From an uncultured Verrucomicrobiae bacterium (GTDB lineage: Bacteria > Verrucomicrobiota > Verrucomicrobiia > Chthoniobacterales > JAFAMB01): DNA of 64,000 bases. Positions within the stretch are counted from its first letter, which is position 1. Every line of letters starts with the position of its first letter. Location: positions 640,001-704,000 of the forward strand of contig CAVXLD010000001.1 of NCBI GenBank assembly GCA_963762565.1. Reading direction: 5' to 3'. A program made the translations under genes and the position numbers. Below the pieces are notes generated by a model, which saw nothing but the letters and a program-made list of their open reading frames with translations, did not search any database and was not told the origin of the DNA. Shown piece by piece: positions 1 through 64,000 of the stretch.

Positions 1-1
1 G

Positions 2-1345
2 GAAGCTGCGGACCAGCAATCCCGCTCCAATCAATAGGACACAGGCCAGCGCCACTTGTGCGGTCACCAGAGCGGATTGGGTGCGATGGCGCTGCGGACC
101 GCTAGTCCCCGCGCGGCCACCTTCATCTTTTAGCCCGGGAGCAAGGCTAGCCCGAGAAAGATTCAAAGCTGGGAGGAGCCCTGAAAGCACTGATGTGAGC
201 AGGATTACCACAAATACAAACAGCAACGCGTTCAGATCGACGGTGAGCTCCTGAAAACGATATAGACCCGGCGGACTCAGCTTTTTTATAGTCTCAGCAG
301 AACCAAGAGCAATCGCCAGGCCGAGTATGCTGCCGAAGAACGTTAGAACCATTGTTTCCAGAAGAAGCTGAGCAATCAGCTGCCGCCGACTGGCGCCGAG
401 GGCAGTTCGCACCATCATCTCCCGGCGACGGTGCAAACCGCGCGCAAAAAGAAGATTGGCGACGTTCGCGCTGGAAATTAACAAGAGACAACCAACGGCA
501 ACTCCTAAAAGCCACGTGGTGGCTGCATAATCGTTTACCATGCTATCGAGCAGCGGGATTATGCGAAGTCCATAGCCTCGATTAGTACCCGGGTACCGGG
601 CTGACAGGTTGGTATGGATGGTCTCGAGGTCCGCTTGCGCCTGCGCGACACTCACTCCAGGCTTCAATCGGCCAAGGCAAAGAAAAAAATGGATGTCCCG
701 AAGCGCCATGGCATCACCGCGATTGGTAGGGAACAATCCGAAAGGGGCAAGAGTATTGGCCGGCACGTAAACATCGGTTGCAGGCGGGCCCCAGTCGTTT
801 ACTTGAGCAGGAACCACCCCGATCACCTGAAAACTGTGTTCACTGAGGGTGATATTCTTACCAATGATCTCCGGATCAGAATGAAACCGGGTCTTCCAAC
901 AACGATCGCTTAGGACCGCGAGCAGAGGCCCGTTGGGAATATCCTCCTGATCAGTGAACACACGACCGAGAACAGCCGGGAGGCCGGTCACCTTAAAAAT
1001 GGTGGGAGAAACAAAACCAATCTGGAGGTGTGCTGGCTCCTTATCGCTGCTCAGATCAAGACTGTACCGGCCCACCACAGCCAATGCTGCGAACGTATGC
1101 TGAGCAGCGCTCATATCGACGTAGTCAGGATAATCAACGGCCATGAACGGGTTGTTCTGGTAAGGCTCACAAACCCGGACCAGCCGATCAGGCTCCGGAT
1201 ACGGCAGCGGCTTAAGGATAACCGCATCGATCAAGCTGAAGATGGCGGTGTTAGTCCCGATGCCGAAGCCCAGGATGAGGACGGCTATGATGGTGAAACC
1301 TGGCGATTTTAGCAGGACGCGGATGTTTTGGCGGAGATGGCGCAC
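2..1345 (-). CDS. ABC transporter permease, ADOP/MacB-FtsX duplicated permease family (runs off window edge)
   Basis: Manual translation from GTG 1345 (not in ORF track): [56 protein letters not shown]...[38 protein letters not shown]...[20 protein letters not shown]. Confidence 0.92.
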
Positions 1346-1352
1346 GGGGGAG

Positions 1353-1500
1353 TAAGAGGTGAAAAGTGAAAGGTTAGAGGTGAAAGGTTAGTAATCAGTA
1401 GGTCAGTGATCAGTGCGGGAGCTAGGAGTCTGTCTTTGTTTGTGATCTTTGTGTTCTTTTGCGGCTATCTGTCATTTGGGATTTGTCATCTGTCATGCGC
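1353..1500. repeat. Degenerate heptamer arrays (AGGTGAA / TGTCATT types) plus one nonamer-type end TTTGTGATCTTTGTGTTCTTTTGCGGCTA (1439-1467)
   Basis: Periodicity read directly. Confidence 0.65.
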
Positions 1501-1510
1501 TTCGCCTTGG

Positions 1511-1630
1511 CTATCGGCTATTGATCATGCGCGTAGCGGCCCCTGGGTCCGGTTGGCCGGTGATGGTAAATCCCGGCGATTTGAGCAATAGCCGGAGCGT
1601 GTAACGCAAGGACGGCAGTAGGCGATCCAT
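1511..1630 (-). pseudogene. Truncated N-terminal fragment of a second ADOP permease
   Basis: [24 protein letters not shown] then unrelated sequence and stop after 39 aa; shares LLKSPGFTI with the downstream intact permease. Confidence 0.7.
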
Positions 1631-1660
1631 GGTTTTGCGAGGGTTGTCCTGTTATTAGGG

Positions 1661-1677
1661 CGCAGCTTACATGCCAA
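1661..1677 (-). promoter_or_regulatory. Putative sigma-54 -24/-12 promoter
   Basis: TTGGCATGTAAGCTGCG on minus strand, GG-N10-GC spacing, about 30 nt upstream of ATG 1630. Confidence 0.6.
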
Positions 1678-1806
1678 CTCGATACCGGCAGACATCGGCG
1701 CCGGTAGAGATGCTAAAAAATTATATCTCTACCGATAAACTCTTGTGCTAGAGAACTAGTCGCGTGCAGAGCAGTACTCGGGACCAAAAGCCACCGGGGA
1801 CTCGAA

Positions 1807-1843
1807 TGTCCCAAAATGAGAGCAATTTGTCTCATTTTGAGAC
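1807..1843. promoter_or_regulatory. Putative paired enhancer-binding-protein sites (upstream activator sequence)
   Basis: TGTCCCAAAATGAGA and TGTCTCATTTTGAGAC, about 130-165 bp upstream of the sigma-54 motif. Confidence 0.45.
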
Positions 1844-1849
1844 GCTAAC

Positions 1850-2281
1850 TTACGAAAGCGCTTCGAACACCAGTTGCAATGCGCCCTTAACAGCATTCGT
1901 CCACGCTGCAACCGTGGCTGGATCGTTCTCCTCAGGATCATCCCAATTTATGGTAAACGCGGTAAAGACCCAGCGGTTGGAAAAGAACATCCCACCTGCG
2001 TAACCTAATGCGTGGTCTCCTGGGTAATCAATACTGCCACCTTTGCCGAACCCGGTTGCACCCAACGGCACCAGCAGGCGGACTGCACCCCCAAGGCTTA
2101 GAATGAACTGAAAGGCGTCCAACGTTGCCGCAGCCAAGAAGAAGTCGCCGACTAACGCGCGGGAATAGTACGAAACTAAATCGTTCGCCGAGGACGCCAA
2201 AGTAATCGTATTGTTGAGGGGCGGGTTAACAAGTGGAGCGTTGGTTAGACTACTGGAGCGGAGGCCTGTCCCTAACCAGCA
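1850..2281 (-). pseudogene. Probable C-terminal remnant of a class A beta-lactamase-like serine hydrolase
   Basis: PPLNNTITLASSANDLVSYYSRAL...FGKGGSID...RWVFTAFTINW; KGG at the KTG-like position; in-frame stop upstream at about 2282-2284 and no SxxK region. Confidence 0.45.
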
Positions 2282-2373
2282 TCATCCGAACAGCTTGATG
2301 GGGATCCGCTAAACCCGATTTTGGTAAATTGTTGGGCATATTTCTCCGCCCAGTCGCCGTTCTCGGATTCGTT

Positions 2374-3888
2374 TTAACCGAGGTGAATCCAGACAGACTT
2401 TGTATGCGTGACGGTCAGCAAAGTTTCAAGACATTTATCTCGTCCGGTGCCGGACTGTTTGAACCCGCCCCAAGGCTGAGTCATATCGCCGTGGTCAAAG
2501 CAGTTAACCCAAATCACGCCGGCATCGATGTCCCTGGCCATTTTGTGAGCTGCGGTCACATCAGAGGTCCAGATCCCGGCAGCAAGGCCGTATATCGAAT
2601 CGTTGGCGATATTTACGGCCTCATCGAGGGTCGAGAAACCGAGTACGGCGCCAACTGGTCCAAAGATCTCTTCCTTGGCGATCTGCATCTGATTGTTCAC
2701 TTCGCTAAACAAGGTCGGCGCCACATAGGAGCCGCGGTTGTAGCCTGCAGGGATATTTCCCCCAAGCACGAGTTCAGCACCCTCTGTTTTGCCGATATCA
2801 ATAAACGAAAGAACCTTTTGTTGTTGGCTCCGGCTTACCAGAGGGCCCATGGTGGTAGCGGGATCAAGCGGATCACCTAATCGTACCGTTGCTCCTACTT
2901 TTTCCTTAAATCGTTCGATGAATTCGTGGCGAATAGTCCCGTCGACTAAAATCCGGGATCCGGCGCTGCACATCTCGCCTTTGTTCCCGTAGATTCCGTT
3001 GACCGCGTAGGCGACGGCGACGTCTAGATCTGGAACCTGGGCGGTGATGATCTGCGGTGATTTACCGCCGGTTTCCACCGTAACGCGTTTCAGGTTCGAT
3101 TCACCTGCGTAAACCATCATTAATTTGCCGACCGTGGTGGAGCCAGTGAAGCTGATTTTGTCGACATCCATGTGTAGAGCCAGCGCTTTCCCGACAATGC
3201 TACCGGCACCGTGCACTACGTTGAATACGCCCGGCGGGCCGCCGGCCTCCACGAACAGTTGAGCCAAGAGGGTAGAGGATAACGGTGATAGTTCGGCCGG
3301 CTTCAGCACGACGGAGTTACCTGCCGCTAACGCCGGGGCCACCTTCCAGGCGTTCATCAGTAACGGATAGTTCCAAGGTGTGATACACGCCACTACCCCC
3401 AGCGGCTGGCGCAGAATGTAATGGAAGGCATCGGACGCCGTGTTGGTAACGACTCCCTCGATTTTGTCGATGGTTTCTCCGAAGTATTGAAAGGTCAGCG
3501 CTGCGGCTGGGACATCGCCCGTGAGCATTTCTACCACCGGTTTGCCAACATCCAGCGAATCGAGCAGAGCAAACTCGAGCGCATGCTCATCGATCAAGTT
3601 CGCCAAACGATAAAGAACCTCCATGCGGGCGCGTGGTTCCATGCGCGCCCAAACACCGGACTTAAACGCTTTGCGAGCCGAGGCTACCGCAAGATCGACA
3701 TCTTCGCCGGTCCCTGCCGGCACCGTCGCTAAGACTTGATCATTTGCCGGATTGACGGTCTCGAATCGAGCTCCAGAATTTGTGTCCACCAACTCTCCGT
3801 TGATGAACATGCGCGTTTCCGGTTTTAGGGCCGCAGCGTACCGCCGAAATTCATCGTAACTCAGCGCTCTGGCTTCTTTAGCGTTCAT
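2374..3888 (-). CDS. Aldehyde dehydrogenase (PuuC / betaine-aldehyde DH-like)
   Basis: PWNYP, FTGST, ETGGKS (catalytic Glu), GEMCSAG (catalytic Cys), EEIFGP; AGGA 8 nt before ATG 3888. Confidence 0.95.
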   Translation of the reverse strand: MNAKEARALSYDEFRRYAAALKPETRMFINGELVDTNSGARFETVNPANDQVLATVPAGTGEDVDLAVASARKAFKSGVWARMEPRARMEVLYRLANLIDEHALEFALLDSLDVGKPVVEMLTGDVPAAALTFQYFGETIDKIEGVVTNTASDAFHYILRQPLGVVACITPWNYPLLMNAWKVAPALAAGNSVVLKPAELSPLSSTLLAQLFVEAGGPPGVFNVVHGAGSIVGKALALHMDVDKISFTGSTTVGKLMMVYAGESNLKRVTVETGGKSPQIITAQVPDLDVAVAYAVNGIYGNKGEMCSAGSRILVDGTIRHEFIERFKEKVGATVRLGDPLDPATTMGPLVSRSQQQKVLSFIDIGKTEGAELVLGGNIPAGYNRGSYVAPTLFSEVNNQMQIAKEEIFGPVGAVLGFSTLDEAVNIANDSIYGLAAGIWTSDVTAAHKMARDIDAGVIWVNCFDHGDMTQPWGGFKQSGTGRDKCLETLLTVTHTKSVWIHLG

Positions 3889-3904
3889 CGCCAAAATCCT
3901 ATTT

Positions 3905-4434
3905 AGATCCGCAGATTACTCAGATTACGCAGATTTCTTTGGGGTTGAGCTAAGGTGTTGCGTCATGGGACCAGACAAAGCGCTGGTGCTGCAAACTTGT
4001 AGCTCCGAAGTTGAAGACCAGGCCCCTTTGGTGCCGGCCAGCTTTCAAGTAATTTAGAACTTGAGCTGTCTCTACGTCGCCGAGTTTGCCCAAGGCTTTG
4101 AGCTCGACGATGATTGAGTCGTAACAAAGCACGTCAGCTCGATAGGATGAGCGGAGTTCTCGGCCTTTGTAAAAAACCGGCATCGCGGCTTGGGGATAGA
4201 AAGGAATTCTTCGATCGGTGAGCTCGAGTTCGAGCGCCTCCTGGTACACCGGTTCCAGAAAGCCGCATCCGAGTTCCTTATGAACCTCCAGCGCCGCTCC
4301 AATGATTTGATAGGTTTGATCATCCATGCGAAATAATAACATATTAACATAATGTTCTCTACGTCGAATCTCAACCCCGGCGGTACCATTACTCCCAAAA
4401 CAAAATCTGCGTAATCTGTGTAATCTGCGGATCT
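3905..4434. mobile_element. Putative GxxExxY element bounded by 32-bp inverted repeats made of GCAGATTAC nonamers
   Basis: 3905-3936 AGATCCGCAGATTACTCAGATTACGCAGATTT vs reverse complement of 4403-4434 AGATCCGCAGATTACACAGATTACGCAGATTT (31/32). Confidence 0.65.
3950..4327 (-). CDS. GxxExxY protein (PD-(D/E)XK nuclease-like)
   Basis: IIGAALEVHKELGCGFLEPVY, RADVL, IIVELK, AQVLNYL, GLVFNFG. Confidence 0.93.
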   Translation of the reverse strand: MDDQTYQIIGAALEVHKELGCGFLEPVYQEALELELTDRRIPFYPQAAMPVFYKGRELRSSYRADVLCYDSIIVELKALGKLGDVETAQVLNYLKAGRHQRGLVFNFGATSLQHQRFVWSHDATP

Positions 4435-4453
4435 TTTCGTTTTTGCCGGTTTC

Positions 4454-6754
4454 TCAAAGATCGAGCACAACCTCCCGTTCCCCGCCGGAAGCGGTCTGGG
4501 CCAGATCAGAGCGAGGAATCGAGCAACAGAGCAAAACTTCGCCTGGGCCGCGCACCGCCACCGGTTCTTCCAAGTAATCGACTGCGCCGTTGCTAATGCG
4601 CGTGGTACAGGTCCCGCAGATACCGGAGCGGCACCCGAACTTCGGAGCTAAACCGATCGATTCGGCAAGCTCGAGCAAAGTGCCTTTGTCGCGTGACCAT
4701 TCGGCGGTGGTTCCCGATTTGGCAAACCGAACCCGGACCGGAGGAACGTCAGCGTGACCAGGCTCGATCACTGTTTGCGGCCTTCTTTCCGGTTTCAGAA
4801 CCGTTGCCGGACCGAAGGACTCGTAATGGATTCGTTCCTCCCGGACGCCGATTCCGGTGAGGCCATCATAAAGCGATTTCATGAAGGGCGGCGGACCACA
4901 GAGATAAAAGTCGTAGTCGCCAAACGGGAGCATCTGTTTGAGTGTTTCGATGCTGATCCATCCAACGGAATCGCACTGATTATCCGGTCCTGCGTCAGGC
5001 TCCGGATGACTGTAGGCGATATGCACTTTCAGTCCCGGATGCTGGCCGGTGAGATCCCGGATATGCTTGGAGAACGCGTGCACCCTGTGGTTATGAGTAC
5101 CATGGATGAAGTAAGCAGGTCGAAACTTCCCCGTGCGGCGCCCCTCGTCGACCAGGTATTCAGCCATCGCGATCATTGGGGTAATGCCGACGCCGCCAGA
5201 AATCAGTACCGGTATTCGACCGTTAGAATTGAGAATAAATTTACCCCGGGGTGCAGCCGCCTCCAGTCGAAAGCCGGGCTTTGCATTGGCATGCAAAAAC
5301 GGTGAGACCAGTGCGTTTCCTCCTTCGCGGCGGATACTCAAGCGATAGTGATCGGCATTTGGAGCAGCCGAAAGTGTGTAAGTGCGTAACGCAGGCTCTT
5401 TTTGCCCGGGGATCGTTATCCGAATCGGTAAAAACTGGCCCGGTTCCCAAGGTTGAAGCGCCTGGCTGTCCGGACGCCGAAAATAGAAGGAAGTGATAAT
5501 ATCGCTTTCGGGCTCCACCTTAAACAATTCTAACTCGACATAAGCGCTCCGCTCAGTCTCTGAAGCCGCTGAAGAGGTCGGAGCGACCGAGATCGTTTCC
5601 GAAACTCCCCGCACGTCTTCCGCCATCGATTTGAGCGCTGTCGCGTCGCCGGCGACCGCGCTAGCAACCAGCTTTTGAAAATGACCAACCAGATGCTCAG
5701 CCCGGGTCAGAAACCTGCCCCGTTCCGGTATGGCCGCTCGCAATCCGCGCTGGACCGAGTCGGTAAGGACATCATCTTCGAGGCCGACCTGAACGTTGAA
5801 TCCAATCAGTTCTTGCGCGAATTCCTGCGAGACACCAGGGCCGAAATACTGTTCAGAGAAGCCCTTCGTGCCATTGGGGCCATTTGGTATCCAGACATCG
5901 ATCGAAAGATTCGGGAACCCAGGATTGATATTGACCGTCATGTTTGGCCAGAGCAGGTGATATTGGGCTTGGGCGACTTCACCTCTGGCGTCGTAAATCT
6001 TGACCTGGCTTTTACCTTCCAACGCGGACTGCCGTACCTGACCGACCTGACTCATGAACCAGCCGTGCACACCGAGATTGTAGTTCTCCGGTAAAACATC
6101 GATCGCGGCGCTGAAGCCCGGATGGGCTACGGCGCAGTGATAACATTCGAGATAATTCTCGAGCATGGTCTTCCAATTAGAGTAGGACTCCCATTCTCCG
6201 CGCTCGTACAAAACCAGAGAATCAAGATCGATCCCGCTCCCAGCAACAATCTCAAGCAATTTGCCGAATTGGGTCTTTACGGGTGAGGCACTCGGATCTG
6301 CGTTGACAAAAACCCACGGGCCCAGCGTATCGACTTTGAGCGGCAGAAGCGGATAATCCTCAAGTCGAAAGTTAGGTTCTGTCGCCGTTCGCGGCGCACC
6401 CTTCAGGCGGCCCGTTAGATCGTAGGTCCAGGCGTGATAACCGCATTGCATCATTTGGGCATTTCCACAGCCCTTCATCACTTCGTGCCGGCGATGCCGG
6501 CAAACATTGTTCAACGCGGTCAGACCGCCTTCGTTACGGATTACCACGGCGGGGATACCGCCCACATAACCGGTGATATAATCGCCGATATTGGTTAGCT
6601 GTTTGAGCGGGCCGATGTAATTCCAGCTTTTCCTGAAGATCTGACTAATCTCTCGGTCAGTGATCGAGGGATCGGTATACCAATACGCGGGTAGGCTTTC
6701 ACCACGGTCGAGGCCGGCTACCAAGCCGGCTAGGTTTTCACTAGATTGGTTCAT
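4454..6754 (-). CDS. Rieske non-heme iron oxygenase fused to FAD/NAD reductase and [2Fe-2S] ferredoxin
   Basis: CRH...CGYH Rieske cluster; ENYLECYHCAVAH iron site; RTYTL, GGVGITP, CGP, ESFG reductase motifs; CRSGICGTC...LLCC ferredoxin. Confidence 0.93.
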   Translation of the reverse strand: MNQSSENLAGLVAGLDRGESLPAYWYTDPSITDREISQIFRKSWNYIGPLKQLTNIGDYITGYVGGIPAVVIRNEGGLTALNNVCRHRRHEVMKGCGNAQMMQCGYHAWTYDLTGRLKGAPRTATEPNFRLEDYPLLPLKVDTLGPWVFVNADPSASPVKTQFGKLLEIVAGSGIDLDSLVLYERGEWESYSNWKTMLENYLECYHCAVAHPGFSAAIDVLPENYNLGVHGWFMSQVGQVRQSALEGKSQVKIYDARGEVAQAQYHLLWPNMTVNINPGFPNLSIDVWIPNGPNGTKGFSEQYFGPGVSQEFAQELIGFNVQVGLEDDVLTDSVQRGLRAAIPERGRFLTRAEHLVGHFQKLVASAVAGDATALKSMAEDVRGVSETISVAPTSSAASETERSAYVELELFKVEPESDIITSFYFRRPDSQALQPWEPGQFLPIRITIPGQKEPALRTYTLSAAPNADHYRLSIRREGGNALVSPFLHANAKPGFRLEAAAPRGKFILNSNGRIPVLISGGVGITPMIAMAEYLVDEGRRTGKFRPAYFIHGTHNHRVHAFSKHIRDLTGQHPGLKVHIAYSHPEPDAGPDNQCDSVGWISIETLKQMLPFGDYDFYLCGPPPFMKSLYDGLTGIGVREERIHYESFGPATVLKPERRPQTVIEPGHADVPPVRVRFAKSGTTAEWSRDKGTLLELAESIGLAPKFGCRSGICGTCTTRISNGAVDYLEEPVAVRGPGEVLLCCSIPRSDLAQTASGGEREVVLDL

Positions 6755-7959
6755 ATTATTTTCGCTGGTTTTTCGCTATTCCCATTAGCTAAAGCTTCCG
6801 ATGCGGGTGCTGGCGTGCCTTTTATCAGGAGTGGAAGGGAGAGAACCAGGACCGCAGAAACGCACAACAAGGTTTGATAAAATTGGAGGTGCCCCGCTGC
6901 AGTTGCTACGGCATTACTGGCCATCATCCCTATGGAGTAGGCGATGTTGTAGACTGCATAGACCGCCGTGTAACAACGGAGCCCGCGCCGGTCAACCGCG
7001 TTGCCGAGTTCTGCGGAAGTCGGGTTAAGCATGAAGGCAAACGACATGCTGACCAGACACAAACCGAATCCAGTAAGGACGATTCCTGGTAGGAGTCCAA
7101 GGAGCGGCAGAGTAATCGCCATAGCGAGGGTACCGCCAGCAATCACGATTTTAGTCGGCGCCAGGGTAGCGACCCGACTCACCACCGGAGTAATCAGCCC
7201 AAAAGCGATCGTTGATATGGTGAAAATCATCCCAATCGTGGAAGGAGTTGCCTCGGATCGGCTGAGATGTTCGGGTAGAAGCGGCTCCACAATTCCCCAG
7301 CCGAACGCGGCCAGGGCGACGGCCAATCCCGGCACCAACACTGATTTATCCACCAACAGCGCAAATAGTTCCGCGTTAGACCCGCGATAAGTTACTTTTC
7401 CCGGTAACAGAAAGATGCGTTGCACCGCATCGATCCCGACTAAGACAATCAGAATAAGAAACGGCAACGCGTAGCCGCCGGCTTGATAGAGGAATCCGCC
7501 GGCCACAGGTCCTAGCACCGAACCGGCCGTGCTACCCGCGAGGGCTAAACCCATCATCTGAACCCGGTTTTTAACGTAACCTTCCGCGATCAGCGCCAGT
7601 CCGGCGGTCCAGGTAGCGGCGGACGCGGCGCCCTGGCAAACACGAGCCAGCAATACCAGGGGAAAATTGCCGCCGAACCAGAATAGAAGCGTGGCCGTTA
7701 GGGATAACAGGACCCCTAAGATTACGATGCGCTTGCCGCCGATCTGGTTACCCAGCAGTCCGAAAACTGGGGTGGCAACAAAGACACCGATAGCGTACCC
7801 GCCATAGAGCAAAGCAAGTCCCTCGTGACCACTAATTTGAGCAGGAGAGTAAGCCGTCAGCGGTACAACCAACCCATAGATGAAATAATCCAGGAACAGC
7901 GCATACGTAATAACGTAAAACACTTTCCAGGAACCTAGCCGCCTGAACGAACCCAACAT
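6751..7959 (-). CDS. MFS transporter (resembles vesicular amine transporter / DHA1 type)
   Basis: About 12 hydrophobic segments, LARVCQGAASA, YAVYNIAYSIG; overlaps the Rieske gene start by 4 nt. Confidence 0.88.
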   Translation of the reverse strand: MLGSFRRLGSWKVFYVITYALFLDYFIYGLVVPLTAYSPAQISGHEGLALLYGGYAIGVFVATPVFGLLGNQIGGKRIVILGVLLSLTATLLFWFGGNFPLVLLARVCQGAASAATWTAGLALIAEGYVKNRVQMMGLALAGSTAGSVLGPVAGGFLYQAGGYALPFLILIVLVGIDAVQRIFLLPGKVTYRGSNAELFALLVDKSVLVPGLAVALAAFGWGIVEPLLPEHLSRSEATPSTIGMIFTISTIAFGLITPVVSRVATLAPTKIVIAGGTLAMAITLPLLGLLPGIVLTGFGLCLVSMSFAFMLNPTSAELGNAVDRRGLRCYTAVYAVYNIAYSIGMMASNAVATAAGHLQFYQTLLCVSAVLVLSLPLLIKGTPAPASEALANGNSEKPAKII

Positions 7960-8098
7960 TGGACATTAAGACCAAACCAATTAGCTCCTGCCGAAGAGCC
8001 GCAGATACAAAAGCGTCCTGGAAAAGAAACGGGGTCGTCCTGAGCGAACAAATCGGGGGGGAGAGCTGTAAGCTTAGTACTTCAAGATGACGAGTTCA

Positions 8099-8148
8099 AG
8101 AAGTTCTAGGAATTCTAGGATTTCTAGGAGTCCGGGGAGTTCTAGGAG
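8099..8148 (+). repeat. Nonamer tandem array (GAGTTCTAG-like, about 5 units)
   Basis: gaagttctag gaattctag gatttctag gagtccggg gagttctag. Confidence 0.7.
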
Positions 8149-8246
8149 CACGACCGTGGAGCGTTGCCTCGGTTCCTCCTCGGCCTTAAAACCGTCGTTC
8201 TCGAAAGCGTGTTCTTAGGGAGCGCTTCGAATTGGTCTGCAGCCGT

Positions 8247-8448
8247 GGAGGGGAGCCGCTTTGTAAGATGGCAAGTCTATCGGTTTCTAGCAGGCGGCTC
8301 CCGGAAACGGTCCCTGATGCGTTTGTTCTATCAACTCTGCAAGCCCCGTTTTCGAAAGGCCGAGCGGCGATGGAACACGCTGGGTCCTTCCCGGGAGCCG
8401 CCTGCTAGAAACCGATAGACTTGCCATCTTACAAAGCGGCTCCCCTCC
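8247..8448. repeat. REP/REPIN-like element family 1 (GGAGGGGAGCCGC...GCGGCTCCCCTCC); other copies 10044-10325, 49984-50239, 53264-53543, half copy 23280-23370
   Basis: Perfect 58-bp inverted arms here; four GGGAGCCGC/GCGGCTCCC cores per full copy. Confidence 0.85.
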
Positions 8449-8680
8449 GGCGCGCGGCACACCAATGCCGTACGCTGGGACCGAAACCGGATTCGAGGAC
8501 AGCTTGTCCGCCGAAGCCCAGGCTCTATTTCGTCACCCGCCCAAAGTCGGCCTCGCAAGCGAGGCGCGCTCCACAAGAAGTAATCGGCAAAGACGGAAGG
8601 ACGAGAACGAAGCGCCTTCTAAGTTTTGCGCCCTTTTTGCGGCGATCCCCAATCTTCGTATAGTCCTCCCGACTTCAGAA

Positions 8681-10003
8681 ATGCCAGCAGATGTTTTTAT
8701 CAGCCATTCAACCAAAGACAAAACGGTCGCCGAAGCTGTTTGTCACGAATTAGAAGCCAACGGCATCCGATGCTGGATCGCTCCTCGCGATATCGAATTC
8801 GGGTCGGACTGGACGGAAGGAATTACACACGGGATCGCCTCATGCAAGGTGTTCGTGCTGGTGTTCTCGGATTCCGCAAATACGTCGGATCATGTCCGGC
8901 GTGAAGTAGCCAAAGCGTTCTCACTCGGGTTGGCGGTGATTCCGTTTCGGACTGAGGACGTAGCGCCGAATCGGAGTCTCAGTTATTTCCTGGAGACGGT
9001 TCATTGGTTGGATGCATTCCCCTACCCGGCAGAAACCTATTTTGGTACGTTAGCCGATCAGATAAAGCGCTTGCTGGAACGACCTGCAGCCACCGGCGAG
9101 GACGGTGGACCAGCGGCGCAAACGATCGTCGCAGTCGCTGCTCCCGCGCAAGTTGGAGGCTCGCACCTGTCCTCCTCACCTACAGCGAAGGAAGAAGCGA
9201 GACGGGCTCCAGGCGTGCCGACCCCTTCGGCCGCACAAGCGGGGCGCGCTCCACGGAAGGGCGCGGGATTGAGGCGAACGTTTCTCAGATTTAATTTGGT
9301 GTTCTTACCCATCTTGGCGGCGGTTGTCGGCGGCGCAGCAGCGATTATCCACAGCCAACTGGAAAGCTACGCTCAACAGCAGATTGTGGCCGTAGCCCAG
9401 GTCATGTTAGAGACAGCCAAAGCATCACGGAAATATACAACCAAGCAGATTGCGCCCTTATTAGAAAGTCTGCAGTCATCAGATCAACAGTTTCATCCGC
9501 AATCGATCCCGTTTTATGCGGCTACAGAAGCATTCAATTATTTCCGACAGGCGCACCCCGATTTCGCTTACAAGGAAGCCGCGCTGAATCCCACTAACCC
9601 TCGGGATCGAACGGTGGATTGGGAAGCGGATATTGTGAACGCGTTTCAGAAGGACACCTCAAAAACAGAGCTGACCGGCCAGCGAGACACCCCTCTCGGG
9701 CCCTCTCTCTTTATCAGTACTCCGATCAAAGTCGATGACGCCAGTTGTCTAGAATGTCACAGCACGCCGGATAAAGCGCCTCCCGGCATGGTCAAACTTT
9801 ATGGGAGTGCAAATGGGTTCGGGTGGCAAGCGGGTGATATTATTGGGGCGCAGATCGTCAGTGTGCCTGCCGCGCTAACGGAAAAAATCGCGAGCAACGC
9901 GTTCCAATCGATCTTTTGGTGGCTGATCGGCAGCGCGATTGTCCTGTTTGCTGTAGCGAACGGAGCTCTGTTTTGGGTAGTACGCCAAGGAAGAGGCACA
10001 TGA
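8681..10003 (+). CDS. TIR domain - TM - periplasmic c-type heme domain (DUF3365/Tll0287-like) - TM protein
   Basis: DVFISHS...CWIAPRDI...SDHVRREV (TIR); TM FNLVFLPILAAVV; YKEAALNPTNPRDR, CLECH, NGFGW, GDIIGAQIVSVP; C-terminal TM. ORF-track extension to 8465 lies in repeats. Confidence 0.88.
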   Translation: MPADVFISHSTKDKTVAEAVCHELEANGIRCWIAPRDIEFGSDWTEGITHGIASCKVFVLVFSDSANTSDHVRREVAKAFSLGLAVIPFRTEDVAPNRSLSYFLETVHWLDAFPYPAETYFGTLADQIKRLLERPAATGEDGGPAAQTIVAVAAPAQVGGSHLSSSPTAKEEARRAPGVPTPSAAQAGRAPRKGAGLRRTFLRFNLVFLPILAAVVGGAAAIIHSQLESYAQQQIVAVAQVMLETAKASRKYTTKQIAPLLESLQSSDQQFHPQSIPFYAATEAFNYFRQAHPDFAYKEAALNPTNPRDRTVDWEADIVNAFQKDTSKTELTGQRDTPLGPSLFISTPIKVDDASCLECHSTPDKAPPGMVKLYGSANGFGWQAGDIIGAQIVSVPAALTEKIASNAFQSIFWWLIGSAIVLFAVANGALFWVVRQGRGT

Positions 10004-10332
10004 TCCAGGCGGGCGCTGGAACAAATTGCCAAATGACAAATTTGGAGGGGAGCCGCTTTGGCGCGTTCTAGACGACCCCACCGATATTTTCCCGACGTTG
10101 ATTAGTCCGAAACGTGAAGTAAACAAGCGGCTCCCGGGAATAACCCAACGTTCGGCAGCTCTGCCGGCCAAAGTGGAATGAACAACAAGAACAGAACGAA
10201 TCCGCCCGGTGATAGCCTACGCTGGGTAATTCGCGGGAGCCGCCTGTTTTCGCACCTGTCGGTTGTTCCCGCGCAGGGAGTAACAGGGCGAGAGCATTAG
10301 ATATGCTCCAAAGCGGCTCCCCTCCAGTGCGC

Positions 10333-12756
10333 TCACTTTGCAATGACAGCTTGCACCGCAGCGACGGCATCGATTAAGCCAAAGCCATCGCCCGGCTGGT
10401 AGACGTGGGTTGCGGGGCCCGGCTTAAAAGCCCCAGAGATCGTCTGGCTCGAGAATCCGGACAAATTGGCGGTGAAGGTTGCGCCATTAGGAAGATCCAG
10501 AGCATCGACTCCTACTCCATAGGCGCTCTGGGTAAAACCTTTAAAACTTCCGGCCTCATTTTGTCCGACAGTGAAGCTGATGGAGGCCCCGTTCGTGAAC
10601 ACACCTTTCTTAAACTTAAGCGTAAACGTTGACGTGGCGCTGGAAGGAGATTCGACGGTCACTTCTGAGGAGCTGAATCCGTCTGCGGAGCCAATAATAA
10701 AATCTGCTGAGGTTGTATTAAAGACCAGACCAGCCGGGGAACCGTCGACGGTTACGCTATCAATGTATTCGTCGGATGGACCGAAATAATTAATGGTTAG
10801 GTAGTTCGGGCCGAAATAGAATGAGCCCAGCGCAGTAACCGAGATATTGCTTCCGCCATTCGAGCCATGAAAAGATGCTGATTCTTCAAAGCCACGTCGG
10901 GGCAACGCCGTATTTTCGAGCACCGATCTCACCCGGTCAGCATCGAGCGAAGCGGGTCCTCCGGCAGCCTGCAACATCAGCGCAACTACACCAGCGACGG
11001 TTGGCCCAGACGCGCTGGTGCCGAAAAATGCGAAAGGATAGTCATAGTAGCCCGGCTTATAAAAGAAAGTAGTAATAACGCCGTCTACCCCTGCCACCTC
11101 GGGCTTTAGCCGCACCTCGGGCGTGCTCAGGCGGACTCCGTTTTCATCGAAATAGATATAGGCTGGTCCCGGCGTAGTGTAGTTCTCTAGCTCAGGCTGA
11201 TACGGCGGTTCTGGTTTCCAGTTAAAGACATAGGCTGCCACTCCGATAGCCGACGCGGCGGCCGGATGCCCGTAAATGATGGGGACGTTCAAGGGAGCCG
11301 GTTGAAAATAGGTACCGGTCAGAATGCTTAATCCGTCCAGGCTGGTATACATTGCCAGTTGATGAGTGGCGGGTGGCGGTGGAGCCTTAGGATCGGTCTG
11401 CGTGGTCTTGGTAAAGGCAATCTGATAAGCGGTACCCAAGTTCAGGCTCCCGGTGTACTTGAAAGGTTCCTGGGTTTTGAAGGCATTGCGAGTGCCGCTC
11501 AACGCGCGCAAAAAGTTACCGTTTGCATCAAAAACCAGAAAATTATAGTTGGTGGTGATCCCGTCGTCCTGATCGAACAAATCATCCCATTGTAGAAAAA
11601 GGTTGTACAGATACTGGGAAGGCCCGGGTACAACCAAAGTCGTGACCGGTTCAGAACCGCCTTCGGGATTCCAGTTGTGCCATCCGCCAGCTGTCAACGC
11701 AGGATCCAGGTAATGAGGCGAGTTCTTATCGGTAACATCCAATTTAAGATTGCCATGCTGGCCTGCCGCCCGCACCTCAGCGTCGGACAGCTCGCGGTAG
11801 GCGCTGCGATAGCCGTTGTTACCATCATTACCGGCCGATGAAGTATAAATCACTTTCTTACCTGGCAAGGTTTTGCTCGTAACTACGGCGTCAACGGCTT
11901 GAGAAACGATGCCATCGGAAAAGACCGGCTCATCGTAATAGCCAAGGTCATCATCAATTACATCGCAATTCGCTTCAGTTCTAAGCCGAACGATATTATT
12001 GGCAAAACCGACTTCACTGTAATTGCCGGTCGCGAACGCTTCATTACAACTCGGCGCTTCCGCGTAAGCAATCTGACAGATAGCGCGCCCTTCATCGCTA
12101 CCGGGCTTGCCCGGTTTACCCCAGTCCTGAAGGACATTAACAACTGGCAAATAACCATCTTTTTCATCCACCTCAGCGGTGGTCCGAGGCGGATGCTTAG
12201 CATATTGAGCCGTGTTGAAGCTGTCGGATAGCACACCGATGGTGATGCCGTTCCCGGTGAGCCCCTGTTGGTTGAGCACATCGGTTTGCAACACTTCGCG
12301 GCTCTGAGAAGAATATTTACCGGCCCGCTTGACGGGCTCGTGTTCCATGGTTAAAGCGCGAACTCCGAGAATACCGGCAATATTGTCCAGTTGATCCGTA
12401 GGAACATAAGCGGCCAGAATGCCGTGACGGTAGGTGGAATTACGATCGAGAACGACTCCTTGCAAAGATTGGAGGTGCTGCGCGACCTGGTCCAGCGAGC
12501 TTCGTCCATCCAATAGCACATGAACCAGCACGCGATCCTGATCGTCGAATCGCCCGCCGATGGCCTCTTTGTCTGTGTCACTGACCTTCGCGATTTGGGA
12601 ATGCACACCCGAGGCGCCGGCCTCCGGCATCGACAACTTCGCGTGCTCAGACAAGGTTGCTAACCCCGAATCGAGGTTCTGCGCTGATTCAGCACTAAAA
12701 GCGGCGGAGGCAAACAAAAAGGAAGCAGAGATTGCGGCGTAACGGCTAAGGTTCAT
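10333..12756 (-). CDS. Secreted S8/S53-like serine peptidase
   Basis: Signal peptide, prodomain, IGVLSDSF, DEGRA, SSAGN, FFGTSASGP. Confidence 0.88.
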   Translation of the reverse strand: MNLSRYAAISASFLFASAAFSAESAQNLDSGLATLSEHAKLSMPEAGASGVHSQIAKVSDTDKEAIGGRFDDQDRVLVHVLLDGRSSLDQVAQHLQSLQGVVLDRNSTYRHGILAAYVPTDQLDNIAGILGVRALTMEHEPVKRAGKYSSQSREVLQTDVLNQQGLTGNGITIGVLSDSFNTAQYAKHPPRTTAEVDEKDGYLPVVNVLQDWGKPGKPGSDEGRAICQIAYAEAPSCNEAFATGNYSEVGFANNIVRLRTEANCDVIDDDLGYYDEPVFSDGIVSQAVDAVVTSKTLPGKKVIYTSSAGNDGNNGYRSAYRELSDAEVRAAGQHGNLKLDVTDKNSPHYLDPALTAGGWHNWNPEGGSEPVTTLVVPGPSQYLYNLFLQWDDLFDQDDGITTNYNFLVFDANGNFLRALSGTRNAFKTQEPFKYTGSLNLGTAYQIAFTKTTQTDPKAPPPPATHQLAMYTSLDGLSILTGTYFQPAPLNVPIIYGHPAAASAIGVAAYVFNWKPEPPYQPELENYTTPGPAYIYFDENGVRLSTPEVRLKPEVAGVDGVITTFFYKPGYYDYPFAFFGTSASGPTVAGVVALMLQAAGGPASLDADRVRSVLENTALPRRGFEESASFHGSNGGSNISVTALGSFYFGPNYLTINYFGPSDEYIDSVTVDGSPAGLVFNTTSADFIIGSADGFSSSEVTVESPSSATSTFTLKFKKGVFTNGASISFTVGQNEAGSFKGFTQSAYGVGVDALDLPNGATFTANLSGFSSQTISGAFKPGPATHVYQPGDGFGLIDAVAAVQAVIAK

Positions 12757-12852
12757 GAGATTGCTTCTAGGACGTCCCTGAAAAGCTTTTGGGATTCAAC
12801 AGGTTCAATCAAAAGACGCAATGAGTTGTCAAAGGTTTTCCACGGATTCTAT

Positions 12853-13560
12853 TTTTCACAACAAAGGCCGCAAAGGCCACAAAGAGGGATTTTTCTGTCT
12901 CCTATCTTTGTGGCCTTTGCGGCCTTTGTTGTGAAATTTTGGGCTTCGACTTTGCGTTCTTGCGTGATATCCCTGCGTTTCGCTGTGACTCTGGTACTTT
13001 GCGGCTTTGTTGTGGCTTTGTCTTTTGGCCGGACTAGGACTACAGAGCTTCCTTAAGGACTACGCGTCGGATTCCGTTCTTCAGAACGACCTCGTGAAAG
13101 TTGAACAAAAGGCCTAACGGCCTTTTGAGGAGCTTCATATAGCTCATGAGCTGGGCTTCGTGGATTGGGAGAATTTCTTGTACGGCCTTAAACTCAAGAA
13201 TCAGGACGTCATCAATCAGAAAGTCGAGTCGCAAAGGTTCCTCGAAAACGAAACCTTTGTACTCCAGTTCAACCCTCAGCTCTCTTACATATGGAATCTG
13301 ACGAAGCTCGCACTCCCGGCCAAAACACTTTTGTAAATCTCTTCGATTAAGCCGGGACCCTCGATCCGATGAACCTCTATAGCCGCCCCGATTACACCGC
13401 TGCTCCACACGTTAGCTTTCCGTAACGAATCCCACATTTCGTTAACCTAGTGAATCCGACACTCAACAACATAGTATTTATATGTTTTATTCTATCAAGA
13501 AAACGGAATCAACCACGGTCGTTCTGAACCTTTGTGGCCTCTGCGGCCTTTGCTGTGAAA
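12853..13560. mobile_element. Second putative GxxExxY element with CAAAGGCCR-nonamer ends
   Basis: TTTCACAACAAAGGCCGCAAAGGCCACAAAG (12853-12885) inverted to 12905-12936 and to 13530-13560. Confidence 0.55.
13040..13437 (-). pseudogene. Frameshifted GxxExxY protein
   Basis: ATG 13437: MWDSLRKANVWSSGVIGAAIEVHRIEGPGLIEEIY, then frame change to KCFGRECELRQIP...LRLDFLIDDVLILEFK...HEAQLMSYMKLL; span 398 nt, one base short. Confidence 0.85.
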
Positions 13561-13640
13561 TTTTTTCAGTGGACCTCGACAACTGCGCGGACCGGCAGCC
13601 CGGTCCGCGCCTTGTCTCAAGAAGTCTCGCTGTGCCGGCT

Positions 13641-16124
13641 TTACTTTGTGGTTGCGGGCTTCGCAGTGGAACTGACGGCTTGCACCGCAGCAACGCCGTT
13701 GATCAAACCAAAACCGTCCACCGGACTATAGCCTGTCACCGGTGAGCCAATTAGAAACGGAGCGGTCACCGTTTCACTAGTTGAACCGGGCAATGTCGCG
13801 GTAAAGGTGGCGCCGTAGCCTAAGTCTTCAGACTCACAACCAATTCCGAACTGGTCCTGGGTGAAACCCGTAAATGTGCCAGCCACATCTTGACCGACCG
13901 TGAAGCTGATAGAAGCGCCGGAGGTAAATACCCCTCTTTTGAATCTCAGGGTAAATACCGGGGTTGCCTTGGACGGCTTTTCAACGGTGACATCCGATGC
14001 AGTGACCCCGATCGTCGGTCCTACAAGAAATTCCTTCGTATTAAATGTCAGACCTGGTTTCGACCCATCAATGGTTAAGGTATCAATCGATTGGCCGGCA
14101 GGACCGAAATAGTTCAAGGTGAGATAAGTCGGTCCGAAAAAAGATTCAGCCAGAGCGGTAACAGACACAAAACCGCCACTAACCGAGCCAATCGCCTGGG
14201 TCACCTCCGGAGTACTGTTTCTGGGCTCGCCGCTGTTTTCTAAGGCAGTTCGTACGGTGTCTAGACTAAGGGAGCTTGGCCCTCCGCCCTCCTGCAACAT
14301 CAGTGCGACTACTCCGGCAACGGTAGGTGCAGCCGCACTAGTGCCAAAGAAGGCGAAAGGATAGTTGTAGTAGGGTGCACCAAAGAACGTGGTAAGGACA
14401 CCATCCACGCCGGCCACCTCAGGTTTCAGGCGAGTTTGCGGGGCAGGCAACCGATTATTGTTTTCATCGAAATAAATGATTGCCGGACCCGGCGAGGTGA
14501 AATTGTCCAGCTGCGGCAGGAACGGCCGCGTCGGTCTCCAGTTAAACGCATAAGCGGCAACTGCAATCGCAGATCGAGCGGCGGGATGCCCAAAGATGTT
14601 AGGAAGAGTTAACGGAGCCGGTTGAAAGTATTTGCCGTACAGCTGGCTCGCACCGTCCAGGAACGTTAATAAAGCAAGCTGGTGGGTGGCAGGGATTGGT
14701 CCGGCCAGCGAGTCCGTTTTCTTCGATTTAGTAATTGCGATTTGGTAAGTCGTCCCCAGGGAGAGGTTACCAGTTTGCTGATAAGCTTCTTGGGTAACAA
14801 AAGTGTTACTCGTGCCGCTCAGCTCCGGGTGGTAGTTCCCATCGGCATCGAATACCAGGAAGTTAAAATCGGTGGTAATACCATGGTCCTCGAAGAATGG
14901 ATCATCCCACTGGAAGAAGAGCATGTAAGAAAAGTTGGTCGGTCCGGGTGCCATGACGGCGGTGGACGGCTCAAACCCACCATTCGGATTCCAATTGTGC
15001 CAACCGCCGGCGGTCAAAGAAGAGGCTACATTGGTCAAGTTCAGGTTGCCGTGATTTCCGGCTCTTACAGAGGCATCGCTGAGATTCCGATAGGGATTTC
15101 GATAGCCATTGTTTCCTTCGTTGCCAGCCGAGGATGTATAAATAACTGGCTTGCCCGGTATGGTGGTACTATTGACAACCGTATTGACCGCCTGGGCGAC
15201 ATAGGTATCGGAAAAAACCCCTTCGTCAGAATAGCCAACATCGTCATCGATGACGTCGCAGTTCGCCTGGGTCCTGAGTGCAACGATATTATTGGCGAAC
15301 CCAATCTCGCTAGCGAATGCGGTCGCAAACGCCTCATTAATATGCGGCGCTTCAGAATACACGATTTGGCAAATCGCCCGGCCTTCATCAGTGCCAGGAT
15401 TACCTGGACCGCCAAAGTCCTGGAGAACGTTAACGACCGGCAGGTATCCCATTTTCACATCTTGGGCAGCGGTCGTGGCAGGAGGAGGCGTACCGAATTG
15501 GGCAGTGTTAAAGCTATCGGAAAGGACGCCGACGGTAATCCCGTCCCCGTTGAGACCTTGTTTGTTGAGGACGTTGGTTTGGAGGATCACGCCCGATTGC
15601 GAAGAAAACTTACGTCGTGCGATCGGAGGCGCTTCCATGGTCAACGCCCGAACTCCCTTAATCGTCGACGCGTTTTTGAGTTCGTCCGTCGGAACATAAG
15701 CGGCAAAGATCCCATGATGGAAATTTGGGTCCCGATCTAGCACCTGGCCCTGCAAGGACTCGATCTGTGCTGCAACGTCGTCAATGGAGGTTTGTCCGTT
15801 GAGCAGCACATGGACTAGGACGCGGTCCTGGGCGTCGAATCGGCCGCGGATTATTGCTTTGTCCGCAGCGCTCACCTTGGCAATTTGTCCGTGCACCCCG
15901 GCGGCATCGGCGTTTGGCATCGATAGGCCGGCATGTTGGGACAAGGTTAACAGCCAGCAATCGAGGTTGCTGGTTCCAGATTCTTCGGCACTGGAAACCA
16001 GGGCTGAGAATCCGAGGCAGCAGGCAAGGGCTAATGCAAACCTTAAGTTTGCTCGAGCGAATCGCTCGGTTAGGACTAATACACCATTAGCAGTCCCGGC
16101 TTTATCGTAGGAGTTATCGTTCAT
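13641..16124 (-). CDS. Secreted S8/S53-like serine peptidase, tandem paralog
   Basis: VGVLSDSF, TDEGRA, SSAGN, FFGTSAAAP; colinear with 10333-12756. Confidence 0.88.
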   Translation of the reverse strand: MNDNSYDKAGTANGVLVLTERFARANLRFALALACCLGFSALVSSAEESGTSNLDCWLLTLSQHAGLSMPNADAAGVHGQIAKVSAADKAIIRGRFDAQDRVLVHVLLNGQTSIDDVAAQIESLQGQVLDRDPNFHHGIFAAYVPTDELKNASTIKGVRALTMEAPPIARRKFSSQSGVILQTNVLNKQGLNGDGITVGVLSDSFNTAQFGTPPPATTAAQDVKMGYLPVVNVLQDFGGPGNPGTDEGRAICQIVYSEAPHINEAFATAFASEIGFANNIVALRTQANCDVIDDDVGYSDEGVFSDTYVAQAVNTVVNSTTIPGKPVIYTSSAGNEGNNGYRNPYRNLSDASVRAGNHGNLNLTNVASSLTAGGWHNWNPNGGFEPSTAVMAPGPTNFSYMLFFQWDDPFFEDHGITTDFNFLVFDADGNYHPELSGTSNTFVTQEAYQQTGNLSLGTTYQIAITKSKKTDSLAGPIPATHQLALLTFLDGASQLYGKYFQPAPLTLPNIFGHPAARSAIAVAAYAFNWRPTRPFLPQLDNFTSPGPAIIYFDENNNRLPAPQTRLKPEVAGVDGVLTTFFGAPYYNYPFAFFGTSAAAPTVAGVVALMLQEGGGPSSLSLDTVRTALENSGEPRNSTPEVTQAIGSVSGGFVSVTALAESFFGPTYLTLNYFGPAGQSIDTLTIDGSKPGLTFNTKEFLVGPTIGVTASDVTVEKPSKATPVFTLRFKRGVFTSGASISFTVGQDVAGTFTGFTQDQFGIGCESEDLGYGATFTATLPGSTSETVTAPFLIGSPVTGYSPVDGFGLINGVAAVQAVSSTAKPATTK

Positions 16125-16305
16125 AAGTTGATGACATAAGGGGGAGAGGCCCCGGCAAACCCACCAAACAGCCTTTCAACCAGAAGAGACAAGCAATTGT
16201 CAAAGGTATTCCCGCAGATTGGATTTTATAGCAAGACCACCGCGTGCAGGAGCCGCAATCGAAAGCGCAGAAACCTCACGCAAGGACCCAAAGATGAATA
16301 CAAAC

Positions 16306-16387
16306 TTTCACAACAAAGGCCTCAAAGGCCGCCAAGATAAGAGACACAGAAATCCCTCTTTGTGGCCTTTGCGGCCTTTGCTGTGAA
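16306..16387. repeat. Gene-less inverted pair of CAAAGGCCR-nonamer ends
   Basis: TTTCACAACAAAGGCCTCAAAGGCCGCCAAG ... CTTTGTGGCCTTTGCGGCCTTTGCTGTGAA. Confidence 0.8.
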
Positions 16388-16425
16388 CTATTTCTCTTAA
16401 TTTGGGCCTCTTGTTGTGCCCTCCG

Positions 16426-17517
16426 TCACCCTGGCAAACGGAATTCGGCCACGACCGGGAGATGGTCGGATAGATCTAACATACCATCCTGACGGACTCC
16501 GTATTTTTCGACGGAAACGGAGGGAGCGGCAAAGAGATAGTCGAGGGTTCGGACGGGAATTCGTTTGGATTCTGAGCGCACTGTGTAGGTAAAGAATTGA
16601 TCCATCGCTCTGTCAGTAGCGTCATGGACGGTGGGCACACCTTGATAACTCCGATAAATTTGAGTGATGGCAGAGGGTTCGGAGTACGTTCCTCGAGTTC
16701 CCACCGGCAGACGTGACCGCTGGCCTGGCGGCAATAGATTAAAATCGCCTCCGATGATCCACGGCCGATTCCGCTCATCCAGATGAGCGAGGAAGTGATG
16801 AATCTTGTTCACTTGCCGGTCCATAACGTCGGTGCCGTGCGGGAACGCATCCAAATGCGTGTTCAGCATCGCCAGCACTCCGCCATCGCGACTCGGTACT
16901 TCCACTTCGAGAATGGCTCGCTTGAGATTGAAGTCGTTGGCGATCGGATTACCTGGCCGCAGCGGTAAACGATACCTGCGGGCGGCTCCGAGGCGGTATT
17001 TTGAAAAGATCACAAGCTTGGTCCCGGCAGAGCCCCAGATCTTTGGGTGAGGTACAAATCTCGAACGCCAATAGTCCGCAGTTACATAGTTCCGCAAATC
17101 GAGAGGGAGAGCGTCGCGCAGCAAGCTCACTTCATCCAGATAGGCAGTTCTGCGCGCGCCAGCGTCAACTTCTTGCAGCAAAACGAAGTCAGGCTGCTCC
17201 TCAGCAACGAATTTAGCGAATCGGCTGATGGTCGTGTACACGTCTTCAGGGTTCACCAGTGTGTCCGGCCCACCGTCATAAAAGAAATTGTAACCAGTAC
17301 CGGCAAAGAACTGGGCATTATAAGTGATCACCTTGATGGCTTGGCCCGGGGAGAGCACGGGAGCCCCGCCGCAATTATGAGGGTGCATCGTTTCAACCGG
17401 CCGAGGATGATAGTTCAGAAATCGAGAAAGCAGGTATCCTCCGGCGACTAGCGCGCCCAGCGTAATCAACGTTTTATCTAGTTTGTCGTCTGCGTGATAG
17501 TCGGGTAGCGGCTTCAT
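16426..17517 (-). CDS. Endonuclease/exonuclease/phosphatase family protein
   Basis: TYN, LQEVD, NTHL, GGDFN, LDY, SDHLPV motifs. Confidence 0.9.
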   Translation of the reverse strand: MKPLPDYHADDKLDKTLITLGALVAGGYLLSRFLNYHPRPVETMHPHNCGGAPVLSPGQAIKVITYNAQFFAGTGYNFFYDGGPDTLVNPEDVYTTISRFAKFVAEEQPDFVLLQEVDAGARRTAYLDEVSLLRDALPLDLRNYVTADYWRSRFVPHPKIWGSAGTKLVIFSKYRLGAARRYRLPLRPGNPIANDFNLKRAILEVEVPSRDGGVLAMLNTHLDAFPHGTDVMDRQVNKIHHFLAHLDERNRPWIIGGDFNLLPPGQRSRLPVGTRGTYSEPSAITQIYRSYQGVPTVHDATDRAMDQFFTYTVRSESKRIPVRTLDYLFAAPSVSVEKYGVRQDGMLDLSDHLPVVAEFRLPG

Positions 17518-17556
17518 GACATGGACAAGTTAGACCACACGTCGGGGGGCGCAATT

Positions 17557-17745
17557 GGCGGCGTGGCGTTTGGCGTTCGGCGTTCGGCGTTCGGCGTTCG
17601 GCGTTCGGCGTCGCTCGTGCTCGACGAATCAGGGGCGCTGGCACGGATAGGACTTATGGGACCAATGGGACTTATATGATGCATGCAGGTCCTCTTGGTC
17701 TCATAGGTCCTATCCGTACCACCGCGCTGACTCGACGAGCACGAA
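17557..17745. repeat. Heptamer array (GGCGTTC)n followed by inverted nonamer arrays (GGACTTATG/GGACCAATG type)
   Basis: About 7 GGCGTTC units; GATAGGACTTATGGGACCAATGGGACTTAT inverted to GGTCCTCTTGGTCTCATAGGTCCTATC; related arrays at 38868-38902 and 52498-52528. Confidence 0.8.
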
Positions 17746-17753
17746 AAAGCGCA

Positions 17754-18248
17754 TCATGGCGCGTTGATCACATATTCGTAGCGGGAGAGATGATACGGGC
17801 CGACATCGCGGTAGCTATGGAAGCGGAAGCCGAATCGTTCGTAGATAGCGCGAAGAGCTTGGCGATCGGCCTCACAATCCAGACGCAAATAAGAACGACC
17901 TAGAGAAGCCGCGTGATTCACCGCCCAATCGAGCATCTTGGTGGAAACGCCTCTGCCAGCAAATTGCCGCCTTACGGCGATTCGATGCACGTAGGCTGCA
18001 TCGTTCCCCGGTAGGTCAGGCCAGAAACGAGCATCTTCCAGTTGGAACTTAATCGTGCCGGCCGGTTCTCCGTCGTAATGGGCGAGATAGAACAAACCGG
18101 CTTCAACGTCGTTATGAACCCGATCGGGATTTAACTCCTCATCACGCCACATCGTGCGGCCAGTGGTCCGTAGCCAGTCTGCTGCTTCCTTCAGAATGGT
18201 CGATACGGTAACGAGGTCGGCCAAGGTAGCTTGCTTCAGTTCGATCAT
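17754..18248 (-). CDS. GNAT family N-acetyltransferase
   Basis: YVHRIAVRRQFAGRGV, LRLDC, YERFGF. Confidence 0.9.
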   Translation of the reverse strand: MIELKQATLADLVTVSTILKEAADWLRTTGRTMWRDEELNPDRVHNDVEAGLFYLAHYDGEPAGTIKFQLEDARFWPDLPGNDAAYVHRIAVRRQFAGRGVSTKMLDWAVNHAASLGRSYLRLDCEADRQALRAIYERFGFRFHSYRDVGPYHLSRYEYVINAP

Positions 18249-18793
18249 CGCGGTGGAGAGAGATCATTTTGTCCGTTGAAACATGACTGGCAGAATAAAC
18301 TGCCGCTCTGATCCGGTGCAAACTTCCGATTCTCTTTCGCCCAACGCGCCGAAGCGGCTCCCAACCGTGCTGGCCCGCTGATGGGAACGATGTCAACGAT
18401 TCGTCCGTTCTTCACTGTGATCAGCAGACGAACCGGATCTCGAATCACCGAAGGCGACACTACCGGCGACGGTTTGGTCGCAATCGAGTCGTGTTGCCCG
18501 GATTCGCCTCCTGCTAAGACCGGCGGTGGTTGGTTGCAGAGGACAATTACCTGTGCGCCAGAACCGCCCGCTGGTAATTTTATCCCAGGAAGGCATGCCA
18601 CCTGTATCTCGGGAAGTTTCGGCCTCGCAAGCCGAGGCGCGCTAGCTCGGCAACCCAGCTTCCGTCGCGCGAAGACTGCGCCCAATGCCGTACGCCTCAG
18701 ACGATACGCCTCACGCGTTGACCCGTCATCTTTAATTGAAACGATTTCATCGTTGCAGAGCCCTTTTTTTTGTGGAAGTGAAAATGCGGGAAC

Positions 18794-19090
18794 ATGGAAG
18801 CAAAACAAGAAAATCAAACTCAAACACCGGTTATCAGCACAGGACGGCGCAGAAGAAAAGATCCAGCGGAAAATCTGCTGACCCACCTGACTCACGATAT
18901 CGGAGGATTGCTTAAACTCTTGTGGTTTGCGGTTGGGTCGTTTGTGTCGTTCTTCGGAGCGGTAATGACGACCATGATACCGATGAACTCGAGCGTGCGC
19001 TACCTCTGGCTCGGTTTCTGCCTGGCTACAGCCGCGATCTCACTCGTCTTGATGGTCAAGGCGCTGTCTACACCGGTAGTGGAAGAATAA
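18794..19090 (+). CDS. Small hypothetical membrane protein
   Basis: Charged N-terminus plus two hydrophobic helices. Confidence 0.55.
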   Translation: MEAKQENQTQTPVISTGRRRRKDPAENLLTHLTHDIGGLLKLLWFAVGSFVSFFGAVMTTMIPMNSSVRYLWLGFCLATAAISLVLMVKALSTPVVEE

Positions 19091-19263
19091 ACCTGCTTCC
19101 CCCCAGAACTTCTTTTAGCGATTGGTGAGAAGTGATTGGTGATTCGGCGCCCAGCAATCGCTCGCCTGCGAAAATCCCGACACCCGCTCGGCTTCTAGTT
19201 TAGCCTCGGGCGAACTCAGTCGACTCGCTTGGAGAAGTCCGCGAGGAAGACGATAACTTCCGC

Positions 19264-19737
19264 ATGGAAAAATCGGCAGTTAAAATCCGCGAAGCCGAAG
19301 GCCGAGATGCGCCTGCAATTCATGAGCTGTATCGCCAACTAGTAAGGCCGGTTGCGCCGGAGGTTCAGGTTGATGTGCGCGCCGAACGTATCGAACAGAT
19401 CAAGAGTGATCCTCACAATTCTCTGTGGGTACTGGAGTGCGAAGCCGGCGTGGTTGGCACCGCATTTGTCACGCTTTGTCTGGACCCCATGCACAACCGG
19501 CAGCCTTACGCCGTATTAGAGAATTTTGTGATCGATGAACGATATCGTAACAGCGGGCATGGAGCCCGGCTCATGCGTCACGTCGTGGATTTCTGCCATC
19601 GGGCCGATTGCTCGAAAATCATGCTGCAAAGCCACGGGTCACGTTCACAAGCGCACGCTTTCTTCGAGGCCCAGGGATTCTCTGCGGCCAATAAGAAGGC
19701 ATTCGTGAAGTACCGGGGACATGGAGGTGAGAACTGA
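19264..19737 (+). CDS. GNAT family N-acetyltransferase
   Basis: LENFVIDERYRNSGHG, AHAFFEAQGF. Confidence 0.9.
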   Translation: MEKSAVKIREAEGRDAPAIHELYRQLVRPVAPEVQVDVRAERIEQIKSDPHNSLWVLECEAGVVGTAFVTLCLDPMHNRQPYAVLENFVIDERYRNSGHGARLMRHVVDFCHRADCSKIMLQSHGSRSQAHAFFEAQGFSAANKKAFVKYRGHGGEN

Positions 19738-19965
19738 TCGGTGATTGGTGATTGGTGATTGGTGGGCCGGGAGATCGTGGTCGGTCGGCAACCTTTCGCA
19801 AATGCTGGCGCGCCTTCAGCGCTCGTCGCCTTAATTCGACGTCCTAGGCCTCGCAGACTCAGCCTCCGGCGACCACTCAGCCCGGACGACCATAAGATAC
19901 CCCCTTGAAGGGTCTGCGGCATTATGCCAGTCTCTGCACTTATCTTTTCCTTTACAGAACAACGA

Positions 19966-20733
19966 ATGCGTCGCTGCATCCTTTTCCTTTTCGCTATTCT
20001 CCTTCTGGCTGGTTGCCAGCATCGTCATCGTCACGAAGGACAACAACCACAAGCACACGTGCCGGTAGGGCCGCGCCAGGTCACGATCCAGTTTCTGGGG
20101 CACGCCAGCTTCCTGATTACCTCGTCTCTCGGGATCAATATCCTGACCGATCCGTTCAATCCTTCAGTCTTACCCTATCCGGTTAAAGCCGGAGAAGTTC
20201 CTTCGGATATCACCTTGGTTACCCACGAAGACGAGACGGCAAACTTCACCGACATGGCATCAGGGTCGCCAGTGATTCTGCGAAGCTCGATGGCAAGCGG
20301 CGTTAATCGCGCTAACGGCGTTTTGATTCGAGGGGTCCGCACCAGTTCAGAGAATCCGTCGGCCGCCATTAAGCTGAATGTGGCTTACGTTTGGTCGATG
20401 GACGGGATTCGCCTCTGTGACCTGGGAGCAATCCAAGACGCCATCACGCCAACCGAGGCGATCAGCATTGGGCACGTGGATGTTTTGTTTTTACCAGTGG
20501 GCGGGCCACCAGAGTTTACGGACCAGATGCGCAAAACCACGGTCGACCGCCTGCAGCCGAAGGTCGTTATCCCGATGATGTATTCGACGGCTTTCTCCGG
20601 GAAGGTGCCTCTCCGCGGTTTGGGAGAGTGGTTGTCACGCCAGTCCCTTGTGCAACGAGTTCCTAACAAATTCACGATTGCGCCAAAAGATCTCCCGAAC
20701 GAGACCACCGTTTTTGTGCCGGCCGTACCTTAG
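19966..20733 (+). CDS. Metallo-beta-lactamase-fold lipoprotein with degenerate metal motifs
   Basis: LLAGC lipobox; FLGHASFLI, ILTDPF, DVLFLPVGG, PKVVIPM. Confidence 0.8.
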   Translation: MRRCILFLFAILLLAGCQHRHRHEGQQPQAHVPVGPRQVTIQFLGHASFLITSSLGINILTDPFNPSVLPYPVKAGEVPSDITLVTHEDETANFTDMASGSPVILRSSMASGVNRANGVLIRGVRTSSENPSAAIKLNVAYVWSMDGIRLCDLGAIQDAITPTEAISIGHVDVLFLPVGGPPEFTDQMRKTTVDRLQPKVVIPMMYSTAFSGKVPLRGLGEWLSRQSLVQRVPNKFTIAPKDLPNETTVFVPAVP

Positions 20734-20736
20734 ACA

Positions 20737-21996
20737 ATGAAAGTCTTAGTTGTTGGGGCTGGAGGTCGTGAACACGCTCTCGCGTGGAAGCTCCACCAGT
20801 CCGAGAGTGTGACCGGAGTTTATGTCGCACCTGGAAACCCCGGCACAAAGGAACTCGCGACAGCCGTCCCTATCCCGGCGGATGATATCCCAAGACTCGT
20901 ACAGTTTGCGCGAGATACGGCCATCGATCTGACTGTGGTCGGCCCCGACAACCCACTGGCAAACGGGATCGTAGACCAATTTCAGCTAGCCGGTCTGAAG
21001 ATTTTCGGTCCGGCTAAAGCCGCAGCTCGGCTGGAATCATCGAAGAGCTTTGCCAAGGAATTCATGGCTCGCTATGGCATCGCAAGTCCGGGTTTTGCGG
21101 TTTGTGATTCGGTTAATCAAGCGATTCGGGCAGTGGAGCGTTTCGGCTTTCCTACGGTGATCAAAGCGGACGGACTGGCACTAGGCAAAGGGGTAGTTAT
21201 CGCCCACAACACACGAGAGGCGGAACAGGCCATCCATCGGATCATGGAAGAGCGGCTGTTCGGTGACGCGGGCAACCGGGTCGTGGTCGAGGAATTTCTG
21301 CAGGGAACCGAGTGTTCGATCCATGCGTTGGTGGATGGCCAAAATTATTGCTTGTTCCCCACAGCTCAGGACCATAAAGCGCTTTACGACGGCAACCATG
21401 GACCCAACACCGGCGGGATGGGAGCGTTTAGCCCTTCACAAAAGCTCTCGGCTAGCGACCTGACCCTCATTGAACGGGAAATACTTGAACCCTTCTTGCG
21501 CGGCATCCAGGCCGAGGGAATCCCTTACCAAGGTTTGCTATTCCCCGGGTTGATGCTGACGAAGCGAGGGCCGGCGGTACTGGAGTTTAATGCCCGATTC
21601 GGCGATCCAGAGACTCAGGCTCTTCTTCCAAGGCTCTCCAGCGACTTGGTCGAACTCTTGGAGGCTACAATCTCCGGCCGGTTGCGTGAGGTCACTCCAC
21701 GCTGGAGCCCGGCAGCCTCCGTCTGCGTAGTCTTGGCGTCCCGGGGTTACCCGGACCGGGCCGAGACCGGCAAGCCGATTGTAGGGTTGCCTGAAGTCTC
21801 TGCTTTGAAGGATGTGTTGGTCTTTCATGCCGGAACCCGAGTGCAAGAAGGTCGGATTGTTACTTCGGGCGGACGGGTACTGGGGATCACCGGGTTGGGA
21901 GATTCGGTTCTGAGCGCTCGCCGTAAGGCCTACGATGCCGTTGGCATGATTGAATTCGACGGATGCTATTTCCGGCGGGACATTGGGGAAAGGTGA
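20737..21996 (+). CDS. purD: Phosphoribosylamine--glycine ligase
   Basis: MKVLVVGAGGREHALAW, KADGLALGKGV, GPNTGGMG, EFNARFGDPETQ. Confidence 0.98.
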   Translation: MKVLVVGAGGREHALAWKLHQSESVTGVYVAPGNPGTKELATAVPIPADDIPRLVQFARDTAIDLTVVGPDNPLANGIVDQFQLAGLKIFGPAKAAARLESSKSFAKEFMARYGIASPGFAVCDSVNQAIRAVERFGFPTVIKADGLALGKGVVIAHNTREAEQAIHRIMEERLFGDAGNRVVVEEFLQGTECSIHALVDGQNYCLFPTAQDHKALYDGNHGPNTGGMGAFSPSQKLSASDLTLIEREILEPFLRGIQAEGIPYQGLLFPGLMLTKRGPAVLEFNARFGDPETQALLPRLSSDLVELLEATISGRLREVTPRWSPAASVCVVLASRGYPDRAETGKPIVGLPEVSALKDVLVFHAGTRVQEGRIVTSGGRVLGITGLGDSVLSARRKAYDAVGMIEFDGCYFRRDIGER

Positions 21997-22093
21997 GGCC
22001 AAATCGTGGGCGGCGGGAGGCTCAGCCACGAAAAACAGGTCCCCGTTGGACTAAGAGCAAAATGCGGTTATTGCTTCCTACAATCCAAAAGAG

Positions 22094-23170
22094 ATGAAGT
22101 ACGCGTCCGTCGTTTCTGTATTGCTAGCAGGATTATGCTCCACAGCCCTGGCAGTTGAAAATCCCTCACCCAAGCCGACCGCCTCTCCGGCAAGCTCCGC
22201 TCAACCCGGTTCGTCCCACTTGATCGATCAGCTGGATCTTAACCAGCTAAAAGAGGTCCTCGACAACTTGCGCGAGAATTACGTCGATTCGCGAGCGCTA
22301 ACGAATGACGAACTAAATCAGGCGGCCATCAAAGGATTACTGGCAAAGTTGGGCCCGGGCGTTCGTTTGCAGACCCGCTCCGAGTTCGAACGAGCCATCC
22401 CCGTGCGCCCGTTTCGCTACGAGGTCGTGTCAAATCGGTTCAGCTATATACGGCTGGGAACGTTGAAGGATAACACTTTGACCCAACTGGATAACGCACT
22501 CGGTGAATCACGGTCTAGGAACGTGGAAGGTTTGGTTGTCGATCTACGGACGGTTTCTGAAGATTCCGACTACGATTTGGCCAACAGCATCATCAGCCGA
22601 TTTGTTGGCAATGGTGAACCAACCTTCGAGCTCACAACAAAGGGAACGGCCGAACCAAAAAAGTATGCGAGCAAATCAACGCCTCTTTACCAGGGACCGA
22701 TCGCGGTACTAGTTGACCGGCAAACTGCCGGCGCAGCCGAGGTCATCGCTGGCGTCCTAAAAACGAAGGACCGGGCCTTGCTGATCGGCCAGACTACGGC
22801 AGGTCGGGCTGTAAAATACAAGACCGAGCCCTTAGGCAATCTGCTGGTTTCAGTAGCGGAAAGCGAAGTTCAGATTGCGGGTCTGCCATTGATTTTTCCA
22901 GGGGGACTGGCCCCGGATATTATGGTGAATGTGGCCCAAGACGCAGAAAATCAAGTCCTGGCCGACAGCGATTCCGGGCCTCTTGATCCATTCATCACGG
23001 ATGAAGAACGGCCGGGTTTAAATGAAGCGGCTTTGGTCAACGGCACCAATCCGGAACTCGATGCCTACGAAGAACAGGAATCCGGCAAGACCCCCAAGCC
23101 CCAGTTGAAGGACGAGTGCCTGCAACACGCGATCGATTTTTTGATTACGCTGAGTCTGTATAAGAAGTGA
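22094..23170 (+). CDS. S41 (tail-specific protease) fold exported protein, catalytic residues substituted
   Basis: Signal peptide, YIRL, VVDLR, AVLVDRQTAGAAEVIAG, GQTTAGR, GLAPDI. Confidence 0.8.
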   Translation: MKYASVVSVLLAGLCSTALAVENPSPKPTASPASSAQPGSSHLIDQLDLNQLKEVLDNLRENYVDSRALTNDELNQAAIKGLLAKLGPGVRLQTRSEFERAIPVRPFRYEVVSNRFSYIRLGTLKDNTLTQLDNALGESRSRNVEGLVVDLRTVSEDSDYDLANSIISRFVGNGEPTFELTTKGTAEPKKYASKSTPLYQGPIAVLVDRQTAGAAEVIAGVLKTKDRALLIGQTTAGRAVKYKTEPLGNLLVSVAESEVQIAGLPLIFPGGLAPDIMVNVAQDAENQVLADSDSGPLDPFITDEERPGLNEAALVNGTNPELDAYEEQESGKTPKPQLKDECLQHAIDFLITLSLYKK

Positions 23171-23590
23171 GAAGTGATTGGTGAGAAGTGATTGGTGAGA
23201 AGTGATTGGGTGGAAGGTCGTGGAGCATGGTAAGGGGATGGGCCATTGCAACACCTAACGCCCGGCCACGACCCATTTCGGAGGGGAGCCGCATTAGAAA
23301 CGCCGCGGCCTAGGATCGAGATAGGCCCATTGCGAGCCAGACGACAACACATGTGCATCCGCGGCTCCCTGCGCGCGTGAAACGGTCCAGATTGTTTCGA
23401 CCCCAGCGTGTTGAGCAGGCGTTGGGTCCCCGGGGCGTCTCGTCTATCCCAACGCTGCAGCTGCAACGATTTACAGGCGTCGACCACCGTCCAGTCCGCC
23501 TCCGCCAGGCCTACGGCGCGACAAGGCTGCAACCCGGAATGCAACGCCCCTCCGTTCCAGGACGTGGTCGCCAATCCGACCAGTTACAAT

Positions 23591-24541
23591 CTAAACCTGC
23601 ACCCGCAGTAATATCTTATCGCAGCCGGGCACCGCGGCGATCAGGAGCGAGAGTAGCATTAGCCAATAGACTCGGCCTCGAGAGACCTTTATCTTTCGTT
23701 CGGGCGAAGGGATGTTTTTCATTTTGCCCAACGTTTCTATGCCGATCAGGACGGGCAACGCGCATGCGAACCGCACCCTGATTGGGCGGATCGCTCGCAC
23801 GTATTGGGCGCCGGATTCAAGGTAACGCTGAGCGACGGAGCGCCATTCTTGAAAGATTGGTCCGACCAGGTTGGGATCTTCGGACAGGGCACCTTTAACT
23901 GGGAGATAGGAACGTCCGAGCCGCAGGTCCTGCGGGTAATCGCGCAGGATATTAACAAGCTGCAGCCCTTTGCCATACTGCGTCCCGAGGAGGATGATTT
24001 TTTCCGCGGACGTCCGCGAATATCGGGTCCAGGCGCGTAAACAAAGCTTGGTCCAAAACTCGCCGACTGAGCCGGCCACAAGGTAAATGTACTCCTCAAG
24101 CTCTTCCGGCGACCGCAGCGCGCGCAATGACGACGCAAGCTCGAAGCGCTCGATATCCAGGATCTGTCCGCGCATGATACTTCTGAGGACTTCGAGGAGC
24201 AGGCCTTGATCAATTTCTGGCAGCCGGCTAGCACAAGCCAAGATCTTGTCGAGTCGCTCGAGCAATATCCGTTCAGCACCATCCCGTTGCTGCTGAGCGC
24301 ATTCTTTCAGCCCGCGCTGCAAACTCCCGTCCATGGTGAAAAGTTGTGCTCGTAACTGGTTGAGGATTTGTAAGCGATCACCGGCCGCAAGCGAGTTGGC
24401 ATCAGCAATGGTGTCACTGGCTCTGGCCAACAAATATCCCAAAGCAATGGCCGGCCGGATGCGGCTCGGGAGAAAACGAACACTGAGGTAGAACGAACGT
24501 GAAACGCCCTTAAGTATTTGCCAGAGTTCGGGATCGATCAT
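23591..24541 (-). CDS. Squalene/phytoene synthase family protein
   Basis: VSRSF, LLARASDTIAD, YLVAGSVGEFW, GLQLVNILRD. Confidence 0.9.
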   Translation of the reverse strand: MIDPELWQILKGVSRSFYLSVRFLPSRIRPAIALGYLLARASDTIADANSLAAGDRLQILNQLRAQLFTMDGSLQRGLKECAQQQRDGAERILLERLDKILACASRLPEIDQGLLLEVLRSIMRGQILDIERFELASSLRALRSPEELEEYIYLVAGSVGEFWTKLCLRAWTRYSRTSAEKIILLGTQYGKGLQLVNILRDYPQDLRLGRSYLPVKGALSEDPNLVGPIFQEWRSVAQRYLESGAQYVRAIRPIRVRFACALPVLIGIETLGKMKNIPSPERKIKVSRGRVYWLMLLSLLIAAVPGCDKILLRVQV

Positions 24542-24885
24542 TTTTCACAGCAAGGCCGCAGCCGAATCAAAAAACAACCGCGAATGGACACGAATTGACG
24601 CGAACAGCCGGAAAGAAAAAACCGAACCGCAGATGGACGCAGATTTACGCAGATAATTCGGCTTCGATTACGGTTCATTCAAAGGCTGCCAACGTTAGGT
24701 TTCAGGATGGCGCTCATTACTTTTGCCGCCCAAGCAGTTGAGCGCTCACACAGTCTAACGCCCAAAACTCGCAAACTCCTCTGAACCGAACGAAGCACCA
24801 GCACCGTCTCTGCGTAAATCTGCGTCCATCTGCGGTTGGTTGTTTTGAGGCTTTTATTCGGTCAATTCGCGTCCATTCGCGGTTG
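24541..24885. repeat. Nested gene-less nonamer inverted ends (CGAATGGAC type outside, GCAGATGGAC/GCAGATTTAC type inside)
   Basis: 24625-24653 is the exact reverse complement of 24809-24837; 24575-24604 is inverted to 24857-24885. Confidence 0.85.
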
Positions 24886-24891
24886 GAATCC

Positions 24892-25992
24892 TCACCTCAC
24901 GTCTCGAATTTCGATGCGCCCGAGCTCTGCATTGCCCAATTGCATGGAGCCAGCCGTCTCAACGTACTTCGCCGTTTTTGAGACCGGATCCATTTTGGCG
25001 TCGACTCGCCATTTATCGAGTTGTTTACACGCCACCTCGTCAATGGCGACCGGATCCTTGCTGGCGTAAATGGTTCCGAAGTGGATAGCATAGTTAGCGT
25101 CACCGAAGGGCGCACCGGCATAGAGCGCCACTAAACCGTCCATGATAGTGATCACTACCTTCTGACTGATCCTCGGGTCGGCGTACATTTCCGGGATCGA
25201 TGGATCTCCTGAGTCTGGCGGCTCGACCAGACGGCGCCAATTGTCGACGTTCTGCACGGTCATGTTGAAGAGCGCCCCCGAGAGACCGCAATAGATATTG
25301 TCGGCCAGGACCGGGACATTGACGACTTTGGTCACTACTTTCGTCAGCACTTTGCTCACATGACTTTCGTTACTGATGTTGATCGGCACCCCCTTTTTAC
25401 GATCGCTCTCAAGTTTGAGTTCGTCTTTAAGATCGGGAAGATTCTTTCCCACAAAAAACAAATCACCATAGATCAATTGCCCGGCCAACGGAGAACTGAT
25501 GGCAACCTGAGGATCGTAATTCCATTCCGACCAAAGGACGCGATAATCACCCACGCGTGAATGGAAGCCGGCCGTCTTGAGGAATCCTTCCTCTCGATCC
25601 CAAACCACGATATTATCGGCCGGCACTCCGGCTTCTCGAAGACCGTTGGCGATTGCCTGAACTACTGCCGGCCGGGTACTGAAAAGCGGCGCTCCATTGG
25701 TACAAACCTTGATGCCGACGATATCGCTTGGCTTTACCAGAGAGGACCAGGCGCCAGCCACACTGCCTTCGCCGGTCACGGACATGATCACGTCGTTCAC
25801 CATTCTGGCGACAACAGAGTTATTGGTCTTATAATCGAAGATCGCGTCCGAATTTTCGGTCCGAACGACGATGGAACGGGCCGGCAGCGGTGTCGGGTTC
25901 GGCACAGGCGCCGCTGGCGCCGGTTTCTCCGCGCCCCAACACAACGTTGTCGCAAAAACGACGGTTAAGGATACCTTGACGAGCACGGACAA
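24892..25992 (-). CDS. DUF362-like exported protein
   Basis: Signal peptide, DIVGIKV, IVVWDR, VVNVPVL, ASKDPVAID. Confidence 0.75.
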   Translation of the reverse strand: MSVLVKVSLTVVFATTLCWGAEKPAPAAPVPNPTPLPARSIVVRTENSDAIFDYKTNNSVVARMVNDVIMSVTGEGSVAGAWSSLVKPSDIVGIKVCTNGAPLFSTRPAVVQAIANGLREAGVPADNIVVWDREEGFLKTAGFHSRVGDYRVLWSEWNYDPQVAISSPLAGQLIYGDLFFVGKNLPDLKDELKLESDRKKGVPINISNESHVSKVLTKVVTKVVNVPVLADNIYCGLSGALFNMTVQNVDNWRRLVEPPDSGDPSIPEMYADPRISQKVVITIMDGLVALYAGAPFGDANYAIHFGTIYASKDPVAIDEVACKQLDKWRVDAKMDPVSKTAKYVETAGSMQLGNAELGRIEIRDVR

Positions 25993-26128
25993 GTTATAGG
26001 TTATACGTTTTATGTTTTACGTTTTAAGTTTTAGGTTTGTACCTCGCAGCCACGATGTTTGGCACGGGCTTTCGCCAGCCTTGGACCTATAACGTAAAAC
26101 CTAAAACGTAAAACTTATAACTTAAAAC
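25993..26128. repeat. Inverted heptamer arrays (GTTTTAN)n ... (NTAAAAC)n
   Basis: About 6 units on each side of a roughly 50-bp core. Confidence 0.8.
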
Positions 26129-26130
26129 CA

Positions 26131-27228
26131 GTGCCAGTAAGACATCTTTACGTTCACATTCCGTTTTGTCCGAAGGTATGCCCGTATTGCAGTTTCTATA
26201 AGGAGGCCTCGGACCGAAACAAAACTCAAGCGTTCCTCGATGCAGTCTTACTGGAGTTGGATAGATTCGGACCCGACCGGGTTCAACCGGAGACCATTTT
26301 TTTCGGGGGCGGAACGCCATCAGCATTGTCGCCCCGGCAACTTAGTTATTTGATCGGCGGTCTGCGGGACCGTCTTGATCTGAGCATTTTACGCGAATGG
26401 ACGCTCGAAATGAATCCAGCCACCGTCTCGGAGGAGAAAGGAGAACTCCTGTTATCTCTTGGTGTTAATCGGATCAGCATGGGAGTACAGGCCTGGCAAA
26501 GCGATTTATTGGACCGGCTTGGGCGCGTCCATTCGGCAGCTCAAGCGCTCCGGTCGTACCAGATTCTGCGCCGGGCCGGCTTCAAAAGAATCAATCTAGA
26601 CCTGATTTTCGGTATCCCAGGACAAACGCCCGCTCAGTGGGAGGAAACGCTTCTACGGACGATCAATCTTAGCCCGGAGCATATCTCGGCCTATTGCTTA
26701 ACCTACGAAGAAGACACTGAGTTCTTCCGGCAGCTCGCTATTGGTCACCTTTCTCAGAACGAACTCCAAGATGCGGAACTGTTCGAAATGACGATGGATA
26801 CCCTGGCCCGCTACGGCTATTGGCAATACGAGATCTCGAATTACGCTTTGCCGGGCGAGGAATGCTTGCACAATCTGGCGTATTGGAGTGGCAAGGAGTA
26901 TCTCGGACTCGGCCCCTCGGCGTTCTCTACTGTTTCCGGACGTCGCTGGCAGAATATTCCAAACACCAGCAGTTATGTTGATCAAATCGAGCGGGCCGGG
27001 AATGCCCACGCATTTTCTGAGTCATTAAGTTCGGAGACACAGCTTGCGGAGAAGATCGTGTTCGGCCTGAGAATGAATCGTGGAATCGCTGAGGAACTGG
27101 TGATGCCTTGGTCAGGCAATATTCAGGACCTTGAGAGCGCCGGATATCTGGAACGCCAGGCAGGCACTATCAGCCTGAGCCGTTCCGGCCGGATGGTGGC
27201 CGATGCGATCGGCGAACTGTTTGTATGA
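26131..27228 (+). CDS. hemW: Radical SAM heme chaperone HemW
   Basis: YVHIPFC-x3-C-x2-C, GGGTPS, YEISN, HNLAYW. Confidence 0.93.
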   Translation: MPVRHLYVHIPFCPKVCPYCSFYKEASDRNKTQAFLDAVLLELDRFGPDRVQPETIFFGGGTPSALSPRQLSYLIGGLRDRLDLSILREWTLEMNPATVSEEKGELLLSLGVNRISMGVQAWQSDLLDRLGRVHSAAQALRSYQILRRAGFKRINLDLIFGIPGQTPAQWEETLLRTINLSPEHISAYCLTYEEDTEFFRQLAIGHLSQNELQDAELFEMTMDTLARYGYWQYEISNYALPGEECLHNLAYWSGKEYLGLGPSAFSTVSGRRWQNIPNTSSYVDQIERAGNAHAFSESLSSETQLAEKIVFGLRMNRGIAEELVMPWSGNIQDLESAGYLERQAGTISLSRSGRMVADAIGELFV

Positions 27229-28277
27229 AGGATTGGGATGTTACGGTGATAGGTGGTGGACCAGCCGGCTCTACCGTCGCCGCCTTAACCGCCAAAGCCG
27301 GCCTCAAAACTTTGTTGATCGATCGGGCTGTGTTTCCAAGGGAAAAGGTCTGCGGAGACTGTCTTAATCCGGGTTGCTGGGAGGTATTTGATCGGCTTGG
27401 CGTCGCCACAGAGATCGCAGGACTGCCTTCCGCACGCCTGGAATGGGTAGCCTTCACCAATCTTCGCGGCCGCCGGGTCGAACATCGGTTCCCGAACGCC
27501 GGTCCGCCAGAGACGGGTATCCGGCGAAGCGTGCTTGATCATGCGCTTCTTAAGAACGCCGAGAAAGCAGGTGCAGAAATTTGGCAGGGCGAACCCGTCA
27601 CCGGCGTCGAACGACGATGGCTAGTCAAGACCGGTCGCCGGCAGATCAGGACAAAATTTTTGGTGGCCGCTGACGGGAGAAATTCGTCCGTAGCCCGATT
27701 TCTGGGCGTTTTTCCTAAGACTCGAACCGACCGGGTTGCGCACCAGACTTATTTTTCGGCTGATCGGCCCATGCATATCGCTTTGGAGCTCAATTCTCTC
27801 GGCTATATGGGTATAGGCACGGTCGGACGAGGCGCTGTTAATCTGTGCATTGTGGCGAGGCCGAAGCGGATCGAGGAACTCCGCTTACGGATATCGCGGC
27901 GCTTCGGGTTAGCGCCCGACCACCGTTGGAACACAGTCGCACCCCTTTCCCGCCGGCCGGTCGAGACCGATGACCCCACTCTCTTTTACGTCGGGGATGC
28001 TGCTCGTGTGGTCGAACCGTTCACGGGCGAAGGGATTTTTTATGCACTGAAGTCGGGATTGCTGGCGGCCGAATCGATCGTCGAATCTAATAGGAAGGGT
28101 CCCCAATTCCAGCATTGTTACGCCGAGCGCCATAGGCAGCTGTACACGGGACGGTTATGGATTAACCAATTGGCGCGTCTATCGGTCTTGCATCCGGGTA
28201 TCAGTAGCACCTGTCTGGAATTATTGCGGTTTTGGCCTTGGCCGCTGGATCACCTCACGCGACGAGTGGTGGGGTGA
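27225..28277 (+). CDS. FAD-dependent oxidoreductase, geranylgeranyl-reductase-like
   Basis: GGGPAG, FPREKVCG, AADG, GDAA...PFTGEGI. Confidence 0.88.
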   Translation: MKDWDVTVIGGGPAGSTVAALTAKAGLKTLLIDRAVFPREKVCGDCLNPGCWEVFDRLGVATEIAGLPSARLEWVAFTNLRGRRVEHRFPNAGPPETGIRRSVLDHALLKNAEKAGAEIWQGEPVTGVERRWLVKTGRRQIRTKFLVAADGRNSSVARFLGVFPKTRTDRVAHQTYFSADRPMHIALELNSLGYMGIGTVGRGAVNLCIVARPKRIEELRLRISRRFGLAPDHRWNTVAPLSRRPVETDDPTLFYVGDAARVVEPFTGEGIFYALKSGLLAAESIVESNRKGPQFQHCYAERHRQLYTGRLWINQLARLSVLHPGISSTCLELLRFWPWPLDHLTRRVVG

Positions 28278-28702
28278 TTGGTGATTGGTGATTGGTGATT
28301 GGTGGTGGTTGTTGAAAGGTGATTGGCGCGGCGACTTCTCTAGTTTGGTGGGGCGAGGCTCCGGAAAGACCTGCGGCGATTCGCGAAGGTATCGGTCTTT
28401 CGGCGTTCTATAGTGTGCGATCCCTTGGCGCGCGCCGAGCCGGACCCAAGGCGTGCCATTCAAATGCGCGGTTCGGTATGTCCAACCGACCCGAGCTTCT
28501 CGAGGACGAGGACGAGAACAAAATGTCTTGGGACATGGTTCGCGCTGGGCCCGGCTCGGCGCGCGATATGGTGCAGCAGACGAAGGAACAGCGGAAACTT
28601 ACGATGCTTCGCGAAATCGACCCGCTCTTTCGGGAGCCTCGCCCCACCAAAAGAAAAAGGGCTGTCGCCCTACCAATCACGAATCACCAATCACCAATCA
28701 CC
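28273..28702. repeat. Composite element: (GTGATTG)n / (CCAATCA)n arrays enclosing a GTGGGGCGAGGCTCC...GGAGCCTCGCCCCAC REP-like pair with internal GACGAG hexamers
   Basis: 28344-28362 inverted to 28633-28651; GTGATTG arrays also near 19120, 19740, 23168 and 40742. Confidence 0.8.
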
Positions 28703-28708
28703 TTTCTC

Positions 28709-29398
28709 CTACCGCCGCCGTTCCCCGAAAATAGCGGTACCCACCCGAACCATGGTCGCTCCTTCTTCGATTGCGACCCGGAAATCGTTGCTCATCCCCA
28801 TCGAAAGTTCTGGTAACGGAAAACGGCATTCGCTGGCCAGCTTATCGCGAAGCTCGCGAAGGGCGACGAAGTAACGACGCGAATGCTCGGCGGCCGGGGC
28901 CAGCGGCGGAATCGTCATCAGACCATCAATCTGGACCCGATCAAATTTCACAATCTCTTCGACGGCCTCCAACAATTTGCCAGGGGCAAAACCGAATTTC
29001 GACGCTTCCCCGGCAACATTCACCTGTAGCAAGACCCGAGGAAAAAGTCCGAGGTCTCCGGCGACTCGATCGATATGCGCCAAAAGATCGAGGGAATCCA
29101 CACCATGGATCAACTCGAACAATGTAAGCGCCAGACGAACCTTATTGCTTTGCAGATGGCCGATCAGATGCCAATGCAGTTTGGCCGGTAGAGCCGTAAT
29201 CTTTGCTTGAGCCTCTTGAACGCGGTTCTCGCCAAATATTAATTGGCCGGCATCCACGGCTTCCTGGATTACTTCGACTGGATGCGTCTTGCTAACAGCA
29301 ATCAGACGGACAGATTCGGGCGAACGACCTGCCTGGCGGGCGGAGTCGCTAATCGTCGAAAGCACCTGGGTGAGGTTTTCGCTAGTCGCAGCCTGCAT
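28709..29398 (-). CDS. yggS: PLP homeostasis protein YggS
   Basis: AVSKT, FGENRVQE, WHLIGHLQSNK, LSMGMS, VRVGTAIFG. Confidence 0.96.
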   Translation of the reverse strand: MQAATSENLTQVLSTISDSARQAGRSPESVRLIAVSKTHPVEVIQEAVDAGQLIFGENRVQEAQAKITALPAKLHWHLIGHLQSNKVRLALTLFELIHGVDSLDLLAHIDRVAGDLGLFPRVLLQVNVAGEASKFGFAPGKLLEAVEEIVKFDRVQIDGLMTIPPLAPAAEHSRRYFVALRELRDKLASECRFPLPELSMGMSNDFRVAIEEGATMVRVGTAIFGERRR

Positions 29399-29614
29399 GG
29401 TTCACAAATGCGCCCGCATTTGGGAACCATGCAGGCTATTGGCCGTCAGGCGGGCGCTACGCGCCAGCCTAACGGCCTGATGTAAGAGAAGGTACCCAAG
29501 CATACTATTTACAAACGCAAGTCAAAGAGCAGAATTATTCGGCGTGAGCCGGATAATTCTGCCCTAGCCTGGATCGTTCACAAATCCTTACAGATTTGTG
29601 AACGATCCAGGCTA
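29390..29614. repeat. Four consecutive hairpins; first (29390-29437) and last (29565-29614) are related palindromes at the yggS and lysR starts
   Basis: Arms 22/23 and 22/22; AGCCTGCATGGTTCACAAAT vs AGCCTGGATCGTTCACAAAT. Confidence 0.8.
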
Positions 29615-30499
29615 ATGCAAATCGAAACCTTTAAAATCTTCCGCGATTTAGTGGAAACCGCGAGCTTTTCAAAGGCAGCCGAGCTGAACGCGATAAGCCA
29701 AAGCGCCGTTAGCCAGCAAATCCGGGCATTAGAAAAAAGGTTCAAGACCGCATTGATCCGGCGACGGAAAAAGAACTTTTCCATTACCCCGGAAGGAAAA
29801 GCTCTGCTTCAGGCGAGCCAAGAAATCCTACGGACGTACGAGACCCTGGGCGACCGTTTAGAGGAGCTGAAGAACCACGTTTCTGGCAACCTGATCATTG
29901 CGACCGTGCACAGTATCGGACTGCACGAATTGCCGCGGAGCTTGAAGTTTTTCCGGCGGAGTTATCCCTCCGTCGACGTTGCGGTCGAGTACCTTCGATC
30001 AGCCCAAGTGTACCAGAGCGTGGCTGCGGGAAACAGCGATGTGGGTCTGGTGGCCTATCCCGCCAGGCACCGCGGAGTAACCGTCGAGAGCCATTGGAAA
30101 GATAAGCTGGTTCTCATTTGTCCCCCAAACCACCGCTTGGCTAAACGCCAGAGCATCGAGATCGCTGCTCTTTCCGGCGAACACTTCATTTCATTCGCGT
30201 TCGATCAACCGACGAGAAAAGCCATCGATCGGATTTTCCGGGTTAACAATGTTACGATTCGGCGCTCGATGGAGTTCGACAATATCGAGACGGTTAAGCG
30301 AGCCGTCGAGATCGAGAACGGGATTGCCATTGTTCCGCTGGCCTCGGTCGACGAAGAGACCGAAAACGGTAGTCTGTGCGCGGTTGAGATCGAGTCACTT
30401 GATATGTGGCGTCCCATCGGGCTAGTTCAACGCCGAGGCGAACCAAGCGCAGCAGTCCGGGCTTTTGTCGGGTTGTTGCGGAAGAGGGACGTGTTGTAG
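29615..30499 (+). CDS. LysR family transcriptional regulator
   Basis: SFSKAAELNAISQSAVSQQIRALE helix-turn-helix; 294 aa. Confidence 0.95.
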   Translation: MQIETFKIFRDLVETASFSKAAELNAISQSAVSQQIRALEKRFKTALIRRRKKNFSITPEGKALLQASQEILRTYETLGDRLEELKNHVSGNLIIATVHSIGLHELPRSLKFFRRSYPSVDVAVEYLRSAQVYQSVAAGNSDVGLVAYPARHRGVTVESHWKDKLVLICPPNHRLAKRQSIEIAALSGEHFISFAFDQPTRKAIDRIFRVNNVTIRRSMEFDNIETVKRAVEIENGIAIVPLASVDEETENGSLCAVEIESLDMWRPIGLVQRRGEPSAAVRAFVGLLRKRDVL

Positions 30500-30514
30500 G
30501 AGCGAATGGGTGAT

Positions 30515-30634
30515 GGGAGGGATCGCGTCCCCGCGATCCGTTGTTCGCAGAGTCGAGGGTCTTTGGGGGCGAGGAGTCAAAGGTGCCTGTAGGTCTGGAA
30601 CGTCGTTGCGGCGCGCGAGGACGCGTGCCCTCCC
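30515..30634. repeat. REP-like family 3 (GGGAGGGATCGCGTCC...GGACGCGCGCCCTCCC); copies at 40820-40941, 49911-50303, 50726-50844, 63174-63296
   Basis: Same paired palindromic ends at five sites. Confidence 0.85.
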
Positions 30635-30677
30635 ACGATTCGCCCCTTCGCCGGCGCGCCCATTCGCCGTTTCGCCT

Positions 30678-32312
30678 TCAATTCTCGCTCTCTAGGCTTG
30701 TAAAACCGACGGCGCCGGCGACTGCTAGCAGACTGACTTCATACGCGGTCAGAGATCCGGTCGATTCATCCAAAAAGCCATCCGATAGCTCGCGCCGGGT
30801 CAGCATAATCGGAGAGAGATGACTGCTGATCTCCTGGGCCTCTGGAAGCATCGTCGGATCCAGGTACCGATCGAGATCCGGCACCAGCGCATAGCCAAAC
30901 GCAAGCACTGGGCGAAGCATCGAGTATCCGCGATCAAAAAGCGTCGGTGTGTCCACGTACAAACGGAGACCCGAGATCTCCTGACTTGCGTCATTTTGAC
31001 CGGGGTTTTCAAGAAATGGTAGACCCACTTTCTGATCACGGATGGCCTTTACTGCTCCCGTGAAAGCCGCGGCACTTGTGGTGGCAATCAAATCCTGCCC
31101 CAGCACGCCCAGGACCAATTCCGTGCCCTCCTGGTTTCGAAAAGCGTACACCGAAAGCCCCTCCAAGGTCTGCTCCCGGTAACGATTGGGAAACTCCGCT
31201 TTCAGAATCATTTTCAGGAACTCATTCGCCCGAGCTCCATCTTTGGTTTCCACTAAGAAAGCCCCGCCGATCGCTTCTTCTGGACCGACCCGATTGAGCA
31301 CGAGCTCCACCCCTTTGACCAGATCGTTGAGCTCTGCAAGATCAACACCGGTTCGATTGACTTCCTCGAAATACTGTTTGGCCGTCTCCGCGATGCCAGA
31401 TTCTTTGGAAAGTGCATCCACAGCATCTCGGAGCCGCAGTATGTCCAAGCTCGTCGCTATATACAAAAGCGTTTTCTTGGTCGTTAGGAACAAGCCGGTG
31501 CGATCGAGTTCGTCAGACTGAGGAGTCTGCGAACAGTAGGCAAACACTGTGTCATGGATGTTAGAGCCATCGAGTTTGGCAGTAAAGATCAGGGCAGAAA
31601 TATCCGTTCGGGGAAGAAACGGCTTTAAGCCTTGTTCCATGAACTTCAGCCCATCCCCGGTCGCGAAACCGTAAAAGTCCGCGTCTTCAGATATTCGATT
31701 TCGGCACTTGAGAAAAAGCTCCGAGGTATCAAGTCCACTGTTTACCGCATTGGTTCGACGAAGGGCGTCCTGGAGATAGACTGGCTTTGGACTGAATAAA
31801 AGCCAGGAACCAGTTCTCACTCCATAGAGCATGCCCTTAGCTGGTTGCGTCTGAGTGAATTGATTTTGGTCGGACTCGGCGAGCGCCCTAAATTTGGAAC
31901 CAAATAATGTCGCTAGAGGAGCGGCCAGCTGGTTTTCCCAACTCCTTAGATCGCCGGAACAATGGACGCCGCAAATCCATTCGTCCCGCTGGAGGGTGTA
32001 ACTGGAAAAGAAAGCGGATCTCGGAGAAAGTTTCACCAGGCCCTGAGCGACCGCCTTGCAAGGGGCTGGCACGTTGTTGGCAGAATAGTTGATAAATCGT
32101 TTTACCGACGGTTCATCCAGGAGTTTAGCCAGGTTCGCTTCCGAGAACCGTTTCTGCGTCAGTGCAAAATTGCGGCATTCCACAAAAACAATACTGTTGG
32201 CCGGTGCAAGACGAGTGGCGAGGACTTCGCTGCGGTCCCTCCGGGAGAATGCAAACCAAATAACGCCCCCGACAAAAAGCACGAACACCACAGACAAAAG
32301 GATTCGTTTCAT
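30678..32312 (-). CDS. Hypothetical membrane-anchored protein (DUF3352-like architecture)
   Basis: Long ORF with N-terminal TM; family assignment tentative. Confidence 0.7.
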   Translation of the reverse strand: MKRILLSVVFVLFVGGVIWFAFSRRDRSEVLATRLAPANSIVFVECRNFALTQKRFSEANLAKLLDEPSVKRFINYSANNVPAPCKAVAQGLVKLSPRSAFFSSYTLQRDEWICGVHCSGDLRSWENQLAAPLATLFGSKFRALAESDQNQFTQTQPAKGMLYGVRTGSWLLFSPKPVYLQDALRRTNAVNSGLDTSELFLKCRNRISEDADFYGFATGDGLKFMEQGLKPFLPRTDISALIFTAKLDGSNIHDTVFAYCSQTPQSDELDRTGLFLTTKKTLLYIATSLDILRLRDAVDALSKESGIAETAKQYFEEVNRTGVDLAELNDLVKGVELVLNRVGPEEAIGGAFLVETKDGARANEFLKMILKAEFPNRYREQTLEGLSVYAFRNQEGTELVLGVLGQDLIATTSAAAFTGAVKAIRDQKVGLPFLENPGQNDASQEISGLRLYVDTPTLFDRGYSMLRPVLAFGYALVPDLDRYLDPTMLPEAQEISSHLSPIMLTRRELSDGFLDESTGSLTAYEVSLLAVAGAVGFTSLESEN

Positions 32313-32473
32313 CCAGGGCTCTAGCAAAGACCGGCTTGGTCGAACTGTCGAGCAAAGCTCGCCTTAGGCTCGCTTTGCATTGTCAATAGCCGATAGCCGA
32401 TAGCCAATATGAGTAATGTCAGGCGAACCTTCATTGGCTATCGGCTATTGGCTATTGGGTATTCGAAGCGAGC

Positions 32474-34537
32474 CTAAGGCGAGCTACGATAGGTGCGCAA
32501 AGCTTCGGGCCAGAAGGGATTCATTCTCTCGGCGGGGGTTCTCCAAATCAAGGTGTGCAGCTTAGCCAAAGCGGGTCCATCGCTTAACAAAGCGCGTTTC
32601 TCTTCGGCCGTTAGGGCCTGCGGCCCCTCTCGGAACAGCTTATCTGCTAAACCTGCGGCGTGTTCACTTACCTCCGCCGTACGTCCTACCCGCCTCCTCT
32701 GCAGCGCAACGTGAATAGCGTTGTAGAACGGATCAAGGATGGCGTGAACAAATTGATCACCCGCACGTAATTGGAGCGGCTCAGATTTCGAAAGCTCTCT
32801 TGGGGGATCAATCTCTTCCGGTGTCAGGAACAGATTGCGTAAGACGGCGGATCGGCCGCTAAGCTGAGCAATCGGGACCGCGAGCCATAACCCCAACAGC
32901 AGCGGGGTTATCCAAAGTAAATACAGAGGCGAGATCAGCCAAGCCAGTAACCCGAAGAGAACACCGGCGACGGGTACCGGCCAGTACTCGCCCAATGTTT
33001 GTACCCATCCAGGGCCAGTTCCACTTGCCCGAGTCTGCGTATTCCAAACCACTTTTTGGCCCGCTACATTCCTGAGCACAAATCGAGTATGGAACCAGAC
33101 AAGTAAGGGTGCAGTCAGGATTGAAAACAGAGTTTCCATGAATACGCCGGCCAACGCTCGCTTGGCTCCGCCAAAACGCCGAAGCAAATCCGGTTGAGAA
33201 AACAGATGGAGCAGGCTCAGGAATTTCGGCCCGAATAGTAAGAGCAAGGTCAGTAGCGCCAGAACAATCGCTGAAGCAAGAGGGATCGAAGAAACATGTC
33301 CGCGGAAATGGTCAAGCGCGGCCTGGATGCCTCCTAAACAGATGAAAAGAACCAATATAGGCGCAGATGAGTAAGCCAGGATGCCTTGTATCAAGTGCAA
33401 CCGGCTAATGGGCTGCACCCGCTCAGCCAACAGAAACCACACGTGTTGGAGATTGCCTTGGGCCCAGCGACGGTCGCGTTTGATGTACTCAGTCAGATTC
33501 GGCGGCAACCCTTCGTAGCTGCCCTCTAGATCGTACGCAAACCACACCTCCCATCCCGCATCCCTCATCAACGCGGCTTCCACGAAATCATGGCTTAAGA
33601 TCCTCCCACCCAGCGGCTCACGTCCTGGGAGAACAGGTAAGCTGCAGCTAGCCAAAAATGGTGACAGCCGGATAATCGCGTTGTGCCCCCAATAATTGCC
33701 AGACCCCTGCTGCCAGTAATTGAGACCTGCAGCAAACAGCGGGCTGTACAGCCGAGAAGCAAATTGTTGGATCCGGCCAAACAGTGTTTCCGATCCGACC
33801 AGCTTTGGCATCGTCTGCATAATGCCCGCTCGCGGATTGACCTCCATCAGCCGCACCATCGAGGCGACAGACTCGCCGGTCATGATGCTATCCGCATCCA
33901 GGACGACCATGTACCGATGGCGATGCCCCCATCGCCGGCAAAAATCAGCAATGTTTCCACTCTTGCGATTCACCGGCACTTTCCTGCGGCGATAATGAAT
34001 TCTGCCGAAACCGTTTGTTTGCCGGCACAAATCGGCCCAGGCCAGCTCTTCCTCAACCAACCTTTCCGGGAGTGTGGAGTCACTCAGGATGTAAAACTCG
34101 AAGGTCTCCAACTCGCCCCGGTTTTGGAGGGAGCGGTAGAGGGTGCGGATGTTTCCGAAAACGGTGGGGACATCTTCGTTAAAAACTGGCATTACCACCG
34201 CAGTCGACGCCAGCGGTGTGCTCTCGTCCAGAGTGTTGGTTATCTTGAGGGGTTCATGCCCTTCGGCCAGGACCAAAAAGCCGACGAAGGCCTGGGTGAA
34301 CCCAAAAGAAAGGGTCGTAAAAAGTACGCTGAAAACGGCCAATTCGAGGACTTTGATCGGGCTCCAGCCGGTGCTGCCTAGAATATCAGAAAAAAGCCAA
34401 AACCCAATGGCGGCCACTCCCAGGGTCACAAGAGTAACACCCCAGCGTCGCTGGCGAACCTTTCGCCTAAAAACTTCGCCCAGCCGAGTTGACCCGACTA
34501 GCTCAACAAGCCTAACAGATCGACCTGGACCGCTCAT
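32474..34537 (-). CDS. opgH: Glucans biosynthesis glucosyltransferase H
   Basis: RKSGNIADF, VLDADS, NYWGHNAIIR, LSHDFVEA, RDRRWAQGNLQH. Confidence 0.96.
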   Translation of the reverse strand: MSGPGRSVRLVELVGSTRLGEVFRRKVRQRRWGVTLVTLGVAAIGFWLFSDILGSTGWSPIKVLELAVFSVLFTTLSFGFTQAFVGFLVLAEGHEPLKITNTLDESTPLASTAVVMPVFNEDVPTVFGNIRTLYRSLQNRGELETFEFYILSDSTLPERLVEEELAWADLCRQTNGFGRIHYRRRKVPVNRKSGNIADFCRRWGHRHRYMVVLDADSIMTGESVASMVRLMEVNPRAGIMQTMPKLVGSETLFGRIQQFASRLYSPLFAAGLNYWQQGSGNYWGHNAIIRLSPFLASCSLPVLPGREPLGGRILSHDFVEAALMRDAGWEVWFAYDLEGSYEGLPPNLTEYIKRDRRWAQGNLQHVWFLLAERVQPISRLHLIQGILAYSSAPILVLFICLGGIQAALDHFRGHVSSIPLASAIVLALLTLLLLFGPKFLSLLHLFSQPDLLRRFGGAKRALAGVFMETLFSILTAPLLVWFHTRFVLRNVAGQKVVWNTQTRASGTGPGWVQTLGEYWPVPVAGVLFGLLAWLISPLYLLWITPLLLGLWLAVPIAQLSGRSAVLRNLFLTPEEIDPPRELSKSEPLQLRAGDQFVHAILDPFYNAIHVALQRRRVGRTAEVSEHAAGLADKLFREGPQALTAEEKRALLSDGPALAKLHTLIWRTPAERMNPFWPEALRTYRSSP

Positions 34538-34601
34538 ATGCGCGCACCGCTCACAGTTTCGAGACCCTAGTTTATTCCTGAACCCTCTATTCGTTTTGGT
34601 T

Positions 34602-35177
34602 CTACAGACTCATGTAGATCAGAAGAGCAACCAAGCAGAGTCCGACGAACCATGCAAGAATTCGATTCGAACCAAAAAGAGAAAACTTTCCAGCTAGAGT
34701 CGCCAACCTTTCGCCTGCCGTATTCAAAACGAACGGACGCGGGGTGATAGCCGCCTGTTGGAGACGCGGGAACGCTTCCAGTCGTACCTCCCGCAGGGCA
34801 CCCAAAACGTCGTCGGACAGCCGGTTTCGAGGAGAAAGCACGCTGTTTTGAGTTGGCTGCATCAAATAAAGGCGCACCCGTTCTTCAACGGATCTGCGCT
34901 CAGCCGAGACTTTATTGGAAATAAGGTCACCGAGCGTCGCATCCAGAGCCTTCTGCGCTTCGTCGAAGGCTAACTCCGTTGCCGAAGTAGAAGGCTCCTT
35001 TCGTTTTCGAGCGATCGCCCGCTCGAAACTAGTTAAAAGCAATAACTCTCGCTCCAGGTCGGCGGGAACCCGAAGCGCGTCTAAATAGTCATTGGTCCGC
35101 TCCCAAGCTTGTTTCCACTCCGGCGAGGAGTTGATGCTTGCCCGCAAAAGACCTAAGTATTCAGGAGATATTGCCAT
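34602..35177 (-). CDS. Hypothetical protein with C-terminal TM, between opgG and opgH
   Basis: Overlaps the opgG stop; operonic position. Confidence 0.7.
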   Translation of the reverse strand: MAISPEYLGLLRASINSSPEWKQAWERTNDYLDALRVPADLERELLLLTSFERAIARKRKEPSTSATELAFDEAQKALDATLGDLISNKVSAERRSVEERVRLYLMQPTQNSVLSPRNRLSDDVLGALREVRLEAFPRLQQAAITPRPFVLNTAGERLATLAGKFSLFGSNRILAWFVGLCLVALLIYMSL

Positions 35178-36697
35178 TTCTCAGAACAGAAGATATCGCG
35201 TCGCAAAATTACACAACTAATATCCATCGACGTCGGGGTGGTGTTTGGGTTGAAGATGGTAAAACTAACTAACCAGCCCCGGTCCGTGGGGGTAAATTGG
35301 ACATCTCTGACCTGACCGTTTTGATTCACAACAACATGGGGGCGTAACTCGGCCACCGGTATGGTTTCTTGTTTTTCCGGCTTACCAAATTCGACGGTGA
35401 AGCGGGTCTCATTCGATTGCGGGTTGGGCCGAACGGTGGTCGATAAAACGCGAAACTGATCGAGATCGGGCTCCAGGGTGCTCCAGAGGAGCCGGTACGC
35501 GAATTCCAGCCGTTCGCCTGGCTCAGGCAGATTCTGCACCTCCCAGGCGGCCACGATATTGTTGGTGTACTCATCGTTTGACGGCAACTCCAACAGGCGC
35601 ACGTAACCGGAATCAAAGCCACTTTGGGGGATTACTTGAAGACTCGGCCTTCGTTGGTACTCCGACTCTCGGTCGAGATAGTGCGTACTGTCCCGGTCGC
35701 GTTGTAACAACGCATAAGAAGTCACGTCAGAGAACCTGCGAAGTTCAACCGATTTTGGGTTATCTAGCGGCGCCCAAAGTTTCTCTCCCGAGGTGGTGCT
35801 CATGAGCAGCCCATCAGAATCGTGAACTTGCGGCCTAAACTCGCGACGCATGAACTGAGTGCTGTTCATCGATAACTCGGTTCTAGCTTTCCCCTGATAG
35901 TCGGGCCGCAGGGTGGGTTTATTCACTGTATTTTGCCCAAAATAGAACATGCTGGTTATCGGCGCCAGGGCCAGCACCTCCGGTTTCTTTCGTATGAAAA
36001 GGGTCGCGCGGATGTCCATCGTCGTGACGTCTCCGTAGCGCACGGTAAACTCGTAACCGCCGGTCACGCTTGGACCATCGAGTAAGGCGTAGAACTGCAG
36101 GCTGCTATCGCTTGGTTGAGGCTGGCGCACCCAAAACTCTCTAAAGTCAGGGAACTCCTCCGGAGTAGATGTCCCGGGATTCACTGCAATACCACGGGCC
36201 GATAAACCCCAATGCATTCCCCGACCAATCGCCCGGAAATAACTCGCGCCTAAAAACGACAGAAACTCATCCTGTAGACCGGTTTTGCTCGATGGTGCGA
36301 AGACCTTGAAACCGGCAAAATCTTCGTGTCCGCTGAAAATTAGGGGTCGATCGTAGTAGAAGTAAGCCGGAGAAAATGGAATATCGCGAAGCCTGTCCGG
36401 TTCGATCGCATGTATTACGACTCGCCGTTTCAAATAGGAACCGGGATGAACAAAGCCGAGGCGGTAGGGTAACCCTGGCCAAACCGTATGCTCGGTCAGA
36501 AATCGGATATGAAAAAACAGATCGTAATCCAGCTTCTGCAGGTCTTCAGATAGTTCCTGTACCTGGGGCGTAAATGGTTGTTTAGAGAGCTCCTCGGCTC
36601 GGTTTGCGACGTCTTGGTAGTTGAAGATTGGCGATTCATCAGCAAAGCCGGAGCCGGCCAGCGCAAGGGAAAGGCTCAAGATCGTCAAAATCTTCAT
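35153..36697 (-). CDS. opgG: Glucan biosynthesis protein G/D
   Basis: FLGASYFRA, GLSARG, EEFPDFREFW, RPQVHDSDGL, NNIVAAW. Confidence 0.92.
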   Translation of the reverse strand: MKILTILSLSLALAGSGFADESPIFNYQDVANRAEELSKQPFTPQVQELSEDLQKLDYDLFFHIRFLTEHTVWPGLPYRLGFVHPGSYLKRRVVIHAIEPDRLRDIPFSPAYFYYDRPLIFSGHEDFAGFKVFAPSSKTGLQDEFLSFLGASYFRAIGRGMHWGLSARGIAVNPGTSTPEEFPDFREFWVRQPQPSDSSLQFYALLDGPSVTGGYEFTVRYGDVTTMDIRATLFIRKKPEVLALAPITSMFYFGQNTVNKPTLRPDYQGKARTELSMNSTQFMRREFRPQVHDSDGLLMSTTSGEKLWAPLDNPKSVELRRFSDVTSYALLQRDRDSTHYLDRESEYQRRPSLQVIPQSGFDSGYVRLLELPSNDEYTNNIVAAWEVQNLPEPGERLEFAYRLLWSTLEPDLDQFRVLSTTVRPNPQSNETRFTVEFGKPEKQETIPVAELRPHVVVNQNGQVRDVQFTPTDRGWLVSFTIFNPNTTPTSMDISCVILRRDIFCSEKWQYLLNT

Positions 36698-36761
36698 CGC
36701 GCCTGGACGATGGCAGCGGTTGCCGCAGGTCGTCAAATAGAGAAGCGACTCACAAGGCGCT

Positions 36762-36909
36762 TCGTTCTCGTCCTCGTCGTCGTCCTCGTCCTCGAAGGGT
36801 TGGTGCCGCCCAGGACAAGCTTTCTCGCTGGCGTAAGTTCGCGGTCATTAACAAACGCTGGGCAAAGATAATATCGAGGACGAGGACGACGACGAGAACG
36901 AGAACGATT
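36762..36909. repeat. Inverted hexamer arrays (CTCGTC)n ... (GACGAG)n; also 38705/38962 and 46684
   Basis: Periodicity read directly. Confidence 0.8.
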
Positions 36910-36928
36910 CCGAAGCCTGTCGGCTGCC

Positions 36929-37540
36929 CTAGCTCCAGCGCCGAACTAGGCCCACCATGACGCCTTGAATGACGAGTTCGTGAGCTGGGATTAAGTCGGG
37001 GTAAAGAGGGTTCTCAGCCTTCAGATAAGGGCGACCCTTCTTAACGGTATAACGTTTTAAAGAAACCTCCCCGTCGATCAAGGCCGCAACGATATCGTGG
37101 TCTCGTGCCGTCCTTTTCACCAGGATAACCGTGTCGCCGTCGGCAATTTGTGCTCCTACCATTGAATCCCCGGTAACTTGCAAAGCGAACACGTCGGATG
37201 ATCCGTCGATGCCAAAGAACCGGGAATCGACGCCGAGATCGTTGCCTTGCTGTTGTTCTCCCTCAATCGGCATACCGGCTGGAATCGTTCCAAGGAGAGG
37301 AATCGACCTAAAATCCGCGCCCAGCTTGGCCGCGGGATCGGTTAACGCTCGAGCTTTGCCTGGGGTTCGCTGGATTGCACCCTTGCGTTCCAACGCTCGC
37401 AGATGGTTCATCGCTGCTGTCTGACTGCGAAAGCCGAATTGAGCCTGTATCTCGCGGCTGGTGGGCGGGAACCCGGATTTGCGTTGATGTTTGCGAATAA
37501 AATCGAGGACCTTTTGCTGCCGGCCGGTCAAGGGTTCCAT
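36929..37540 (-). CDS. lexA: SOS repressor LexA
   Basis: LTGRQQKVLDFI, PPTSREI, PAG cleavage site, GDSM (Ser), SLKR (Lys). Confidence 0.96.
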   Translation of the reverse strand: MEPLTGRQQKVLDFIRKHQRKSGFPPTSREIQAQFGFRSQTAAMNHLRALERKGAIQRTPGKARALTDPAAKLGADFRSIPLLGTIPAGMPIEGEQQQGNDLGVDSRFFGIDGSSDVFALQVTGDSMVGAQIADGDTVILVKRTARDHDIVAALIDGEVSLKRYTVKKGRPYLKAENPLYPDLIPAHELVIQGVMVGLVRRWS

Positions 37541-37542
37541 AC

Positions 37543-37556
37543 TGTTCAAGGGAACA
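37543..37556. promoter_or_regulatory. LexA box, Verrucomicrobia type
   Basis: TGTTC-AAGG-GAACA perfect palindrome 2 nt upstream of the lexA ATG. Confidence 0.88.
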
Positions 37557-37592
37557 TAGTACATGCAGGGAGGCGTTTGGGCAAGCGGCCTG

Positions 37593-37816
37593 GTAGGGCG
37601 AAAACCTCGGCGCGTCGCTGATAGTTTAGCATCCTGGCTAAATCGCGCCGGGTTTGAGCCGCGCCGTGGATTCGCCACGTATCAAAATTTTTCGCGGTCC
37701 AGACTTTCGTGGCCAGGCGCGCCGTGGGTGAAACATCCGCAGGGTGCGGCTCAAATCCGGCGCGGGTTCACGGACGGACATGGCAAGATTTGGGCGCGCC
37801 GAGATTTTGGCCCTAC
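37593..37816. repeat. GTAG-type REP doublet element; second copy 59117-59347
   Basis: GTAGGGCGAAAA(C/A)CTCGGCGCG...CGCGCCGAG..TT..GCCCTAC with shared inner inverted repeat TTTGAGCCGC/GCGGCTCAAA. Confidence 0.85.
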
Positions 37817-37906
37817 CGGCGCTGGGTTATCGGCACGCGTGTATCGCTAACCAACCTTTGCTCAGCCCTTCCGAATGTGGTAATGAGCATGCCTGATTTC
37901 GGGATT

Positions 37907-38695
37907 ATGCGGTTGTCATTTTCACTAGCTGTCGGTTGCGCGATCGCCACAAGCGTCTTGTCATTCTCGAGGCCGCTTGATGCTCAAAGCATTGGGATGT
38001 TCCGAAATGACCCGAATGAAGTCATCCTGAAAGTGATCCGATCTATGCCGCAAGGAGGCGGTTACTCGGCCTCGAACGGAGCGATTGCGCGATTGAGCGA
38101 GGCCGCCCGGATCGAGAGAGGCACACTGGTTCTTGATCCGGCTATCGCAAAACCGAGCTTTTGTTCTGAAGCTACCTACTTGGTCTTTTTGACGGCTTTG
38201 GCGGACCTGAACAACCAGGCGCCGATAACAGGTCCGCTGGCCGAGAGCCTGGCTGTTAAAGGGCAACCGGACGGAGTCGGTATCTGGGGCCGATGGAACG
38301 CGAACGGGCCCGGTACAGCCTGTCTTTTCCACGAGCTTCAGCTTGGCGATAATTTCACAGACTGGAACTCCGCTCACCCAGGGGATTTTATGAAGATCTT
38401 CTGGAACACAAATGTTGGCCGGCGGGAACACGGTCACTCTGCCATCTATCTAGGGACAACGACACAGAACGGCGTTGAATGGGTCAGTTTTTGGTCGAGT
38501 AATATTCCGAACGGGTTCGGAGAAAAGCAGGTGCTGAAAACAAAAATTGCTTCCGTTATTTTCTCGCGTTTGAGGTATCCCGAGCGGCTCCAGAGAAACT
38601 TTGCCACTCTCCCAAGAAGGAATAGCTATCTGGCTGGTCTCCTGAGCAGGGAGTCGTCCTTAGCAGAAGCGAGGGCGAATTCAGGGGTCGAGTAA
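37907..38695 (+). CDS. Exported protein, possible NlpC/P60 (papain-like) fold
   Basis: Signal peptide; FCSEATY, PGDFMKIFW, GHSAIYLG. Confidence 0.65.
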   Translation: MRLSFSLAVGCAIATSVLSFSRPLDAQSIGMFRNDPNEVILKVIRSMPQGGGYSASNGAIARLSEAARIERGTLVLDPAIAKPSFCSEATYLVFLTALADLNNQAPITGPLAESLAVKGQPDGVGIWGRWNANGPGTACLFHELQLGDNFTDWNSAHPGDFMKIFWNTNVGRREHGHSAIYLGTTTQNGVEWVSFWSSNIPNGFGEKQVLKTKIASVIFSRLRYPERLQRNFATLPRRNSYLAGLLSRESSLAEARANSGVE

Positions 38696-39109
38696 AGCGG
38701 TTTTTTCGTTCTCGTCCTTCCGCCTTCGCCAGGGCCTTTATTGTGGAGCGCGCCTCGCTTGCGAGGCCGACCTCCAGCGGGTGTCGCGATAGAACTTGGG
38801 CTACGGCGGACAGGCTGTCGTCGATTGGGGCCGGACGAGGTCTGTAATCCGGAGCGGCCGTATCTATAACCTACTGGTCCCATACGTCCTATTGGTCCCA
38901 TCCGAACCGCGGTCCCTCGCTAGGCCGAACCGAATCGCAGACCACGTCCAGCGGCCCCGATCGACGACGAGGACGAGAACGAGAACGAAAGCCGCGAGCG
39001 GTGAACAGTTGAACCTGTACAGATGAACAGATTTCCGTTTGCATCAGCCACGCTTCTCCTCGACCCTTGACCCCGGTAAGGAACTAAAACTGCTAGCCGA
39101 ATTAAATTA

Positions 39110-40744
39110 ATGAGTCAGGAGCCCAACAACCGGACATTTAAGAGCGGCGCCGGCGACAGTGCTGCGCATTCCATGCAGGGTCAGGCGGATTTCAAACCGG
39201 AGCCGGAGCAACTGGGTGAACTGCCTTCGGGCTATGGAGACATGTTCGTAGTCGCACGCGACCCGCATTGGCTCTTTACCTACTGGGACTTCGACTACTC
39301 AAAGTTCCCTGGCCAACGTCACCTCGGCTTGCAAGTCTTCCGAGATGACACCCTTGAAACGACCGTCGAAATCAACGAGATCGCGCGGAATTGGTACATA
39401 CCGGTTCAAAGCGCGAACGCGAGCTACCGGGTAGTTTTCGGGTACAAGGACAGCAACGGCACCTGGCATGCGGTCGGTCAGGCTGGTCCAACTCATACTC
39501 CGCCGGAAGCAATCAGTATGCAGTGGGATACAATGTTTGCGACGGTCCCGATTCATTTGACTTTTAATTTGCTGGTTGACGTCGTGGAAGCGGCTAAGAG
39601 ACGCGGCGAACCGCTAGCCGAGGCCTTGGCCCGGTTGCAGCAGGCGGCATTCAATGGCGGGAGCCGTTCTCCTAACTGGGGTCCAGCACAGCTACAAATT
39701 CTGGAAGCATTGCTCGGGAAAGACCTGTTGGCCCGGTTGTCGTCGATGGATTCAACGCAACTGTCGACGCTCCTTCGAACCGATATTTCGACGGAGACCA
39801 GCTCAGAGTCAGCCAGCGAGCTGGTGGCTAAGAGCCGGCTTGCCCAACTTTTAGTGCCGCCGGAATCCAGTCTTTTCAGCGGCGGAGTATTCGGAGCTGC
39901 TTTATCCAGCGAATTGTTTCAAAGCGGCCAGACACTAAGTTCTGCCGGGCTAAGCTCGGCCGAGCTGGTCTCGCAGCTTAGCAGCATGGGTTTTAGCTCG
40001 GCTGAGCTGGTCACGCGCCTAAGCAGCATCGGTTTGAGCTCCGCGGAAATTGTCGCCGCCTTGAGCAGTGCAGCCCTAAGTAGTGAAACTTTAAGTAGTG
40101 CTGGGCTTAGCAGCGCAGAACTCAGCTCGATCGGTTTGTTTTCTCAATTACAAATCAATCTGGCCGAACTAAGCTCGCTTGGCTTGAGCTCGCTTGGCTT
40201 GAGCTCGCTCGGCTTAAGCTCGTTCGAACTGAGCTCAGCTGGGTTAAGTTCGGAACGGTTGAGTGCGCTACAGGTGGCGGCACTAGAGATGGGAGCTGTA
40301 AGTTCGGAGCAACTTAGCTCGGCTTGGTCAAGCAGCTGGAGCGGTCTGGAGTTTGGTCTCTCAAGTTGGAGCGAATTGATCTCCGAAAGCAGCTTGTTCA
40401 GCGCGGTCGGCGCGAGTTGGGGCGGCGAGTCGTTTGGGCTGACTCAGCGCGAGTTTTTCATGCACGTGAACGCAGAAGTGATCTTTTACGGAGGAACTCA
40501 TCCCCAAGCACAGGTCACGGTGGCTGGCCAACCAATCGTCCTCCAACCGGACGGAACATTCCGTTATCATTTCATTTTCCCGGATCATGATTTCGAGATC
40601 CCGATCGTAGCCGTCTCTCCGGACGGTAAAGAAACACGGTCGGCAACCTTGTTCTTCCGGCGAGAAACGACCCGGCAGGGCGAAGTCGGGCACACGGCGC
40701 AGCCGCCCTATCTGGCGGAGCCGATGGGAGCGGTGGAGAAGTGA
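39110..40744 (+). CDS. DUF4912-type protein with long Ser-rich repeat insert
   Basis: ELPSGYG, ARDPHWLFTYWD, ARNWYI; C-terminal FFMHVNAEVIFYGGTHP...DGTFRYHF. Confidence 0.85.
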   Translation: MSQEPNNRTFKSGAGDSAAHSMQGQADFKPEPEQLGELPSGYGDMFVVARDPHWLFTYWDFDYSKFPGQRHLGLQVFRDDTLETTVEINEIARNWYIPVQSANASYRVVFGYKDSNGTWHAVGQAGPTHTPPEAISMQWDTMFATVPIHLTFNLLVDVVEAAKRRGEPLAEALARLQQAAFNGGSRSPNWGPAQLQILEALLGKDLLARLSSMDSTQLSTLLRTDISTETSSESASELVAKSRLAQLLVPPESSLFSGGVFGAALSSELFQSGQTLSSAGLSSAELVSQLSSMGFSSAELVTRLSSIGLSSAEIVAALSSAALSSETLSSAGLSSAELSSIGLFSQLQINLAELSSLGLSSLGLSSLGLSSFELSSAGLSSERLSALQVAALEMGAVSSEQLSSAWSSSWSGLEFGLSSWSELISESSLFSAVGASWGGESFGLTQREFFMHVNAEVIFYGGTHPQAQVTVAGQPIVLQPDGTFRYHFIFPDHDFEIPIVAVSPDGKETRSATLFFRRETTRQGEVGHTAQPPYLAEPMGAVEK

Positions 40745-41133
40745 GAGGTGAGAAGTGATTGGTGAGAGGTGATTGGCCTAGCCGCGAAGCGGCTCAAGAT
40801 AAGTGTAGGCCCATCGCCCGGGAGGGATCGCGTCCTCGCGATCCGTGGTTACCGAAGCCGAGGATGTGTTATGATCGCGGATGAAAATACATCTTTGAGT
40901 TGTGGCACGTCCTCGCGGCGCGCGGGGACGCGCGCCCTCCCCGATTTGCACCCTGCGAACGCCGGGTTGGAGATGCTCTTTCAGGGCGCTTGCATCGACC
41001 CGATCACCCAGGGCTAAAGAAGCCCTGGGCTATGATCTATAACCGCTTCGCGGTAAATGCGAAGTCACCCAAGGCGAACCTCCGCCCTGTCCAGGCTTCG
41101 CCGGTATTAGTCAGCGGAAAAAGAGAGCAAATT

Positions 41134-41817
41134 TTACCCTATCGCTGTAATAAACGCGTCGGACGTCGATACAGCGCCAAAGACGCCTCCTTGCATCTTT
41201 ATCATCTTGAGAGCGGCTAGATAGTTGCCGTAGTCGGTTGCACCGGTGCAATCGGCGAGCAGCAGGCATTCATAGCCTCGGTCGTTGGCTTCGCGCATGG
41301 TGGTATGAACACACACATCGGTAGTGATGCCGGCCAAAACGATATTTTTTATCCCTTTCTGGCTCAGCAACATTTCGAAGTCGGTCGCGTAAAACGATCC
41401 TTTGCCCGGTTTGTCTATCACGACTTCACCGCGCAATGGCGCCAGTTCCGGAATTATCTCCCACCCCGCTTCTCCCCGGGTCAAAATGCGCCCGCAAGGC
41501 CCCTGGTTACCAATTCCGGCGCCGATCCGCAGGCTGCGCCATCGTTTGTTTGCAGGTAGATCCGACAAATCGGGGCGATGCCCTTCCCGGGTGTGCATGA
41601 CATGGAACCCAAGCCGGCGTGTGGCCGCTAGAACCCGCTGGATAGGCTCGATTGGAGCCCGCGTCAGCGAAAGATCATAACCCATCTTATCGACGTAGCC
41701 ACCGGGTCCGCAGAAGTCAGTTTGCATATCGATGACGACAAAAGCGGTGTTCGCGGGGCGTAGGTCACCATTGTATGGCCACGGATACGGGTCGGCCTCA
41801 ACCTGCGTTTGTTGCAT
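41134..41817 (-). CDS. biuH: Biuret hydrolase (isochorismatase-like cysteine hydrolase)
   Basis: [48 protein letters not shown] as in characterised BiuH. Confidence 0.92.
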
Positions 41818-41846
41818 GTCAGACGATGGCGCAGTTCAGGGGCCGA

Positions 41847-43430
41847 TCAATTGGCTGGCTCCGGAAGCTCAGAGTGCGCTTCGGGAATCTTAACCGTACC
41901 GGTTACAGGCACCGAGAGTTTCGAACAGACAAGGAGAACAACCGCCACCGCCAGGTAGCTCAAAGCTACAGCCGGCGACTGTCCGAAGCCGATTTTTTCG
42001 CCATGGATAAATCCAAAGAAAGCGAGCACTGCACCTGCCAGCGCAAAAACTACGGCCCTGATGAATTGTCGATCAATAATGAAGACAGCGATGGCGCCCA
42101 GGATGAGACCGGCCAGAATCGCTCCGCCACCCAGAACTTCTAAACCGCGATAGAGCACACCTTTGTCGCCCAGTTTATCGAAACCGACGGCCGCCGCACT
42201 TGTCCCCGCCGCAGTAAACGCGTTATCAATCTGAAGTTTACCCCACGCTGCTAAGTGCGGCATTAACGCCAGAACAATTGCCGGGGCATGACTTTTCGGA
42301 GTCTCCTGAAATGCCTGTGCCCCGATGAGCATACCGATGTACAAGAGGATCGGTGATATGGCCACCACCGGAACCAGAGCCATCATCAACGAGATGATGC
42401 CGAACCAGGAAAGAATGATCACCATGATGCCGGTAGCCGCGGAATAGCCAATCCTTCCTCCCATCGCTTTCCATCCGGGATGACCAATGTAGACCGCGTT
42501 GATGAAGGGATTTCCCATCAGGCAGCCGACCAAGCTCACGACGCCATCAGCGGTCAAAACTCGAGTAGTGGGAAAACTATCGCCGGCCACGGAGGCACTC
42601 TCGACGTTATCCATGGCCTCAACCAAATCGTAGATGCCGAAAGGAATCGCCGTCACCAGGATCACCCCAAGAAATTGAAAACCGGAAAACACATGGCCTA
42701 CTGCCGGGATGGGGACCGAAAACCCAAAATTAGCAAAGGCTTTCCCGAGATTTTCTATCTTCATATCGCCGTAACCGAGACCAAAGAGATTCGAACCCCA
42801 GGCGATAAGGCAACCAACAGCAATCGCGACTAATCCAGCTGGCACGCCGCGAAAATAGCGGACACCGCCAAACCAACTGGCCAAAATAATGGCGAAGCAA
42901 GTGACTCCAATGACGGGTGTCATGAACATCTCCAGAGCCGGGCGCATTGAGATAAAGGCAACGGAGACGCCTGCCAGCGTGCCTAGAAGCGCAGCCCGAG
43001 GAGTAATTTTGCGAATGATCGGTGCGATGAATCCTCCGGCCATGAGCACAAAGCTTTGAACAAAAACCCAAGTCAGTCCGGCTTCCCAGCCTTTCACCGG
43101 ATCTCCCGTTTTAGTAGCGATCGGGAACATGATCACGAATGTGACCACGAACATGTGAGGGACGCTGATGCCGGAGGGAAGCGCACAGACATCATCTCGC
43201 CCTGTGCGTTTAGCTAAGCGGTAAGCCAGCCAAGCGTAGTAAAGCGTACTTAGGCACAGCATCAAACCGGTCGCCGGCAGGATCCTCCTAAAGACGAGAT
43301 CGTCCGGCATCTTCAGCACGCCCCGCAACAGCCCGGTCAGAACGAGCAGATTGACCAGGATATTTGTACCAAAGCCGAAGAAGGCATTCCAGTCGCCTGG
43401 CGCCCATAGGTTAGGCTTAGTTCTAGTCAT
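41847..43430 (-). CDS. NCS2/AzgA-like nucleobase-type permease
   Basis: Many TM segments; ALPSGIS, VESASVAGD, YIGHPGWKAMG. Confidence 0.85.
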   Translation of the reverse strand: MTRTKPNLWAPGDWNAFFGFGTNILVNLLVLTGLLRGVLKMPDDLVFRRILPATGLMLCLSTLYYAWLAYRLAKRTGRDDVCALPSGISVPHMFVVTFVIMFPIATKTGDPVKGWEAGLTWVFVQSFVLMAGGFIAPIIRKITPRAALLGTLAGVSVAFISMRPALEMFMTPVIGVTCFAIILASWFGGVRYFRGVPAGLVAIAVGCLIAWGSNLFGLGYGDMKIENLGKAFANFGFSVPIPAVGHVFSGFQFLGVILVTAIPFGIYDLVEAMDNVESASVAGDSFPTTRVLTADGVVSLVGCLMGNPFINAVYIGHPGWKAMGGRIGYSAATGIMVIILSWFGIISLMMALVPVVAISPILLYIGMLIGAQAFQETPKSHAPAIVLALMPHLAAWGKLQIDNAFTAAGTSAAAVGFDKLGDKGVLYRGLEVLGGGAILAGLILGAIAVFIIDRQFIRAVVFALAGAVLAFFGFIHGEKIGFGQSPAVALSYLAVAVVLLVCSKLSVPVTGTVKIPEAHSELPEPAN

Positions 43431-43459
43431 AACTGATTCTCAACGTGTTAGTCCTGATT

Positions 43460-44167
43460 TCACACCGGCGCTCGATGCGCCGGCGCGTCCTTGCCAAGAG
43501 CAGCGAGCAGGCGGGCCGAGTTCGATACCCAGCCGAAGATGCCGCCTTGTGCCTTGATCATTTTCAATCCCATGTCCTGAAATTCCGGAAAGTAGGAGCC
43601 AACACAGTCTTCCAACACCAGGCATTCGTAACCCCGGTCATTCGCTTCACGCACGGTGGTGTTAACGCAGACCTCTGTGGTGACTCCGGTGACCACCAGC
43701 TTCTGAATTCGACGATTCTGGAGGATGGCCTGGAGGTCAGTCCCGAAAAACGCGCCCTTCCCTGGCTTATCCACGACTGGCTCCGAAACCAGTGGATATA
43801 ACTCGGGAATGATGTCGTGTCCGGCTTCGCCGCGGACCAAGATGCGCCCCATCGGTCCATGGTCGCCGATCGAAATCTTGCTTCGGCCCCGTTCCCTTTT
43901 TGAAGGCGGAAGGTCGCTCAGATCTGGGCGATGACCTTCCCGAGTATGGATAACCTGGAGACCGGCCGCTCGCCAGATCGTCAGAAGTTGCCGATTGGGT
44001 TGTATGGTCCGCCGGAGTCGTGAAACATCATTGCCGAGCATTTCCCCGAAGCCGCCTGGCTCCAGAAAATCACGCTGCATATCGATGATCAAAAGGGCGG
44101 TATAAGCCGGGTTGAACTCGTAAACGTAAGGCTCGGCCTCTACGCTCACGGTGCTGCTCAGGTTCAT
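43460..44167 (-). CDS. trtA: Triuret hydrolase (cysteine hydrolase)
   Basis: IDMQRDFLEPGGFGEMLGND, TTEVC, SYFPEF, QGGIFG: TrtA-type F/L/N/E/Y/I residues. Confidence 0.82.
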   Translation of the reverse strand: MNLSSTVSVEAEPYVYEFNPAYTALLIIDMQRDFLEPGGFGEMLGNDVSRLRRTIQPNRQLLTIWRAAGLQVIHTREGHRPDLSDLPPSKRERGRSKISIGDHGPMGRILVRGEAGHDIIPELYPLVSEPVVDKPGKGAFFGTDLQAILQNRRIQKLVVTGVTTEVCVNTTVREANDRGYECLVLEDCVGSYFPEFQDMGLKMIKAQGGIFGWVSNSARLLAALGKDAPAHRAPV

Positions 44168-44238
44168 GGCAGTGGGGATGTTTCCGGCACTCGCTCAAAA
44201 CGAAAACCGTCAGTGAACGAAGGCGCCAGACCCCGTAA

Positions 44239-44254
44239 AGCATCACGGATGCCA
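44239..44254 (-). promoter_or_regulatory. Putative sigma-54 promoter of the trtA operon
   Basis: TGGCATCCGTGATGCT, GG-N10-GC, about 70 nt upstream of the ATG. Confidence 0.5.
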
Positions 44255-44277
44255 TACGGCGCGAGATTGTTGCGAAT

Positions 44278-44461
44278 GTGGAGTGTGCCTCGCTTGCGAG
44301 GCAGTGGTGAGCAACGCCGTCGATCGCGTACGCCTGTCGTCTAGATACGCTCTTCCGCGTGGAGAGCTATATATTGGGGTGGCAGAGCGCAGATGAAAAT
44401 GAGGTGCGCATCACGATATTCCCTTGCTTACCACGGCCTCGCAAGCGAGGCAGCGCTCCAC
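44278..44461. repeat. REP-like family 2 (GTGGAGCGCGCCTCGCTTGCGAGGCC); copies 55301-55547, single ends 8549-8574, 18621, 38743
   Basis: Inverted palindromic ends. Confidence 0.85.
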
Positions 44462-44522
44462 GGAACGCTTGCCTCGCCAAAGCAGTTGACTGTTTTTACT
44501 CGTTCAGAACAAATTCCGGCAC

Positions 44523-46361
44523 ATGAAGGACTTATCGGGTCTGTCTTTGGATATCGTCACATTGCGGAGCGGTTACCGTTCTGGTGCTTTCACTCCTACG
44601 GATATCATCGAAGAAATTTATCGACGGATTCGAGCATTAGAGAACAACCCAGTGTGGATCTATCTTGTCCCGAAAGCGGTCGCAATCGCAGCAACCAAAG
44701 CGTTGCCCGATTTAACGAACAAACCGCTGTTTGGGATTCCTTTTGCTGTCAAAGACAACATCGATGTGGCCAACCTTCCAACTACCGCGGGCTGTCCTGA
44801 GTTCAGTCATGTGGCGGAAGAGAACGCGACCGTTGTACAGCGACTTCTCGACGAAGGCGCTATCCTGATCGGCAAAACAAACCTCGATCAATTCGCGACA
44901 GGGCTGGTCGGCGTTCGCTCGCCTTACGGCGCCTGCCGAAACCCATTTGATCCGGACTATATTTCCGGTGGCTCAAGCTCCGGCTCCGCCGTGGCGGTGG
45001 CAGCGGGTTTGGTGAGTTTTGCCCTCGGCACTGATACGGCAGGCTCGGGGCGGGTCCCGGCTGCCTTCGCTAATATTGTCGGCCTGAAGCCGACTAAGGG
45101 AGTTTTGAGTACGAGAGGCGTGGTGCCAGCCTGCCGGTCATTGGATTGTGTCTCGATCTTTTCTTTGACTCCGGATGATGCGGAAACGGTGTTTGAGGTC
45201 GCCGCGACTTATGACCCTCAAGATTCGTACTCGCGGCAATATCATCCGACGGCAACACCGGCAAAGACTTGGCGCATCGGTGTTCCGCTCGACCTACAGC
45301 TTGACCAAGTCGAGGACCAATACCGCAGGCTGTTCACGGAAGCGATGAACCGTTTCAGGTCACTCGGCCATACGATCGTCACCATCGACGCCAAACCATT
45401 TTTGGAAGTAGCCAACCTGCTTTATGGCGGGCCCTGGGTAGCAGAACGTTTCGCGGCGGTCGGCAAATTTGTTAAAGATCATTTGGACTCCGTGCACCCG
45501 GTCGTGCGCGAAATCATCCTGGGTGGAGAAAAGTTCACCGCGGTCGACGCGTTTAACGCGCAATATCGCCTGGAACAGCTTCGACAAGAAACCCTCACGG
45601 CTTGGGAGTCGATCGACGTTTTACTCCTGCCGACAGCGCCAAATATTTATCGCAGCGAAGAGATTGAACGAGAACCCGTTTCCCTAAACAGCCGGCTTGG
45701 AATCTTTACCAATTTCACCAATCTGCTCGACTTAGCGGCCATCGCAGTCCCAGCCGGATTCCGCAGCGACGGCTTACCCTTTGGCATCACGCTGCTAGGC
45801 CTCGGCTTTTCGGAACACGGGCTCTTCGCTCTGGCGAAGAGTTATCTGGAATCACTTCTTCCGGCTCTGGGAGCGAGCAAAGCCACCTATCCCGCAGCCC
45901 AACCGCAACCGGGCGGACTCCAGACTCGACCGGATGGGGTCATGCTGGCGGTGGTAGGTGCTCACCTAACCGGCGAGCCGTTAAACTACCAACTCCCGGA
46001 CCTGAGCGCTCGGTTTGTTGCCTGCACCAGGACAGCTCCTATCTATCGCCTGTTCGCGCTCCAGGGTACTTCACCAGCTAAACCCGGTCTGGTCCAAGTG
46101 AACCCGGGAACCGGTTCCTCGATCGAGGTGGAGGTCTGGGAAATGCCGGTTCACGAATTCGGTAAATTTGTACAAAGCGTTCTCTCTCCACTGTCGATCG
46201 GCACGGTTCACCTTGAGAACGGGCAGCAGGTAAAAGGTTTCCTCTGTGAGGGCATCGCAACAAACGGTGCAGCGGATATCACTGAGTTTGGCGGCTGGAA
46301 GAATTATCTTAAGAACCTCAGTGACCCCAGCCCGGAAGTACCTGGGCACAATTCCGACTGA
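44523..46361 (+). CDS. atzF: Allophanate hydrolase
   Basis: AVKDNID, GKTNLDQFATGLVG, GGSSSGS, GTDTAGSGRVPA, C-terminal AVVGAHL...GGW domain. Confidence 0.95.
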   Translation: MKDLSGLSLDIVTLRSGYRSGAFTPTDIIEEIYRRIRALENNPVWIYLVPKAVAIAATKALPDLTNKPLFGIPFAVKDNIDVANLPTTAGCPEFSHVAEENATVVQRLLDEGAILIGKTNLDQFATGLVGVRSPYGACRNPFDPDYISGGSSSGSAVAVAAGLVSFALGTDTAGSGRVPAAFANIVGLKPTKGVLSTRGVVPACRSLDCVSIFSLTPDDAETVFEVAATYDPQDSYSRQYHPTATPAKTWRIGVPLDLQLDQVEDQYRRLFTEAMNRFRSLGHTIVTIDAKPFLEVANLLYGGPWVAERFAAVGKFVKDHLDSVHPVVREIILGGEKFTAVDAFNAQYRLEQLRQETLTAWESIDVLLLPTAPNIYRSEEIEREPVSLNSRLGIFTNFTNLLDLAAIAVPAGFRSDGLPFGITLLGLGFSEHGLFALAKSYLESLLPALGASKATYPAAQPQPGGLQTRPDGVMLAVVGAHLTGEPLNYQLPDLSARFVACTRTAPIYRLFALQGTSPAKPGLVQVNPGTGSSIEVEVWEMPVHEFGKFVQSVLSPLSIGTVHLENGQQVKGFLCEGIATNGAADITEFGGWKNYLKNLSDPSPEVPGHNSD

Positions 46362-46371
46362 GCGCGAATGT

Positions 46372-46623
46372 TGTCCCGGAGGGACTTTGTGATGGTAGCC
46401 TGGCATGAAATGCCTGGAAACCGTGCATTACCAACGCCCCGTCCCGTAGGGAACGGTATGATCAGAAGGGCTATTTGATTCGGAACACTTCATTCGGTTG
46501 CGCGTCCACGTGAATCCGATCTGTCGAGCGCCACCAATCATACCGTCCCTCCGGGACGGATCGTGTGGGGTGCGTTTCCCAGGCATTTCATGCCAGGCTA
46601 CCATCGTAAAGTCCTCCGGGACA
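46372..46623. repeat. Long palindromic REP-like element (GTCCCGGAGGGAC / TAGCCTGGCATGAAATGCCTGG)
   Basis: About 48-bp imperfect outer inverted arms plus inner GTCCCGTAGGGA pair. Confidence 0.8.
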
Positions 46624-46792
46624 CAAACCTTACCTGACACTTGCCCACAAAATCGGCGCCACATCACTAGGCCCGACCGGGTTCGAGGACGAGAACGACG
46701 ACGAGGACGAGGACGAAGCCCTCAGGAGTGGCGGCCGACGTCGTAGCATCAGTATTGTTCGTTGACGTAATCTTTAGTACACTCGAGGGCAC

Positions 46793-47686
46793 ATGGGGTT
46801 CCCGAAAAAGGATCGTCTTTTAGAGCGGTTCATTCAGTACCAAGAAGTCGAGCGCTCAGCTTCTCCGCGAACTATCATTGCTTATCGCCACGCGCTCCTG
46901 CGGTTTAAACAGTTCCGCGATGTGAGCTGGGATACCGCCACGGCCGCCGATTTTCGGTTGTTCCTGCTCGAGTGCATGAAATCCGGGATGGCTCGCAGCT
47001 ATGTGCGTCTGACTTTCGCTGCGCTCAGGAGTTTTTATCGTTTCCTGACAGAACGAGCCGGGTTCAGCAATAATCCGTTAAAGGAAGTCCAGCTGCCCAA
47101 GCTGGAGAAAAAACTGCCGGTCGTTCTTTCGGTCAATCAAGTGGACGAATTGTTGAAGCAGCCGAGCCGCACCGACAGGAAAAATCAAGCTCCGGCTTGG
47201 GCAGCCGCCCGAGATGCAGCGATCTTGGAGCTGCTCTATAGCAGCGGACTGCGACTAGCCGAATTAGTGGCTCTGAACGTCGGCGACGTCGATCTTTACA
47301 CGGAATCAGTTCGTGTTTTCGGCAAAGGCAGGAAGGAACGAGTTGTCCCGGTAGGTATGCCTGCGTTAGAAGCGATTCAGAAATACCGGTCGCAAGCGAG
47401 CGTTCATAGCGGCCCGCTTTTTATCAGCAAACTCCGAAAACGGATTACTGCTCGCTCCGTGTGGATGATTCTGAAGAAACATCTGAGCGAGACGTCGATC
47501 CAGTTGCCCGCGACTCCGCACAAGCTCAGGCACAGCTTTGCCACTCATCTGTTAGAGAATGGCGCGGATCTTCGCAGCGTGCAGACTCTGCTGGGTCACG
47601 AAAGCCTTTCTACGACCCAGATCTATACGCATGTCACGGTTGAGCGCCTGAAGAAGGCGTACGACGAGGCACATCCGCGAGCCTGA
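46793..47686 (+). CDS. xerC: Tyrosine recombinase XerC/XerD
   Basis: SGLRLAE, GKGRKER, PHKLRHSFATHLL, LLGH, TTQIYTHV. Confidence 0.88.
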   Translation: MGFPKKDRLLERFIQYQEVERSASPRTIIAYRHALLRFKQFRDVSWDTATAADFRLFLLECMKSGMARSYVRLTFAALRSFYRFLTERAGFSNNPLKEVQLPKLEKKLPVVLSVNQVDELLKQPSRTDRKNQAPAWAAARDAAILELLYSSGLRLAELVALNVGDVDLYTESVRVFGKGRKERVVPVGMPALEAIQKYRSQASVHSGPLFISKLRKRITARSVWMILKKHLSETSIQLPATPHKLRHSFATHLLENGADLRSVQTLLGHESLSTTQIYTHVTVERLKKAYDEAHPRA

Positions 47687-47972
47687 ACCGCAGATGAATT
47701 ATCCGCAGATTACGCAGATTACGTTCTAGAGCGTCGATCCCCGTCCGGACAATAAACGCTCCTCGTCAGTCTACGTGAATTTCCTAGCCCACAGGTTGCC
47801 CGGCCTAAAACCGAAATCTGCGTAATCTGCGGATAATCCATCTTGGCTATCGGCGGTTACGACGAAAGCGCTGCTGACCTGAACGTGCCCTTAACGACCG
47901 ACTATCTGCGTATCTGTGTCCATCTGCGGTTTGAATTTCTGTCTTCGTGTTCATTCGTGTCCATTCGCGGTT
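47686..47972. repeat. Nested gene-less nonamer ends, including the GCAGATTAC type
   Basis: TTATCCGCAGATTACGCAGATT (from 47699) inverted to 47815-47837; outer AACCGCAGATG...CATCTGCGGTT; extra CATTCGCGGTT end. Confidence 0.85.
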
Positions 47973-48050
47973 TAGTTTTGGATTGTTCTCCTGCCCCGGG
48001 GCTTGCGTTGCCGGGGTTCCGGGTGTCACGTACAAGTTTCCTTTTTCGCT

Positions 48051-49859
48051 ATGTCTTCTCAAACTATCCCAACTAGAAGTGAAATTGCTGAAACCGACAC
48101 GTGGGATCTAACCAAGCTGTATCCGACCGAAGAAGACTATCAGCAAGGATTCGAACGGCTGAAAAAAGCATACCCCGGCTACGCTTCATTTAAGGGCAAA
48201 GTAGGTCAATCTGCACAGGATCTACTGAACGTTCTGGAATTCGATAAATCGATCGATCTCCTGGCTGAGAAACTTGGACATTATGTTTCGTTGAAGGCAT
48301 CAGAGGACAGCTCGGATCGAGATAATCTTGCTAGAAAGGCCGAGTTCTCAAACCTAGGGACAAAGATCAGAGAACTAGCCTCTTTTATAACTCCTGAAAT
48401 TCAGGCCATCTCGGACGAACGTTTCGCGGTTCTGATAGCAGATCCACGGCTCCAGGACTGGCGAAGGTCGCTAGAGCGGTTGAGACGTTTCCAGCCACAT
48501 ACGTTATCAGAAGGAGAAGAAAAAATCTTGGCCGCGGGCGCTTCCGCGATTCGGGGACATCGCGAGACCTTTTCTCAACTCACCAATGTCGACATGATCT
48601 TCGGTGTGATCCCGGATGATAGAGGTCAAGAGGTGGCGCTTTCGCAAAGCAGCTATATCTCCCTGTTGCATAACCGGGACCGAAACGTCCGGCGACAAGC
48701 GTTCGATCAATTTTATCGGGAATTCTCGGATCACCGGTACACGTTGGCCTCTTCGCTATCCGCCTCAGTTCGAGCCGATGTTTTTTATGCTCGGGTGCGC
48801 AATCATCCCAGCGCGTTGGAGGGCGCTCTTTTCGGCGATAACGTGCCAGTGGCGGTATATGATAATCTGATCGTAACCGTCAGAAACAATCTATCGGCGC
48901 TGCACGATTACTATGACCTGAGAAAAGAGCTCCTCGGCCTCGACGATATCCATCAGTATGACACCTTCGTCCCGCTGTTTCCGGAGGTCGCCAAAACGGT
49001 TGAGTTCGATGGAGCCGTCGATCTTGTGACCGCTTCCCTGGAAGCCTTGGGAGATGAATATGTCGCCACGCTCCGAAACGGACTGAAATCGCGATGGGTA
49101 GATCGCTACGAAACCAAGGGTAAACGCAGCGGCGCTTTTTCCTCTTCGAGCTACAAGAACCCGCCCTTTATCTTGATGAATTATCGGGCGGACGTTCTTT
49201 CGGACGTGTTTACCCTGGCCCACGAAGCCGGTCATTCGATGCACACGTGGTTCGCCCAAGAAAACCAGCCCTTTCAGGACTATGGCTACCCTATTTTTCT
49301 GGCTGAGGTTGCCTCTACTTTTAATGAAGAACTTTTGACCCATTACTTACTGCAACGGGCCGACGACGATCGGTTACGCGCTTTTTTGATCGATCGCCAG
49401 ATCGAAGATATTCGGTCAGTGCTATTCAGGCAGACGATGTTTGCCGAGTTTGAAAAACAAATTCATGCGATCGAAGAGGAGGGTGGTCCCCTGACATTGG
49501 ATGTATTCCTGGAGCGGTACCGCGAGTTGCTGCAGGCTTATTTTGGGCCGCGATTTACGCTCGATGAGGCCCTCAACCTCGAGTGTCTCAGGATACCGCA
49601 TTTTTACTCGGCGTTTTACGTCTACAAATATGCGACCGGTATCTCAGCGGCGGTGGCTTTAGCGCAGCGGGTTCTCCATCAAGGAGCACCGGCGGTTAAG
49701 GATTATCTTGGGTTTCTGAAGTCCGGCGGTTCGCGATACCCCATTGAGACACTGGAATCAGCAGGCGTTGACATGCTCACGCCGGGCCCGATTCAAGAGA
49801 CCATTGAGTTGTTTAAGCGGCGGTTACAGGAATTGACGGAACTAGTGCGTAAGGGGTGA
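48051..49859 (+). CDS. pepF: Oligoendopeptidase F
   Basis: TWDL, GKRSGAF, HEAGHSMH, AEVAS, HFYSAFYVYKYA. Confidence 0.95.
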   Translation: MSSQTIPTRSEIAETDTWDLTKLYPTEEDYQQGFERLKKAYPGYASFKGKVGQSAQDLLNVLEFDKSIDLLAEKLGHYVSLKASEDSSDRDNLARKAEFSNLGTKIRELASFITPEIQAISDERFAVLIADPRLQDWRRSLERLRRFQPHTLSEGEEKILAAGASAIRGHRETFSQLTNVDMIFGVIPDDRGQEVALSQSSYISLLHNRDRNVRRQAFDQFYREFSDHRYTLASSLSASVRADVFYARVRNHPSALEGALFGDNVPVAVYDNLIVTVRNNLSALHDYYDLRKELLGLDDIHQYDTFVPLFPEVAKTVEFDGAVDLVTASLEALGDEYVATLRNGLKSRWVDRYETKGKRSGAFSSSSYKNPPFILMNYRADVLSDVFTLAHEAGHSMHTWFAQENQPFQDYGYPIFLAEVASTFNEELLTHYLLQRADDDRLRAFLIDRQIEDIRSVLFRQTMFAEFEKQIHAIEEEGGPLTLDVFLERYRELLQAYFGPRFTLDEALNLECLRIPHFYSAFYVYKYATGISAAVALAQRVLHQGAPAVKDYLGFLKSGGSRYPIETLESAGVDMLTPGPIQETIELFKRRLQELTELVRKG

Positions 49860-50511
49860 TAGGGATCTTGGATCTGGCGTGAGGTCTGCGCGGTCGCAGG
49901 GCGTAAATCGGGGAGGGCGCGCGTCCCCGCGCGCCGCGAGGGTGGGTCCCCGCAACCGGCGATGTTAGTCTCGCCTAGCGCCTGGAGGGGAGCCGCTTTG
50001 GCCTGTTGGCAGGCCGACCCGCGGCTAAGAGGCGATGCGTGTTACCAAACCGCGAAGTGGGTTAGCAGGCGGCTCCCGGGAACGAACCCAGGGTTTCGAT
50101 TTAACCTGATACGCGACCCCGCCCGTGGTGATAAGTCTCGAAGAGAATCATGGGTTCACTGGAACGCGCTGGGTCATTCGCGGGAGCCGCCTGTTAAATT
50201 CCCGACAGAGCCTGGTTCACGACAAAGCGGCTCCCCTCCGGTCCTCGATTGCAACATGTCGTCGGCTTCGGTAACAACGGATCGCGGGGACGCGATCCCT
50301 CCCCAGCCCGCGCTTCACACCTTTTGACGACGTGACAAATCCTCACCGCCGGCTGTTCAAAAAACCACACGCACTAGAATTTTTATGAAGTCGAGATTGA
50401 AATTCGAACTTCCGACTTTATTTTCCGAAGTGGTCCGGGGCTCAATGGGCGAGGGTCTCATCTGGCTTCCGGTTCTGAAGTAGTATCCAACAAAAATAGG
50501 GACAAGGGAGT

Positions 50512-50700
50512 ATGGTAAAGGAAGGAAAAGCGGCGGAAGAGACCGCCACCACGCCCGTGGCGGACGGTGTGAGTGTCTCCCAACTATCAGCAATGAACCC
50601 GAGCGAGCTTTTCAGGCTGGCGGCAGAACTCGGCTTAGCGATCGAACCTGTGCCGAGTCCTCCCATCCAAGACCTTCGGTTGAACCGGTACGTTGAGTAA
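50512..50700 (+). CDS. Small protein resembling a Rho N-terminal (Rho_N) domain
   Basis: GGGAG just upstream; SVSQLSAMNPSELFRLAAELGL. Confidence 0.45.
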   Translation: MVKEGKAAEETATTPVADGVSVSQLSAMNPSELFRLAAELGLAIEPVPSPPIQDLRLNRYVE

Positions 50701-50855
50701 GCGGTGCCATGGCGATTACCGTTTGGGGAGGGCGCGCGTCCTCGCGCGCCGCGAAGACGCACCAGACCTGCTGTCGTAACGAAAACACCTGTATTGAGCA
50801 GGGATATCGGCTCCGCGAACAAACGGATCGCTGCGATCCCTCCCAGCGATGGACC

Positions 50856-51881
50856 TCAATACGCGGCCTGGGCTCCCTTGATGTTTTTCTTCTGAATCCA
50901 GGGCATTAACGAGCGGAGCTTTTGTCCGACCTTTTCGACCGGGTGTTTTTGGCCAGCGGTCAATAGATCTTTGTAAGTCGACAGGCCGTTTTTGTATTCG
51001 TCGATCCAGCCTTGAGCAAATTTTCCGTTTTGGATCTCCTTCAACGCCCGTTGCATTTTCTTCTTCACGCTCGCGTCGATGATCTTAGGACCAACCGAAA
51101 CATCACCCCACTTCGCCGTCTCGGAGATCGAGAATCGCATGCCGGCGATACCGGACTCGTACATCAGATCTACGATCAGCTTCAGTTCATGGAGACATTC
51201 GAAATAGGCCATCTCGGGCTGGTAACCGGCCTCGACCAAGGTCTCAAAACCATTCTGTACCAAGGCGGTTAGGCCGCCACAAAGCACCGTTTGCTCGCCA
51301 AAAAGGTCGGTCTCGGTCTCCTCCTTAAACGTGGTCTCCAGAACTCCGGCTCGCGTCGCTCCAATCCCCTTGGCCCAGGCCAAGGCAAGCTTTTTGGCCT
51401 TCTTTGATGGATTCTGGTAAACCGCGATCAAGGCGGGAACACCTTTACCTTCGAGGTACTGACGCCGGACGATGTGCCCAGGACCCTTCGGCGCGACCAT
51501 GATCACATCCACGTTTTCAGGTGGAACTACGGTCTTGAAGTGCACGGCGAAACCGTGACTGAAAAGCAGGGCCTTACCGGCAGCGAGATTCGGTAGGACT
51601 TCATTTTCGTAAATCGATGCAATTTTCAGGTCGGGTGTCGCGAAGAATATAATATCGGCTTTTTTAACAGCATCGGCCACTTCGAAAGTCTCGAAACCAT
51701 GTTCTTTCGCGACCGGAATCGACTTGCTGCCTTTATAGAGGCCCACGATCACATCGATTCCGCTATCCTTTAGGTTAAGGGCATGAGCATGCCCCTGAGA
51801 ACCGAACCCGATGACCGCGCAGGTCTTCCCCTGCAGGTTACTCAGGTCGGCGTCCTTATCAGTATACACTTTTGCTGGCAT
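50856..51881 (-). CDS. ilvC: Ketol-acid reductoisomerase
   Basis: [30 protein letters not shown]. Confidence 0.98.
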
Positions 51882-51904
51882 AAAAAATTGGCGCGAAAAA
51901 CCGG

Positions 51905-52381
51905 TTATTCGACTCTGGCCATAGCGACACGGCCGGTCCGAGTCAGATCACTGATCCCAAAATTCTCCATCAAACGCAGGAACTTATTGATCTTGCTTTC
52001 GTTCCCGGTGATTTCGATGGCGAGACGCTTTGGCTGAACATCTACGATCTTCGCGCGAAAGATATCGCAGATTTGCATAACTTCGGACCGATTCTCGGAA
52101 TCGGCATTCACCCGGAGCATGACCAGCTCCCGGTCCACGTAGCCACCGTCTCTAAAGTCCTGTATTTCGATGACGTCGATCAGTTTATGTAACTGTTTCG
52201 TGACCTGCTCGAGGACGGTGTCGTCGCCGCGTACTACGATCGTCATCCGAGAAGTCGAAGGATCGTTGGTCGGCGCGACATTCAAGCTGTCAATATTGAA
52301 TCCGCGCCCACTAAACATGCCCGCAACGCGTGTAAGCACGCCAAAGCGGTTCTCCACTAAAATCGAGAGTGTGTGACGCAT
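51905..52381 (-). CDS. ilvN: Acetolactate synthase small subunit
   Basis: [26 protein letters not shown]. Confidence 0.97.
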
Positions 52382-52610
52382 AGGGAAAGGACCTGAACCA
52401 TCCCGCGATCATAAATAAAATCAATCCAATTCTGGGGGTCGCGAGTCATATAGACAGAAACGTCGCGGGCGGTGGTAGCCCGCTCGGTCGCAGGTCGGAT
52501 AGGACTTATACGACTGATGGGACTTATATGACTGCGATGAACGGGGCGGCTCTATCATTTAACGAAATGCTAGAAACCTGGCTGCGGGCGTGCAATTCTG
52601 CCGCGCTGCT

Positions 52611-53195
52611 ATGACAATTTTTACTCCGCCTGAGAAACTGTACAAAGGGTATATTTTTGACTGTGATGGGACCTTAGCGCATTCGATGCCGGTCCATTAT
52701 GCAGCCTGGCGGCAGACCGCGGAGGAGAACGGGGTGACAATGTCGGAAGAGCTTTTCTACAGCCTGGGAGGGGTACCGACCACCAGAATCATAGAGATTT
52801 TGAACGAAAAATTTGGGACCAAAATGGATCCTGAACAGGTCGCGGAACGGAAAGAAGAAGTTTACGTCGAGAATATGGGCGCTACGAAGCCGATCGAGGA
52901 AGTAACCGCATTTGCCAGGAAAGTGGCAGCGTTTGCCAAGGTGGCGGTTGCTTCCGGCGGATATCTCCCCGTGGTACTGAAGACCTTGGAAGTGATCGGA
53001 TTTAAAGACTTTTTCCCGGTTGTTGTGACGAGCGAGCAGGTGAGCCGGGGTAAACCGTTCCCGGACATATTCCTTGAAGCCGCAAGGCGCATGGGCGTAC
53101 CGCCCAACGAGTGTTTGGTGCTTGAAGATAGTCCCGCCGGCATCGAAGCCGCTAAGGCAGCGGGAATGGATTACAATTTTATCGGCAAGCCGTGA
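52611..53195 (+). CDS. HAD family phosphatase (YqaB / beta-PGM-like)
   Basis: FDCDGTL, GKPFPD, EDSPAG. Confidence 0.92.
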   Translation: MTIFTPPEKLYKGYIFDCDGTLAHSMPVHYAAWRQTAEENGVTMSEELFYSLGGVPTTRIIEILNEKFGTKMDPEQVAERKEEVYVENMGATKPIEEVTAFARKVAAFAKVAVASGGYLPVVLKTLEVIGFKDFFPVVVTSEQVSRGKPFPDIFLEAARRMGVPPNECLVLEDSPAGIEAAKAAGMDYNFIGKP

Positions 53196-53202
53196 GGTTG
53201 CG

Positions 53203-53615
53203 AAACGGCGACCGGGCGAATGGGCGATAGGGCGAATGGGCGAAACAGCGCGAAGCTGTGGCTGGAGGGGAGCCGCTTAGGAGCGCAGCTAAAAGATCTA
53301 GCGTTATTCTATCCGGAGCGAGGAAGGCCAAGTAGGGTGTTAAACAGGCGGCTCCCGGGAATTACCGCTCGCGATGTTTTGCCCACGGTTCGGTTTGCAG
53401 ATTGTTCATTCGCGTGCGGGCCGACACAGCTAACACCCGTTGAAACGTTCGCGGGAGCCGCCTGTTGACGAGTTGTGCGGCCATCTACACGCCGAGACAA
53501 ATATAACGGGGCTTTTTGGTACGATCCAAAGCGGCTCCCCTCCGGTTAAGGCGCTTCGCGCCTCAATCCGCCGATTCGCCCTTTCGCCGTTTCGCCTATT
53601 CGCCGTTTCGGCATT
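53203..53615. repeat. Inverted octamer arrays (GGCGAATG type) enclosing a family-1 REPIN-like element; same octamers flank 59071-59402 and 30501-30677
   Basis: GGCGAATG GGCGATAG GGCGAATG GGCGAAAC ... CGCCGATT CGCCCTTT CGCCGTTT CGCCTATT. Confidence 0.8.
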
Positions 53616-53622
53616 CTCCTCC

Positions 53623-54600
53623 CTACCGCACCGCGACCGCGCCGCCGTTGCGGTTCAAGCCCCAGATCAGCAATCTCTGGGCGTCATCGAACAGGAAGTG
53701 CAATGTTCCGCCTAGCTGCACCAAGATCACGTCATGCCCGCCGTAGCTGGCACTTGATACCAAACACCGTCCGCTAGCCTCAGTGAAACCGGTTTTCATA
53801 CCGGTGAACATGGGTGAACGCGCGATCAATCTGTTGGTGGCCTCAAAATAGCGATGGCGGCCTGAATTGTAGGTAAAATTGAAGCCGGTCAACCGCATAT
53901 ACTGGCGCAGCACCGGTTGGTGATACGCGGCGAAAGCGATCCGGGCCATGTTTCGGGCAGTTGAGTATTGGCCCGGTACGGGTAGCCCGTTTGGATTCAC
54001 AAAATGACTTTCGGTTGCGCCTAGGGAGAACGCTTTTGAATTCATCCGTTCTGCGAAAGCGGGGATACTGCCGGCCTCATTTCGAGCCAAACAGATCGCA
54101 GCATCGTTACAACTGTGTACCAAGAGAGCGGCCAGCAGTTGCCTTTTAGTATAAACATCGCCCGGCCGAAACCCGAGCTTCGTCGGTTCCACTTGGCAAT
54201 CCGTCGAGATTACCCGGTCCGGAACGTCGAGATTTCCGTCTTGAACTAGAATCAGCGCAGTTAAGAGTTTTTGCGTGCTTGCTACGGGCCGGCGAACATC
54301 CGGATTTTTCATGAACAGGACTGCACCGGTCTTGGCATCGATCATGATGGCGGAACTAGCGGCAGTAAGAGGCGCATCGGACGGGTAAATCGACGCACCC
54401 GCGGCACCGGTCGGATCGTCAGCCACACCGGACATTCGGAATAACGGCACGGTCTGCGTTTCCGACGGTTGCGGTGCAGGCAGCGGCTGTACCGGTAGAG
54501 CCCGCCGCACGCTTGAATCCGCGCCGGGCATAGAAAGAGTAAGGGCAAGCTCAATAGAGCAAACGCAAAGTAATCTCCAACTGAAACCCATGAGCATCAC
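53623..54600 (-). CDS. D-alanyl-D-alanine carboxypeptidase (S11)
   Basis: STQK, SCN, KTG motifs; FVNPNGL. Confidence 0.92.
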   Translation of the reverse strand: MMLMGFSWRLLCVCSIELALTLSMPGADSSVRRALPVQPLPAPQPSETQTVPLFRMSGVADDPTGAAGASIYPSDAPLTAASSAIMIDAKTGAVLFMKNPDVRRPVASTQKLLTALILVQDGNLDVPDRVISTDCQVEPTKLGFRPGDVYTKRQLLAALLVHSCNDAAICLARNEAGSIPAFAERMNSKAFSLGATESHFVNPNGLPVPGQYSTARNMARIAFAAYHQPVLRQYMRLTGFNFTYNSGRHRYFEATNRLIARSPMFTGMKTGFTEASGRCLVSSASYGGHDVILVQLGGTLHFLFDDAQRLLIWGLNRNGGAVAVR

Positions 54601-54692
54601 ATGGTTTATTACAAAAACTACTTTTGCGCAATTGCGAGAACTGAACGGAAAAATGTTCTCAAGCGGGCGTTTTCCGGGTAAACTCGGCGCGG

Positions 54693-55298
54693 ATGAGTCG
54701 AAGAGTTGTCTGGTTAGCTGTTGTCACCACTAGCTCACTTTTCTTCATTGGCTGCGCAGAGCGTGAGCTCCCAACCTACGAGGCTCCTTTGGCAAGGAGC
54801 GAGTTTATGAAGATCAGAACGACCGCGTACAACGATAAGGAGAGTGATCATCTAAAGTACGCGAATGCCAGCGCATCTGGGACCGCGTTGCAGGCGGGCG
54901 AGATCCGAAGCGCAGCGGCTGATTGGTCCCGGTGGCCGGCCGGAACCGAGTTCGTGATCGACGCGACCGGCCAAACCTACGTCGTTGATGATTATGGTTG
55001 GGACTTGGCCGGCCGAAATACGATCGATCTTTATTGCCCGACTCGAGCCGAGATGAACGCCTGGGGCGTACGCCGAGTCAGCATTCACATTCTTCATTGG
55101 GGTGATCCATGGGCAAGTTATCGGATTCTAAAGCCGCGGAATAGTTACGCCCACGTTCGGCGAATGCTGGACGAAATTCATCGATTCTATCGAGAAGAGA
55201 AAATACACGAACCGGCTCCCGAAAAAACGGAAACGGTACCAGTAAAAGCTGAACCGGCGGTTCCGCTAAAACCGTTTTTGCAGGCGAGCAATATGTGA
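54693..55298 (+). CDS. 3D-domain lipoprotein
   Basis: FIGC lipobox; TTAY, AAADW, VVDDYG, TIDLY. Confidence 0.85.
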   Translation: MSRRVVWLAVVTTSSLFFIGCAERELPTYEAPLARSEFMKIRTTAYNDKESDHLKYANASASGTALQAGEIRSAAADWSRWPAGTEFVIDATGQTYVVDDYGWDLAGRNTIDLYCPTRAEMNAWGVRRVSIHILHWGDPWASYRILKPRNSYAHVRRMLDEIHRFYREEKIHEPAPEKTETVPVKAEPAVPLKPFLQASNM

Positions 55299-55554
55299 CC
55301 GTGACGCGCCTCGCTTGCGAGGCCGATGGTGAACAGGGAAACATCGTGACATGAACCCTGGCCGGTGCAGCGCTCTATCGTCCAGTGATCGAGATGCGTT
55401 CCAAGGTTGAGAGATATGGTGCGCGGAGACCAGAGAGCCTCAAGGTCGCGAACTTAGTCGACGCGATACAGAGCGCAGACAATACAAATTACTTTATTAC
55501 GGACCACCCCTGCTCACCATCGGCCTCGCAAGCGAGGCGCGCTCCACGGCTCTG

Positions 55555-57774
55555 CTAGAACCACAAGAAGTGGTGCTTCTGTTGAGGAGATCCGCTCGCG
55601 GCGGGCTGTCTCCGAAAGATGTCGAAAATGCTGTGGTGCTGTTGCTGCTGCGGCTGAGTTTGGCGAGCTACTCTCTGAGTTGTGGCTCGTTCGCTGTTTG
55701 GTTCCGGACGAACATCCGGTTCTACTTTTCCGTGAGCTTGTCTCTTGTCTTGGTCGTCGTCATCTGCAGACTGATGGGTATTGGCTTCGGCTGCATCTGC
55801 CGCCGCGAGTTCCTCTTCCTTCTCCGGATTGACGGCGTCGAACATCTTGAAGTTGCCAACCGCAGGCGCCAGCGATTTCAGAGGCGGGTTATAGCCGTGA
55901 TCGAGAGCAAAGATTTTCTCCAAGATGGCCGAAGCCATAGGAGCAGCAACCCCGCCACCGGATTTCCCACCTTCAATCATTATCGCTAATGCGTATTTAG
56001 GATGGTCGTAAGGAGCAAAAGCCAGAAACCATACGTGGTCGTCCTTTATCCCGGAGCGCCAAAATTGAGCAGTCCCCGTTTTACCGGCTACCTGGATCCC
56101 GGCAACGGCGCCTGCTTTTCCGGTGCCGTCTTCGGCATTAACTACCTCATACATCCCTCTCCGAACCATCTCGATCTGGTCTTTAGACAAGTGCAAATCG
56201 CGGGTCAAGTCGCTGCGAATCCTGGCCGGTCGCGGAATGATTTTACCGTCGGGTCCTTTGATTTGATAAATAAGGGTCGGCTGGTAACAGGTGCCTCCGT
56301 TGGCAACGGTTGCCGCCACTATGGCCATCTGCAGCGGGCTGGCCAAGACATAGCCTTGGCCGATCGATGTATTCGCGGTCTGACCTTGGCTCCATTTCTC
56401 GGTCTTCGTGGTCTGCAGCCAATCCGGGGACGGCAACAATCCAGGGTCTTCGTCGGTCAACTCGACCCCGCTGGTCTCGCCGAGGCCGAGAGCACGGCCG
56501 ACGCGGTCAATCGCGTCGATCCCGGCAGCATTGCCGAACTGATAGAAAAAAGCGTCGCAAGAATGTTTGATGGCCTCGACCAATGTCTGTTCACCGTGAA
56601 CGCCCCAACAATGCATGTAGGTATTCCCATAAGAAACACCGCCGTAGCAGTAGAATTTTGCTTTCTGGAGTCCCTTGCTTAGCCCTGCAAATGAAGTGAT
56701 GACTTTGTAGGTCGAGCCCGGCGCATAGGTACTGTCTGCCCGATCCAAGAGTGGATCCGCTTCTCCATTCTTTATCGTCGCCCAATCTCGCGCCGAGATT
56801 GAAGGGACAAATTTGTTCGGATCGAAAGAAGGAACCGACGCCATGGCGAGAATTTGCCCGTTGTTCGGATCAACCACGACGCAAGCGGCCCGGCCCACAT
56901 ATCGGAGCGTCGTTTCCACGATGTATTGAATCCGGGCGTCGATTGTAAGGTAAACGTCGGAGCCAGCCGTTGGTTCAACCCGGCTCATCTCACGCCCAAT
57001 TTGATTCTTCGCGCTTTTTTCCAAGATCCGTTTACCGGGTTTTCCGCGGAGGACCTCATCCATGACGTACTCGAGGTTGTTCCTCCCCTGCTCATCGGGC
57101 TGATAATAATTGAAGTCCCGCAGGTCGGGGAGCTGGCTGATATCTTTGGGCGCGCCCACGTACCCAAGGATTTGCGCGGCTAGCGCACCATACGGGTAGA
57201 GACGCACCGGGGTCGAGTGTACTTGCAACCCAGGGAACTCAACGTCTCGTTCGGCAAACTCGCTAAAGGTCAAAAAATCAAGATCTTGTCGGTAAACGAA
57301 CGGCACCAACTGCTGATTGCGAAACTGGGTTTCAAGGCGTTCGGTGTTGTAAGGCTCAGCTAGTCCAAACTGCTTGAGCTTTGGAATCACGGTCTGGTTG
57401 ACGATTTGAACGATGTCCGGCTCACGCCGGTTGTGAAGCATTCCGTTGGAATCCTTTTGCAGGAACTCCTTCTTCGGCACCTCGCCATATTGCTGCCGAT
57501 AGCCGTTCACCAGATCGGGGAAATAGAAATCGACGTCGTAAGTCACGCGATTGGTGACGAGAGGAAGGCCGTTCCGATCTCGGATCTCACCGCGAACCGC
57601 GGGTAACCGGACGGTCACTTGGGAGGCGCCCTTGATTTTGCCTCGGTAATAATCCGCCAACTTCACCTGCACCCACCAAAGCCGCAGGCAAATGGCAGCC
57701 ATACAGACAACAATGACCCCTCCGATCACCCAGATCTCGATGCCAAATTCGGGTCTCGTTCTTCTGCCTTCCAT
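55555..57774 (-). CDS. mrdA: Penicillin-binding protein 2
   Basis: RGEIRDRNG, PGSTYK, SCD, SIGQG, KTGTAQ. Confidence 0.92.
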   Translation of the reverse strand: MEGRRTRPEFGIEIWVIGGVIVVCMAAICLRLWWVQVKLADYYRGKIKGASQVTVRLPAVRGEIRDRNGLPLVTNRVTYDVDFYFPDLVNGYRQQYGEVPKKEFLQKDSNGMLHNRREPDIVQIVNQTVIPKLKQFGLAEPYNTERLETQFRNQQLVPFVYRQDLDFLTFSEFAERDVEFPGLQVHSTPVRLYPYGALAAQILGYVGAPKDISQLPDLRDFNYYQPDEQGRNNLEYVMDEVLRGKPGKRILEKSAKNQIGREMSRVEPTAGSDVYLTIDARIQYIVETTLRYVGRAACVVVDPNNGQILAMASVPSFDPNKFVPSISARDWATIKNGEADPLLDRADSTYAPGSTYKVITSFAGLSKGLQKAKFYCYGGVSYGNTYMHCWGVHGEQTLVEAIKHSCDAFFYQFGNAAGIDAIDRVGRALGLGETSGVELTDEDPGLLPSPDWLQTTKTEKWSQGQTANTSIGQGYVLASPLQMAIVAATVANGGTCYQPTLIYQIKGPDGKIIPRPARIRSDLTRDLHLSKDQIEMVRRGMYEVVNAEDGTGKAGAVAGIQVAGKTGTAQFWRSGIKDDHVWFLAFAPYDHPKYALAIMIEGGKSGGGVAAPMASAILEKIFALDHGYNPPLKSLAPAVGNFKMFDAVNPEKEEELAAADAAEANTHQSADDDDQDKRQAHGKVEPDVRPEPNSERATTQRVARQTQPQQQQHHSIFDIFRRQPAASGSPQQKHHFLWF

Positions 57775-57905
57775 GTTTTTACGACAGTTCTGAACCTGGA
57801 ACATAGCCGGGAAACCGTTTCTTGCATCCTCAGCCTGCATTTCTCGCAGCAGAGAAGCTTTCAATCACTTGCTACCATGAGGGGCTGCTGCGAGAAATGC
57901 AGGCT

Positions 57906-59069
57906 ATGGCCGGAAAAATATCGACCGCGGATCGTCTCGCCCGATTCAGTGAATCCGTCATCAGAGAGATGACCCGGGTCGCAAACCGCTACGGTGCGAT
58001 CAATCTCTCCCAAGGTTTTCCGGACTTCGACCCACCTCAGGAATTGGTTCAAGCTGCCAAGGAAGCATTACAAGGCGAGTACCATCAATACGCGATCACC
58101 TGGGGTCAGCCCGAATTCAGAGAAGCATTGGCTGCCAAACAATCACGTTTGATGGGGCTGCCGCTGGAGCCCAGCGAACACTTCGTGGTGACCTGCGGAG
58201 GGACTGAGGCCATGCTCGTCGCATTGATGACCGCTTGCAATCCCGGCGATTCGGTCATCATTTTTTCCCCATTCTACGAGAACTACGGAGCAGACACGAT
58301 TTTGGCGGGCGCGTGGCCGATCTATGTGCCTCTCCGGCCGCCACGATTCGATTTTGATCCGGATGAGTTGCGCCAGGCGTTTTCCCAAAAGCCGAAAGCA
58401 ATCGTCATCTGCAACCCGTCCAACCCCACCGGCAAAGTTTTCACCAGGGATGAACTTCTTTTGATCGGAGAGCTGGCTACCGAAGCCGGGAGCTTCATCA
58501 TCACGGATGAGGTATACGAGCACATCGTTTACCCGCCACACCGGCATACCTACGCTGCGGCGTTGCCCGGGTTGTTTGAGCGGACTCTAACCGTAGGTTC
58601 GTTGTCAAAGACCTATGCGATCACCGGATGGCGTTTAGGTTTTGTGCTGGCTGCTCCCGAGGTGATCTCGGCAGCCCGAAAAGTCCATGACTTTCTCACG
58701 GTCGGAGCCGCTCACCCGCTCCAAAAAGCAGCAGTGACGGCTCTCCGTTTTCCACAAGAGTACTACGACAAATTGGCGCGTGATTACTTAGCCCGGAGAG
58801 AACTCTTTACCGGGTATTTGCGAAAGGCGGCCTTAACCTTTGTTGAACCGCAGGGCGCGTATTACGTGCTCGTGGATATTACCGAGTTTGGTCACTCCGA
58901 TGATACGTCCTTTTGTCATTGGCTGGCCAAAGAGATCGGCGTCGCAGCGGTGCCAGGCTCCAGTTTTTTCGCTGAACCCGTCAATCATTTGATCCGGTTC
59001 CATTTCGCTAAGCGCGATGAAACGTTGCATGAGGCTGGGCGCAGGCTGTTGAGGCTACGGGGCGCGTAA
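57906..59069 (+). CDS. PLP-dependent class I/II aminotransferase
   Basis: NLSQGFPDF, NPSNPTG, DEVY, SLSKTYAITGWRLG. Confidence 0.93.
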   Translation: MAGKISTADRLARFSESVIREMTRVANRYGAINLSQGFPDFDPPQELVQAAKEALQGEYHQYAITWGQPEFREALAAKQSRLMGLPLEPSEHFVVTCGGTEAMLVALMTACNPGDSVIIFSPFYENYGADTILAGAWPIYVPLRPPRFDFDPDELRQAFSQKPKAIVICNPSNPTGKVFTRDELLLIGELATEAGSFIITDEVYEHIVYPPHRHTYAAALPGLFERTLTVGSLSKTYAITGWRLGFVLAAPEVISAARKVHDFLTVGAAHPLQKAAVTALRFPQEYYDKLARDYLARRELFTGYLRKAALTFVEPQGAYYVLVDITEFGHSDDTSFCHWLAKEIGVAAVPGSSFFAEPVNHLIRFHFAKRDETLHEAGRRLLRLRGA

Positions 59070-59404
59070 GAGCGAATGGGCGAAACGGCGAATAGGCGCG
59101 ATATCTCCCACGATCGGTAGGGCGAAAAACTCGGCGCGCCGATAATCCAGATGAGGTCTGCCACGCATTCGCGCCGGTTTTGAGCCGCTCCGTGGGTGCG
59201 GTTCGGTTTTGCGTTTCATCCCGGGACCCTGCGTCCGGAAGGGTTCCGTATTGTAGACGAGGTAAGCTCCACGGTGCGGCTCAAAACCGGCGCGGACACC
59301 CTTCCTCTGTAAACCCTATCCTCGGCGCGCCGAGTTTTTCGCCCTACCGATCGTGGGTCCTGGTCGCATCGCCTTCGCCCCGTCGCCGTTTCGCCCATTC
59401 GCAA

Positions 59405-60667
59405 TTACGCCTTCACATGCCCCTGACCAATCACCTGATACTTGTAGATCGTCAGTTCTTCCAGGGCCATGGGACCTCGGGCATGTAGGCGGTCCGTGCT
59501 GATACCAATCTCGGCTCCGAACCCGAATTCTCCTCCATCATTGAAGCGCGTGGAAGCGTTCCAAAAGACTGCCGCCGAATCGACTTTGTTCATGAACTCA
59601 TTGGCGGCCTGTTCATCGCTGGTGACGATCGCATCGCTGTGGTGGGAACCGTAAGTTTCAATATGTGCAATCGCGTCCGCCAAGCTTGGTACTACCCGAA
59701 CCGAAAGAATGAGATCAAGGTGCTCGGTTCGCCAATCCTGGTCTGTGGCCGGTCGAACGCTCGGGCCAAGGATAGCTTGGGTTTCAGCATCCCCCCGCAG
59801 CTCAACGCCGCGACGCTGTAACTCCGCAGCGCAACGGCTCAGGAATTCCTTAGCAATCCCGGTGTGCACCAAAAGTGTTTCTGCTGCATTGCAGACGCTG
59901 GGACGTTGGCATTTGGCGTTAATGACGATTGACTGCGCCATCTCCAAATCCGCAGCCTGGTCCACATAGACGTGGCAAATACCATCAAAGTGTTTGATTA
60001 CCGGCATGCGGGCAAAAGCGGTGACGGTTTCGATCAGCTGCTTACCCCCTCGAGGAATTATGAGATCGATAAACTCTGCCATCTCGGCCATTGCTCGTAC
60101 CGCTGCTCGATCGGGTGAAGAAACAATCTGGACGGCGTCTTCTGGAACCCCGGCACGACGGCAGCCTGCGCGGAGAGCCTCGCACAGCGCGATATTGGAT
60201 GCTAATGCTTCGGAGCCGCCCCGCAGGATCACCGCATTACCGGTCTTCAAACACAGAGAGGCCGCATCACTAGTGACGTTCGGGCGCGACTCATAAATGA
60301 TGCCGATGACTCCGATCGGAACTCGAACCTTTTTGAAGTGCAACCCGTCAGGTCTGGACCACTCTTTAATTACTTGGCCAACAGGATCCGGAAGCTGAGC
60401 AACCTCGCGAAGGCTCCGGCAAATCGCGGCTAATCGATCATGATCCAGCTTTAATCGATCTAAAAGCGCCGAGGAAAGGCCATTCGCCGAGCCTCGCTCT
60501 AAATCGGATTGATTCGCGGCCAGAATGGCGGGTTCACCTTTTTCGATCTGTTCTGCCGCTGCGATCAAAGCCGCATTCTTTTCCTGGTCGGATCGAGTCG
60601 CTAATTCTCTCCCTGCCCTGCGAGCACGGGCTCCGGCGGCCAAAACTTGTTCACGAACGTCGCTCAT
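59405..60667 (-). CDS. proA: Glutamate-5-semialdehyde dehydrogenase
   Basis: IIYESRPNVT, IIPRGG, VCNAAE, NASTRFNDG, LHARGP. Confidence 0.98.
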   Translation of the reverse strand: MSDVREQVLAAGARARRAGRELATRSDQEKNAALIAAAEQIEKGEPAILAANQSDLERGSANGLSSALLDRLKLDHDRLAAICRSLREVAQLPDPVGQVIKEWSRPDGLHFKKVRVPIGVIGIIYESRPNVTSDAASLCLKTGNAVILRGGSEALASNIALCEALRAGCRRAGVPEDAVQIVSSPDRAAVRAMAEMAEFIDLIIPRGGKQLIETVTAFARMPVIKHFDGICHVYVDQAADLEMAQSIVINAKCQRPSVCNAAETLLVHTGIAKEFLSRCAAELQRRGVELRGDAETQAILGPSVRPATDQDWRTEHLDLILSVRVVPSLADAIAHIETYGSHHSDAIVTSDEQAANEFMNKVDSAAVFWNASTRFNDGGEFGFGAEIGISTDRLHARGPMALEELTIYKYQVIGQGHVKA

Positions 60668-60689
60668 CGGTTACACTCCAAAACGAGAC

Positions 60690-60851
60690 AACCGCGAATG
60701 GACACGAAAAAAAAGACAAACCGCAGATAAACGCAGATAGACTTTCGAGGTCTCCTTGCGTGATTTTCCTGCATCATATCCGCCTGCATTCTGCACCTTC
60801 ATCGCGGTTGGTTTTTCTTTGTCTTCGCGTCAATTCGTGTCCATTCGCGGT
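60690..60851. repeat. Nested gene-less nonamer ends between proB and proA
   Basis: AACCGCGAATGGACACGAA ... TTCGTGTCCATTCGCGGT outer pair; AACCGCAGATAAACGCAGAT inner. Confidence 0.8.
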
Positions 60852-60868
60852 CTAGAATATCCTCGCTT

Positions 60869-61630
60869 TTACGCCGGGAAACGGGTGCCCACCGATTCTC
60901 CTTTGACTGCCTCCAATAGTACGCCGGCCTTAAGTCCGCTGCCGATCACCGTTGGAATACCGGCCTGTCGGGCAAAACTGGCGGCCTCCAATTTACTGAC
61001 CATACCGCCTCGTGAATAGACGCCTCCTTCCCTGGTAGCCAGGGATCTGACGGCCTCTATGTCGCTTACATCGGCGATTCTGGTTCCATCGCCTGCCAAT
61101 AGCCCATCCACACTCGTCAAGATCACGAGTAGCGAAGCCCGGCACAAATTGGCGACTTCGGCTGAAAGCAGGTCGTTGTCTCCGAAATTCAGCTCTTCAA
61201 CGGCGACCGAATCATTTTCGTTGATGATCGGGATGACCCGGTCGAATCGGAAGAGACGCTCCAGGGTGTTGCGAGCGTTCTCATAGCGCATGCGGCTATC
61301 CAGGTCTTGATGCGTCAGCAACAGTTGTGCTACCTGCAGGTCGTGCCGGCTGAAAAGTGTCTCGTAAAGCCGCATCAAGCGCGATTGACCAACCGCGGCG
61401 CAAGCTTGTATGGATGGCAGATCGGTAGGCCGCTCGTGAATGCCGAACTGCATCATTCCCGCCGCCACCGCACCGCTACTGACTAAAACACATTGGTAGC
61501 CGAATGACGTCAACTCGGCGACTTCGCCGGTCAATCGCCGGATTTGTGACACATGAAGCCCGTCCCGGGTCGGCTTGGTCAAAATGCCTGTTCCCAATTT
61601 TACAACAATCCTTTTCCGTTTATCCGCCAT
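60869..61630 (-). CDS. proB: Glutamate 5-kinase, short form without PUA domain
   Basis: VVKLGT, VSSGAV, INENDSV, FGDND, GGMVSK. Confidence 0.96.
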   Translation of the reverse strand: MADKRKRIVVKLGTGILTKPTRDGLHVSQIRRLTGEVAELTSFGYQCVLVSSGAVAAGMMQFGIHERPTDLPSIQACAAVGQSRLMRLYETLFSRHDLQVAQLLLTHQDLDSRMRYENARNTLERLFRFDRVIPIINENDSVAVEELNFGDNDLLSAEVANLCRASLLVILTSVDGLLAGDGTRIADVSDIEAVRSLATREGGVYSRGGMVSKLEAASFARQAGIPTVIGSGLKAGVLLEAVKGESVGTRFPA

Positions 61631-61761
61631 CAGCCCGAAATATACATGAAACGAATAGGCCCGGAATGACTTACTTACAGTCGTCCGGGCCTATACGTTT
61701 CATATATATTTCGGGCTACGTAGCTTGCATCGCTCCCAAAATGCATGTGCATTTGGGAGCG

Positions 61762-63144
61762 ATGCAAGCTGTGAACATTCTCGATCTCATTCGCAAACAG
61801 GCTGAATTGCAGCCGAACAACGTCGCCTTCGCTTGCGTCGATTCCAACGAAAGCATCAGCTACGCGGACTTGATTCAGCGCGTCAACGCCGTAGCTGACT
61901 GGCTGCGGGGCCGTGGATGTCAGCCTTTTGATCGGTGCGGCTTGCATTGCCCGGAAGGTTCAGAGTTTCTGATCAGCGCGCTCGGTATTTTGTCGGCCGG
62001 GTTAGCAATAGCCCCAATCAGCCTCAACGTTCTACCGCTAGAACTCGATCGGATAATCGGCGCTGCGGGACTCAACTGGCTGCTTGAGACCGAAAAAAAG
62101 TTAATCCGATTTCCTTTTGCCGGATTCGTCGATACTCAAGCCGACGACCACTATCGAGCCACAAACCCAGCCTATATTAGATTCACTTCTGGTACTACGG
62201 GCCCAAGAAAAGGAGTTTTGTTAGGACATAACTCGATTCTAGATCGTCTAGCGACGGCTGATGCGATTCTTCGGATCACCCCGCAAGACCGGGTCTGGTT
62301 TCGTCTACCAATGGCAGATCATTTCGTGGTTTCTATTTTGCTTTATCTGTCGCGCGGGGCGGCGGTGGTGACCTCGACGACCGATCAACCTGAGATTCTG
62401 TCGCAACTCGGCTCCGAGTTTCGGCCGACGATCATCTATGGCTCACCGGAGTCGTATTCAGTTTTGACAGAAAAACTTCCCGGCGATTTGGCAACGATCC
62501 GGCTGGCCATTTGCACGACAACGTTGCTCTCGGCGAAGACCCGAAGCGCGTTCCAGAGCCGTTTCCAAAAGCCGCTGAATCCAGCGCTGGGCATTATCGA
62601 AGTCGGTTTGGTCACGCTCAATCAAAGCACGGATAGACCGGACTCAATTGGGACACCGATGCCAGGTTACCAAGTGAAGCTGCTGGACGAGAACGGTGGC
62701 CCCGTACCATCTGGTAGAGCCGGCGAACTCCACGTGAATGGACGCGGTCTCTTGGACGCTTATCTGGCTCCGTGGCGACCGCGTTCCCAGATTCTGGGTA
62801 GCGATGGCTATGCCACAGGTGACTTCGCGACAATGGATGAGACCGGTTATCTGCGCCTGGTTGGCCGAAGCAAAAACCGTCTAGAGGTAAACGGTCTCCA
62901 TTTCTTCTGTGAAGAGGTCGAACGAATCATCAATAGCTATCCTGAAGTACAAGAGAGCCTCGTTTACATCGATCCAACCACTCGAGCTTTATCTGCTGAG
63001 ATAGTCTCGCGGAATGAGTCGTTTCCAGAACTGGCTGACTTCTTGCGGCAGCGCTTGGATCCTAGGCAGGTTCCCGTTTCATTTCGCCGAGTCGATGAAC
63101 TGCCGCGAACCGCGAACGGGAAACTGCTAAGGGCAGCGAGGTAG
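61762..63144 (+). CDS. AMP-binding (acyl-CoA synthetase-like) enzyme
   Basis: YIRFTSGTTGPRKG, ATGD, VGRSK, LPRTANGK; GGGAG before ATG. Confidence 0.9.
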   Translation: MQAVNILDLIRKQAELQPNNVAFACVDSNESISYADLIQRVNAVADWLRGRGCQPFDRCGLHCPEGSEFLISALGILSAGLAIAPISLNVLPLELDRIIGAAGLNWLLETEKKLIRFPFAGFVDTQADDHYRATNPAYIRFTSGTTGPRKGVLLGHNSILDRLATADAILRITPQDRVWFRLPMADHFVVSILLYLSRGAAVVTSTTDQPEILSQLGSEFRPTIIYGSPESYSVLTEKLPGDLATIRLAICTTTLLSAKTRSAFQSRFQKPLNPALGIIEVGLVTLNQSTDRPDSIGTPMPGYQVKLLDENGGPVPSGRAGELHVNGRGLLDAYLAPWRPRSQILGSDGYATGDFATMDETGYLRLVGRSKNRLEVNGLHFFCEEVERIINSYPEVQESLVYIDPTTRALSAEIVSRNESFPELADFLRQRLDPRQVPVSFRRVDELPRTANGKLLRAAR

Positions 63145-63371
63145 GGAAAGCCGGGAGCGCGCCGCACCAGTCCGGGAGGGATCGCGTCCTCGCGATCCGC
63201 GCGTTACCGGAGCCGAGGACGTTGGGCCATTAAGGGTTTTTCGTATTTCAGTCGGCGTGGAACAGTTTCGCGGCGCGCGGGGACGCGCGCCCTCCCCAAA
63301 TTGCCGCCATTTGCTATTTGCGATTTTCTATCTGCTATTCTGGACGAGCTACGAGCAAGGATCCCCAGGCA

Positions 63372-64000
63372 ATGCCCACGGCGCCGAGCGCATCAAAACC
63401 GCGGCAGACGATCGGATTTCGAACCGCAATCTTGCAGCTCATCCTGGGCGCTCTTCTTTTCTCGGTGGGAACAATCGGGATAGTTGGCTACATCAACGAG
63501 GAACGGACCCTCGAGGAAATCCGGCAAAAGCATTTTAGCTTGGTTAGTCTCACCCTTTCCCGCGAGGTAAGCCGGATCCTCGAACCTGCAGAACGGATAT
63601 TGCCGGAGCTCAAGAATTTGACTGATCGAGGGTTGATTAACCCGCTGGATTCGGATCCACTCGGAATCTTCTTGGCGGAACGGCTTCGCCAAGAAGAGAG
63701 TGTCGGCTGGCTCAGTTTTACTGATTCTGCAACCGGCGCCTTCACCAGTGCATGGCGGGATAGCGAAGGCGGCATCGGAGTCAACCACGCCGATCCGAAT
63801 GTCGATAGCGGTCGGCCCAAGGAATTCCTCTTAAACTTAGATGGTTCGCGTTCGCGGCTACCGCCTCGAAACGCAGCCTCCAACGATCCGCGGAGTCGCT
63901 CCTGGTACCAGAACGCTGTCGCCGCCGATGGCACGATCGTGTGGACTAAACCCTACAACTTCAACGAAGGAACCACTGGTATCAGCGCCTGCATGGCGAT
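63372..64000 (+). CDS. Membrane sensor with Cache-like extracytoplasmic domain (partial; cyclase or kinase type unknown)
   Basis: Manual translation MPTAPS...TM...DPRSRSWYQNAV...VWTKPYNF; open to window end. Confidence 0.75.
   Translation, partial: MPTAPSASKPRQTIGFRTAILQLILGALLFSVGTIGIVGYINEERTLEEIRQKHFSLVSLTLSREVSRILEPAERILPELKNLTDRGLINPLDSDPLGIFLAERLRQEESVGWLSFTDSATGAFTSAWRDSEGGIGVNHADPNVDSGRPKEFLLNLDGSRSRLPPRNAASNDPRSRSWYQNAVAADGTIVWTKPYNFNEGTTGISACMA

Follow-up and report, generated by a model that had tools for sequence, protein, structure and literature searches.

The closest account in print of the kind of element described here is the intervening-sequence literature. In Coxiella, the intervening sequence (IVS) of the 23S rRNA gene is described, in the section of PMC4990558 that deals with it, as having a 28-bp terminal stem, heptameric repeats and an open reading frame (ORF) for a four-helix-bundle protein; it is cut by RNase III in vitro, and the same section gives an old proposal that such sequences are mobile through their ORF. 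A second resemblance is to the REPIN/RAYT system, in which, on the description given in PMC3116915, a single-copy gene is bracketed by a repeat in inverted orientation, many further copies of which are dispersed through the genome as gene-less hairpin-forming doublets; repeat families are specific to individual genes, and no target is duplicated. All of these features are shared by the element described here.

The window, a 64,000 nt stretch of a contig from an uncultured Verrucomicrobiae bacterium (CAVXLD010000001.1, positions 640,001 to 704,000), contains this element between a Rieske oxygenase fusion gene and an aldehyde dehydrogenase (ALDH) gene. In window coordinates, the features of the locus are:

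2374-3888, minus strand: aldehyde dehydrogenase gene, downstream of the insert (PF00171, 1.6e-163; ATG at 3886-3888)
about 3894-4446 (~553 nt), no strand: whole inserted element, by comparison with the empty site of congener G003
3894-3904, no strand: outer extension on the ALDH side, by the empty-site comparison, including an AGGA at 3897-3900 (minus strand)
3905-3936, minus strand: arm downstream of the nuclease gene (3' on the gene strand), an inverted repeat pairing with the arm at 4403-4434
3950-4327, minus strand: GxxExxY / PD-(D/E)XK nuclease gene, 125 aa plus stop (PF13366, TIGR04256)
4346-4374, minus strand: promoter-like TTGAGA-17-TATGTT, from a consensus scan (9/12; pattern match only)
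4403-4434, minus strand: arm upstream of the nuclease gene (5' on the gene strand), an inverted repeat with about three RCAGATTAC words after a terminal GATCC
4435-4446, no strand: outer extension, a degenerate outermost unit missing from the empty site
4454-6754, minus strand: upstream neighbour of the insert, a Rieske oxygenase with fused reductase and ferredoxin domains (PF00848, PF00355, PF00175, PF00111)

The arms are 32 nt inverted repeats, matched at 31 positions (97% complementary) and lying 466 nt apart, in which a word recurs every 9 nt, giving about three words per arm. This confirms the arrangement described in an earlier note on this DNA, made from the letters alone, of a single GxxExxY gene packaged in inverted nonamer ends. 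The nonamer GCAGATTAC is present in five copies in the window, against 0.32 expected, a number reached in none of 100 shuffles. When positions 3896-4447 (552 nt) are folded at minimum energy, whether as RNA or as DNA, the two arms are base-paired with each other, forming a 32-bp stem with a predicted duplex energy of -50.6 kcal/mol as RNA and -36.8 kcal/mol as DNA; hence the terminal repeats close a long stem, as do those of the IVS. An Rfam scan of positions 3700-4650 identified no family, the lone sub-threshold hit (E 0.28) being a chance match.

The likeness to the IVSs of Coxiella and Leptospira, as these are characterised in the relevant section of PMC4990558, extends to the size of the unit (400-700 nt), the terminal inverted repeats of around 28-32 bp enclosing one small ORF, the short tandem repeats in the arm region and the sporadic distribution. 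However, the cassette lies between protein-coding genes rather than within a 23S helix, its cargo is a PD-(D/E)XK protein (PF13366) rather than an S23p / four-helix-bundle protein (PF05635), and its words have a period of 9 nt rather than the 7 nt of the IVS. Cutting by RNase III, demonstrated for the IVS in the same section of PMC4990558, is a prediction in the case of the cassette.

The sole sizeable gene between the arms is that of the GxxExxY protein, an alternative ATG at 4342 extending it to 130 aa (3950-4342, minus strand); the promoter-like site lies between the upstream arm and its start codon, and an overlapping 132 aa frame (4072-4470, minus strand) was treated as spurious. Both profiles assign the protein to the family, PF13366 (PDDEXK_3) at 4.9e-38 (130.5 bits, cut-off 22) and TIGR04256 (GxxExxY) at 4.3e-40 (136.7 bits, cut-off 35), and the sequence carries the GxxExxY motif and a D...E-x-K core. 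Across 54 sequences G20, G22, E25, Y28, K77 and Q89 are invariant, with D65 and E75 nearly so. The structure predicted for the protein (pLDDT 93.3) is that of a minimal PD-(D/E)XK core, the nearest solved folds, with TM scores of only 0.5-0.6, being Cas4 SSO0001, the uncharacterised restriction-endonuclease-like 3ijm and lambda exonuclease; a sequence search of solved structures returned no relative at E values up to 0.01. Neither the ORF list nor Pfam, which gives PF13366 alone, contains a DDE, HUH or recombinase gene within the unit, in agreement with the earlier note. The entry for PF13366 in a 2012 survey of the superfamily reads 'Unknown' (PMC3424549).

Literature searches, which did not extend to supplements, found no description of GxxExxY genes as armed insertion cassettes, and nothing relevant on PDDEXK proteins with inverted repeats and mobility or under the family accessions. 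Hence the family of hairpin-armed GxxExxY cassettes is apparently undescribed, as the earlier note had supposed; the same architecture is, however, already in print with a four-helix-bundle ORF and heptamers, as the 23S IVS.

Both neighbouring genes are intact and on the same strand, the Rieske-fusion ORF ending at 4454 and the ALDH gene starting with the ATG at 3886-3888, so that, as the earlier note stated, neither is disrupted; the GxxExxY gene is co-oriented with the operon. In congener G003, of the same genus, contig C429 is 93% identical to the window as far as position 3893 and 91% identical from 4447 onwards, a single nucleotide lying in between. Amongst 79 loci gathered as ALDH relatives with flanks, the Rieske fusion is directly upstream in six, which include the G003 locus and come from records titled as several phyla; two of these loci (L050 and L153) probably represent one contig, leaving five or six independent operons. 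The spacer between Rieske stop and ALDH start is 12-43 nt in all six, compared with 565 nt in the window. These are the operons lacking the unit that the earlier note had proposed looking for, and they bear out its reading of a discrete insertion. As the spacers are short in every other operon, the cassette must have been gained in the lineage of the window rather than lost elsewhere, and as the G003 empty site has no hairpin, the arms and gene arrived together. On these alignments, the whole unit, arms included, is shown to have entered a 13 nt spacer after the split from the nearest sampled congener, and to have done so without target duplication.

The inserted DNA is wider than the 32 nt arms by 11-12 nt on each side, and the 530 bp originally assigned to the unit should accordingly be extended to approximately 3894-4446. 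The AGGA ahead of the ALDH start is part of the gained DNA and may act as the ribosome-binding site of that gene. The TTT beside each arm, which had been suggested as a weak target duplication, falls inside the insert and therefore is not one. None consistent was found in 46 related cassettes either, the count at 3 nt being 0/46 when the conserved A is treated as part of the element. The end of the upstream arm has the same consensus as those 46 relatives, and outside the ATCC there are further, weaker inverted matches in gene-less hairpins of the same arm family.

Contigs of three DNA runs and one RNA run were compared with the site. Those of the best-matching run include the cassette and continue through the right arm into the Rieske gene. 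In two other soil runs both flanks are present, to ~3896 and from ~4451, but not the interior; as no joining contig was reported, these were not counted as an empty allele. Joints between arms in run contigs have sides of no more than 30 nt and probably derive from other copies; an RNA run gave coverage of the repeat arms only.

The operon itself (2374-7959) encodes an MFS transporter, the Rieske-reductase-ferredoxin fusion and ALDH. Its closest relatives come from records titled Alphaproteobacteria and Acidobacteriota, with up to 77% protein identity for ALDH, which suggests that the operon may itself have been transferred. Nearby, at 8465-10003, is a 512 aa frame, the N-terminal part of which may represent a TIR-type domain, judging by its sequence pattern.

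The genome, 6.1 Mb in size, contains 14 profile matches in about 12 GxxExxY loci, 11 of them more than a fragment. Flanking inverted repeats with a score of at least 19, and 26-107 nt in length, are present at all 11, compared with 12 of 1000 random intervals of gene size (Fisher 5e-20). The sequence of these arms differs between copies, nearly all consisting of 9 or 10 nt words; CAAAGGTCA-type arms are those of another GxxExxY subfamily in this genome. The closest paralogue is 68-69% identical, hence no recent copy-and-paste event is evident. The window holds a second such cassette:

12854-13560, minus strand: second GxxExxY cassette, with arms of CAAAGGCC words (29/31) and its gene in two frames

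This gene is probably decaying. The second cassette was rejected as an empty-site case, G003 having related, partly shared sequence at that position.

A homologue search with the single protein confirmed 554 loci, of which the best 80 (52-68% identity) were used; these come from records titled Verrucomicrobiota, Acidobacteriota, Planctomycetota, Chloroflexota, Bacteroidota, Proteobacteria and others. Inverted repeats scoring at least 15, with conserved ATCCRCAGATKAC ends, were found at 59 of the 77 amongst these 80 with enough flank, the remaining 18 having no repeat by the ungapped method. The ends of 46 loci, drawn from a wide range of phyla, fit a sharp consensus, (t)ATCCRCAGATKACRCAGAT, beyond which nothing is conserved, except at one orthologous site that many genomes of another family share, with the same length of 465 nt. 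Just three of 48 frames checked contain an internal stop, indicating that most copies are kept intact. In a sample of the phylum, comprising one locus per genome from 60 other genomes, 18 of 29 GxxExxY loci had repeats scoring at least 15, against 0/28 shifted controls. The test proposed in the earlier note, for inverted periodic ends beside GxxExxY genes, thus gives a general result (11/11, 59/77, and 18/29 against 0/28). Neither of the two outcomes that it had named as counting against its reading, synteny of the gene without repeats in relatives or ends no commoner beside GxxExxY genes than elsewhere, was encountered. The unit is a genuine, recent insertion and belongs to a widespread family of nuclease cassettes with hairpin arms.

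These comparisons also bear on the idea that nothing here is mobile, the gene being an old resident with regulatory palindromes that was deleted in the congener and other lineages. In keeping with this, gene-carrying cassettes are single-copy and diverged, and the 465 nt site is conserved with similar flanks over many genomes of its family. Yet clean loss would be needed in all six other operons, in several phyla, each time leaving 12-43 nt; furthermore, the same cassette type is found between unrelated genes in different phyla, and orthologous sites have nested, variable hairpins. This explanation is disfavoured, and we regard it as very improbable.

Homing endonuclease genes may be free-standing or intron-borne, PD-(D/E)XK types included, and target one cognate empty allele. 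We know of no homing element with terminal inverted repeats or gene-less hairpin derivatives. The cassette resembles them in being a small nuclease gene, precisely inserted, with no transposase and a sporadic distribution. It differs in its insertion sites, which, save for the one orthologous site in one family, are unrelated; there is no recurrent insertion at one cognate target.

The sequence of the arms is linked to that of the protein. The more alike two proteins are, the more alike are their arms, as a comparison of 86 cassettes shows (Spearman 0.47, a value reached in none of 2000 label permutations), with arms shared by 83-98% of protein pairs at least 60% identical, and by 1-5% of pairs between 30 and 50%; the bin below 30% was set aside, as it was contaminated by wrong frame picks in long elements. 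Within the genome, arms are common only to the two closest pairs (69% and 85% identical) and to one of 29 pairs below 50% identity. The co-variation of protein and ends proposed in the earlier note is thus present, although the test cannot tell co-evolution apart from vertical inheritance of both together. A good number of the 77 loci represent orthologous sites within a single family, and joint descent adds to the signal, so this constitutes support rather than proof; a family link between arms and protein is nevertheless well supported by the sequence comparisons.

The genome's four-helix-bundle genes, of which there are eight loci (PF05635 / TIGR02436, '23S rRNA intervening sequence protein'), provide a further likeness to the IVS, being bracketed in the same manner as the GxxExxY genes; for the majority of the eight the bracket is of the same type, but with 7 nt words. 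In the phylum sample, repeats were present at 13 of 27 four-helix-bundle loci, against 1/25 shifted controls. The word periods at these loci were 7 (nine loci), 8 (two) and 6 (one), whereas those at GxxExxY loci were 8 (five), 9 (two), 10 (six), 11 (one) and 12 (one). Periods of 7 or less therefore characterise 10 of 12 four-helix-bundle loci and none of 15 GxxExxY loci (Fisher 8e-6, the relatives being partly non-independent).

In the genome, periodic hairpins that lack a gene are far commoner than those that carry one. Around 1,570 short-period arrays were detected, compared with one in the shuffled genome. Inverted pairs of arrays within 3 kb number 317, 233 of them no more than 300 nt apart; direct pairs show nothing comparable, the corresponding count being 10/89. 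Sites resembling the arms of the window's cassette number 157, and 61 hairpins of this arm type have loops no longer than 300 nt. Using a motif of at least two CAGAT words, 179 arms were found and 44 hairpins paired, of which 21 form a subfamily with loops of 93-102 nt. In this subfamily, identity averages 94% in the arms, whilst the interiors, although retaining their length, reach 38.5%, shuffled sequence giving 31% when aligned in the same way; the arms must therefore be held or rewritten as the interior drifts. A consensus fold of the 21 gave the arm stem only, with no conserved interior structure on that alignment. The interiors of gene-less hairpins are not derived from the cassette, to which the match is limited to the arm regions. 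Weak central GAAAACG and GUUUUAGC motifs, which might pair, are visible in the 21-locus subfamily (for instance at C1:96151-96296).

Miniature inverted-repeat elements are short gene-less copies that outnumber their gene-carrying partners and share terminal inverted repeats with them. The present hairpins are alike in both respects, gene-less forms being more numerous than gene-carrying cassettes and terminal inverted repeats being common to all. However, the cassette has neither a DDE transposase nor a target duplication, at this site or in the 46 relatives, as would be expected of a DDE insertion sequence and its miniature derivatives, and the gene-less interiors are not deletion derivatives but nearly saturated sequence between arms that are 94% identical.

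Turnover of these hairpins is evident from comparisons with congeners. One of them in the window is of the cassette's word family:

47701-47835, no strand: hairpin without a gene, made of words of the cassette's family and lying inside one arm of a larger CAGATGA-type hairpin

At this intergenic site, downstream of an integrase-like gene (47.7 kb), the window and each of three congeners have different hairpins, some of them nested. The full arrangement in the window (47688-47960), right after the integrase-like gene, is a CAGATTAC hairpin in the arm of the CAGATGA hairpin, followed by an orphan CGAATGGACA-type arm. Another cassette site has, in a congener, a gene-less hairpin of a different family. 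At locus L239 (C1:115000-119500), compared with G002 contig C118 and G003 contig C775, the cassette is inverted in G002, and other congener rearrangements also have their breakpoints at cassette arms. Outside the genome, the arm word was found in 10 of 120 other genomes of the phylum, four of the 10 lacking a close protein homologue, and one of these four having nine copies; a close homologue is present in six of the 10 and in 17 of the 110 genomes that do not contain the word (Fisher 0.003), though this is not a test of dependence, because a cassette's own arms produce such an association.

Such observations could also be accommodated if the hairpins were mobile or recombinogenic through host recombination or replication, or through the enzyme of another element, and the GxxExxY gene, for instance a homing-type or defence nuclease, were riding as cargo and took no action on the arms. 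The great excess of gene-less hairpins, the word families with no cognate gene, the rearrangements that break at arms, including the inverted cassette in G002, and the occupation by a cassette of a site that in a congener holds a gene-less hairpin from a different family all fit this account. So does the presence of about ten Y1 transposase homologues in the genome. Passive cargo does not, however, predict that arm sequence and period should follow the protein subfamily and family, and the G003 empty site, which has no hairpin, indicates that arms and gene came together. The Y1 genes can be examined directly, five of them being RAYT-like:

C7:408584-409344: RAYT-like Y1 gene, bracketed by inverted repeats (33-61 nt across the five)
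C3:712344-713118: RAYT-like Y1 gene, likewise bracketed
C3:55304-56077: RAYT-like Y1 gene, likewise bracketed
C1:118882-119560: RAYT-like Y1 gene, likewise bracketed
C9:102119-102777: RAYT-like Y1 gene, likewise bracketed

The brackets are short REP-type palindromes in at least four of the five, and none is periodic. That the Y1 genes have non-periodic repeats of their own argues against Y1 enzymes moving the periodic hairpins, and hence against the cargo explanation, which we consider improbable, if a serious contender. One of these genes lies 1.6 kb from a GxxExxY cassette.

With regard to REPIN/RAYT, the cassette has flanking inverted copies of a dispersed hairpin-forming repeat, and the finding of three gene families, each within inverted repeats of its own style, supports the analogy; the RAYT-like genes are bona fide examples of that system in the same genome. 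The differences are that the cassette has no HUH Y1 domain (PF13366 alone being present, and the Y1_Tnp genes of the genome lying elsewhere), that its arms are tandem words of fixed period rather than short palindromes, and that the cassettes, together with their arms, are shared between phyla.

The arms could act at the level of DNA or of RNA. The genome encodes an RNase III (rnc) homologue, and given the predicted stem and the cutting of the Coxiella IVS by this enzyme, processing of the operon RNA is a reasonable expectation. The unit might then be chiefly an RNA device like the 23S IVS, its stem serving as an RNase III processing or stabilising site that is tolerated or uncouples the genes of the operon, and its protein acting on RNA or being dispensable. 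The architecture is that of the Coxiella IVS, with its 28-bp terminal stem, heptamers and small ORF as described in that section of PMC4990558; the 32-bp stem of -50.6 kcal/mol, the rnc homologue and the co-orientation of the gene with the operon are consistent with the same idea. Nevertheless, the 160 arm mismatches counted over 59 cassettes do not favour G.U on the sense strand over A.C (44 against 40), so that the RNA-stem version of the earlier note gains no special support. Neighbouring genes are on the opposite strand upstream in 17 of 57 loci and downstream in 26 of 54, on crude ORF calls, with no strong rule of orientation. None of 139 loci lies in rRNA, and the genome's own 23S gene, spanning 2851 nt on a model of 2925 positions, has no insert. 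Taken together, these three observations make the constraint on the arms look like one acting at the DNA level. RNA processing would also leave the arrival of the DNA unexplained, and we consider it quite unlikely that the unit is primarily such a device.

On balance, we think it somewhat more likely than not that the unit is a selfish cassette with hairpin arms on which its own nuclease acts, operating in a manner similar to REPIN/RAYT and built like the 23S IVS. Counting against this reading are the lack of multiplied gene-carrying copies in the genome, the abundant word families that have no matching gene, the phylum genomes with the arm word but no close homologue of the protein, and the 18 of 77 homologues with no repeat by the ungapped method. 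It would be one gene-carrying copy in a large family of small selfish cassettes, in which inverted arms with a word every 8-10 nt surround a minimal PD-(D/E)XK GxxExxY nuclease. The enzymology we infer is that the nuclease recognises its own arm words, probably by binding of several subunits at intervals of roughly a single turn of the helix, on DNA in duplex or hairpin form, and that cutting of the arms would lead to copying, retention or homogenisation of arm-bounded units. Amongst the units served in this way would be the hairpins that share the word family but have no gene and that greatly outnumber the cassettes, a parallel to the RAYT transposase serving REPINs, with a different enzyme fold. 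By analogy with the 23S IVS, transcription of the operon would produce a 32-bp RNA stem expected to be cut by RNase III; the RNA of the cassette would be freed and the transcript of the operon divided.

More tentatively, the GxxExxY cassettes, the four-helix-bundle cassettes and the 23S IVSs may form one pan-bacterial superfamily of mobile hairpins that has no transposase or recombinase. A small protein would read the periodic words (9-10 nt for the nuclease, 7 nt for an Avd-like bundle) and drive the spread and homogenisation of both the cassette and hundreds of gene-less hairpins, the rRNA IVSs being copies that landed in rRNA; this is a possibility worth stating, although we think it doubtful. 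Few small multicopy genes of bacterial genomes that lack an explanation are as common as GxxExxY and four-helix-bundle genes, and short tandem word repeats are an unexplained litter of many such genomes. Should each protein family prove to act on periodic arms of its own, both gene families would acquire a role; a large class of intergenic repeats would be explained, the thirty-year-old puzzle of rRNA intervening sequences would have a testable origin, and a minimal PD-(D/E)XK nuclease would represent a new mechanism of mobility or repeat maintenance. In practice, the cassettes insert into operons, mark sites of rearrangement and cause short-read assemblies to break at their arms.

Other word families in the genome have different contents. 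Four of the eight commonest heptamer families (AGCTAGG, AAATGAC, AAACGCC and AAATAGC) are absent as arms of the eight four-helix-bundle loci. An array of the 23 nt word AGGAGCTAGGAGCTAGAATCTAG is present in around 96 identical copies genome-wide; pairs of these arrays enclose 250-450 nt, containing small frames of no known family and no four-helix-bundle or GxxExxY gene. At 28271-28706, GGTGATT heptamer arms surround no recognisable gene, a 117 aa frame there having been rejected as a relative of the four-helix-bundle proteins (hhalign probability 0.2); nested within them is a palindromic repeat, GGTGGGGCGAGGCTCC ... GGAGCCTCGCCCCACC, that is also found in a congener.
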